A DNA stretch of 64,000 nucleotides from Mytilus edulis (lineage: Eukaryota). The stretch spans positions 15,686,001-15,750,000 of the forward strand of contig NC_092345.1 in NCBI RefSeq assembly GCF_963676685.1. Direction: 5' to 3'. Below, one piece after another: positions 1-64,000 of the stretch. Position 1 is the first letter of the stretch. Each line of letters starts with the position of its first letter. The position numbers and the translations under genes are program-made. Under the pieces are notes generated by a model that was given only the letters and a program-made list of their open reading frames with translations, did no database searches and had not been told where the DNA came from.

Positions 1-3000
1 GAATTAATAAGACTTTGTCTATGTCCAAGTCATATAACACTAGCAAAGAAGCAGTGTGTCCTGTGATTGGGAGAGCGTGAAATAAAAAAAAAGTAAAATT
101 AGTATCATACTTTGATAATTTTTGGTTTTAACTGATGCATTTATTACAAATCGATGGAAACACGACAAATATCGATCTTTAAGCACTATAAACGTTAAAA
201 ATATGCATGTAGTGATAAAAACGAGACTTGAAACCCCTTTTACACCAGTTTAAATCTCTCTATTTAATATTTACTTGTAACAACATCGCTAATACCATAC
301 ATTATTGCTGACATAAAAAAAATAGTTTATTAGAAACCAGACTCATAATTGACTCGAATTAGAAATATGGTCCGGGCCTAACTTCTCCAGTCCGGCGATA
401 AACCCTTGCAAAATTGGGGCATTTTTTTGGATGTACAAATACACAGCCACGACCAATCGGAATGGAACGTTTACTTTTCTCATATGTAGGATGATTGCCA
501 TGCTGTCTTCAAGACTAATAAGCCTTGCAACAGTACAATTCACTAAAGGGTCAGTTGCAACATGACATAACTTCACTGACATGTTGAATACTCGGTTACA
601 TACATGGTCGCTAGATGGCTCCATCGGAAACAAAAGTCAACCATCAGTTAAGTGATATGCTGCGGTTGTTTTCACTTTCCATTTCTGTAACTCGATGTTG
701 TCTATGGTAATTCAAAAGAAGCATGTACTTTTTAAAACAAAGACATATAGATATGATAGTTTGGATTGAACAGTACAAATGCAGTTGTTTCAAAAGACAG
801 ATTTATCAATGCATTCATTGTACAACTCAAATGTATACTATTATTTCCAGTCTGCTAAAGCTTTAAACATATCTTCTTATAGTTTTGTCTATTTAAGGCA
901 CCTTTTGTGAACTGGTTGCTTAGTTTGGTTTGATCGTTTTAACATAGATAAATACAGGATTTCATCAACAATAAAAGATGGTATGATACATAAAAACTGC
1001 TGTCATTGATAAACAAAAGCCAAGACAGGGACTGAATAGGTGAAACTTATCTCTAAACAAACGTTCTTAAAACAATATACAGACAAATAGGGTATTTAAC
1101 TATGTAGACATTCTTATGACAGAGATATGTTTTAAAGGAAGTCAACCGCGTAAAGTTAGTACGTGACCCGGCAAATTGATGTTAATGATAGACGCTTGAA
1201 AAAAGAATAAAACGTTCCGGTGTATAACGACATCTAGAAATAATGACAAGTCAGCCAATCAGAATTATCGTTACAGCATCTCTTCGGGAATGCATCCAAG
1301 TTGATTTGTGGTCAAAGATATGTTTTATTCCCACCAAGTCTATTAAACGGGTAGTGGCTTTGAAAGACAAGCATAGCGTATTCTACGATCCAAAACATAA
1401 ACGATAGATTTTCCCACCCTTAAAAACTGCCTCAGGTATTGTAGGCGATATACACCATGTTTACAATCAAATATTCGGTAAACATATTCCATGGACTAGA
1501 AACGCTACAGGATAAAGATTGTGACTACGGGACAGATAGTCTGATAAAATGGAATTCGAACCAAAACAAAACGTTTCTTATTGTGAAGTAATCTTTTTTA
1601 AAGATAGACGTACTACTTGGCACTGACAACATTTTATCGGTTTTTACTTTGCTCAACAAGTTGTATACCACCAGGAACGATGATCTATTCTGAATTCATA
1701 CTGAGGCATTTCAATGCTTATAAAAAATCTTAGTCACGAGATGTTGATTTCGGGATTACGTGCGATGTCCTTGAGATAGACACGAGTCTACCGTTACAGG
1801 ACAGTTCTTACTAGCAAGCATCGAAGTTTGTTTAGTAATACCATGCAAATGAATGACATTAGCCAATGGTAAAACTTTTAGATATTATTTACGAGAGCCA
1901 TTAGGAGTGATCATACTGTTTCTTAAGAAATTTAAAGAACCGAAAATCAACTTGCATTTATTAATTTCTTTGTATATCTTTTGATTTTTACTACCTCCAA
2001 AACAAACTGACATGTTACATAAATGTTGATAATCGAAGATGTTCGCCCTATTGGTAAAATAAACTGATTAAAAACTAAATTAAAGTTTTGTTATCATTCT
2101 AATTTTTTTAAATGTTCTTTTTTAGAAAGATATATCGATTGTAATGAAATACGTATATATATTGTTGTTTTTTTCCTTTTTATAATGTCCTGGTGATAAA
2201 ACAGTTTTAATTCTTAGTGCGACTACAGTTGCTGTGAAACACAACATTTAAAAGGCTTCATGGTGATAATAAAAACGTTTAGTATGACGTAAGAAGGAGT
2301 ATATGTACTTGTTCAACCGTCAGGGCGGGAGTTCAGATATACATTTGAAAGAAATAAAATTTTCCAGTATCTTTAAAAATAACGTACATTCGAAAAACAT
2401 TCAGGCATGTGTTTGTTTGTTTCCTGGTTAGTAACTGATTTCGTGGTTTTATGCTATCTCACTCGATATTTACTTGTACCACAAATCACACTTACTTTCT
2501 GAAAATATTCTAAAAATGTAAATAAATGAAAAAGGAAACTATGTTGTGGGCAGTTTTCTCGTTCCTTGATCCTCTTTTCATATCTCGATGTAGTACCCAC
2601 TTATCATTAGCAAACACATACAGTGGGATCAAAACAAAACAGGGACATTATCTGGCTTTGATCCCCAAGATTACATAGATTTACACCTGCTGGTTCGAAA
2701 TTCAAACGGACAGTAGTTTGACAGGCCGGAAATCCAACAACCTGACTTATGATTGTCGTAAAGATTGTCGCGAAAGCGTGAACTTAAAATATGCGTTAGA
2801 TTACTATTAAAGGTGATTATTTAGCGATTATGTCCATGAAAACATTGTGATAGCTTTCAAATGTAAATCATTTTCGCTAAATCCGGGTACTATTATATGA
2901 TACTCCAATAACCAGATAACTTTATTGTGTTTAAATGTTGTTGATGTGTAATGATAATGAAAAGCTTTCAACTGACATTGATTATATTTCTAACTGCTTT

Positions 3001-4916
3001 GTCAATACTGCTCGTCAGTATCAAAGATTTTTTTAGTTTGAGGTTCACAAGTCTGACAAATGTATAACCGTAATAATTTATAAATGTGATCATAAACCAA
3101 ACCCTTCCTCAAAAAGACAAACGAAAAACAAAAGTTATATGACTTTTTATATTTCAAAATACATAATAACTTGAAGAAAGCAAACAAGAATTGAACTAGA
3201 TATGGTACGTACAGAATATATAAAACCCGAACAATCTGACAACTGCAAAAGCTACTATATGATCGAGCTTAATTCGTCATCTTAACAGCTAGTGTATAAA
3301 AAAAAACACAGTGGCGGATCCAGGCATGATGAGGCGTTGATCGGCATTCGTGTTTCTCACGATTTTTTTTAGTCTCAACTAGATTTTTTGTATTTATTCC
3401 ATTATTGGGAATTACACATCCCTTTCAAAAGTCCTGGCTTCGCCAAGCGAAAATATTATGAAATAATCAAAATGATTAATTAAAGAGATTTTGGTTTTTA
3501 TAGTGATTAAGATTATAACACAATGTTGACTTCTGTATCCATCTTTTTGACATTTTTACCTATTATGTCTGTTTGTTTTGTTCAAACATCGTTTTACATG
3601 TGATAGAATTTGATGCGACTGGCATACAAGTGAGAGGTTTAGCTAGCAATAAGACCAGGTTTAATATACACTTTTTCTACAAAAGAAAATGGCTTTACCA
3701 ATACAGGAATATGACAGTTGTTATCTATTCGTTTGAGCTGTTGATTGTGCCATTTGATTAAGGACTTTCCGTTTTGAATTTTCCTAGGAGTTCAGTACTT
3801 TTGTGATTGTACTTTTTGATACTTTCCCGATTTTAAAGGCTAGATTCCCTCTTCAAAAAGGCAGTGAAAGGACTGAAAAATGTGCTCGAACATTGATTAT
3901 TTACGATCATAATGTAAGCACCTAATGCATTCAGTTTCGTTTTCAAATGTTTTATCAAATTGTATTTTATTGACTTTTTATATGCAATGAGTGTCCAATA
4001 AAAATGCGGAATTACAGTGCTCAATGTCTACATTGACTCTGATGGTAGAGTAAAGACCTTCATATTTTAATCAAATACACAAATAGTTAATATAAAACAC
4101 ACATTTTGATATCTACTACTAAAATTAAGACGGTTTACTTATGAGCATTTATGACAACCCGGTAGTAATCGTAAACCATCACATTCTAAATAATATGCCT
4201 TTTTTATCTATTTAACGAGAGCACCAGCTTAAAGTCAATACAAGAAATCTTTATTTCGTGGTCCAACTCAGTTAGTTTGGTCTGTTACAATTTAATGACA
4301 ATATTGTTATAAACACACATAAGTTTAAAGGCAGCAGTAGTTTTGCGACGTTCAAAACTCATTTACCATAAGATATTAAGATTAAGAAACAAAAACCGAA
4401 AGAATTATACGACCGAGTGCATCTACAGGGTCAGTGTCTTCTGCAATAATTGATTACTTGCTGCTGCATCCACACTCAGTCAAAATGTCACAATCGAGAA
4501 TGAAACACAAGCGGTACATTTATAGATCCGACGACTATTCTGGTGGGTTTTTTCTTTCGATTTAAGGCACTCGGATCCGCAGTTAGGTGCGGGTTTAACA
4601 AAATATTACTTTTAATCAAAACTTTTATCTACCGAACTGCATACCTTTATGTAATACTTTGAGTTTTTATTTTAATTTGAACTGAATAATGAATTGGGGT
4701 ATATATAGTATGACTAAAATTCCTAGTGAAGGTAAATACAAAAAAAACCCAGTGTTATACAAGTGAGAGAAGTAGCTAGCTAGCTATACATCCAGGTTTA
4801 ATCCACCACTTTCTATATCAAGAAATGCCTATACCAAGTCAGAAATATGAAAGTTATTTTCCATTCTTTTGATGTATTTCAGTTTTTTTTTATTTTGCTA
4901 TTTGATTATATGTAAA

Positions 4917-5402
4917 ACCTTTGTGGTCCAGTGGTCTAGCGCGTCGGGCATTATACAAGGCGATTTGGTGCCACGATATCTCATTAGCATGCGGTTGAAT
5001 CCCGGCCAGGGATGAACAAAAAATGTGCATCCGCAAATTTACAGGTCTAACATTGTTGGGCTGATATTTAGACGAATAATATATACAGAATGTGTTCTCA
5101 AACTTATATCACCATCACTGGTGATCCGATGGTTAAAATCTGTCGTAGAGTTGTCACTGGTAGAGCATACTTATAATGTAATTATTTCTGCATCCTGCAT
5201 TAATTTAACATGTACTGTGTTACGATGCCACATAAAAAAATGACGAAGAAAGGTAAAACCCGGCTGACGAACGCTTGATTGTTGTCCAGCCTAGTTGGTC
5301 GAGTGGTCTAGACCGCCGGGCATGCAAGGCGATTTGATGCCACGATATCTCAGTAGCATAAGTTCGAATCTCAGACAGGGAAGAACAAAAATTTGCTTCC
5401 GC
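4917..5402 (+). mobile_element. Two tandem tRNA-derived SINE copies (heads at about 4917 and 5288)
   Basis: A-box-like tggtcgagtggtctag and B-box-like gttcgaatc; the two heads are mutually similar but cannot form a full tRNA. Confidence 0.6.
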
Positions 5403-8400
5403 TTTGGCTATTGTTTTTAATTCCTTGTTGTTACATAGCTCTTCTAAAGGGTTGATTTTTATACATCCTTGGTTTCCAAATACCTGACTTTAAGTGTTCT
5501 TATGTAGGTAAATCAAGAAAAACCCTTTAAACGCATGGAATTTATAGAGAGTTTATTTTTCTTAATACAGTAGATTTCATGAGTATTCATATGTAAAAAG
5601 TAAAATTACAAAAATACTGAACTCCGAGGAAAATTTAAAACGGAAAGTCCCTAACAAAGGAATGTTTGATATGAACATGCAACTAGCGATAAGTTGTATT
5701 TTTCTTTGTTTTAAGTTCTCTTAACTTAAAACAAAGAAAACACAATTTATGACAAAGTGGAATACCAGATAATTAAATGGTTTGTGTTGAATCAATTGCA
5801 GGATTTTCCGATTTACTACAATTACCCAGAATAGGTTGTGTAATAAAATGTTGCTGTTATTACGTTGACATTGCCTTTAAACTCGTGGCTCATCTGGTTA
5901 CATAAACATTTATAACATTACTACACTTAATCTTGAAACATTTAGGGATATTAAAAAGAACAATTAAAAATGTTTCTGTATGACAAAAACAGTTAGTCCT
6001 GTCGTACATAACAATATTGTTTTCTAAAAAAGGAATAAAAAAATTTGCTGAACATTTATTGTATTTCTACAAATAAAGATTTAAATTGCGGCAAAATAGA
6101 ATTGAATTTAAACCCAAATAATTGATACTAAGATTTCTCTTTGAAACTTAATATTTTCATTAGGTAAGTAAAAACTTCAATGTTTATTCGTAACAAATAC
6201 GGTGGCACAAAAATAAGTCGACATTGAAGCAAGGAACACAAAACTTTTTACAGCCAATTGATTTTGTTTCTGTATCAACAAACTGCAATAAAGCATTGTA
6301 CAATGAATATTTTAAATTTTCTTTTATGAAATTTACAATTATATATAAACAGTTTTTATCAGTTCAGATTTGAAAATAAGTATTTCCGTAAACTGTTTAT
6401 TTTAAAGCAAACATTCTGTATTTAAAATTACAATTGCTAAGCATAGCATATTAATGTCATAGTTTCTTAAATGTAACGTTAGCGTTCATATGTTTCCTTT
6501 AAACATTGAATAGTATTTGCTGTTTTGCTCTTAGATCTAAACTTCGGACTTTGTTTGGTTGTTTAACTTTTTTTTATTTGAGCGTCAGTAATGAGTCTTT
6601 TATAAATGAACCGATCGTCTAGCGTACAGAATTCTAATCCTGGTATTTATCATTAGTTTATTGATACCTTTTAATTTTCCCTCTTCGATTTATTTTTCTG
6701 TACTTTTGATACTGAAGATTGGAGATTTTCAAAATTTTTAGGAACAAAATTTGCAAAAACAAAAATGTAAATTTTACTCTTTAGAGCAAAAATATTTATT
6801 ACCATTGTAAGAGTGATATCGGCAGTATTATATTCAATATCGCAAATTACCGAAACGTGATTTTCTTTTGATAAACCTTCTTGTCCTCTGTGTAGATTTT
6901 TAGGAGCAAATACATTTTGAGAAAATCCGACAAAAATATCTAAAGGAGAAAAAAAAGGTATTTTTTTTTAATGTTGCTACATGTTTTTGATTATCAGTGA
7001 AACCTGTGGTCGTGAAAATTACAACAATGAATATTTCATAACATGACACGTTCTTTAATCGAGTAATTATAATTATTCTTGAAGAATTTAAACGTCATTT
7101 TTTTTATTTAGTGATCGGTTTAGAAATTCCAAAGATTCAGCAGGATGTCAAAATAAAAAGAAAACAAAAGCTTTTAAATGTTTTATTGTATATTAATCTA
7201 TATACCCTTGTCATAACTAATTACAAACGTCTGTCCGATTTGGATAGACAAATCAGAATTAGTTTTGCGTTTAAAGCTGTCGTTTCCTTTGTAACCGTTC
7301 TCGTGGCAGTGTAAGTCCGTGATGTATCGTACCAGCTTTCGCCCCATTAAGGTTTCGCCTGTCAAACTCTATTTACTGAGTAGAAACAAAATCCACCCAG
7401 TGTAATCTTATACACTATAACTTGTTTACTGGTAAATTATCAACATTGTTAGGTTATAGATGGCTGGGTACAGTTAACTGTTTGTATACAATCGATCCTA
7501 ACGTATGTTAAAATGTCACATCATCACTAAACGAGAGGTGCCGAACTCCGTTGGTACTTTGTGTAAAAAATTTAAACGGGTCATTTATTTACAAAGTAGT
7601 TACATAGTTTAATCATCCGTGTTTGGTTTCAGTTATTTTTGTCCGTTGAAAGACGTACGTACTGCGAGGTATAAAACTCTCGTCATATTCATGAATGACT
7701 GCAATCATTAAGAAACCATTAAAAATGTCCCTAATATGAACTCGTTACGTTGTTGCAAATTTGAATGAACACGAATTTTCCAAATTTATATACGAAGTGA
7801 CATAACAACAAAAAAGTAAATAAATTGCCTTACATAGAAAGCAATATCTGATTTGATAATAAAAAATCATAAAATTAAATACTAAACAAATTCGAGGTGG
7901 GAAACTTTTTCCTCGAAAGCAACAAAAGAAGCAACTAACTGATTTCTAGAAAAAAACTGAAACAATTTGGAAGCGATAGAAATGCAAGTTCAACTAACTT
8001 ACACCAAAATTTCAATATATAAAAGGCACTTAAAGACTAGAAAATGCATTTAAACCTTAACAATATTTATCATAGAAACATGCACAAGGGAAAAAATAAC
8101 ATGGTACATTAGAGTTTGTCTATACAAGGATATAAACTATTAAAGACTAAAAAAAATAAAAACAAATAAAAACAAAATTAACAAAAAACAAAAAATACAC
8201 ACACAAAACGGAGAGATATTGGATGCTCTCGACGAAAAAGCATACACTCTCTTATATGCACGGAGGATTATGAAAAAGTAAACCGAGTTTTTTTTTTACT
8301 CATTCCATTAAAATGATTACACTAAGCGATTAGTATCTTATAACATCAGCTAAGTTAGAAATAATTGTGGCTACATCTAGTAATCCACATTGTCGAAATG

Positions 8401-8798
8401 CAGAAAAACTTAGTGGTACCGTTCATGTTCTACCTCTAGCTCTGCTGGTAGACATTTAGTTTTCAAGAGTAACACCTTCCTAATATCCAGTACTTCGATA
8501 CTTGCATGAACATACGGATATTATTTGATTAAAATTTGCTGAAATAAAATTATGGAAATCATTTTTAAATAAGGAACATATCTCCATCCTGCAAAGTCCT
8601 GGTTACTTGTTCGGATTGGACTATAGTAAAAGTAATTTTGGATGGTTTGGTCAGCTTTTTTTTAATAGGTATAGAATTTTCAATTATTTGATCTCGAACA
8701 TGACTGAAGAGATACTAATTGCCGAATGTGCATCTTGTGCAGTGAAATTGGTACCGCTTATATATATATGTGGCCTTCCAAATACTTTTCTATCCCTA

Positions 8799-8842
8799 AC
8801 ATCACTGAAGAGACATTAATTGTCGAAATCCGGATATGGTGT
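8799..8842 (+). ncRNA. Type I hammerhead ribozyme of a second family (CUGAAGA core), apparently intact
   Basis: ACATCA-CTGAAGA-GACA(ttaat)TGTC-GAAA-TCCGGA-TA^TGGTGT: stem I ACAUCA/UGGUGU, palindromic stem III AUCCGGAU, AUA triplet. Confidence 0.75.
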
Positions 8843-9030
8843 AAAAAATTTAGCACCTCATGTTGTGGTTTACCATCTTTGCGTCTGGCGTATAAAATTA
8901 TAATCCTGGTACTTTTGATAACTTTTGCCTCAAGTTTATTGTTTTCTACTCGTTATCAAATTAATATAGAGATTCATTTTGTTACACTTTGTGATCAATT
9001 TATTTGGCAATCGTCAATGGCAGGGTTTAA

Positions 9031-9532
9031 GAACATCAGTTGTTCGTCCTGTTAGTCCAATGCATATTGTTAAAATATATTTTTCACTCTTTTTGGTCTT
9101 TTGGAAAATGTTGTTTGTGTAGTCCAGTCCTGGCCTTATTGACTTATTTTCATTTTTATTTATTTTTTGTCACTGAGTCCAGCTCGCCCTCCATTACAAT
9201 CAATGGTGCAAGCTCCCGGGTAGATTACCCGAGGACGATAGAGGCAATACCAGAGCGCTGAAGTACGAAAAAATGTATAGCAAATGGTAAAACTTGATAA
9301 AATAAATAAGTAACATACCTGAAATGCTTGTACAATATATGGAAACTCATCTTAACAAAAGGAAATCCCTAGCAGTCGGAGCTGTGGAGATCTTGTTTAC
9401 ATCAGTAACGATTTATTACGGAACGTGACGTTTCTACGCCATATCATTTTCCAAAAAGACCAAAAGACCAAAAGAGTGAAAAATATATTTTAACAATATG
9501 CATTTGACTAACAGGACGAACAACTGATGTTC
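9031..9532. mobile_element. TTAA-flanked MITE with TIRs of about 80 bp (Kolobok-like)
   Basis: gaacatcagttgttcgtcctgttagtc... inverted at 9445-9532; TTAA on both sides. Confidence 0.7.
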
Positions 9533-10509
9533 TTAAACATATCGGGACAAACACCAACAGGGCATTAGTTTTTGCGTCATACAAAGTATACATACAATAA
9601 ATACAGTGTACATAAATAAAAAAACATCACTATAATTAAAAATATCAGTATATTCATAAAAGTTTTTCTTTTAAAATCCAACATTTGACAATAAACATTT
9701 ATAAAATTGAATAAAAGAAACCTTAAGCTTATGTTATTGATGACTGTTTGGGTTAATTTTTGTTGCAGTGGGCTGTAGTATCAATTTTGCATGCCTGCTC
9801 TAGTCTAAAACTAACTTAATAGGTTTTTTTGAAGAATACTAATAATACAAAATTACAAGTAAATTGTAAAAAAACGAACGTTAATACAAAAAAAAATAAG
9901 CGACACATAATATACTTTATTTTGAATATTCATAAAAATGTTTTCACACCTCAATAATGATGTCTGCTGCACACAGACATGCCTGTTTTGCACCTGACTT
10001 CATTATTTTCAACCTCATGTTATGTAACGGTTTTGAATTGGAAGTTGATAAAATGAATGAATAAAGCTTTAACCAATTTAAGTGTCACAATAAAACGATG
10101 AAATATAGTTATTAATTCAAACAAGGTGTATTTCCCTAAAGACTCATCAACTAGCACCATTACGATAATTAAGTTACATAATATCAAATTAGGTAATCTA
10201 TTTGATCTTGAAAAAAATGAAGACAAAATAATATAAAATTAAAATTAACATTGTCATTAAAATAAGAAAAACTTAACTCAGATGTTCTCTTTTTTGTTTT
10301 GAAATTTGCATAAATTTTCATTAAGAAAGAAAAGGATAATACGATGTTATGGCATTTATTTTCTGTAGGCAATTTTACGCACAATGCGTATATTCAGTTT
10401 GAATCCAATATAATAATTCTTCTTCATATTTTTTTTCTAACACAATTTAATCCAACGTATATAATAAATATATGTTGTTTGTTTTTCGTTTTTTCAGGGA
10501 CTTTCTATA

Positions 10510-11046
10510 AAGTCCTTTTTCATGTGTTTCTTTGTCTAATACGTTCTCCTATTTATTTGTATTGTAGTCCTGTAATATTATGTTGTCATTTCAATGTTAT
10601 ATTCAACATTGTCATTAAAGTGCGAGGTTTGGCATGCCACAAAACCAGGTTCAACCCACCATTTTTTCCTTTAAAAATGTCCTGTAACAAGTCAGGAATA
10701 TGGCCATTGTTATATTATTGTTCGTTTCTGTGTGTGTTACATTTTAACGTTGCGTCGTTTGTTTTCTCTTATTTTTTAATGTAATTTCACATCGCGATAT
10801 GACGTGTCACGGTACTTGTCTATCCCAAATTCATGTATTTGGTTTTGATGTTATATTTGTTATTCTCGTGGTATTTTGTCTGATGCTTGGTCCGTTTCCG
10901 TGTGTGTTACATTTTAGTGTTGTGTCGTTGTTCTCCTCTTATATTTAATGCGTTTCCCTCGGTTTTAGTCTTTTACCCCGATTTTGTTTTTTGTCCATGG
11001 ATTTATGAGTTTTGAACAGCGGTATACTACTGTTGCCTTTATTTAT
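10510..11046 (+). repeat. Abundant interspersed repeat; copies at 14600-15137(+), 24066-24420(-), 24727-24825(-), 25140-25397(-), fragments at 3500-3820, 4750-4900, 23580-23700
   Basis: Shared ggtttggcatgccacaaaaccaggttcaacccacc and cagcggtatactactgttgcctttattt blocks; joined to hammerhead-bearing pieces at 14.4 kb and 24.5 kb. Confidence 0.8.
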
Positions 11047-11562
11047 TTATAAATTAAAAATACTTTTTTAATACCGTTGAAAATATTTTAAAGGGAAAGT
11101 CATATAAACTCCGCCAATTTTTATCGAAAAGAAAAAAAAAGGTTGAACCATGATTAAATTTACATTACTTCATGCGATCCTTCTAAACTTCTTATATATA
11201 AGTGTAACATGCTGTAAACTTAGATTCAACCTCTATAAATGTTGTTCCTTATTTATTTAAATGTTTAAACATCTAATATACTTGATCATCTACAGCATAA
11301 ATAGCTAGACTGTTCGAATTAGTCAATTTTGGACCAATCCGAAGGATTTCACAGCTATCTGCCTTGTGGTCCATGCCATGATGGTTCACACCTTGTTGTT
11401 TGATGTCGGAATATTTAAGATCTTGAACATGAACATACCGTTTTAATTTGGTTCATATATATAATCATTTTAATTGGGAACTATTTTATACCAATGAAAT
11501 CTTCTTGTAAAGTGATTGTCGTCAGTTGTCGTCTTGCCATAAATAATTTTCGTTAGAATTTA

Positions 11563-12493
11563 TTAGCTGAATCAGATGGTTACTTTCCCTATTGAATTGT
11601 TTAGCTGAATCAGATGGTTACTTTCCTATTGAATTGTTTAGCTGAATCAGATGGTTACTTTTCCTATTGAATTGTTTAGCTTAATCAGATGGTTACTTTT
11701 CCTATTGAATTGTTTAGCTGAATCAGATGGTTACTTTTCCTATTGAATTGTTTAGCTGAATCAGATGGTTACTTTTCCTATTGACTTGTTAAGCTGAATC
11801 AGATGGTTACTTTTCCTATTGAATTGATTAGCTGAATCATATGGTTACTTTTCCTATTGATTTGTTAAGCTGAATCAGATGGTTACTTTTCCTATTGAAT
11901 TGTTTAGCTGAATCAGATGGTTACTTTCCCTATTGAATTGTTTAGCTGAATCAGATGGTTACTTTCTCTATTGAATTGTTTAGCTGAATCAGATGGTTAC
12001 TTTTCCTATTGAATTGTTAAGCTGAATCAGATGGTTACTTTTCCTATTGAATTGATTAGCTGAATCAGATGGTTTCTTTTCCTATTGGATTGTTTAGCTG
12101 AATCAGATGGTTACTTTTCCTATTGAATTGTTTAGCTGAATCAGATGGTTACTTTTCTTATTGAATTGTATAGCTGAATCGGATGGTTACTTTTTCTATT
12201 GAATTGTTTAGCTGAATCATATGGTTACTTTTCCTATTGAATTGATTAGCTGAATCAGATGGTTACTTTTCCTATTGAATTGATTAGCTGAATCAGATGG
12301 TTACTTTTCCTATTGAATTGATTAGCTGAATCAGATGGTTACTTTTCCTATTGAATTGTTTAGCTGAATCAGATGGTTACTTTTCCTATTGAATTGATTA
12401 GCTGAATCAGATGGTTACTTTTCCTATTGAATTGATTAGCTGAATCATATGGTTACTTTTCCTATTGAATTGATTAGCTGAATCAGATGGTTA
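11563..12493. repeat. 38-bp minisatellite, about 24 copies
   Basis: Unit ttagctgaatcagatggttacttttcctattgaattgt. Confidence 0.97.
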
Positions 12494-15400
12494 ATATTTG
12501 TTTTCACATAGTCACCCATGAGCATGTCAAAAATGAGATTTTTTCTTTTGACACATTGGATTATTGGTGCTATAGATATTTAGCGAACCTAGTTGTCGTA
12601 CTGTACTACAGCTAAGTGTCATTAGAGGCGGATATAGGGGACAGGGGCCCAGGTGCACCTTATGGGGTTTATATATGATAAAGCCTATACTTTTTCGAGT
12701 ATCACTCCAAATGTTGGAATGACTGCAGTCACATCCCATTTTCCCCATCCCGTATCCGCTCTTAATTGTTCAGCACAAATTTATGCTGTTTGAAATGTTT
12801 TAACAGTTAATGTATAGTGACAGGTTTTTACACTTGACTGAATTTATAGCTCAGTATTCGGCCTTGTGTTGAAATTGTTTCTGCATTTCTAAGCAATAAC
12901 AACTGGGATATTAAGTTTAAAACTACCGTATATAAATTTTAAGCATACACCCTTTAAACCCTGGGAAAAGGTATACAGAGCGACAGACAAAACTATTTCC
13001 TTGATCTTATCAAGGTGTTTTCGTAGTCATCACTTTTAAATATACATATCTAAACAACTCTGAAGATGAAATCCTTCTTTGATAAAATATTTTTGATATA
13101 AAAGGTTTAAAACTTCTATCACTATCTTGAGCAAACACATTTTCTCAATTCGTGAACCATTAAACGTATGCAACTGCGATAAAAACCGACATTCGGAAAA
13201 TTTACAACCTTCCCAAACTTGATTTGGGAATTATACACTCAAACAAAGCCAAGAGACGTCAACATTTTGAAAGATATAACAACTGACACATGTACATCGT
13301 GTGAAATAGTGTAGGCTTAGGACAAGTATGCGCTGAGAAAGAGACAAATAAAACCATATTGTTGTAACTTCAAACTAGTATTATTTATAATTAATAAATA
13401 TCGAAAGCAAACTAAAGGACAGCTCGATTCCTTTGATACTAACTGTAGGAGGTATAGTACAATTACTAATTGATGGGTTCGTCTTTGACTGGGATTCACT
13501 TGTTATCTTCTGGGTAAATGGTGAGATCAAACATAAAAGAACTGGATACAAAGTCTCCATGTTTTATAGTTAAATGGGTTAAAACTTAAGATGGTAGGTT
13601 TCTTTGTCGTATTTAAAAGTTTTTTTTTATGTCAACTAATAGTGACTTGGTACATTTTCGCTTAAACAAGAACTTTAAAAAAAACTAATTCTGCGCAGTT
13701 TTTGAATTAGCTAGTATTAGAAATCAATTATACGAAATATTAATTTTATTTGACCATAAAGCTTTTATGTTCCTTTTGCTTGACGTGACTCGGTATTTTT
13801 GCATCATATTATCGATTTTTTGTTTGCTTTTGACGTTACTGGTACAGATTTGCCAAGAACCAAAGCTTGTCTTTTCTATTGTATTTGTGTGTTACGGTGG
13901 AGAAAATTAATCCCCGCATTCATTTATTAGATTTGATTTTGTTCAACGTAATCAGTACGATATTTTGCGTTTGAAGTTGGATTCAAGGCAAACCGGACAT
14001 AGCTTTATAATATAGTTAATTGCTACCTTAGTTTGCTATTAATAAGTATTGAAATGTGCATTGTTATTAAATGCAATATCAGTATTTAATTCAAATATAA
14101 TCTTAAATCAATCCTAATTCTATCTTATTCATTCTTATGTGACGTCATTTTTCATTTTTTGATGATCTGTTTTACAAATTCAACGTCATTTGTTTTTTCG
14201 TTTTTTACAATTTCAAATATGACGTAACTTGGCGTTGAGGTTTAAACTTATTCGGATGTGTCTACATTTTGTGTTGCAAATGTCTGGTTATATAATGTAT
14301 TTCAGTTGTTTTCTGTAATTAGTTAATACTTCAGTTTGAACATATACATCTTTTGTATAGTAATTTTATGAATTTACTGTTTGCAAAAGTATAAATTATT
14401 CTAAATAATAGGGATGTTCTGGTACTAACAGAAAATCCTGGCCGTCTTTGGCACAACTTTTTTTTATCTTTTGGTCCTCGATGCTGTTCGACTTAGTGCT
14501 TGTTTCGGCTTTCAAACTTTTGTATCTGGGCGTCACTAGTAGATCTTGTGTGGACAAAATGCACTTCTGGCGTATTAAAATTTTGAACTTGTTGCCTTTT
14601 GTTGGCTGTTGTTCGTGTGTTTCTTTGTCAATTGTGTTCTCCAATTTATTTTTATTGTAGTCCTGTGGTGTTGAGTTGTCATTTTAATGTTATATTTCAC
14701 ATGGCTATGAAAGAGGGTGGTTTGGCATGCCACAAAACCAGGTTCAACCCACCATTTTTTCCTTTAAAAATGTCCTGTACCAAGTCAGGAATATGGCCAT
14801 TGTCATTTTATAGTTCGTTTCTGTGTCTGTTACATTTTAACGTTGCGTCGTTTGTTTTCTCTTATTTTTGAGTGTAAATTCACATTGCGATAAGACGTGT
14901 CACGCTACTTGTCTATCCCAAATTCATGTATTTGGTTTTGAGGTTATATTTGTTTTTCTCGTGGGATTTTGTCTGATGCTTGGTCCGTTTCTGTGTGTGT
15001 TACATTATAGTGTTGTGTCGTTGTTCTCCTCTTATATTTAATGCGTTTCCCTCAGTTTAAGTATGTTACCCCGATTTTGTTTATTGTCCATGGATTTATG
15101 AGTTTGAACAGCGGTATACTACTGTTACATTTATTTACCCACATGATTATGACGATAAACAGACAGTGCTTATTGTCAAAAATTAAAGTATATCAATGTG
15201 CGATTAATGGTAGAAGATGTTTAATCTTGCACCACCTGATGAAAAAGATGTGTGCTAAAAAGCGATAATAATGGGTTTTTTTCTAATTCAAATTGCAAAG
15301 TATATTTAAAATAACAGCAGTAAAGTAATGAATTTATTGTATCCCATGTAATTCTGCACATTTGGTTTATATACATAACACTATAGCTCTAAGGAGAGGC

Positions 15401-17770
15401 GGCGTCGGATTTGCAAATGAGTGTTTTACAAATTAAAAGTGTCCAGTGTTTAATTGACACAAAAAGTATGTTTCAATAATAAATTTGACATTTCGACTTG
15501 TACACAACATTTATAATTTCAGTTCAATCTTATATATGCAATTAAATGTTGGATTTTAGAACCATCTCAGCAAGGATAAAGTTTTAATTTTGATTTGAAT
15601 TAAAAATAGATCTGAATTTTAATTTTTTTAAAACCTACCCATTCACATTAAAGGAGACGCCTGTTGTGTGACCATTTAAGATCATTTTATGTTTATTCAT
15701 GTAAATGAACGTCATAACAGAGGATGAAACTGGTGTTCTTAAATTATTATTTTTTGTGTGTATTTTATGCACTAAAGATCAGAGGGTGAAATCGGATATG
15801 AGAACAGTTTCCCTATTTCGTCAATTATTTTGTAAACTTTATCAATCGTAACCGGAATTCAAAGTTGTTTAATAGTCATTTTCTAAAGCAAAACTGTATG
15901 ATTGCATAGTAATATCGTCAGAATGATTCTCGATCAGTTTTGACAACTGTTTGTTTAGCCAACACCTCCACCTAAACGAACACACCGCAGGTATTTTGAC
16001 GTGTAACGGTGACTAAAGTGATTAATTAATCACAAATATTTTGACAGTAGATATAGTGCATATGTGCAGATATCCCTTAGAAGAATAAATCTACCATTCT
16101 TTGTAGCATTTAAACTGTCGTGAAATACGACCAACTTCGACAAACAAATTTAACCCTGACGACTTGAAGTTTCTGCCAGACATATAATATGACATAACAA
16201 GTATACAAATATTTACTGATTTTTCACACAAAGCTTGGTAAAGATTTGGTTAATAAGCGGTATTATTGAAGACTGTCTTAACAGGTGAAAGGTAAGTATG
16301 GTCGTGTTTTGGTGTAGGTAGAATGAGGAATTTAACCTCTAGTGTTGAGACAGAAAAATGTCAAAGCATGCGCTCCCAGTAGTTTGTTTTGGTGTGCGTG
16401 CTCTTAAAAATAGGTTTGTATCAAAATTAAAATGAAATTAGTATAAGAAGTGAAATAAAGCTAAAACTGCCTTTAGTTTTTGCGTACTTTACGTCCAGTT
16501 ACGATTGTGTCATGCACATTCAAAACGACTTGATTTCAGTGACTGTATTAGTGTAAATAAACTCACATATTTGAGAATGACGCTGGGTTGTAGCTATGTA
16601 GCATCGAATGTTTAGTTTTTCATTTTGAAGAGAATAGCTCAATTATTTTTCTGTAATGATTTGCTTGTTTGTTTGGTCGGGATTTGTTAATATCACATAT
16701 GATAGGGGGTGCAGTTTCTATATGGCTTTTCATTTATAGAGAACTAGTGTGGTCTGCTTTCTTTGAGAATTGACAATTTCTGTCATAAATCACAGAGTCT
16801 ATAGTCCTTCAGTTGAAATGATTAGTATAAGTTACTCTATATACTACTCAGTCCTCTGAGGTTTAAAAAAGGACAATACGTACAATGCACTTAGACATCA
16901 ATGCCCGTATGCATGAAGCTACTTAAGTTAATATTTGTTCAGAACGGATGGGTGTTTTTTTACATGTCTACGACATATAGGTACTACGATTGGATCTATT
17001 AACGTTAGGGGTTTTATGCATACTACATTTTAAAATTTGCAGGATAGTTTTATGTTAGTTTTGTTTAAGTTAGTGATATTTTGTTTTAGTTGGTGATATT
17101 TTGTTTTGTTTCGTGTATTTAATTATTTATCTATCAAAATCAGAATTTTTTTTAATTTACTTTTATAACAGTTAAAAGAACAATATTTTCGAAAACTTCA
17201 GGATAAATAAGAAGTCAGTTCGATCATTACTTTTATTGTCATGACAACAACAACTCGATACAAAAGCTTCACTTGTAGATAAGAGTTTTATCTTTGATGA
17301 CTGTTGTAAGTTATTGTGTTAAGGAAATTATGACAATCTGTGTAAATATGCTCAAGTTTAACAAACGTATCACAAGGGCTTTTCGGATTTTTTTTTATCT
17401 AGAATTCCGTTCAATCTTTGAAAACTGTTCACGGGACAGCGTTTCTAAGGAAACAAAGAAGTCATAAAGTCTAATTTTTTCCGTATAGATTGATTTATGT
17501 TAGTTTTTATATTCTGTTAGATAGTATATACATGAAATTCTGTGCCATACGTAATGAAAATGACCAAAGATGTCATAGAAAATTGTGAGTTAACAAAACA
17601 GAACATGTTTTTGTTTGTTAATTGGTAAAGTGAAACTCTGAATGTTTTGTAATACTAAGTATTTTCTACCACAGGAATACATATACTAATCCGTATTTGG
17701 CAAAACCTTATCGAATTATCTTAATGGTTTTCAACTTAGTACATTAATTGGATTTTGACTTTTTTTATTC

Positions 17771-17816
17771 GAGCGTCACTGATGAGTCTCTTGAAGACGA
17801 AACGAATGCCTGGCGT
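17771..17816 (+). ncRNA. Hammerhead ribozyme copy, probably inactivated
   Basis: gagcgtca CTGATGA gtctcttgaagac GAAA cgaatgcc tggcgt; cleavage triplet is GCC rather than GUC. Confidence 0.65.
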
Positions 17817-19902
17817 ACAATATTTCAATCCTGATATCAATGATTAGTTTATGGTACAAAGTTCGGTTACAAATGTCCCCAGACATATGTTTCCATTTTA
17901 TTCAATTTATTAAACATATTATGTTATTTGTATTTTTAGTGTTATATGCTTCACATTCATAACATATTCATATTTTATATTCATGTTTCGTGACGATTGA
18001 CGACAAATAATTTTGCGCTGCGTATTTTGTAGAACTAATATAAGCAATTTTCGAGAGTCGCCGCTACAGATTCATATAATATATAAAAGTATGATAACTT
18101 GGACAACTAGTTTAATGCAAAAAATGGCCCACAATTAATACCACGTCTAAAGTAACTTCTGGTGACTATTTTCACCCAGTTTTGCGAAAGATTCGTGTCC
18201 CATTTTTTCTGCGACACGAATAACAATGCTGTTGTAATACGATTTATCTATACACCAGGCTCAATGATAAGTCCTGTATAGACGAAACGCGCATCTGGCG
18301 TACAGAAGTATAAGCCTGGTTGGTATCTTTTTACCTTGGCAAAAAGAAAGTTAAAGTAAATAACATGCAATCATGTTAACCAGTATTCATAATTTGAAAC
18401 TATTTTAAATAGAGAAAAAAAACCAATCAAAATACAAACAGTATGCTTCCGATACAAGCAGTACTGTACAAAAATCAGTCATCATGGCATTTATGGACCG
18501 CTTTTAACTTGAAGATTTAGTGAGATTTTGAATGCTATAAATTCTTCTGCCTTCTTCAGTTCCTCCTAGAGACGTAGAAATACCAGATAAAAACAAACCC
18601 AGGATTTAAAATCGTAAATATTCTCCTTTTCGCTATCATTTATAAAGTAGATCAAACGAATTATTTCTACATTTGACAAAAATGGTTGTTGCATAAGTGC
18701 AAATTATCGGATTAAGTTGGATCAACTGTAGGAGCAATAACAGTTGTAAAAGAATTAAACAGTAGAAACTTGTAATCGGAAACGTGTTTTCGGACAAATT
18801 TTCTTCTGAAATATGGGTGTGTGTGACCGATTTTTAATACCAGCTACATTATACCTAGTGTGGGGTTAAACCGAATACAAGTAGACACTTACAATTTATC
18901 ATTATATAAAGATTTTGCCAAAATGTTTTCCAATTATACATGTAGATTGCACAGAAGCAACTATCTAGTGTGGGCATTTAAAAAACTGTTAGCGTTATAC
19001 TAGTAAAATGCAGCAGTGCTATTTAATTTATCGGGATAAATTTATTGCTCGTTTAATTTTTTCATGCCGTTATTGAATTTTCAAGAAATCATTTACACGT
19101 TTACTCTGATATCTACCCGTATCATTTAAAAAAAAACCAATATTTAAAGAACGAAATAACTAATATTTGTATTTTTAACATCTGAGGAAATAACATGAAA
19201 CTTTACCCTTATCTCCATCTTTGATTGTTTTTCTACCTAAATAATAGATTTTTCATATCGAGTGATACAACCTTCGGCTGTTATCTGGCCTTTTGGTTGA
19301 GTTGGTGTCTCTTTGACACATTTCCAAATTTCATTCTTAATTTTAAGAATAAGAAAAAAACAATCATCTATCAGCTGAACTATTATCATAAATTTCATCC
19401 TTTTTCTTATATGTAAATAAGTTTTACTGGTAGCTGTAAAGCATGCAATAAATCGGTTTCCATTCCTTTTATTTTGATGAGGAAGTCTGAGAGGGATTTT
19501 TTTTTATTAAACTAAAACCTTATCTAAAGTATAGACTTTTTTTACCAATTCAGATAGTTGTTGAGAAGACTACCCTATTATGAAATGACCTGTCATGTCT
19601 CTATTTATCGGTTCAAATGAGACGAAGACAGTTTTCAAAGTAAGAATTCTAAATTTTGGACTTTGCAACTGTTCAACATGTAAAGAGTTTGATCAATTTT
19701 ATACTATTTGTGTTCTAGTGTATTCACATTTCATTTTTACAAATTTAATGTTTGTTCGATGTTTTTAACCATTGTACTGCATTTTCCTTCTGTATAACAT
19801 ATATTTACCATATTAAGTTTGTGCTAGAAATCGGACGTGTTAGACTCCTCCTCGTCTTCATTTTAATCCATTATATAAGAATACAATGATGATTGATACT
19901 AT

Positions 19903-20220
19903 GAACAAGAATGTGTCCCCAGTACACGGATGCCCCACGCGCACTATCATTTTCTATGTGCAGTGGACCGTGAAATTGGGATCAAAACTCTTATTTAGCA
20001 TTAAAATTAGAAGTATCATATTATAAGGAACATGTGTACTAGGTTTCAAGTTGATTGGCCTTAAACTTCATCAATAACTACCTTGACCAAAAACTTTAAC
20101 CTGAAGCGGAACGAACGGACGTACGGATGCATGGACGAACGAACAGACAGACAGACGGACGAACAGACGTACAGACCATAAAACATAATGCCCCTTTACT
20201 ATCGTAGATGAGCATAAAAC
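19903..20220. mobile_element. HINE-type element
   Basis: Homologous to 46608-47125; GACG/GAAC microsatellite and 3' hairpin. Confidence 0.72.
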
Positions 20221-20678
20221 ATATAAGCAACATTTGTAGGGACCTTTGTAGCCGAGAGGTCTAAGTTATCCAACAGACTACATCACTTATCTCTAGCCTG
20301 TCAACCCTGAGGTTGCGAGTGGTCTGTCATCATATATACACACACCCAAAATAAAATAGGCACTGACTACGGTTACATGGAAATGTAACCATAACATAAA
20401 AAAATATGTTACATTGGAGACGATTTGCAGGAATGCAGTGTTTGAAAAGGAACCGATTAATTACGATTGTAACAATAATAATTGAGTCTACGGTCACATT
20501 ACGTAACTGTTACATTAATGCAAAATAAAACTTGAAAAAGTTTATTTGAATTTTACAATAATGCATACAATTTTTTTTTTAATTATTTACAATGTCAGTT
20601 TCTACATGTCGGCAAATATAAACATCACTGAATTGCCTTCACAATATGATATAAACATCTCAAGAGTCAAGGAATATA

Positions 20679-20985
20679 CCCGAGGGTATCACCAGCCAAG
20701 TAGTCAACAGTTCGGTGTTGACATGAATATCAATTAAATTGTAGTTTCCCTGTTTACAAAACTTTGAATTTTTCGAAAAACTAAGGATTTTCTTATCCCA
20801 GGAGTAGATTACCTTAGCCGTATTGGCACAACTTTTTGGAATTTTTTATTCTCAATGTTCTTCAACTTTGTACTTGTTTGGCTTTTTAAATAATTTTATA
20901 TGAGCGTCACTGATGAGTCTTATGTAGACGAAACGCGCGTCTGGCGTATTAAATTATAATCCTGGTACCTTTGATAACTATATTC
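20679..20985 (+). mobile_element. Penelope-type terminal repeat (pLTR) / retrozyme-like monomer containing the hammerhead
   Basis: About 300-bp interspersed repeat; related pieces at about 6540-6670, 8430-8925, 14370-14590, 17640-17850 and 24440-24620(-); directly precedes the PLE RT. Confidence 0.7.
20904..20947 (+). ncRNA. Type I hammerhead ribozyme, apparently intact
   Basis: GCGTCA-CTGATGA-GTCT(tatgt)AGAC-GAAA-CGCGCG-TC^TGGCGT: full core, stem I GCGUCA/UGGCGU, stem II GUCU/AGAC, palindromic mini stem III ACGCGCGU, GUC cleavage triplet. Confidence 0.88.
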
Positions 20986-20996
20986 TATATTCACTG

Positions 20997-21552
20997 GATC
21001 TTCCATCACTGTATTGGATACTTAAACTGCATAAGTGTCCTTACAAACAACGGTATATTGCTGGGTCGTCCAAGTGCTCCACGAAACCTCTATCTAAATT
21101 ATTAACATCTATTTTATCAGCAATCAAAGACGGGCTTCAAAGTTATTATGAAACGGCCTATTCTAGAGGTGGCGTGAATCAGATGGGGATACTTAAAAAT
21201 TCCAAAGATCTTTTAGAGTACATACAATCTAACTCTCTTTCATCTTGTAATAGTATTAAAACATTTGACTTTTCTACACTTTATACAAGTATTTCACATT
21301 CCAAACTAAAAGAAAAATTGAAAGAGTTGGTATTGCTTTGTTTCATCAATAAGTATGGCCAACGAAGATACAAGTATCTTGTCTTAGGAAGGGATAAATC
21401 CTACTTTGTAAAGGATCACTCTGATTCAAACAAAAAAATCTCTGAAACTGACATTATCAAGATGCTTGATTTTTAGATTGACAACATATTTGTTACGTTC
21501 GGAGGACGTGTTTTTAACAGAATATCGGCATTCCAATGGGAACGAATTGTTC
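20997..21552 (+). mobile_element. Penelope-like element (Naiad/Neptune-like) reverse transcriptase fragment, disrupted
   Basis: LPSLYWILKLHK...RYIAGSSKCSTKPLSK...KTFDFSTLYT...IDNIFV...GIPMGTNC; stop at 21474-21476 and a frameshift near 21515; truncated by an insertion at about 21553. Confidence 0.85.
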
Positions 21553-22120
21553 CTTACGTAAACTAGTTTTGGCCCAAGAAAATAAAATGTTTGATAATTA
21601 TTTCAAATTTGCACATAATGTTTAGAAATGCATTGGGTCAAGAAATATAAATAAAAAACATAAAGATTTGTATCTGATGACGTCACAATTACGTCATAAT
21701 ATGTACTGTTTTCACAAAAACGATGAAAAAAAACAGAATTTATGCAATTTTCTTTCTTTATATCTGTTGTGGAAACATCCTGCGCACCCAAGAAACAACA
21801 AAATAATTTAACAGGAGCTTTATTATAACTATTGGCTTGATTTCACCAAATATAAAGTTGTTTTTTGGGTGCGCACATACTTTTTCAATACTTAAAATTT
21901 GATAAAAAAACAAAGAAAATCACGAAATTTAACACAATATGCAAATTAATTCATGATTTGTTGCCATGGTAACTTGCTCGATGTCAAATTTTTGTTTTGT
22001 TTTTCTTAGTACCTTACACCTTAGTCAAGTTTTCAGTTATTTAAGAACATGTATGATAACTTTTAAATTTGCAGTAGTTTTGGGCCAAATAAGGGCCTTA
22101 TTGCCCCCTTCTCCTTTGAC
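21553..22120. mobile_element. Non-autonomous DNA-transposon-like repeat interrupting the PLE RT
   Basis: RT homology ends abruptly; related terminal motifs (tagttttggccc / tagttttgggcc) near both ends. Confidence 0.45.
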
Positions 22121-22184
22121 TCCAAAAAATATTCAGTTATTGACGAAATACAAGTCCGTCAGATTACAAGAGAACACAGAAATT

Positions 22185-23705
22185 TCGTATTGTTGTTGCC
22201 TTTGAGGAGCGTTGACGGAATTTTTGATGCCGTATATCGTAAATTTATACAGTTTTGTAGACTCGGTGAGAATAAGGGGAGGGATTGAGATTGACAAATT
22301 GTAATTGCTTGTTTGTTATTGCAGACTGTACGTTGACATCTACATGTCTATATTGTATTTCGTAGTTGGGATGATGTCCTGTATTTGTACATGCAGAATG
22401 TTAAGTACAGGAAAGTAATTTGCTTCGAAATTGAGAAAAAAATCACTGTATCAGTTATTTTTTGTGTGTATTGTAGGTCAATATGTCGCGACATTTTATT
22501 AAACGATAAAACGTGGTATTAGAAAAAGAACACAGAGCTTATGACAACATGTAGAGAGAGAGGTTGGCTGCAGAGGAGTTCCTGCACAGTCAGTATGGAG
22601 GATTATACAGGCTATTGGAATTGTCAGAAAGGCAAGGAAGACAGCTGTAAGACAGCTGGGGAAGCAGCAGAACGTTCATCTTGCTGGTTAAGGCATCGTC
22701 GAGATGATATGAGCTTGAAGTCGAGTGCTGATGAGAAGATATTTGGCCACCTCTACTGACCCGCCAACCAGATGATGTATGGGTAAAAGGTCGACACACC
22801 CGGTGAAGGTTGGGACCATATTATGACATCAAAGTAGCGGCGGAGAGCGACAAAGATTCAGAGATGAGGGAATTAAGAGCAGTCAAGAGACAACAGAAAG
22901 CAGAACACCACCATATGTAAGTTATAATCACACCTTAATTATTCAAGAATGGTATGCATGGGAAAAAATGTTCAATGTTATACAGTCATTTCATACATAA
23001 ACTTTTTTGAAAATCAGACAATAATGATATTCCCAAGCTGGAGCGTAATAGAGAAAACAGTTTTAATAAAGCATTAATTATTAATATTAACTGTTAGATC
23101 AAAAGTTTACCACGATGTCCGTTTATGCAGCTATTTCAATTTATGTATCACCTGATTTCAAGGTTGATTAGCGTAATCATGGTTAACTAGAAAAAAAACT
23201 TGTTTATTTGAAAGCATAATCAGATTGCCACAAATTGGTACAACTCAAATTCCTCTCCGGTTGGTTATGATTCATCAGAAAAGAGCTAATATACTTCCAA
23301 CACACACAATACTGGCAAATGATTTTTCCTGCGGTTTCACGGCAATGTGTCGTCTGCGAGTAATGTTGTCAGTATTAAATTGTAATGCTGCCTGCAAATG
23401 AACTACATCTATCAGTCATTAAATTTAGATTTTTTGTTGAGGATTTCCTGATTTTGTAGAATTGTCTGTCCAAGTTTGAAATAAAGATCATTACCTTGAA
23501 AGACTACCATCGCATACGAAGATATTGGTTCAATGTCAATTTTCTAATTCAGGGTGGTGGTTCTATGCGACTGTGATACAATTTAGAGGTATATTGAGTT
23601 ACTAGTAGCTATAAAACCAAGTTTATGCCACCATTTTTTACACGAGGAGCTGTCTGTACCAAGTCAGGAATATGACAGTTATTTTAATTCGTTTGATATC
23701 ATGTT
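22185..23705 (+). repeat. Local duplication, paralogous to about 29925-31012
   Basis: Collinear blocks such as tttgaggagcgttgacgg, gattgagattgacaaatt, tgtcgcgacatt, ggttatgattcatcagaaaa, gaaagactaccat. Confidence 0.85.
22525..22925 (+). mobile_element. 3' end of an RLE-type (Hero-like) non-LTR retrotransposon, 5'-truncated and degenerate
   Basis: Across frames: TELMTTCRERGW...RGVPAQSVWRIIQAIGI...GEAAERSSCWLRHRR, like the Hero-clade ORF C-terminus; absent from the paralogous segment at about 30255. Confidence 0.65.
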
Positions 23706-24465
23706 TTGGCCATTTCTGTATTTTTGTTATTTTGTTTTTCACAGTACCCAACCACAATGGTTTTTTTTTATCCATGTTAGAGAACAGTAACAGTGTCAGT
23801 TACGATTCATCTTGTAATGATCTGTAATTGTAAAAAAGTCAAAAGGTCTAATTTCTTCCGTATAAATTGATATGTGTATGTTTTTTTCCCATTCTCTTAG
23901 ATAGTATAAATACGCTATGAAAATGGTTTCTAATGTAATAAAAAAAATATGAGTTAACAAAACAGAAAACTGTGCTTTTTTTGGTTTGTTTGTTGATAAA
24001 GTGAAACTTTTAATTTTACGTAATCCGAAGTATTTTCTAACTTAGGTATATGTTACCTTAGATGTAAATAAAGGCAACAGTAGTAAACCGCTGTTCGAAA
24101 TTCATGGATCGATTGAGAAAAGCCTAATCCGGGTTACACACTAAAACTGGGGGAAACACATCAAATATAAGAAACCTACGACACAACGGAAACACAACAT
24201 TAAAATGCAACACACATAGAAACGAACTATAATATAACAATGGCCATTTTCCTGACTTGGTATAGGACATTTTAAGAAAAAAAATGGTGGGTTGAACCTG
24301 GTTTTGTGGCTAGCCAAACCTCCTGCTTTTATGGCAATGTTTAGTATAACATTAAAATGACAACATTACATGACAGGACTATAAAACAAATAAATAGGAA
24401 AACATATAGGATAGAAAAAACACACGAAATATAGCTAACAAAGGGTACCAGGTTTAAAATTTAAT

Positions 24466-24511
24466 ACGCCAGACGCGCGTTTCGTCCACACGAGACTAAC
24501 CAGTGGCGCTC
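24466..24511 (-). ncRNA. Hammerhead ribozyme variant with altered core (CUGGUUA)
   Basis: Reverse complement gagcgcca ctggtta gtctcgtgtggac gaaa cgcgcgtc tggcgt; stems kept, core mutated. Confidence 0.6.
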
Positions 24512-25682
24512 AGATCAAAAAAGTTCGAAAGGCGAAACAAGAAGAGAGTTGAAGAGCATTGAGGGCCAAAAGTTCCAAAAAGTTGTCCCTAATACGGCTA
24601 AGGTTTTCTGCTTGGGATAATAATGAGAGTATCTGACAAATGAACCGTCATGTTTTCAATATAAACAAAATATGGTATACTTAATTATTAATAAGACAGC
24701 AACCCAACAACAAAAATTACTATAAAAATAAAGGCAACAGTAGTATACCGTTGTTCGAAACTCATAAATCGATTGAGCAAAAAACAAATCCGGGTTACAA
24801 ACTAAAACTGAGGGAACGCAATAAATGTGTCTTACGTTAAGATTTTCGGACTTTAACACTAAGCTTCTAAACACAATTTTCAACACTTTCTTCGATCTAA
24901 ACATGTTACAAGATTAAACGTGTTAAAATATGAGAGCAAAAAATGTACAAACTCTAGTTCAGGATTTAAACACCATTTATACAGTTAACGTGTAGAAATT
25001 TTATCGGAAATGATATTTTTTTTACGTGGTCATACAGAAATTTGATATATATCATGTCGATGCCTCCAATTTGATCGAAAATTCGGGTCGGTCTATACTA
25101 CATAACTTTTACACCCATTTCTGAGATAAACATGATCATAAATAAAGGCAACAGTAGTATACCGCTGTTCAAAACTCACAAATCCATGGACAAAATACAA
25201 AATCGGGGCAACAAACCAAAACCGAGGGAAACGCATTAAATATAAGAGGAGAACAACGACATAACACTAAAATGTAACACACATAGACAAAATCCTACGA
25301 GAATAACAAATATAACATATATATATATAACATCTAAACCAAATACATGAATTTGGGATAGACAAGTACCGTGACACGTCTTATCGCAATGTGAATTTAA
25401 CAAACACAATCTTCAGTTAAAAATGTTGCGAAATTAAACATGTTAAAAAGGTCGCAAACAATGTACAATGTATTTAGAATTGTGTTTAGGGTTTAAACAC
25501 CATTTATACAGTGATCACGTAGGAAGTTTATCGTAAATGCAATTTTTAAAGTGTGCATATAGACACTTATTCTGAGATGTTATGTCGATACTAACAGTTT
25601 GAACGAAAATTTCGGTCTATACATTATGACTTGATTTTATTCTTCAAAAAAACAGAAAAACTGAATTATATCCGCCATGTAA

Positions 25683-26250
25683 CGTAACGGTACCCAAATT
25701 GCACCGAGTACCCAAATTGCACCTATATAGCAAAAATAGCAGCGGACGTCTTACAAGATTTCCTTGAGACTAAACAATTTGTATTTTTATGATTTGATAC
25801 TATGCACACTATGAAGTATTACTGAAAAAGCAAAATGTACTGAAACGTCGCTATGCGACGTCCTCAAAACGTCATCTTTTTAAAATGATCAAATACAATA
25901 TGTTACAAGTATCCATTTAAAAAAAATGAAGAGTAAGCATGGACTAATATCCAATTGCTCAAAATATTTGAAGAAATTAAACAAAAGCTCTGTAACTAGA
26001 CTTTTGACGATGCGAATTTAAGCATGGATGCAATTTGGGTACTACTCATTTAAGAATCATTGATGGTTTGGAGGTCAGTTTAGACCAATTTTTCTATGAT
26101 TTCATATGGAATAAAAATCAAATTGGTGTACCTACATAATAAAGAAGGATACGGCTACAAAATAAACACAGAATGGACATTTTTGTCTTTATCATAAAAA
26201 AACGTAGGCGAAAAAACTGTCAAAATAGGTGCAATTTGGGTACCGTCACG
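25683..26250. mobile_element. MITE
   Basis: TIR cgtaacggtacccaaattgcacc / ggtgcaatttgggtaccgtcacg; flanks gtaa / ttaa. Confidence 0.75.
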
Positions 26251-26850
26251 TTAACTTTAATCAAATAAAATTATGTTTGAAGAACAATAAAGGTTTTCGA
26301 ATGATGTCTCAAAAATACACAGTAAGTAGTGGTGTAAAACTGCTACCTCATATAACATGAAATGTATAGTTACAACAAAAACATACCGCAGCTACGATAG
26401 AATAAATAGCATTTAATTGTGTGTTTACAAAAAAAAAAAAAAACCCGCAGCAGTAAAATTTTAACAAAGACATACACTTTTTCTTATATTTTGATATTGA
26501 TTATATTTCAAGACTAAATTTTTGTTTATATCTAAATGATAGATAAACAGTCAATATGTTCATATAGAAATGTTATCTTGTTGCTGGTTCAATTGGTCAA
26601 TTTGACTTTTCCCATAAAAACGGCCGTGAAAGATTGATAATAATTGATTTAACGCTTTTTTTTTATTAATCATCGGGTAATACACAAAACTCTTCTGTTT
26701 GTTGTGTAAATTAAGTTCGGACTGAACGTCTTTGTACTAATACTAAATTGTTGCAAAAAACGTTTTTTTCTATACGACTCCACATAAGAAACGGTTTAAC
26801 CGATTCGCACTTTCCATAGACCAAGAATTTGTATAGTAAATCCTTGCATA

Positions 26851-27585
26851 CACAGCTGCTTTAGGAAAAGTAATCTTCATGTACAGTTGTAAAGATGCAT
26901 ATCAAATGTGCATTTGTATAGCTGTATATAAACTGTACATCTGTAAAGCTGTAGATCAACTGTACAGCTGTAAAGCTATATATAAACTGTACATCTGTGA
27001 AGCTGTATATAAACTGTACATCTGTAAAGCTGTAGATCAACTGTACCGTGAGCTGTAAAGCTATTTATCATATACTTAGACTAAATAACATATGATTTTT
27101 ACAGTATGATAATAGCATTAAGTTAAAGTATTTTCCATATTTTTTGAATTGGTGCTTAGCGGGCTGATATGAAAAGTTTATCACATGCTTCGATTGTTAT
27201 CACATGCCTTTCCGTAACGTTATCACATGGCATTCCGGTGATACTCGGCAAATTCCGGAAAATACACCTAAATGCTACGTTTTCATTGAAAAATATTACA
27301 AAGTTGTGTACAAAACAATTATTTGAATATTCTAAAGTATATTGTGTAAAATGATTAAATTAAATTAAAAAAAAAAATTAAATAAATGCAGTTTTTAAGT
27401 TTTTCTGAAACATAATTTAGAAAGTTATAGAAAGTATACAGCTAAACAGATATACACTGTTTATACAGATGTACAGTTTATATACAGCTTTACAGCTGTA
27501 CAGTTTATATACAGCTTCACAGATGTACATTTGATATGCATGTTTAGAACTGTACATCAAGATTACTTGTACTAAAGCAGCTGTG
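26851..27585. mobile_element. MITE with TA TSD and subterminal repeats of about 28 bp
   Basis: TIR cacagctgctttag / ctaaagcagctgtg; mirrored (aaactgtacatctgtaaagctgtatat) arrays at both ends. Confidence 0.75.
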
Positions 27586-28257
27586 TAGACTGTGCTTGTG
27601 GAGTAGAAAATTATTTCAATATCACGAACTCATTGAGGGTTATTGTGTGTGTGTATTTCTTTATTTCTTTTGTCATTTGAAAGCGAAGATTTTCCTCATT
27701 CAAGCGATAGCAATTGTCTAACTGTTCCAGACACAACAATTAATTAAAATTAATTTTTCATTTTCATTTTCAAACGTCAACTTTGTTAAGAGTAATTGAA
27801 CACATTTATACCTAATTTAAAACAAAAAACAAAAGCGAGTGTCTGTATTATTGACTACAAACATGAGATCAAAAGAAACACTAATGTAACCGTCAGTCTT
27901 CCATCACCTAATATATATTTTTTACTGTTTTGATCCCAGAGATTTACAAGCGGTTTCATCTGCAAGAGAAATATTATTATCTCCTACACCAGATTTTAAA
28001 AAATGTCATAAACGATAATCAGTGTTAAAATGACTTGTCAAGCTTATGGATGTTCTGCCTGACCAAGAAATGTAAAAGTCTCCCCTGTAAAAAAGAAAAA
28101 TTGTACCACACTTAGATCTGCAACATTAACTTACAAGAAGCAATCTTTGATAGTGCCTAGGACAAGTGTGTGTGTTGGCATCTTGTTCCGAAGGAAACTT
28201 GATGGTACGGTTATAACTTATAGACCTGAGGTTGCGAGTGGTCTGTCCTCATATATA

Positions 28258-29510
28258 TGTTACAGGCATTTTTTAAATTTAGGCATTTTGTAAAATGACT
28301 GAATTTTTAGGCAATTTATAAAATGGCTAAAGTTGGCGGGCATTTTATAAAATGCCTAAAAAACCTAGTCATTTTATAAAATGCCTGAAATTTTTAATGA
28401 AAATTTCACAAATTGCCTGGTTTGTTTCAGGCAATTTGTGTAAATATGAAATACATGAAATAGATGATAAAAATATATTGTAAAGCTACACAAAAGGGTT
28501 GAGTAAAATGAATTAAAGATTATTCTTTAAAAATGTAGCCATAATTGTCAACCATTTTCCAAAGTGTACAAAACATACACTTTGTCCGACCCCCCCTCCC
28601 CCCACCCTCCCTCAAAAAGTGTACATCAACCATTTTCAGATTTCAAGACAAGAATCAATCATTCTTAATAAAAGAAGATCCTGTCTATTATTGTTTAGTT
28701 TCATATAAAAATTTGCATTGAAAATAGATTGAAAAACATCTGGCTGTTTTACTTTTTTTTTTTTAAAAGGCGTACGGTAAAATGTTGATTGTTTACCCCC
28801 TCCACCAAAATGTACGTTTTGTACACTTTGGAAAATTGTTCACAATTATGGATGACCCCTAACCTTATGGCTGTTGTGACTGGAAAGGAAGGGCATGGTT
28901 ATCAACTGGGAATTAAAGAAGGAATACTACGTGGACTTTACACCAGGAATCAGTTTGAACTGTCTGACAGTAAATTTATTGCTACCGATATTCAATCTGT
29001 AAATTATGATAATGAAATATCCTTTAGAAAAGCTGTTAGTAAAGTTTCTTTGTGTAATGGTCAGGGTTATACAAAATGTGGCTGTAGTGCGTGTTGTAAG
29101 ACTAGATGTAACACTAAACGTTGTCTTTGCAAAATGTCGGGACAAATGTGTAACAGTCGCTGTCATCCAAACCTTACATGTAGCGACAAATAATTGTCAA
29201 CTTCACTGTTTATGTAAATAATTCAATTACAATTACAAATCTGTAACTGTTTAAATTGCATGCTTTATTTAATGATAGAATAAAAGTATCTATTTGATAT
29301 TTCAAGTCGTTTAATTTTGAGTACATTATTTTCAGTTTTAGTCTTTTAGGCATTTTGTAAAATGCCTTACATTTTTTTCAGGCATTTTATAAAATGCCTG
29401 AAAAAAAATAGTCAATTTGTAAAATGCCTAAATCATGAAGGCATTTTAGAAAATGCCTAAAACTTTCAGTCATTTTACAAAATGCCTAAATTTAGAAAAT
29501 GCCTGTAACA
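28258..29510 (+). mobile_element. Ginger2-type DNA transposon remnant (KRBA2/SCAND3-like integrase C-terminus)
   Basis: TGT...ACA ends, TIR of about 45 bp plus aggcatttt subterminal repeats, TATA TSD; ORF remnant GILRGLYTRNQF...GQGYTKCGC...RCLCK...CNSRCHPNLTCSDK (about 28865-29193). Confidence 0.82.
28538..28860. mobile_element. MITE nested in the Ginger2 remnant
   Basis: Inverted ends ccataattgtcaaccattttccaaagtgtacaaaac / gttttgtacactttggaaaattgttcacaattatgg. Confidence 0.6.
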
Positions 29511-31243
29511 TATACACACATCCAAGCTAAAATAAACAAATAATCGCTTGTGGGGTAAATACTCGTAAATACAATTAACCATGCTTACAAAAAAAAACAA
29601 TCCGGGGGGTATGTAGATACTCTTGCTTCGTCTTAAGGCTCAAGGGAGCCTGACTTGCGTAGCTGATATTTGTCTATCATCTCTCAAAATATGGACAAGT
29701 GTGTGTTATCATTTATCATTTATTTGACAGCTTCAGACCCACTTCTTTTTTCAAACTGGACGGGTCACTATTTTACCTAAAAATGCATGACACATTTGTA
29801 TGCCCCACTTCTGGATATTATGACTTTTCTGGTCTATGCGTCCGTTCGTCCGTATGCCCGCTTCTGGTTAAATTTTTTGGTCGAGGTAGTTTTCAAAATC
29901 CTAAATCTCAGCCTTTTTGTGCGTTGTTTCGATGTTTTGTTGTCCTTTGAGGAGTGTTGACGGGTTTTTGTTATCATCTATCGTAAATGTATACAGTTTT
30001 GTAGACTCGAGGGAGGAGGAGGGGAGGGGATTGAGATTGACAAATTAAAATTACTTGTCTGTTATTGAAGACTAATTGTTATTGTTGACATTAGCGTGTC
30101 TATCTTGTATTTCGATTGCTGTCCCGTATTTGTACATGCAGAATGTTAAGGACAGGATTGTAATTTGCTTCATATTGAGAAAAAAAAATGACTATCAGTT
30201 GTTTTATGTGTATTGTAGGTCAACATGTCGCGACATTTAATTAAACGATAAGAGCTTATTACACCTTAATTATTCGAGAATGGTATAAAAATGTTCATGT
30301 TATACATTACTTCATAAACTTTTTTGAAAATCAAACAATAATGATATCCCCACGCTGGAGCATATTAGAGAAAGCAGTTTTAATTAAGTCTTAATTATTA
30401 ATAACAACTGTTAAATCAAAAGTGTATCACGTCTGTTTTTTAAAACGAAAATTCATTTGTATTTAAAAATGTTTATGCAGCTATTTCAATTTATTATATG
30501 CATCACATATCAAAGTTGAATTGCGTAATCATCATGGTTAATTAAAAAAAAATCATATCATTTATTTGAAAGCTTGATCTGACAAATTGGTACAACTCAT
30601 AGACTCCTCCTCTCCTGTTGGTTATGATTCATCAGAAAATAGCAAACAGGCTATAACAATACTCGTAAGTGGTTTTTCCTGCAGTTTACGACAGTGTTTC
30701 GACTTCTATTGTCAATGTTAAAATGTAATATGTTGACTGCAAATGAGCTACACCTATCAGTCAGTAAACTTGTTACTTTTGCTGGAGGTTTCCTGATTTT
30801 TTAGAAGCTTCTGTCCAAGTTTAAACTAAATTTCTTGACGTTGAAAGACTACCATTGCATACTAAGATATCAAGCCGATATTCAAAGGATGTTTTATACC
30901 GCACTGTCATACGCGTGCGAGGTTTTATTAAATAGGTATACAACTATTTCTACACGAGTAACTGCCTTTACCAAGTCAGGAATATTAGTTATTTTTGAAT
31001 TCGTTTGATATCACGCGGCATAGGCGGATTCAAGGGGGGACGTGTTTGCCTTTTGATAAAGTACTTTTTCATACATCTGGTAATTCGTGGTTCTCTACAG
31101 CAGTTGGTTAAAATTTCTGACCAGTTGAATAATTTAGTTTGATGAGATATTTGAAAAAGGGTCAGCATTTTGAATGATCTGCAATAAGTGGAGAGCAAAA
31201 CTGACTATCAAGTCGAAAATATAAAAAAAAAAATATATTACTA

Positions 31244-32093
31244 CCGTATTCGGCCGTGTATAGTACGCAGTTATGTATAGTCCGCACCCCCTTTTCATCC
31301 CCTTAAAATCGAGAAAAAAAGTTTTGTAAAAAAAAAAAAAAAAAAAAAAATTTTTTTTTTTTTTTAACAAAGTCTAGTTCACTGTTAAAATCCACTGAAA
31401 GTCATCTATTTTTCATGTTTTTTATAAAAATAATAAATTTTGTTTTATTTATTTCATGAAAAATAATGAAATGGTAGAGCTTTTTCATCAGGTAATTAAT
31501 AATATTTGATAATTTTATAAAAGTAATTATTATTCAAAATATCCCTTTTAAAATCAACATTTGTCTAAGTATGTCCAAGCTGATATATAATATACTAGTA
31601 ACAGAAATAATTTGAATATTATGGAACAAAAGAAAAAAGAGATCAAACATTATCTAAATTAATTAGCAGTAATCAAAATTTTTAAACTATTTAATCTTAT
31701 ATAATCTTTTCATTGATCATGTTGTTATATTGCCTGGGGATTATAATATTTAACATCTGTCAAAACTTGACATCATTATTTAATTGCTACACACCCATAC
31801 TTAATCCTTAATTACCCCTCTTGATTACCTATACAGGATGTCACACCTTTACTTTGACTAATCAATTTTGAAGAGAAAAGTTTAAAAAGAATAAGAATTA
31901 ATTGAAATAAATATAATTAACGTCTCCAATATACATTATTAGTGCAGAAAAAAACGAAATTAAAAAAAAAAACAAAAAAAAACATTCTTTTTATAAATTT
32001 CGAAAACCGTCTATAGGTGTGTATAGTCCGCACCCCTTGTACAAACTACAGATTTAAGGGAAAAAAGTGCGGACTATACATGCCCAAATACGG
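31244..32093. mobile_element. Tc1/mariner (pogo-like) MITE; extra inverted left-end copy at about 32243-32307
   Basis: TA|ccgtatt...aatacgg|TA with internal tatagtccgcaccc motifs. Confidence 0.7.
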
Positions 32094-34654
32094 TATGCAA
32101 AGTCTAAACTTAACACTGGCCGATTTATCATTCAATGAGCATATTCATGAATCCATAAACTTTCCTTTTTCTATTTCAATAATGTATCTTTTGTACTATG
32201 TGTGTGAAAATTCATATTTTGTTTACTAAACCTTTTTTCACAATTCTAAGGGGATGAAAAGGGATGCGGACTATACATTACTGCGTATAATAAACGGCTG
32301 AATACGGTACAAAATATTTTAAAACAAAATCCTTGATCCTGTGATGAAATGGTCATCGTGGGTTACATCAGAATGACATATACAAATTGTTGACAAAGTG
32401 AAGCTTTGTGCCAGTGAAATTTTGATAAAGAATATCAAAAGTTTCCAAATCAATCGAATCTGACCAAGACATAATCTCTATGGTATGAGATGTGCCAATG
32501 TTAATAGAACTGTACTCCATACAATTGACTTACCAATAGTGTAGCCTACTAAAGTGACCTTATAGAAATTTATTGAGGCAAGACGAAAACTGTCACTATG
32601 GCAGCTATGTTGTTAGCATGCACTGGTACAAGTGTGATTGTAAGAAATTTCGGAGAACGTTTGTCATTATGATAGGCTGAAATACAATAAAGCAATGTGC
32701 TATGCAATGAAATTGTTTTGTTAATCCATTAAGCACAGGGTAGCAAGTATTGCTCGTAGAACAAAATCTTCCTGTTATTGTCATTTGGAATACTTTAAAC
32801 GTAGAAGTGTTGGGTCGACTGAATGTCCTAGCCAACTGCTAAATTACAAAGGCATAAATTCCTTTAATAGAGGATCATCAGAAACAAACATAAACAGTTA
32901 TTATCAACTTTAGGAACTCAACATTGTTCAATTGCAAATAAAAATTTAGAATTTCTATCTTTAGTTTTTTGAGTGATATGGGCATAAGCAAATTGTATGA
33001 GCAAAGTAATCCTTTTGTAGACCTTTAATTTAAACAAGGAATAATTAGTTGTTTGGTTTATGCAACCTTAGCACAAAAGGTTATATATCTCAGCAGAAAA
33101 CATCTGAGAAAAAGCAACATTTTTGGATTTTTTTAATTTCAATAAGGTTCTTTCTGCAAAGCTTTCATAGAATTTAATAGGATTTTTTATGGATATTTTG
33201 ACAAGTTTCTTTTACTTTTGTCATGGTTTAAATAATAACAATAAATTTCTCCCAATAGTTCTATATATTTAAATCAATTAAGGGTCCATTTCAGGAATCT
33301 GTATCCTTATTAATCATTCAGAAAAGTCTATTTATTGATTACATGTTGAAGGGTTAATGTACAAATATATAACTTACAATAGATTGGTACTAATTGACAG
33401 GATGTTTCCTCGCTGTTAAACCCTAAACCACTTTTCCTTTTTTTAGTAATGGCAGTCATGTGTGGTTACTAGCAGGAATTTCATACAAATTTTGAATTTA
33501 CACTCTACCTCCAGAATAAGGGTCAAGATAAGTTTCAAGAGGCACCGTGGTTTCAGAACAAGTTTTTTTCCTTAAAAGTTTTACAGATGGTCCATCACTG
33601 ACAAAACACAAAAGTATTTAGTCAAAATTTACCTCTGAACCAATTCCTAAACTGCCAAAATTGCTAGCATCCACTTTATTCAACTCTAATAGATAGTTGT
33701 CTCATTGGCAATTCTACCACAGCTTATTTACTTATATACTAGAGGCATTCAATAAAAACAAGTCTTTTTTATCAAGCTTTTATCACAATAAGCAAACAGT
33801 GAAACATTGCTGAGGAAGCAGATTCTTTAAATAATGACATAAAATCTATATTCATTTTCTTAATTTTAAAGTTTATTGAAATAACTCAAAAGCATATCTA
33901 AAATACCACATTCATTTGCAACACCCAAAATATTTTCACAGACAGTATAACACATAATATTAAATTCAAACTTATCTGAACGAAAATTGATGCTGTAGAA
34001 GCAAGATTTTAAAGTTCGGTGGATTTATTATTGTCCCTAATTCTCAATGATTTCATGGTTGAAGGGATACCATTAATTTATGCATTCAATCAATTATAAT
34101 TTTTCTATTGGCTTATATGTAAACTTTATTTGACAGACAAAATCTAATACATTTTTTTTCTCAATACTCTAAAAAATTGGTAGATGTTTGCCCACACAAA
34201 TTAATCCACAGTATTACCAAAATCAATAATCAGGAAACCCATTTGTATTTTATTAATTATATAAAACTGTAAATGGGATTATGAAAACTGAAACTAAAAG
34301 GCAGCTTTTTCAGAATCTGTAGCTCGTCTACATATAAAGATAAATACTGACTAATTTTCTCAAAATCATATTTTAATTTATCTTATCTATTAAAATTTTT
34401 CTCTTTTATGCAAAACAATAAAAGCAACAATATATCAAAATTAATTTGACCTAAATAAGTTTACATTAAATCATATAAAGATTCTTTTAGTTTGTAAATA
34501 ATTCCAAATTTCAAATAAACCAAGGAGGCCATCTTTAACACAATCAAATAATGTACTATGAGTACAAATATCATATTGCATGGGGATACAGTAATATAAT
34601 CTAAATATAAGAGCATACTGATAATAAGATTTCAAATTCTTTTACGTGTTACAA

Positions 34655-34935
34655 ATCTGAACAGTTTTTATGTGTGGTAATATTCTGAACTGTTATATGT
34701 GTTAATAAATAAAGGAATAATGTATTGTGTGGTAAAATTTTGAACAACTTTATGTGTTGTAATATTCAGATCATTGTTTTGGTTTAAGTAAAATTCGGAG
34801 GGGTATTTTGTTTGATAAAATTCTGGAACAATTATATATGTGGTAAAATTATGAACAATGTTGTATTACGGAAAATTCTAAAATGTTTTTATAAGTAGTA
34901 AAATTCAGAACAGTTTATACATGTGGTAAATTCAA
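34655..34935. repeat. Degenerate tandem repeat of about 27-28 bp in the UBR4 3' UTR
   Basis: Recurring attctgaaca...tgtgtggtaa(a/t) motif, about 10 units. Confidence 0.6.
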
Positions 34936-34978
34936 AAAACGTCTTTAATTGAGGCATACACTAAAACAAAGTCTATAT

Positions 34979-35043
34979 TTATGGCATGGAGCTCATCAGT
35001 TCTGTCATAAAGGCTGTCGAGTCTGGTATATCTGATAACAAAC
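34979..35043 (-). CDS. UBR4: UBR4 terminal coding exon ([21 protein letters not shown])
   Basis: tttgcag acceptor, TAA stop at 34979-34981; resembles the vertebrate UBR4 C-terminus. Confidence 0.93.
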
Positions 35044-38000
35044 CTGCAAAATATCATTTAAAATATTACTTACAGTGAACACAAAAATACCATAGATTAA
35101 GTGTGCATTCATTATTACAAATTAATTATTGTGGTGCATTATAGAAACTTCATAATTTTGGATTGATTTCTACATGTCTTTTTCAAGCATCTGCAAAACT
35201 GCACATCATAATTTAAGAGGATGGAAGATTAATTTCTGAAGCATTCTATTGTTGATAAAAAATAGGATGAATTATCAATGCAATTTAATGAAATGCTGAA
35301 TACAAAAAATGCATCAGAATATACATAGCCAAACTAATTTCATTGTAATTTTCACAATAATAATATTTAGTGTCAGCTTGAATTACATTCAGTGCATTAA
35401 AATCTAACATTACTTTGCAAAATTAAAATTCTAATTCATGAACTATAATAAAACTTAGTTGCAGTTTTTGTTTAAAAATTATTTTTTTCTAAGGTTTATC
35501 AGTTTTGACAGCTTAATCCAGTAAAATATAGAAATTACGCAAATTATTGACTATTAGACTTGTAAATGCTTAGCAATACTGTAAAGTACAACCGTCATTC
35601 AAAAAGGTATAGGAGGTATATTTTTAATTTAACTGTTCACTGGCAAAAAGATATTTTTGGTGATGCAATGTCAGCTCTATGTTAGCTCTAATTTAGCCCA
35701 AAATGTTTCAGATGTGCATTTATATTTCATTAAAATCTGTCACATTAAATTAATGACGACACAGTCACTATGTGTAATCAAGACATGGCTTATATTTACA
35801 TTTTCTGAAAGTAATTCTTTAATAGTTTTATAAATGGGATTGGTAATTTCATAATCCAATTTTTAATTTTAAGTGAATCTACATCCTTCACAATTTACTT
35901 TCACCTGAACTTTTTTGTTGTAAACTTTTTGTTATAAGACTTTGAAAGACATTGACAATACAAACATTAATATTTGTCTGATATAGCTATGGCTATATTC
36001 TATATCGGCTTAGGTCTTAAAATGCAATACTATCTGGATAAGACATTTTCCCCACAAATATTTGAAAAGTAAATGAATGGTGTTATAGAAATATTTTTCA
36101 AAACACAAATTCTGTGATTCTACTTGTAACGATCTCATTTTTGCATCATTTGATCTATTTACATTTACATCAGATCATATCAACACACCCTATGCCTTAT
36201 TGCCTATATAATAAAAGACTTACCTAGAACATCCATCACTTCAGCTACAGACTCACAGGGCAATAACTCATCTTCATATCCACGTAATACTTTATCACAT
36301 GATTCAATCAGTGGTTTGTCATTGTTACGAATGTAGTCAGCCAAAGTACTACTCCAATTACTATCTGCAGGAACTGTCACTTTCTGTAAATAATAAAAAC
36401 ATAATTTAATAAATTTCATGCATCCGAAGCAGTATATATAAGAATCAAAAACAAAAGATGACCAAAAATGACTTAAAAAATAATGGTAAAATCCTTCTAA
36501 GGTCAACTTTGCCTAAGGAAGTTGAAAACTTCAATTTCTAAATTTAGAAAAAGAAAATTCTTTAAAGGTTTGTTATAATCATGAGTTGATGACAGCCTCA
36601 TGGACTAATAAGCTGAGGCACAATATTTTTCAGGATTTTCAAATGTAGTATATGTTATATAATTTTCATAAAACTTCTATTTTATAAAAGAAAATTTGTT
36701 CAACCTTTCAGTTAAAGCTCTGCTGTCAGGTTGTTTGTGGTTGATTTTAAATTAACTACATTTTCTATTAATAATCCATATTACAGAAAAATAAAATAGG
36801 CCAGATTGCTTGTTTTTGAGATTTAAGCTGCGAAAAATTGCAAAATTTTGGCATGGAAAAGAGTATCTCTTGATTTTTCATATGAAACGAACAAAAACAG
36901 ATAAATTGTATATTGGGGATCGGAAAAGGTCAACTTTGCCTTATTTCATATTATCCGAAATAAATTAGAGATTATAAAAATATTGAGAAAAAATAGGGAT
37001 GCTATGCAATATTTCTCATGCCTATCCTTGGATAAAGCAGGCTGGATATGACAAATAGAGAAAGTTTAAACATGGGAGGCAAATGCCCTTAATCTCTAGC
37101 ACATGTATTCCATCATTAGTGTTATCTGTATGTCTCTAGGTTGACAACACTATCTTCTAGTAAAATGACAGCTGAATAAACAGAAAATTGTTCTTCAACT
37201 AGCATTCATTACATTAAGTATAAAATAAAACATGATAATTGTTTTAAAAATGATCTTTTCTTTAATCAAGTGCAAATAAAGAAATACAAGTTCCAAGAAA
37301 TTCTGAATATTAAAATGCTTAAATTTTTTTTTTTTTAATTTTGAACAATTTGACTTTAACACCAAAATAAAATATTGAGATAACTGTTCCAGTTTAATTT
37401 CTGCCTCTCTGAATTTAAATTTCCTTTTTCTTTAAAATCATCCATTTTTCTCTCTTCTATATACCAAAAAATAAGTATGTTTTTTTTCTGTCCTAATATA
37501 ACAGATAAATATTAACAAACAAATTTTAAAAATGCTTGTCATTGTAAAACTGAGAGCATCCAAAATCTTTAAACCAAAAAAATTGAAATAAATTAAAACA
37601 AAAATTTCTGTCCTTCACCTAACAGGTACAATAGGTATCATCTATAGATCAAAATAAAAAAAAATAAAAAAAATCTTTTTCTTTCCTTCATCAAATAGAT
37701 AAACATCTACCAAAAATTTAAATACATGTCACTGAAAGGCTAAAAGCATCCAAAATTTTCTAGTTTACAATATAACTTTTGACTAAATTTTTGGTGACAA
37801 ACCTAAGAATGTTGATCTGTTAATCTTGACAGTTATACAGCCTAGATTATCTATAATCTCTCATGACAGATACATACAGAGTAAAATATTTATCTGCCGT
37901 AATATTTTGATAAATCTATCTAAGTAACATCTTTACTATTTGTTTAAGCGAAACGTCCGATTCCGTCACTCGACAGGTCGTATTTAGAAAAGTATGGCAT

Positions 38001-41000
38001 ACAACAGGTTTTGTTGACAGACTTAGATCCCCCATAATCTCCAAGGTGCTGGATAGAAAAATGGGGAATTAAACTAATGGTATACACCTGTGTTTCCGTA
38101 GATAATGAGGTATGGAGGGAGGCAAACAAACACTACCCTCGTACACCTACAGATCAGCTTAAAGCTTATCTGTATTATAAAAGTGTGAATCTGTTCAGAC
38201 GGTTAAATCTGTTTAAATATTACCCATTCAGAATTGACAATATCTCCAACAACAAACATGCTCCACACAATAGAACAAGACGGACGAAAATTGAATCTGG
38301 GATATTGAATTACGTAACTTTTCTTCATTTACATTGTTAAAACTATATTTAATTGATTGAATTTTTCGCCAAATCATAAAACATATGTTGCTGTCACCAC
38401 TGTTCTCATATTAAAAGTACGGTATTTACATGTAAACAAACCTAGATTACAGACAAAGATGACAGAGGAATATAAAAACATTTGATTTTACAAGTTAAAT
38501 TTGAAATTTGGGGATTTTTTTTATTTTTTAAATTTAAAATTGGCTGGGACGGCAAAAAAACCTTTATCCTTTTTACTTGTTTTTGCAAGAAAATGAATGA
38601 AAAAAAATCTAAAATAAACATTTTCAAGACTTTGAATGTAAAAATTAAGTGTTTCATTAAACGAGTGAATTTTTCTTCCTCTGTTTAAGCTTGCATTCTT
38701 ATAAAAATAATAAAGAAACAGCAAAACTTTTCTGATTGAATCATAGTAAAAGTTGAAAGGTCTTTTTTATGTGGGAAATGAATGGAAATACTGTGGTTGA
38801 AGAAATTTCACACATTTCACAACTGGCTTCTAGGTGAATCAAGACAAATAACTTTGAAATTTTGAAATATACCAGAACAACTTACATGTAACCTTTATTG
38901 TCAATGTCATTTGCTCTATTTTATTTGTTATTGCTTGTTTTATCTATTAAAAAAATTAGTGGATAAAAAATCATCAGATATTCATAAATGTTGAATAAAT
39001 CTAAAATCCCACATATTTTACAATATTGTCAAAGTAGAGTTTATGTGACTGTATATCTTTTCAATATCTCCCATAAAATCAAATCTAGATAGAATTCTTT
39101 TTCAACTAATTTCATAAAACATTTTTTTTGTTGCAATAAAAAAAAGATTAACTATCAAAATATAATGTTGTGTATTGAAATTATGGTTTAACTAAATAAT
39201 GTAACAATTTTTAGTGAACCTCCTATAAATCTGTATGAATAAAAAGTATGTTGATGAGACTTCAAAGAATTTATCTGATGATAATATTGTCAAAACACTT
39301 TAAAATGAAAACCTGAATATTTCTTGTGTGTGTGAACATGCATCTCCACTCTTGCATTTAACTAATAAAATAAACAATAATTTCCTCATGCTTCATGACG
39401 TTGAGAACAATTCAAAGTGACTCACAAAGCTAAAAAATGTTTGATCATGTTTACTATAAATTATAAATCGGACAACACTTTCCCTATCTACGTAAGACTT
39501 TCTATTCAATCTTTATAAATTCTTCTTTCATTCAATATTAACTTCTTTATGTTGTGGACAACAAGTAAATTAAGGAAACATTCTCCAGAAGAAATTGGTG
39601 TACATGTATTTGTCATCACAACACGATATTGACATTTTCAGATCTATCGAGATAACATAAACACCATCGAAATCCTCCTTCCTTCAAAGAACCCCCTTCC
39701 ACTTGTCAGCTTTTGTCACCTCAAAGATTTACACATATCATAGGAACCTAGATACACAAAGTTTTCTTTTCACTATTTGAATGGAGACAAAAATAGATAA
39801 AACTTTATAATGAATCAATTTATCCAACATTTTTAGTCAAAAATAATTTGATACATGTCATATGACATTCATACAAAGGGTGAATAAATTATTTTTTAAT
39901 ATATATTTTACTGGAAGATTTATAAATGAATATGACTTAATCTTCACAACATTTTATCAGATTTCTTGTCCATTAAAGACCACTGTATATGCTGTCACTT
40001 GATGTCATTAATACAATTTTGTGAAAGAAATATCAATAACAAGCTACAGAACTCATGTATCCAGCTTATAAAAGAAGCAGGGTTTTAAAAGTTTCAAAAT
40101 TATTTTCTATAACTGTGGATAGAGCAAATCATTGGTCAATTTTATGTGACCTCTATATATAAAACCTAAAATAGCTTCTATCATGTCAGATCTGAAAAAA
40201 ACCTATTCCCTTTTTAAATTATACCCCTTATATAGCAAAAACTGGAAACCACTCAGCATGGATCATACTTGTGATGAGCAACAAAACTTAAGAACCTTTA
40301 ATAATCAAGATCTCATTCCCCTAGTCCCCCCTCTATATAAACTATGATTTTTGACAGTCTGACACAAATTCTCTTAAATTTGACCTTGATCTTTGACCAA
40401 GTAACTAAAATACCAATTTGTGGTCTTGCTCTTCATCCTCTTGTTATATGTAAGCACAAATCCAAATACAATTGCAATCCTGTGTAATGCATCCTTTAAA
40501 CTTTTCTGAATAAATTTCAGCTTTTAAATCGAAATTTTGACCCTGACTTTTAGACAAAATAAGATATAAATCAATAGGTATCTTCCTCTCATTATAAGTA
40601 TTCATACACCCAAGTAAGTTTGCAATCTATATGATATCTAATATATGAAGTATTTGATTTAGCATCCATTTTTAAAACCCATTTTTCTGCACATATTTCT
40701 ATTTCTTTTTTGGGTAACCTTGAAGTACAGACCTCAAAATCAATAGGGATCATTCTCATATATCATGTGACAATTTGTCCTGGTAAGATTGCATGCCAAT
40801 ATGTAGTATTCGATTAAGCATCTTGAAACACCTATTTGCAAAAACTTAATTCTATTTTTGGTCCTTTGGCCTTGATCACATGATGGCATCACAATCAAAA
40901 GGGGTCTTCTTCACTTTGAACTAGCACAATTTAAATCAATTTAACTTCGTGTGTCTATCTAGCTTATATATATAGTCATTAAGTACAAAGCAAAATTCAT

Positions 41001-44000
41001 ATTCAAATCAAATTAAAATGTTTTTGTCCTGATATGAATGTAATATTTGCTACTAGACTTTAAACACCAATCAATCATCATCATCATCAATATCTCAAGT
41101 GTTATACCTACCTTTTCAACCGAATTTTAGGTACTTGGGATTCATTAATGATCGTTGAATACCAATTTCATGGATTTCAAGGGTACAGGGGAGTCATGAA
41201 TAAAAATGTTCAACGAAGTACAAATTTTCTAAAGGAGTGTATGCAGACTTTGCCAAAACCACAAAATTAAAAATTCACGAAAAATGAAAATTCTGCTCAA
41301 ACTAAAAAAAATGCTACCCACGAAAATAAATGAATCTACAGTATATAAAAAGAATATTTTGATTGGCTTATGTAGTCCTTTGAGTAGTAGAATAATAAAA
41401 AGTCCTCGTAATAAATGAGATCTTACCTTGAAAAGTTTATCATATACCATGTCCACAATACCAAAGAATACAAAATAGGGTTTGTATACACTGTACTCTA
41501 GTACCTTTTTGTTGGATAAACTGTGGAAAAATACAAATTAAATCATTTACAATTTGATAGTGTAGGATAATATCATATACAATTTGATAGTGTAGGATAA
41601 TATCATTTACAATTTGATAGTGTAGGATAATATCATTTACAATTTGATAGTGTAGGATAATATCATTTACAATTTGATAGTGTAGGATAATATCATTTAC
41701 AATTTGATAGTGTAGGATAATATCATTTACAATTTTTGATAGTGTAGGATAATATCATTTACAATTTGATAGTGTAGGATAATATCATTTACAATTTGAT
41801 AGTGTAGGATAATATCATTTACAATTTGATAGTGTAGGATTATATCATTTACAATTTGATAGTGTAGGATAATATCATTTACAATATCATTTACAATTTG
41901 ATAGTGTAGGATAATATCATTTACAATTTGATAGTGTAGGATAATATCATTTACAATTTGATAGTGTAGGATAATATCATTTACAATTTGATAGTGTAGG
42001 ATAATATCATTTACAATTTGATAGTGAAGGATAATATCATTTACAATTTGATAGTGTAGGATAATATCATTTACAATTAATAGTGTAGGATAATATCATT
42101 TACAATTTGATAGTGTAGGATAATATCATTTACAATTTGATAGTGTAGGATAAAATCATTTACAATTTGATAGTGTAGGATAATATCATTTACAATTTGA
42201 TAGTGTAGGATAATATCATTTACAATTAATAGTGTAGGATAATATCATTTACAATTTGATAGTGTAGGATAATATCATTTACAATTTGATAGTGTAGGAT
42301 AATATCATTTACAATTTGATAGTGAAGGATAATATCATTTACAATTTGATAGTGTAGGATAATATCATTTACAATTTGATAGTGTAGGATAATATCATTT
42401 ACAATAATAGTGTAGGATAATATCATTTACAATTTGATAGTGTAGGATAATATCATTTACAATTTGATAGTGAAGGATAATATCATTTACAATTTGATAG
42501 TGAAGGATAATATCATTTACAATTTGATAGTGTAGGATAATATCATTTACAATTTGATAGTGTAGGATAATATCATTTACAATTTGATAGTGAAGGATAA
42601 TATCATTTACAATTTGATAGTGTAGGATAATATCATTTACAATTTGATAGTGTAGGATAATATCATTTACAATTAATAGTGTAGGATAATATCATTTACA
42701 ATTTGATAGTGAAGGATAATATCATTTACAATTTGATAGTGAAGGATAATATCATTTACAATTTGAAAGTGTAGGATAATATCATTTACAATTTGATAGT
42801 GTAGGATAAAGTGTTTGTGCAATAAAAAAATAATCACAACATATTTGAAATGAAGTACATGTATTGTTATTTCATAGTATTCCATAACTTTTCATCAAAT
42901 TTAACACTGTTATAAATTCATGAGATATACCATTTTACTTCCTTTTCTTATGCAACAAATACATAAATTAATCAGTTTAAAAATTAACAATAAATTCACA
43001 ACAAGCTTAGGTTGATAAATTATTTTTTTTAGGTTCATTTCAACAATTTCACATGATCAAAATATTTTATACAAACATGTCAGAAACTGATTCTATTCAA
43101 TTTTGTCTACCTAATGCCAAAAAATATTTAAAATTCTGTGACCTAACCAGTTTAAACATACTTTATTGTTCAAAATGACAAATGGATCAGCCTAACTGCT
43201 CCTAATGCTGAGCAGTAAGCAGGCATCAAAGGTTACAACAGCTACTGGAATATTACACATTCAAGCATCACAGATGAGTCTTTTGTAAACAAAGTGCACA
43301 TCTTGTGTACAAAATATGAGCTTAGACTTAATAACTACTTTAATACTAACCTTGGCTGTCCAGTGGCAGATTGATATCTAGCTTGGGCCAGTACTAGTAA
43401 TCTCTTGAGTAATTCTACTTTAGTATCTTTCCACATACTATAAGGATGTATATGTAGTGTCATCACTGTCCAGTATAATGCTCCCTCAGTCTGTAAGTGT
43501 ACAACATTACATCAACAATACTGCGGTTTTATTATTATTTGTTGGATACACATTTTACGTGGATTTCACAAATTCTTTTCTTTGATTCAGAATTTGTTAA
43601 AAGATCAAATTAATGAAAAAGATATTTTCAAGATTTCTTTTCATGAAATAGTGTTGGATATGAAAACGAAATTAAATTCATATCTTTAAACAACTCAAAC
43701 TGATTCACATGGTTCATGGAATATTTTTTAACAAAAGTGTGTTACAATTATTTAGTTCCTTCTTTTTTCTCATTATCAGTACAAGATAAACTTGCTTTTT
43801 GATCATCTTAATGAAAGAAAGATACAACAAACATGAATAGTTAAATGACAAGATTTTTATCCAAAGAAAGATAACTCTATTTACCTCATAGCTATTTTCC
43901 AACCATTTTTCTTTTGGCAGAGTAATAAAATTGTTGAAGTTCTTCTCTTCTCTTCCCACAGATCTTGTTCTATAAAACAAAGTAAAATCATGATTCAAAT

Positions 44001-47000
44001 GATATACAAAGGACACTCACTTTATGTAAACAATATTAGATAATAACAGTAAACCATGTCTTAAGTCAACTTTTTTTTTAGATCTGGCAATATAGATCAG
44101 ATACATTTCTGAATGTTGTATAAATGTTTAGACATCTGTTAACTTTATTAAAAAAAAATCCTAAGCTCTCATAAAGATCTGTTTCTAGTAATTGATAGCC
44201 CCAATATTTTATCATATAGCCAGAATATATTACAATATATATTTAACTAAATATCTAACAATAAATATAATACAATCCAATATGTTATCAGTTTAAACAT
44301 ATTATATGATTCAAAATGGCAAATGTGTAAAATTGTAAATGTGTCTATCTGAGCCAGGAGACTGTAGATAATTGATTGGTATTGGTTTCTGTCTGTTATA
44401 CTCATTTTCAAAATCTTTTAGCTTAAACAGAAAGTCAGTTCAAATTTTCTATATTTTGTTATTCTTGACCTTCTATAGCTTCCTATAAATTATAACTTTT
44501 GGTATTTTTTTCAAGTCAGTACATGTTTGGTCTATAGTGGAAGGTTGTCTTGATGGCAATCATATATCACAATACCCTTTTTTTAACAGCTTAGACACAA
44601 GTTGCATAAATATCATTAATTATTCAACATAAAACTACCCATGTAAGAACCTTTAAAATACAAGCACATTTTAAAATTACATATTGATAACATATTAAGT
44701 CAAAATAAATGTCGTAAATTATTCAACGTCATAACTACCCATGTAAGAAACCTTAAAAAATACAATCACATTTTAAACTTACGTATTAATAACATATAAA
44801 GCCATATGAATCATGGCTGGCAGTACATGCATGTTACTTTGTCGACCACCACCACCACTTTCCTGACTAAATGACTTCTCCTGGGCAAACTTAAGAATAA
44901 GATGTTTGACATCATGTATGTTGTAAGGATAACTAGGATCTCTGATTCCTGTACAGTCTTGGATATATGTGTTGTGTCTGAAATGAAATATTTTAAGTAT
45001 AAAGATAACGTTCTAAACAAGCTTTTGGGTTTAGCCACCAAACATAACATACCTGTCAACTCACCCGTTTTTTGCGGGTGACACCCGTTATTTTCACCTC
45101 TCACCCGGGAGTTTTTCTTTACCCGGCGGGTCCCGGGAATTTCTAACATTACCCGTTTCACCCGGATTTCTGACCAGAATTGTTTCCGGTATTTAGAAGT
45201 AATACGACCTTCGGTTTTATCGGTCTTTTTCAATGTAACCAAAAGTCAAAATGTAGGACTGTTTACCTGAGCTACGTAACGATATGAAGAGACAACACAG
45301 CTACAAGATGAGTTCAGTGACTATCAGTTGACCCCATTAGATGAACTTCCACTTTGCACTTCCCCCGAAACTGACATTGGTACATTTTGGGGAGAAATGT
45401 CCAAGTTGCATGACATTTTTCTTAACAAGCCAAGATTTTTGTTTTGTCAAAACTTGCTAAAACATTACTGGTTTTGCCAAACAGCAATGCAGACAGTGAG
45501 AGGGCATTTTCTTTAGTAAAGAAAATAGCTACAGAGTTTAGGGCTGATCTTAATAAGGATACACTGTGTGCTCTTCTTTCTTGTAAAATGAATACACATT
45601 TGCATTGCTATGAACTGAAACCAAGTGCAGTTCTTTTAAAGAATGCCAAGTCTGCTACTATGGAATATAACAATAGTCTGAAATAAACTTGTATACATGT
45701 TCTAACTGTTTCATATACATATTGACTATATTGACTATATAAATTATATGTAAACATATTTTTGTTCTTCAATTGAGCCCGCAAAATGTCGTACGCGTTA
45801 TGACCCGAGATTTTTTTTCTCAATGCAGGTCATGACCTGACTTTTCATTTTCAGAGGTTGACAGGTATGAACATAATCATGTGATTATAAAAGTAATTCT
45901 AATATTACTTATCATATTTTCCATTGCACATATTTATCTGATGGAATAATGGGAATAACTATCTTTTTATCTTACCTTGCAAGACAAGTGGCAAATGCTG
46001 ATTCTTGGACTTGAGGTCCCCAAAGGGGCAATAATCCATTACATTTAGTGTTAGCATTTTGTAGAGCTGCACTTTCCCATTCTTCTCTCCCTCTGGCATG
46101 TCTGTAACCAAAAATATCATATCATTACAAGATAGTATTCTATTTTAGAATGCCTTTTAAAAAATACATATCATTACAAGATAGTATTCTGTTTTAGAAT
46201 GCCTTTTAAAAAATACATATCATTACAAGATAGTATTCTGTTTTAGAATGCCTTTTAAAAAATACATATCATTACAAGATAGTATTCTATTTTAGAATGC
46301 CTTTTAAAAACAGGTAAAGATATTAAAGCTTGAATTAAGTAAAATCGAATCTAAAGCTGGGCTAACACTACTTCAGTCTTTGATAGAAGTGACAGTAAAC
46401 AGAGAAATGTTCATTTAATTTAATGTTTTTAGTTTTGCCATGGTATTCTATCTATTTAATTCATTTTTGTACAGTCAAAATACAGTTTCTTTCATAATTG
46501 AGAATATCTTAACATTAACAGTTGTCTCAGGTAAAGTTTTAAGAATTATTTATCAAGCTTTACACAATTATATTTTTCAACTTGTCAGGATTTACCATTT
46601 CATGTAAAAACAAGAATGTGTCCTCAGTACACGAATGCCCCACTCACACTATCATTTTCTATGTTCAGTGGACCGTGAAATTGGGGTAAAATCTCTAATT
46701 TGGCATTAAAATTAGAAAGATCATATCATAGGGAACATGTGTACCAAGTTTGAAGTCGATTGGACTTCAACTTCATCAAAAACTACCTCGACCAAAAACT
46801 TTAACCTGAAGCGGGACAGACGGACGGACGCACAGACCAGAAAACATAATGCCCCTCTACTATCGTAGGTGGCTTCTATGTTCAGTGGACCGTGAAATTG
46901 GGGTAAAATCTCTAATTTGGCATTGAAATTAGAAAGATCATATCATAGGGAACATGTGTACCAAGTTTGAAGTCGATTGGACTTCAACTTCATCAAAAAC

Positions 47001-50000
47001 TACCTCGACCAAAAACTTTAACCTGAAGCGGGACAGACGGACAAACGGACGAACGAATGAATGGACGAACGGACGCACAGACCAGAAAACATAATGCCCC
47101 TCTACTATCGTAGGTGGGGCATAAAAATCATATCATTCTAAATTACAAACTATGGCTTTCACTAAGGAAATAAGGTTTGAAATTTTCAACATTTTGTCAA
47201 CAATATTAATTTTACAAATCAAATCTCATAACATTTTTTATTTATTAAATCCTGAAAACTTCCAATCCTCCTGCTCACCTTACAGCCGCTGTATGACAGT
47301 CTACATGGATGACATTAAAATGTGACACTGTAGAATATCCTATGGCTTTACGTGGCTTGTTATCAAAGTCATCCAGGTTTACTCTCTTGGTAAAAGTATA
47401 AATAGCCAAAACCTGTAAAATCACAAAAAAATAAATATGATTCTAGTTGACCTTATCCTTGATCTTGTAACAATAAAGTACAAATATTTAAATTTTTTAG
47501 AAAAAGTCACCCAGTCTATAGAAATTATGTACTTGAATTTCAAATTTGGGGTTTAATTTTATTTATGAAATCCAAAAAAATCGGTACCCCAAGTAAATTT
47601 TCAGATCTAATAGTCCACATAATATTTCCTCTATTCAGGGGCAAATTTGACCATGCAGTGGCAGGGTTTGGACCCCCCCCCCCCTTTTTTTGACGATCAA
47701 TGCATTTGAATGGGGACATATGGTTGGAACCCCCCCCCCCCCCCTTATCCTGGAATGGGAACCCTCCTTTTGAAAATGGCTGGATCCAAGAGCATTTTAT
47801 TATACACCTGTTGACCCCCAAACCTCTATGTTTTATACAAGACCTTGCTTTCCTAGAAGGGATCCATATAAGATGAAGAATAAGACATACCTTTTGAGGC
47901 TGACATCTATAGCCTTCCCTACAGATACAGCATGTTAGCCCCGTCTCTTCCTTTATATCATCCATCTGTTTTAACACTGATCCTTTTACTGTAACCTGAC
48001 CTTTGTCATTAGTCTAAAATAAAGTGGAAAATTGATGACAAAATATCATTTATACATGCACAACCAACAAATAATTGTTTGTCAAATATATTTTTTGGAC
48101 TAACAGAACAATAATGATGATTAAAAAATCCTTTGATATATCTAACAGACGTCATTCGTATATCTCTACATAAAATTTGACAGTATGCCCTTCTGATTGT
48201 TTACTATTTTCAAAGTAATATTATAAATTAGTTGAACTTTATAAGGCAGTTTTACATACCTCTTCTTAAAAAAATCCCCATATATTAAACTTTAAATCTA
48301 CCTAAACAGAATTAAATGATGACCTACCATCATGCCTAAAGCTCCCAACTGTTTCTCTCTCTTGGCCATAGCTCTTTTCTTTTTCTCTGCCTTTGTTTGT
48401 TGACGAACTTCCTCAATCTATGAAAACAAAATTATTGTATACTAAAGGGATACAGATACGTAATATTATTAAAATTGAGAATGGAAATGGGGAATGTGTC
48501 AAAGAGACAACAACCTGACCAAATAAAAAACAACAGCAGAGGGTCACCAACAGGTCTTCAATGTAGTGAGAAATTCCCGCACCTGGAGGCGTCCTTCAGC
48601 TGGCCCCTAAACAAATATATACTAGTCCAGTGATAATGAACGCCATACTAATTTCCAAATTGTACACAAGAAACTAAAATTAAAATAATACAAGACTAAC
48701 AAAGGCCAGAGGCTCCTGACTTGGGACAGGCGCAAAAATGCGGCGGGGTTAAACATGTTTGTGAGATCTCCCCCCTCCCCCTATACCTCTAACCAATGTA
48801 GTAAAGTAAACGCATAACAATACGCACATTAAAATTCAGTTCAAGAGAAATCCGAGTCCGATTGTCAGAAGATGTAACCAAAGAAAATAAACAAAATGAC
48901 AATAATACATAAATAACAACAGACTACTAGCAGTTAACTGACATGCCAGCTCCAGACTTCAATTAAACTGACTGAAAGATTATGATTTCATCATATGAAC
49001 ATCAGGCACAATCCTTCCCGTTGTATTGTACTGTATATTGAAAATGAAATTAAAATTGAAATTGAATTGAATTTAATTGAATCAAATTTTATTGAATAAT
49101 TGAATTGAATTGGTATGGTATTAATAATATTAACATAAGTATTGCCACATGTTTGTGATTTCTGTTTTTGAAACTTTTTACTTTTATCATTTACCCCATG
49201 ATTTACAACAAAAACATGACTTTTAGACAATAGTCAGTATTTTTATGGAAAATATGTCTTTACAGTAAGGTATTTTAAACTAACCTTTTCTGAGACTTTT
49301 TCATTACCAGACAATGCCTCCAGTAAGTTCTCTGCCACTGTACCTATATGTTGATCAGAAGATGCCTGTTCTAATTTATGTAATACTGCTATCAACTCTG
49401 ACCCCACAACCAACTAAAATATACAAATAAAAAGCTTCTTTACATTTTTTTTTACAAATTCTGTTAAAAATCTTATGTCAAAAAAACACACAAGTTTCAA
49501 TGTTAACAAACAATAAATATCTTTTGACACAGTCTTCGGTCTTAAAAAAATAGTATGGGAAAAATGCAGGAATTTATTGTATCTTCAAAATTTATTATTA
49601 TTTGTCAGGATGATTATGCTAAACTTCAATCAAAAGCTTCACTGAGCGCAGCTGGATACAACTGTAGAGGTCTAATCCTGATCAGTTTGGGCAAAAATGG
49701 ACGCCATATTCGAGCTTGATACAGGTCTGAATTTGAATTGTAATTAAATATTTGACATAAGTTTCTAACACAGAATAACTGTAGTCAATGTAGAGTTATG
49801 ATTAATTGACTAACCTGAGTTGGAGTATGTCCAGCACACAGTCCGGTCAGTAACCTCAAGATATAACTCAGAGAAGGTTTCTCAAGGAAATCTTTCCAGT
49901 TGGCCACATCAGTCCTGTAATAAACAATACTATATGGAGACTTCAATGTTAACTTTTTAAAAACAAGTGTTTTTCTAATTCCACGAACATTTTTTATCAG

Positions 50001-50708
50001 TTTTCTTCTTTTAAAGTAATCAGTAATTTTATAATTCTATTGAAAAAAATAATAAAAACAATAAATGTATTAAACAACAAAGATAATTTGAAAATATTAA
50101 AGTCTTTGTTCACTTGAAAGAATAATTTTACATTTATCAACAGTTTGAATTAAAGAACCTTAGTGAGCGCACTCACATACCCCACGTCCCCACATTGTCA
50201 TTGGAGAAATAAAATATGTGTAAGAAAAAAAATTGTATCAGAAAAAAAAATTGAATCATAATTTCTTGTCAATATGCACATCTACATAGTATGTGCTTAT
50301 TATCTACAAAGTTTCATGAAATTATGTTGTGTGGTTTCAGAGGAGTTGCGATGACAAACTGTTGCAGTAGTACATTAAAGTAAATAAGTTCAAAGGGGCG
50401 TAAATCCTGGGAAAAAAATTGAATAGTAATTTCCTGTCGATATGCACATCTACGGTGTATGTCCTTATTATCTGAAAAGGTTTCATGAAATTCTGTTGTG
50501 TGGTTTGAGAGGAGTTGCGATGACAAACTGTTGCAGTAGTACATTAAAGTAAATAAGTTCAAAGGGGCAAAAATTGAATCGCAATTTCCTGTCGATATGC
50601 ACAACTACATAGTAAGTATGTCCTTATTATCTAAAAAGGTTTAATGAAATTCTGTTGTGTGGTTTGAGAGGAGTTGCCATGACAAGAAACAGGACTGACG
50701 GACGGACT

Positions 50709-50739
<31 letters not shown>

Positions 50740-53700
50740 CCATTGTGTGTGGTATAAAACATTATACCCGCCGCAACCCGTTGCGTGGGGTATAAAAACA
50801 AGAAAAAAAATTGTCAGATACTCCTGAAAGATTTTTTTTTGTACTTAAGCTGTACTGAAATTATACTTACGGCAACAATGTCTTTATAACTGGTGAGTTT
50901 TGTAAAATGTAATCTATACATAATTTAACTATCCCATTGTCCAGTATCATATCTTTCAATTTGTTTCCATTTTCATTATTCTACAAAGATCAACAACACT
51001 CTATACAAAAACATTTCAGAGTAAGTAGAAATTACAACGAAATAATAAAGTGTGAAAATCATAGAAATTTCATTGATGTCATATAAAGTGAACATCTTTG
51101 GATATTATAATAACATTTGCTTCATAATTTGATTATTTTTTTTAATGCTGGAATGAAAATTTTCCTGTTGACTTTTCCTTCACAAGTTCAAACATTTGAT
51201 GTTACAGAACAAAAAATAAAAATAAGAGATCTCTGTTTTTCCCCCCTAGGATTTTATGTTAAACTGTGTTATATTTAGGAATATGACAATATAGATGGAG
51301 AGGATGAACTCCTTTCACCAAGTTATTCATATGCATGTTTATATAAGATGATGTTGATAGTTGTCTATTGACTCGCTCACACAGACATTTAATTCAAATT
51401 GAATTCGCAAGTCGCGTTCACACACTCTTCTTTTTTTATTCAAATTGATTTGAATTGGCTAATTCGAATTATCTAATTCGCATTAGAAATACGCTTTTGT
51501 GAATACGAATTAAAAGTTAACGTCGTATGGACAGTAAAGCGAATTTGACGCGCATTGTAATTCGAATTAGAATTGACGTTAGGACGTAAAACGTTTCGGA
51601 GGCGAAATAAATTAATCTGAATTAGTTAATGAGAATCGAATTCGAAATTACGTGTGAACTCAGCATTATTGTCATTTTCTGATGTTAAATTGGGTGCTCA
51701 ATATAAAGAATAGAGAATAATGAGCACCAACAAAATAAAAGAAAGACATAAATGGCCTAAAACATAAGTAATCTAGAAATGATAGAATCCAATCCAGACC
51801 CTCATAAGTGATGAATTAATCTGTCAGCATTAAATCAAATAGCATAAAACAGATGTCGTTTGTAGCTAAGTTCCAGAGTTAAAAAAAATAATACTATTGC
51901 AACTATACCTTAGAAAATAAATCCTTTAAAAAAAATGAGATTTGGCCTACACTAAAAGTTTGTGGTGAAAAACAACAAACCTCAATTCCTGCTGCAATGA
52001 CACAGAAACAATCAATATGGACTGACTCATCCTGTGTATGTTCTTCATCATACCTACAAAATAAGTTGTTACAAATAAAGATTATTATCTCTTGCTCTGA
52101 TAAGTGTTATTATTCAGTATTGGTAAATGTATTGTCATCACTAGTTTCTTTTTAACACACAGAAAACAAAATAATGAATGATTATTTTTTTTATCTATGA
52201 AAAATTTAAAGTTCCAATTGAATTATTGTAGAACAATTGAAACTTTTTCCCCGACTGAGTACCTCTTTTTCAGGCTATTCAATTTTTAGCAAATACATGG
52301 CTATTGTATTTATTGATTGAGATAGTTCAACTTCCAAGAATTTAAATACCCTGACCAACACCAACTGATTATCAAGAAGAGTTTGATTTCCTTCACAATA
52401 GTATAACTTAAATTACTATCTACTGTTTTCTGTATGCCCTGGTACACATGTTAGGTATATAATTATTCTCTATTATTGTGGTTTCATTATTCGTTGGATA
52501 CCAATTTTTATGTTTTTTTGGGTACAGGTGAACCACGAAATTAAATGTACAAAGAATAACAAATTTTCTACAGGCTTGCATGAAGTCTTCTGCAAAATCA
52601 AATATCCAGGAAATTTTAAGTTTTCCTTAATCCAAGAAAATTAGAAACCCATGAACATGACATTAAGACCACATACTTAGCAAAGTCCAGATATGGTTTG
52701 AAGTGGTTGATGAGAGCTGTCATCTTTTCCTCGTCACCAAATGCCATGAATGGTATCAATCTCATAAGTTCCTGGAGAATACTGTTGTTAGACCTGACAA
52801 AGGGACTGTTTATTCTGTCTAACAATAACATCAACTGATCTTTATCTCCACACAACTTGGAAAACTCCTGAAAAATATTGTTTATATAATTACATAATTA
52901 TCAAGGAAGATTTTCCATCCTCATAAATTTGTTCCTTATTTTCAAAGGGGGTAAAGAATCAATTACAAGAAAAACAGCAGAAATAGTGAAATTTGAAATC
53001 TGCAAAACAAATTTGCTTTACAGTCTTAATGAATGTTTAATATTGGATGTATGGCTTAACAGCTGTTAACTTTGATGTAATATTTCATCAAAAATATGTC
53101 GTCATTTATTTTTCATATTTTCCAAACCTCTTAAAATCAGCTTTTGGTCATAGACTACATTGTAAAATATATTATCCAAAAATTTCAGACTGAGTAATGA
53201 ACTACAGTGTAAAATATATTACCCTAAACTTTTCAGCAGGTTGATTGCTGGCTTCTAACAGTATAACCTCCATGATCTGTAGAACCTGTTCTGTTATAGT
53301 CTGTCCTTTAGTGGCACTTGTACCACTCTCTTGTTCTGCCCACAAAGCCTATAGAAAAAAACAGTTATATTTAGAACAGAAAATGGTAACTTGGAAGTGT
53401 GTCAAAGAGACAACACCTTGATCAAACAGCAGAAAATATCACATTTGTTCAGTTAAGGGGGTTCGCGGGTCTAAATCATTTATATAGGATTTCTCTATAT
53501 TTTTCTATAAATGAACTTTATCTTATAGTTAATAGAAAATAAAAATCAAAGTGATGGAAATCACTCATGGAAAGATTAGAAGAGTAGTTTGAATTATTTC
53601 ATATTAAGGTATGGTGGGGAAAAATGAACATTAATAAAGCACTATTGCTGAAAATTGCATTAACAGCAGGTCTTTAGAAGAAAACTTTCTTTTCCAGAAT

Positions 53701-56700
53701 GAGGATAAAATGAGCTCAAATTAAATAATATGGGTCTCTTAATTTGCACAATTTTATTCAAACTGCAGTTTATATCTTATCCAAATAATGTTGCCTGTTC
53801 TGAACATGTTTCAAAAATACAAAAAAATGCAAATCAAAAATTCTTCTAGTAAATGTTACCAACTATACTTGTAAGACATAAAATCTAGACCAACAATTAA
53901 GAACTTTAAAGTGTCAACAAAAATAATCTAAAAATGTTGGTTTGGGGCTACAGAGGTTATATGATATTGAAGATTAAAAGTTGTAGAGTGCCTTTTAGTT
54001 AATTTTTTGTAAAAGAACTTTTCAACACAGGGCACTGAAAATGTACTTTTTCAACATAAACAAATTAAAAAACTTATTTATTGAAATGTGGATTCTTTCT
54101 TGATTGCAAAAATATATATTTACTTGCAAAAATATGTATTCACTTCTAATAAAAATTCAAATGACTAAAACAGACATACTGATTGATGGGGAATAACCTA
54201 ATAAACAATGGTTTGCTATAATTAAAACTTGAAAAATTTTAAAACTGTTTCAAGCCAATTCCTGATAAAAAAAAATGTGAACTAATCTAAATTGTTCATT
54301 AATTATAGATGAATATTGGAAATTTATCAAGTAAATTATAGGCCTTACTTGAATACCTTTTATATATATTCATATTTCATTTATTTTAAGAGATCTTGTT
54401 AATCCTTAATTAATCATTGATCTTTCAGATATAATTTACAGAATCACTTTAAGTAATGTAGATCAAAAGTAATAGGCAATAAATAAATCATCCTTATATA
54501 TATCAAACATCTAATATATATACATTTGTGTATTCAATTATGAGGTCAAATATTTGTTTATTGAGAAGTATATTGTACACTGTATATTGCATTGGGTCTG
54601 TATAATTATGTAAGACTTAGGTTGATAGGTAATGTGGTCAATTTGATTGACAGTTTAGGAGGTGGACATTGTAATTTAAGGTCCACCTTGTCTCTGATTG
54701 TTTAGTGGTAATGACAGTTGTCAATCAAACTATTATTGTATCAATACTCAATTACTTAATCAAACTAATTAATAAACAGTCTGCAAATGAAAACACCTTA
54801 ATGACATACATTCTTAAATGAACTGCTCCAATAATAAATCCATTTTTCAGTTTATATGAGTATTATGTGAACATACATGAAAACCATAGGGAACTATATT
54901 TCAGTGTGAATACATTTAGTAACAGTAGCTAACCTGTCGGGTTGATAGGGAGGCCGGTGCCTTAGTAAAGATTTAGAACAAGTTCTAATCTTTCCAATAA
55001 AAAAGTGGGGTCACCGTTCATTTGCGCTCACAATCTGCCTTCGAAAGAAGCATACATTTGTGTAAAGGTGGTTGAAATAATAGGAGAAATATAGGTAATA
55101 TCGAAATAAAAAAAGAAATTTATTACAGAAATCGCTCAAATTTTACAATAATTTAGTTTAAGTACATCTTATATGGAAATTATATTAAAAAATATATGTC
55201 ACCGATGAGTTCAAAAAGATATTTCAATTTTAAAGCCAAAAAAGGGCATTTTTCCACCAAAGGGAGATAATTTAGAACTTTTTCAATGATGTACACATTT
55301 TAAATGTCATCTGGGGCCAACACGAATTGATTGTTTTGAATTATTTTTGTACCATATGATAAAGTAACAACTACAAAAGGTAATAAATAAAATTTGTAGT
55401 GAAAAACAAATGTTTAATTTTTTCTGAAATTTTTATACCCTCGAGCCTCCTTAAGTATGCTTTCTAAAGTTAATATTTTTTTGATAATAGGAGCTATAAA
55501 AGCAGATCACGAAGGAACAAATATATAATTTACTATGTGTACCTGATGAAATATAGTTTTTTCTCACATTTCCCTTAACCAATATCCCTTTGCACAGCTC
55601 TTATAATTCCCATAACACATGGAAATGTTTTTTTTACTCTTTGTTATTTTAGTTCATCTTGAAATTATCACTATGTTGCCAACCTAACATTCATAATTTT
55701 GAAACAAACTGGAAGAAGAAAATAATTTCATTTTTTATTTTTACATAAATTTTCAAATAATTGTTTTCAATGTTTTTCAAGCGATCAACTTTTAAAGATA
55801 TCTTACCAAGTTGAGTGCACCAAGCATAACAGTCAGTGTATTCATCTCAGGTCTTAGCAGCTCTAGTCTATTGGCTTTAACATTGACAGCATAACTGAAC
55901 AACTTCAACAGAACAGTCATCAATTGTTTACCAAGAACAAGATCTTTGATGGAAGCAAGTCTGAAAAAAATCACAAATTATCAATAATTAAAACGATTAT
56001 CAACATAATTTTACCAATTGAAACTAAAATTTGATTTTAAATATCAGTTTAGCAAAAAAATACACCTTATCGCTAATTGTCCACCATTACTGGATTTCAC
56101 ACAGGTTCCCGTAAAACTATGACGTCATAAAACAAAATAGCTGACGCCACAATGAAAAAGTGATTGTTGTATGCGTCAAAAGTTCAAGCGGCCGGGTCAG
56201 CCGGGATTAGCGATAAGGTGTATTGATACGGTAGACTCTTTGAAATTTTATTATCAATTTACTTTGTATTTGTATTTTAAATTTCTGTCATTTTTTAGGG
56301 TTTTTGGTTTGAAAATTGCAAGGTAAAATTCCCAATCACAGCAACATACAGAGATTGCAATACTTCTCACTTATTTGTGTTGGTTAAATGTTTTCATGAG
56401 GTTTTTTTTATGTAAAAAGTAAGATACTTTGAGCAAATGAAGAACCCTGAAATTAAGTATCCTCAAAATAGCTGTTTTTTCTCTGAAAACAGAAAACAGA
56501 ATGTAACAGTTTTATATATAACTTAGTCTCTGAAACAGTCAAGTCTAATATCAGTATGTTATATACCTCTCCAGCATAACTCTGAGGCCATCACCTTCAT
56601 TTAAGACACTACCCATCTTGTAAACCTCCTCTTTGTCAACATCTTCCTCTGTAAAATTGATAAGGTTTTATTTTTTAGATTTGCTTTTTTAATGCAAATT

Positions 56701-59700
56701 AATAGAACTATTACATAACACAATCAATTTTTCAACCACTATAAACTATTAATGTTTTTTTAACAATATAACTATGAAATGAGAAGTCAGATACATATAA
56801 GTTCTACATATGCACACTAACAACAAGGATGTCACATGTGGAGCAGGATCTGCTCACCAATCCAGAGAAGATGAGATCACCACCTCTTATTGGTGGGGTT
56901 TGCTTTGCACAGTCTTTAGTTTTCTATGTTATGTTTTGCATGCTGCTGATTTTTTTATTTGTTTTAGTTATTTTGCCATGGCATTGTATGTTTGTTTTTA
57001 ATAAATGAGTTGGAATATCCCTTTTGTACTCTCTTTTGTAAGTTTGAAAAATTTATTTTAAATTACCAAGATCCTTTAAAGAACTTTGTACTTCTGTTTT
57101 TTTTTCAGTGACTATGTGTTCAGATATGGTACAAACTTCTTTACTATTATCAATTACTGTTAAGAAACTATTGTGTGACATTTATTATTGCGATTTTGTC
57201 AATTTAAGACTAAAATGCAATTCTAATCTTTGCGATACTGAAAAAAAAATCCTATTTTTAAAAATTCATATAAAATAATTTTCAAATTTTCAAATAATTG
57301 CAATTATAACTCTGTTGCATTTTTCACAATGGTAAAAACATCGCAATAATTTCTGAATTTCTAGTATTATCAAATACATGCTATTGCAATGAACTTACCC
57401 GTTTTAGAATCAAGGGAGTTAACCATGTCCTCTGTAGCATCCCCTAGTAGGCCTCTCATTCTGTAGATTACAGGCATTGGTTCACCCTATAAAAATAATA
57501 TAAAGCCATTTCTATACATGAGAAATTGAAATTGTCATAGGACAACTTTAAAAAAAAAATTACAAAATTTTTCTTATGATGAATTATTATATTAAAAGTT
57601 TCCCTTTATTCAAACAGTTCAAAACCGACTTGTTTACATCTTTTAAAGGAATTGCTCAAAAATCACAAAAAAAAGGACTACTTTGCTGTCGAATCTTAGA
57701 GATTGAGTTGATAAGAGATTATAAAAAAATTCATTGTGGTAGCTGAAACATGCCTTTGGGATTGAGATTTCATTGCTGTATTGAAGACCCATTGGTGGCC
57801 TTGGCAGTTTTCTGCTCTTTGGTCTAGTTGCTGTCTCTTTAACACATTCTGTTTACATTCTTTATTTATTTGCATGAAATTTGAAGATAAGACAAGCCTC
57901 CAGTGATAATCAAATATGTTAAAAGTATCAGGTGCAATTTTTTGTATAGTTTTACCTCTCCATGTTCTGGAGCCCAGACTTTCTTATACACCTCTTTCAC
58001 AGGTAGGTCAAGGCTGATAATTTTCTTGTTCACCAACAACTGTAAATAAATGTTCATGAAATCATTTGTAAATTTATAATTTCAAACAATAAATTAAATT
58101 TTATAGCAAAGGATTGAGAACAATTTACTTTTATAGCCTGTCAAATTAATTAGTTTAAAAATATTTTTTTCTTTTTTTGTGTAAATTTAAAAGTAATACA
58201 GTATAAAACATTGAATTAATGTAACATCAAAATCATTCATATTTGTACTAATTTTCTGATTGCTGAATTTACGATCTAAAACAGCTTTAAGTAATAAATC
58301 ATCTGGCTTAATTCAAGTAACAATACTATATTTAAGGTGTGGGAGGGGTGTGGAAATATCTGGTAACTTACCTCCATTCCATTATCATCTTCAAGGAGAG
58401 CAACCAGTTCACAATCTGTAATTAATGAAATAAAGAATGGAAATGGGGAATACTGTAACACTGCCTCTCGGGTGCTAGAGTCGGACACCAGAGAACACAA
58501 TGAACATAAAGTAAAGGGATCTTTTTATTGTGTGTATGTATATTAGGATAAAATATTAGGGTCGACGTCTAGTTGGTTTACCGTCGACCAAAACACTCTA
58601 CCGATATTGATTTTATATTTGTTTTGTTATTACTGTATATTTACTAAATATTCGTGAAATAAAATACATGAAATAGAACAGTTTAGATGCTTTATTATTA
58701 TTTATAAAAATGCTGGACTGGTAGTGGTACAGCTCTGTTCCTGGCCTAGTCCGGTTCCTAGTATGGTTGGTCTTATCTATAACTAACCTAAACAGAGACT
58801 TTACTCTGTCACTATCTAAATATTATTAAACTACCAATGTGTAGCGCTAAACTCGATCACATTAAAGTGAATCAACCAGATTCACTAATCCACAGTTTAT
58901 AATAAGTCTCAATTCCTTAAGACATAATAAATACAATCAACAATCAACAATTCTTTATAGGTAATCACAAAATCGTTCCTACCATAAAGCTTCCGTAATA
59001 AATATTAAATACTTGACTTTCTTAAAGTTCGTCACCTAGGAATTTCACCTAACAAAACAAGTTGCACAAAACTATATATTTATTTGCACCAAGCAATATT
59101 TACACCAAGGATTTTCACCTAAAACATTATTTGCTCCAAGCAATATATTTACACCCAGGAATTACACCTAAACCATCAATTGCACCAATAAATATTTGCA
59201 CCAAGGATTTGCTCCCATTTGGCACCTAAAGTTTGCACCAATAAATATTTGCACCAAGGATTTGCTCCCAATTTGGCACCTAAAGTTTGCACCAATAAAT
59301 ATTTGCACCAAGGATTTGCTCCCAATTTGGCACCCTTAGCACCGTCACCGGCACCCTAAGCACCGTCACCGACAAGCCTTAGCACCAGCACCGACAACCT
59401 TAAACTAAAACAAAGGCAACGTTCAATGCTTGTCTGTATTTCTCAGACATATTCCAGCTTTTATTTAAGTTTGTCACTACCCATTCTTGTCAACCAAACA
59501 CTCCGTCGTTTCTGTTGTTGTTTTGGTATTTATACTTTCGACTGACCAATGACAGAGCTTGTTACATATTGTTTACCAATCGGCAACCATGGATCATATT
59601 AGGGAAACTCCCGTAATGTTGATACTGTTTGTAAACAACGATTGATCTTCATCAATAAAGATGGGTCTCGACTTTAAATTTATTAGTAGATCATTAGAAC

Positions 59701-62534
59701 AGTTTTATTTGAGTTTATTGTATAATAAGGTAACTACCGCGAAAATACGGAATCAGTACGTGAACTAAAAATTCTTAACAAACTAACATATACAAATCTG
59801 TCGTATCATGAAAACAGCCAAAATAACAATGACAAGTTTTACACTACTTGTAACATTAGACATCTCACTAACATCTATTGTTTTATCCTCAATAATTTCG
59901 AGAAACTATACAGACATAGGTTTACTATAAAAAGGGGGGAATGTCGGCATTACAATACAGTAATAAATTCATTACAACCTTCTTTGAATTTGAATTTTCT
60001 CCTTCTAACATTATTAATACAGCATTTGTGTAATAAAATCATACATGTATATTTCCTCTTTTCAAAGCTTTATCTTCTACACTGAAATATACATGCACCT
60101 TTCAACAAAATAAAGCTAAACTTATAAACTCAGACTTTTTCAAGAACATACCTTGACAAATTTTGTTCTTGACATCTCTCATAAGAGGCCCCAGACCTGG
60201 CTCATTACAGCTGTATGGATTACCCAGCATCCTTCCCTGCAGGAAGTCTTCTTGTTGTGGGTCCTTCTCAAGTATAAGAAGAAATTCTTCTACATCGTTT
60301 TCCTCCTGAAAGAAAATTAGAATAAATCAAAAGAAAGACTATTGTTCAATTCACAAGTTGGAATACCAAATTCTAAATCTAAAAGATGTCCATTTTGATT
60401 GAATAGATTTTGATACCAATTCCACAGCTGACATTCACATTGACAACATTGTGCAGTTGTTATAGACATTTGCATATTTACATTTTTTATTTCTAAACAA
60501 TTTATGAGAATAACTTTAGAATAGGGATATAAATTATGTTATCAAGTAGTTGCTACCTGTAAATAGAACAATTGATGAGGGCAAATATTGCATCTATTCA
60601 CTGTTTTCTTTTGAAATGCTATTAAAACTGCATTTGCATCAATCAAATTCCTAACTGATCTTGGTAACTGGTTATATTAAATGCCAAGTAAAAAGTATGA
60701 TTTTTGAAACTGAAAATCATAATTCATTATGTTGTTCATAGAACTTGTTGTACAGGTAAGGGACGACATCAAAAGTTCAATGAAGGATAAACCCCCCCCC
60801 TCTTAACTTAATTTGGGAAAAATTGATTGACCCATATAGATATATGTAAAAATCAATGTCAGATAACCACATCTTGCAGCAGTTCAACCCCCCACCCCCA
60901 AACTATTTGAATTAAGTTTTTTTTATCTTACATTGATCTTTTGATGTCGTCCCTAAAATAAAGAACATTGATATTTAAACAGTTGGTTCTAATCTGTTAT
61001 ATCTTTTAACTTACAGGGAAAATAATACTACAGAGCCTCTCAAAGATGAAGACTGGAGATCTGTAATCATCACAAGGATATTTCTTCACTGTCTTTACAC
61101 AGACCTGCATAAACTCCTTAGTCTCTGACTCTGTACCTGTTTAATATAATGACAACAGTCAGACACACACATTTAACAGTATTATTTAATGACAGAGCTT
61201 TATCAAAATTATGGCATCATCACTCTAACAATGCCTATATCAAGTATTCATTTCAAATTTTACCTGTATTAAATTGGTTGGTTAAAAATATTTTAAAATT
61301 AAAGAAACTTAGAAACACTCACATACCCCACGTCCCCTCATTGTCACTGGACAAATAAAATAAAATTGAATCATAATTACCTGCCTATATGCACATCTGC
61401 ATAAAAGGTTTCATGAAATTCTGTAGTGAGGTTTCAGAGGAGTTGCAATTACAAACTGTTGTGGGGTATAATAAAGTATAGAATAGTATATGTTTTTCCA
61501 TTATAAATTAATTGATTGATTGACTGTTTGTTGTTTAACGCAACTTTCGGCACTATTGGCTTTTTTTGTGGTGGTCATTTGTTAATGGTAGAAGAGGCCA
61601 TTAAGCACAGAGAGAACGACCTTTGGCAGTAAAACTGATGATCCTAGTCAATTAAGATTGGAGTCAAACGACCCTGACATGTGTGGCATTAAATCCCACA
61701 ATTTCAGTGTTAACTGGCCAGTGATACAGGATTTTGGACTTCTTAGACCCCATTACTGTTTTATATACAGTGTAACCTGCCTTATCCTACACCCCTGAGT
61801 ATTCCAACAACCTGCTTTTCAGGTCCTCCAGTGTGTCTGATAACACAGGTTACACTGTAAAATATAGGATATACTAACCACTTGTGAGTTCCTCCAGTAA
61901 CTCTAACAGTTTATCCTGTGTATCATCAATTAGTTTAGTTCTTTGTACCACTAGTTTCCTTAGCGACAGGTAGCCATTCAGAACATATCCCACCAGTTTG
62001 TTCTTGTAGTGCTGTTTAAGGACATCTTGTTCTACAATCTGAGCTAATAACTCTGAAATACAAATAAACAACTAATATTTAGTAACTCCCAATATGTGAC
62101 TAATACACTTCTTACAAATCTCATTTGTGATGTCAGCAAACCATTACCCATTCTTTTACAAAGTCTTTTCTCATATTTAAATATTTTGCTTTGTTTACTG
62201 TATAGATAAAATAATATTAGCAAGGTTCAAATTTCATTCCAATAATGGCTCTAAATATCTCTAATTATTTGTTAATTGCTTAAGTGTTCAATAAAATACA
62301 AATTTCCTAAAGGCTAAAATGTAGAACAAGGTAAAACCATGAATCAAGTATTAACAAAAACAATCCATGAAATTGGTGCCAAACAAAAATAAGGGAATAA
62401 CAGTTCTTGGTTACTCTAAGAATAAACTTTTTAATGTTATTAAGCAACTCACCAGTAAGAGACTTGAGAGCAAATCCTTGTGCTAGGTCGGAGCTTAGGG
62501 TTGTTTCTTCTAAATGTTGTAATAACTCTACTTC
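34979..62534 (-). CDS. UBR4: E3/E4 ubiquitin ligase UBR4 (p600), 3' portion: 25 coding exons, about 974 C-terminal aa; 5' part outside window
   Basis: Spliced translation matches remembered metazoan UBR4 motifs ([62 protein letters not shown]-terminal GLLSDI...MP*). All 24 introns are GT-AG with consistent phases; exons total 2,925 nt. Confidence 0.97.
36224..36383 (-). CDS. UBR4: UBR4 exon ([22 protein letters not shown]...VMDVL)
   Basis: tttacag / gtaagt, 160 nt. Confidence 0.95.
41427..41520 (-). CDS. UBR4: UBR4 exon ([31 protein letters not shown])
   Basis: ttccacag / gtaaga, 94 nt. Confidence 0.94.
41541..42809. repeat. 30-bp minisatellite, about 42 copies, intronic
   Basis: Unit atcatttacaatttgatagtgtaggataat. 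Confidence 0.97.
43351..43490 (-). CDS. UBR4: UBR4 exon ([16 protein letters not shown]...LLVLAQAR...QPS)
   Basis: ttacag / gttagt, 140 nt. Confidence 0.94.
43885..43969 (-). CDS. UBR4: UBR4 exon ([28 protein letters not shown])
   Basis: ttatag / gtaaat, 85 nt. Confidence 0.95.
44783..44977 (-). CDS. UBR4: UBR4 exon ([10 protein letters not shown]...[11 protein letters not shown]...LYVINT)
   Basis: tttcag / gtaagt, 195 nt. Confidence 0.95.
45048..45869 (+). mobile_element. Internally deleted hAT transposon (7-bp TSD, hATw-like) in a UBR4 intron
   Basis: TIR CATACCTGTCAAC...GTTGACAGGTATG, flanking AACATAA duplication, frameshifted hAT C-terminal dimerisation fragment ([20 protein letters not shown]) at about 45290-45686. 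Confidence 0.85.
45976..46101 (-). CDS. UBR4: UBR4 exon ([29 protein letters not shown]...CLAR)
   Basis: ttacag / gtaaga, 126 nt. Confidence 0.96.
46118..46310. repeat. 49-bp tandem repeat, about 4 copies, intronic
   Basis: Unit catatcattacaagatagtattctgttttagaatgccttttaaaaaata. Confidence 0.93.
46608..47125. mobile_element. HINE-type element, partially dimeric
   Basis: aacaagaatgtgtcc start, (GACG)n, 3' hairpin atgcccctctactatcgtaggtggggcat; same family as 19903-20220. Confidence 0.75.
47279..47412 (-). CDS. UBR4: UBR4 exon ([11 protein letters not shown]...[21 protein letters not shown]; hemiRING second half)
   Basis: ttacag / gtgagc, 134 nt. Confidence 0.96.
47891..48013 (-). CDS. UBR4: UBR4 exon (TNDKGQV...[17 protein letters not shown]; hemiRING first half)
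   Basis: ttttag / gtatgt, 123 nt. Confidence 0.96.
48328..48417 (-). CDS. UBR4: UBR4 exon ([30 protein letters not shown])
   Basis: catag / gtaggt, 90 nt. Confidence 0.95.
48470..49021. repeat. Interspersed repeat (aaaattgagaatggaaatggggaatgtgtcaaagagacaac family)
   Basis: Fragments also at about 19270-19345(-), 53380-53430, 57770-57865(-), 58430-58450. Confidence 0.65.
49285..49413 (-). CDS. UBR4: UBR4 exon (LVVGSEL...[24 protein letters not shown]...EK)
   Basis: ttttag / gttagt, 129 nt. Confidence 0.95.
49815..49914 (-). CDS. UBR4: UBR4 exon ([33 protein letters not shown])
   Basis: ttacag / gttagt, 100 nt. Confidence 0.94.
50150..50797. mobile_element. HINE-type element with internal repeats of about 168 bp and a duplicated 3' hairpin
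   Basis: About 3 units, gactgacggacg microsatellite, two tataccc...ggtata hairpins; deleted copy at about 61300-61472. Confidence 0.72.
50871..50980 (-). CDS. UBR4: UBR4 exon ([18 protein letters not shown]...KTLLP)
   Basis: tttgtag / gtaagt, 110 nt. Confidence 0.93.
51370..51664. mobile_element. MITE with internal attcgaatt repeats
   Basis: Imperfect TIR gactcgctcacac / gtgtgaactcagc; CpG-rich relative to the flanks. Confidence 0.5.
51981..52053 (-). CDS. UBR4: UBR4 exon ([24 protein letters not shown])
   Basis: tttgtag / gtttg, 73 nt. Confidence 0.94.
52677..52867 (-). CDS. UBR4: UBR4 exon ([27 protein letters not shown]...KPYLDFAK)
   Basis: ttcag / gtatgt, 191 nt. Confidence 0.95.
53223..53348 (-). 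CDS. UBR4: UBR4 exon (ALWAEQES...[22 protein letters not shown])
   Basis: ctatag / gtaat, 126 nt. Confidence 0.93.
53457..55450. mobile_element. TTAA-flanked Kolobok-like non-autonomous element with a nested insertion
   Basis: TTAA TSDs; imperfect TIR gggggttcgcgggtctaaa / tttataccctcgagcctcc. Confidence 0.7.
53568..54996. mobile_element. Nested inverted-repeat element
   Basis: 14-bp IR tggaaagattagaa / ttctaatctttcca inside the Kolobok-like element. Confidence 0.5.
55807..55960 (-). CDS. UBR4: UBR4 exon (LASIKDL...VMLGALNL)
   Basis: tttcag / gtaaga, 154 nt. Confidence 0.95.
56059..56224. mobile_element. Short MITE
   Basis: Perfect 19-bp IR aatacaccttatcgctaat / attagcgataaggtgtatt. Confidence 0.7.
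56567..56648 (-). CDS. UBR4: UBR4 exon ([16 protein letters not shown]...VMLER)
   Basis: tttacag / gtatat, 82 nt. Confidence 0.93.
57399..57486 (-). CDS. UBR4: UBR4 exon ([29 protein letters not shown])
   Basis: atag / gtaagt, 88 nt. Confidence 0.95.
57956..58039 (-). CDS. UBR4: UBR4 exon ([28 protein letters not shown])
   Basis: tttacag / gtaaa, 84 nt. Confidence 0.95.
58372..58415 (-). CDS. UBR4: UBR4 exon ([15 protein letters not shown])
   Basis: tacag / gtaagt, 44 nt. Confidence 0.94.
58454..59954. mobile_element. Probable solo LTR (Gypsy-like), 1.5 kb, in a UBR4 intron
   Basis: TGTAA...TTACA termini, 4-bp ATAC TSD (58450-58453 / 59955-59958), internal tandem repeats at about 59030-59400, no coding sequence. 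Confidence 0.72.
60152..60305 (-). CDS. UBR4: UBR4 exon (EENDVEEF...[19 protein letters not shown]...KNKICQ)
   Basis: ttcag / gtatg, 154 nt. Confidence 0.96.
60760..60953. mobile_element. PIF/Harbinger-like MITE
   Basis: TAA TSDs, TIR gggacgacatcaaaag / cttttgatgtcgtccc. Confidence 0.75.
61015..61136 (-). CDS. UBR4: UBR4 exon (TESETKEFM...[12 protein letters not shown])
   Basis: acag / gtaagt, 122 nt. Confidence 0.95.
61768..61857. mobile_element. Tc1/mariner-like mini-MITE
   Basis: TA|cagtgtaacctg...caggttacactg|TA. Confidence 0.65.
61879..62052 (-). CDS. UBR4: UBR4 exon (ELLAQIVEQ...LLEELTS)
   Basis: tttcag / gttagt, 174 nt, [19 protein letters not shown] motif. Confidence 0.95.
62453..62534 (-). 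CDS. UBR4: UBR4 exon ([27 protein letters not shown])
   Basis: ttcag acceptor, gtgag donor, 82 nt. Confidence 0.93.
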
Positions 62535-62569
62535 CTGAAACACATGGCAATCAGTGTTATGTCATAAAA

Positions 62570-64000
62570 AACAAGTGAAACTGCGAGCTACTGCTCACTG
62601 ATGATACCCCCGCCGCAAGTGGATAATATTAATAGTGTAAAAATATGCAAGTGTTCGGTAAACAGGAAGTTGTCGAGTGATGAATCTGAAAACGCATCAC
62701 ACGGTATAGCTGACTTATATAAATCCTGAAACCAAATTTCAGAAATCCTTGTATTGTAGTTCCTGAGAAAAATGTGACGAAAATTTTTAACTTGGTTATC
62801 ATGTGTAAAATCATACAAGTGTTCGGTAAACAGGAAGTAGTCGAGTGATGAATCTGAAAACGCATCACACGGTATAGCTGACTTATATAAATCCTGAAAC
62901 CAAATTTCAGAAATCCTTGTATTGTAGTTCCTGAGAAAAATGTGACGAAAATTTTCAACATGGCTATCATGTGTAAAATCATACAAGTGTTCGGTAAACA
63001 GGAAGTTGTCGAGTGATGAATCTGAAAACGCATCACACGGTATAGCTGACTTATATAAATCCTGAAACCAAATTTCAGAAATCCTTGTATTGTAGTTCCT
63101 GAGAAAAATGTGACGAAAATTTTCAACTTGGCTATCATGTGTAAAATCATACAAGTGTTCGGTAAACAGGAAGTAGTCGAGTGATGAATCTGAAAACGCA
63201 TCACACGGTATAGCTGACTTATATAAATCCTGAAACCAAATTTCAGAAATCCTTGTATTGTAGTTCCTGAGAAAAATGTGACGAAAATTTTCAACTTGGC
63301 TATCATGTGTAAAATCATACAAGTGTTCGGTAAACAGGAAGTAGTCGAGTGATGAATCTGAAAACGCATCACACGGTATAGCTGACTTATATAAATCCTG
63401 AAAACAAATTTCAGAAATCCTTGTATTGTAGTTCCTGAGAAAAATGTGACGAAAATTTTCAACTTGGCTATCATGTGTAAAATCAGACAAGTGTTCGGTA
63501 AACAGGAAGTTGTCAAGTGATGAATCTGAAAACGCTTCACACGGTATGGCTGACATATATAAATGTTGATACCAAATTACAGAAAGGGTGGATGTGTAGT
63601 TCCTGAGAAAAATGTGACGAAAGTTTCATGGGACGGACTGACGGACAGACAGAGGTAAAACAGTATACCCCCCCTTTTTTAAAGCGGGTATAATCATACA
63701 AGTGTTCGGTAAACAGGAAGTTGTCGAGTGATGAATCTGAAAACGCATCACACGGTATAGCTGACTTATATAAATCCTGAAACCAAATTTCAGAAATCCT
63801 TGTATTGTAGTTCCTGAGAAAAATGTGACGAATATTTTCAACTTGGCTATCATGTGTAAAATCAGACAAGTGTTCGGTAAACAGGAAGTTGTCAAGTGAT
63901 GAATCTGAAAACACTTCACACGGTATGGCTGACATATATAAATGTTGATACCAAATTACAGAAAGGGTGGATGTGTAGTTCCTGAGAAAAATGTGACGAA
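62570..64000. mobile_element. Helentron-associated (HINE/DINE-1-like) element with a 168-bp central tandem array; array restarts after the first 3' end
   Basis: Units start at 62648, 62816, 62984, 63152, 63320, 63488; (GACG/GACA)n at about 63630-63652; terminal palindrome tataccc...gggtata at about 63664-63691; array resumes to the window end. Confidence 0.8.

Follow-up and report, generated by a model that had tools for sequence, protein, structure and literature searches.

How is a repeat that carries a hammerhead ribozyme related to the fragment of a Penelope-like element (PLE) reverse transcriptase (RT) that follows it on the same strand in a 64,000-nt stretch of the Mytilus edulis genome (hereafter "the window"; GCF_963676685.1, NC_092345.1)? 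An earlier note, made from the letters of the window, had taken their junction as a physical link between a self-cleaving repeat family and its autonomous partner. The retrozymes of mussels, the Naiads and the idea of PLEs moving retrozymes are already published, and the candidate RTs for animal ribozyme circles have so far been argued from co-occurrence and shared hammerheads. Sequence comparison and structure prediction indicate that in the window a truncated retrozyme monomer abuts a truncated Naiad fragment and that the retrozyme family is probably a non-autonomous passenger of hammerhead-less Naiads, by which it would be recognized through a leader of ~60 nt.

The repeat of about 300 bp that had been seen around the hammerhead is confirmed: 20679-20981 (plus strand) aligns with 88% identity to the 355-bp unit of a family, here called R, which forms arrays at loci L034 and L081-L110, and represents a 5'-truncated single unit (R positions 43-355). 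Its 3' limit is exactly the fixed 3' end of the family (unit position 355) and its 5' limit lies inside the leader; by comparison with the leaders of L034 and L033, 20679-20701 (plus strand) is the 3' half of the stem-loop that Naiads also carry, and the copy lacks the 5' strand of either leader stem. The type I hammerhead at 20904-20947 (plus strand) is intact, as the earlier note maintained. It is matched by the Rfam model Hammerhead_1 (RF00163) with 33.0 bits and E 2.4e-4, just under the gathering score of 34, and is the sole ribozyme among the nine Rfam matches in the window at E<=1; the CUGAUGA/GAAA core is unbroken and the GUC triplet ends at C20941, after which the cut is predicted, so that the features of a type I hammerhead (CUGANGA/GAAA/NUH core, three stems, open stem I) are all present. 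Stem III is an 8-nt palindrome, ACGCGCGU, which leaves no room for a loop and which in cofolding pairs between two molecules; the window hammerhead is thus predicted to act as a dimer. The minimum-energy fold of the isolated 44-mer is not the hammerhead, and its stability does not exceed that of shuffled sequences (z +0.85).

An AT-rich spacer of 11 nt (20982-20992, plus strand), which none of the six element sequences compared with it matches in full, precedes the RT piece, which begins at 20993 on the same strand, 52 nt past the predicted cut, in agreement with the ~50 nt given earlier. This piece (20993-21553, plus strand) is an internal fragment of an element designated Naiad-A and comprises the N-terminal half of the RT (93% DNA identity; 151/160 aa to the Naiad-A protein, P0001); it corresponds to nt 1926-2487 of 3370, starts at aa 616, is truncated at both ends and is interrupted by a stop codon at 21474-21476. 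A Pfam search with the fragment returned a CPL match alone, judged spurious, and inspection by eye showed no target-site duplication around the retrozyme copy. The locus is a dead retrozyme monomer adjoining a dead Naiad fragment: with one hammerhead and half a leader, the copy would be neither a source of circles nor mobile, and the junction is by itself ordinary. As to the at least six copies or fragments of the repeat formerly counted in the window, seven stretches do match, but that at 14320-14579 lies within the 3' UTR of another Naiad family (Naiad-B), that at 24431-24623 is ambiguous, and the copy at 20904 alone keeps an intact core, stem III and cleavage triplet.

Family R consists of arrays of 353-363-bp units with one hammerhead per unit and has the form of non-LTR retrozymes (tandem non-coding units of 150-450 bp that each hold one type I hammerhead), the window copy being monomeric. 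A second family, Rz2, has a unit of 350 bp that is 70% identical to R and carries a different hammerhead; the first-look candidates in the genome number 5596 for R (355 bp) and 1248 for Rz2 (350 bp). A decayed Rz2 copy with two hammerhead-like cores occupies 8440-8857 of the window. In Mytilus galloprovincialis, tandem repeats of ~350-390 bp with type I hammerheads, falling into two ribozyme families with ~5000 copies, have been described (PMC7229834), and mussel repeats of such size self-cleave, one of them at ~0.1/min, and accumulate as circles of ~350-400 nt (PMC7229834). By size, by the existence of two families and by copy number R is likely to be the published mussel family; R and Rz2 resemble the retrozymes that Cervera and de la Pena (2020) describe from mussels in type I hammerhead, unit size and number of families. 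In the available text of that study (PMC7229834) the partner is only a proposal (LINEs or PLEs), and there is no description of a shared leader or of a 3' end that is fixed.

In two stranded-looking RNA runs the depth over R is 2- to 8-fold greater for minus-strand first mates, whereas over the last part of a Naiad 3' UTR the depth is near even between strands. In most stranded libraries minus-strand first mates represent RNA of the ribozyme strand. Reads across the joint between the end of one unit and the start of the next are distributed in the same sense (60 vs 3 and 105 vs 7; 3 vs 4 in a third, unstranded-looking run). The RNA of family R thus comes for the most part from the ribozyme strand and runs over the joints between units, these reads deriving from the family and not from the window copy and fitting circles or tandem transcripts alike. 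In the fragmented RNA-seq, RNA ends do not pile up where the hammerhead would cut. Many RNA reads that map to window positions 20902-20949 share the hammerhead but have flanks that differ from those of R and agree among themselves, which suggests that another retrozyme subfamily is expressed as well.

A search of the 1.37-Gb genome with the RT piece gave 16,475 first-look candidates, of which 150 were scored; the copies of Naiad-A among them are 93-94% identical to the piece, and many have frames of 1000 codons and a tandem period of 3370 bp. Naiad-A is a young 3370-bp Naiad PLE with an N-terminal GIY-YIG domain. Its protein, P0001, is encoded in a single ORF of 995 aa with the GIY-YIG N-terminal (Pfam, 130-167, E 0.035) and the RT C-terminal (RVT_1, 640-849, E 1e-4), both matches being below the Pfam cut-offs but with motifs visible in the sequence, in which a Zn-finger-like motif ahead of the endonuclease, a KR-rich block and the CxC, GxKY and DKA motifs can also be read. 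The Naiad clade (Craig et al. 2021, PMC8557442) is, as far as its published description was available, like Naiad-A in the N-terminal GIY-YIG, CxC and DKA, in partial tandems and in the lack of a canonical hammerhead; bodies of 3.4-4.4 kb, 5' truncation and partial tandems forming pLTRs are given for it (PMC8557442), and Naiad-A has a 3370-bp body, 5' truncation, such tandems and no canonical hammerhead, none having been found in its unit by Rfam or regular expression. A Neptune or canonical EN+ PLE was ruled out, there being neither a C-terminal GIY-YIG nor a pLTR hammerhead; consequently, of the former label "Naiad/Neptune-like", the first half stands and the second falls, since the element has its GIY-YIG at the N-terminus and is hammerhead-free. 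The assignment to the Naiads relies on domain order, motifs and identity to Naiad-C as read from the sequence.

Naiad-B (4553-4751 bp) and Naiad-C are two further families found by protein search; the proteins of Naiad-A and Naiad-C are 55.6% identical over aa 1-990, and Naiad-C starts with the same sequence as the published Naiad_Mgal. Naiad-A and Naiad-B differ from the two Mytilus consensi listed in the part of PMC8557442 at hand. Searches with distant Naiad proteins mostly gave back families already found; a PDB sequence search with the full Naiad-A ORF gave nothing under E 0.7, and no relative of the protein was found in viral contigs. The 5'-truncated copies of the Naiad-B 3' UTR account for the window repeats at 10516-11041, 13869-15133, 24069-24623, 24729-24826 and 25143-25399, and the Naiad-C 3' end matches 3494-3817, 4753-4909 and 5595-5654. 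The Naiad-B 3' UTR (L142-L151; window 14320-14579) contains one or two decayed retrozyme-like pieces of ~70% identity, without leader and with a broken hammerhead core, which were either captured and inactivated or are the remnant of a hammerhead-bearing ancestor. The 3' ends of the published Naiad-2_Nbra and Naiad-3_Nbra show both hammerhead core halves, bearing the authors' marks HHR_core and HHR_half_core in the part of PMC8557442 available.

Could the repeat be the hammerhead-bearing pLTR of the PLE whose RT follows it, as the earlier note supposed? The two are on the same strand and 11 nt apart, the repeat stops at its natural 3' end, canonical PLEs bear hammerheads in their pLTRs (PMC8557442, as available), the retrozymes of Xenopus are described as resembling pLTRs in the portion of the preprint at hand (bioRxiv 10.64898/2026.07.22.740005) and a decayed, similar piece is contained in the Naiad-B 3' UTR. 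However, 20 loci were fetched for whole Naiad-A elements and, of the 17 that hold the full unit, none has the retrozyme repeat or a hammerhead; the 3' end of elements with this RT in full length is a different one, free of hammerheads, and in 15 of the 17 it is this own 3' end that stands directly ahead of the element. Nor does the junction recur: none of 164 other truncated Naiad-A copies with a visible 5' junction (24/29, 59/60 and 81/83; two of them share one flank) is joined to the R 3' end. Furthermore, the Naiad-B piece is internal and its core broken, and a Naiad ORF start follows a retrozyme-type leader in 0 of the 30 loci examined out of 38 pattern matches. That the repeat is a terminal repeat is refuted for Naiad-A and, as a general reading, hardly credible. 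The retrozyme-Naiad-A junction is rare and not the normal terminus of either element; since full-length 3' ends differ and the junction is unseen elsewhere, it does not reveal a terminal repeat, but the mobilization of the retrozyme by a Naiad-type PLE, which it had been thought to document, is supported otherwise, namely by a shared covarying leader and the same fixed register of 3' ends. Concerning the junction alone, a single event in which the RT jumped from Naiad RNA to retrozyme RNA at the initiation site of the latter, instead of two insertions, is a possibility that we regard as somewhat the less probable. The geometry agrees with it, and two look-alikes occur among the 164 junctions: at L307 an Rz2 ending 5 nt short of its 3' end is joined to Naiad-A, and at L365 a young Naiad-B 3' end (99.6% identity) is directly joined to a young 5'-truncated Naiad-A, a possible cross-family template switch. 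On the other hand, the flanks of Naiad-A hold 10 retrozyme 3' ends in 172 kb, a density from which, estimated by hand for joins within 15 nt and on one strand, ~0.07 chance joins are expected in the 164 junctions and ~7 genome-wide from the 16,475 candidate places, so that one case is weak and chance and template switching are indistinguishable; moreover, Naiad-A also inserts into T-runs within retrozymes (L034, L010, L095, L270), and the 11-nt spacer intervenes. Whether it arose by chance, from adjacent insertions, or by template switch, the window junction is an occasional product and not a piece of element anatomy.

Evidence that connects the two kinds of element is found elsewhere than at this junction. 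The first ~70 nt of Naiad-A match the retrozyme, the common leader being ~60 nt long; in the leader alignment R shares 88% of its letters with Naiad-A and 71% with Naiad-B, and the leaders of R and Naiad-A are predicted to fold alike (z -4.4 and -3.8), the minus strands folding about equally well. In order, the predicted layout has a stem of 7 bp, then a bulge, a second stem of 6 bp, the invariant bulged core (CUGCUGGUGGA ... UCCCCGAG) and lastly a loop that varies. In an alignment of nine families (five Naiads and four retrozymes, one row per family by choice), from which decayed copies, L177 and Naiad-C, with its inserted hairpin, were left out, 99% of 198 cells are paired and both sides have changed in 7 of 22 pairs, while slid controls reach 33-50% pairing. 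Neither the percent paired nor the covariation score is attained in any of 500 shuffles, counts that are not probabilities because the nine rows are related; a measure of further pair types does not rise above the shuffles (256/500). The ten invariable core pairs contribute no covariation, and in the six of nine rows recruited by the core pattern (L168 included) the invariance of the core is built in; Naiad-B and Naiad-C, found by protein search and hence independently of the DNA pattern, carry the leader nevertheless. Of 121 proteins, 3 have the translation of the core in frame before the normal start. R and Naiad-B could also form a pseudoknot of the core with the 3' bulge, but L160 and L172 do not preserve it, and it was dropped.

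Among the 54 published Naiad consensi (PMC8557442 supplement), 15 have the core at their 5' start and one has a variant of it: those of three corals, eight bivalves (nine with the variant), three hemichordate families and one toadfish, i.e., four phyla. In the other 38 it was not seen by a text search, which line breaks can defeat, together with a view of the first ~140 nt. In metagenome contigs, retrozymes with different hammerheads hold the leader 81-94 nt after the hammerhead core (six loci); of 28 matches to the leader pattern, 19 score 41.7-90.9 bits, the remaining nine being GC-rich, stemless chance matches (18.8-23.2 bits) that were excluded from the counts. Viral contigs gave ten pattern matches, those listed by the model scoring below 16 bits. 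It appears plausible, on balance, that a subclade of Naiads (corals, bivalves, hemichordates, a fish) opens with a stem-loop that a telomerase-like RT would bind to set its start, and that several families of molluscan retrozymes carry a copy of it.

The insertions also have fixed 3' ends. Where the end of an R insertion is visible, in 24 distinct loci (30 fetched, of which five are array duplicates and one runs off), it lies in 23 at unit position 354-355 plus 0-4 matching letters, immediately before the leader, the single exception being interrupted by a Naiad; the 5' ends are scattered. Rz2 insertions end directly before the leader in 20 of 21 (25 fetched) despite a different terminal sequence, and the 3' ends of Naiad-A and Naiad-B hold the same position relative to their own leaders. 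Because the hammerhead cut falls short of the retrozyme ends, by 40 nt in R and by 32 nt in Rz2, it does not define them. By counts of the downstream bases all four families end in T-runs followed by AT-rich DNA, a feature too unspecific to serve as evidence. Eight of 46 retrozyme 5' ends fall at positions 308-318, which comprise stem III and the cut, against ~1.4 expected (L081-L110, L310-L334; interval picked after viewing the data), a cluster that may reflect run-off or stalling of the RT at the ribozyme.

What could be the role of the leader? Most likely, as far as comparison of the families allows, it would be the recognition and initiation element of the Naiad RT, through which hammerhead-less Naiads would copy retrozyme circles or multimers. 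The Naiad protein would bind the leader, nick T-rich DNA and begin reverse transcription just 5' of the leader; on a circle or an uncleaved multimer the RT would copy the whole unit and run on, yielding a ragged partial unit together with whole units. Since the hammerhead cut precedes this start by 40 nt, cDNA made from a cleaved linear monomer would be just 40 nt long, and it would take a circle or an uncleaved multimer to serve as template for whole units and arrays. By leader identity Naiad-A is the best local candidate for the partner, and Naiad-B or Naiad-C could also serve. There is a precedent for an internal start: a Poseidon PLE, PAc of Anolis (Frangieh et al. 2024, PMC11167929), is described in the text available as starting reverse transcription inside the RNA, where pLTR and ORF join, as requiring RNA 3' of the start, as targeting AT-rich DNA and as having no need of hammerhead cleavage. 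PAc belongs to another clade, its required RNA lies in the ORF and no conserved motif is defined in that text, so that the two are likened by mode of working alone.

Two other readings of the leader have to be weighed. It might be a shared internal promoter or an inherited remnant, in a retrozyme derived from a Naiad 5' end but copied by the RT of a canonical PLE or LINE or spread at the DNA level. PLE promoters are placed at the pLTR boundary in the available part of PMC8557442, an invariant core would suit a transcription factor and the transcription of the repeat is strand-biased; but the compensatory changes and the hairpin insertions tolerated in Naiad-C point to a single-stranded structure, a promoter leaves the fixed 3' and ragged 5' ends of two families unexplained, and the one canonical PLE family seen in this genome, the sole one compared as an alternative partner, is without a leader match, all of which makes this explanation unlikely. 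A still smaller chance is given to a leader that cleaves itself just 5' of its own start or marks a cut by the GIY-YIG endonuclease, the cut then setting the 3' ends. An invariant bulged core with covarying stems and variable loops does resemble small ribozymes, Naiads without hammerheads still form tandems, and at L040:1-1147, ahead of a full-length element, the Naiad-A leader is repeated in tandem at least 13 times, in exact copies of 83 bp that run up to the start codon. Yet the leader is unmatched by the Rfam covariance models at E<=5 or E<=10, RNA reads cross the predicted cut (60 and 105 sense-type reads) and its layout, compared by eye, does not fit the layouts of HDV-like, twister and twister-sister ribozymes, which counts against catalysis. 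The published mussel circles, moreover, are ~350-400 nt long (PMC7229834, text available).

A leader conserved across Naiads and retrozymes has apparently not been described. In the open-access literature searched, subscription journals and Repbase being outside its scope, neither a conserved Naiad leader nor a Naiad-retrozyme link was found, and the available text of PMC8557442 mentions neither a conserved 5' structure nor a Naiad-dependent retrozyme. The closest counterpart is offered by the retrozymes of Xenopus (Li, Clavereau, Pollet 2026, bioRxiv 10.64898/2026.07.22.740005), which in the accessible part of the preprint are also non-autonomous PLE derivatives linked to their partner by terminal sequence; in this vertebrate the link is the hammerhead-bearing pLTR, whereas in the mussel it is the 5' leader, held in common with a partner that lacks a hammerhead.

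A covarying leader shared in the register of the 3' ends points to a partner and to an element acting in cis, and narrows the question of mobilization down to a single protein with a 60-nt RNA. Should the recognition of the leader by Naiads hold true, it would provide a defined RNA element for PLE priming, which in vitro is known so far from a single element, and would account for the benefit that the repeat draws from circularization: hammerhead circles would be reverse-transcribed round the circle by a PLE devoid of hammerheads, the two forming a sequence-defined parasite-host pair, and the leader would represent a portable tag of ~60 nt for target-primed RNA insertion. Apart from these elements, tandem arrays are present in the window at 11470-12643, 41509-42927, 62635-63985 and 26849-27587; their units measure 38, 30, 168 and 27 bp, and the array of 27-bp units has an inverted partner.
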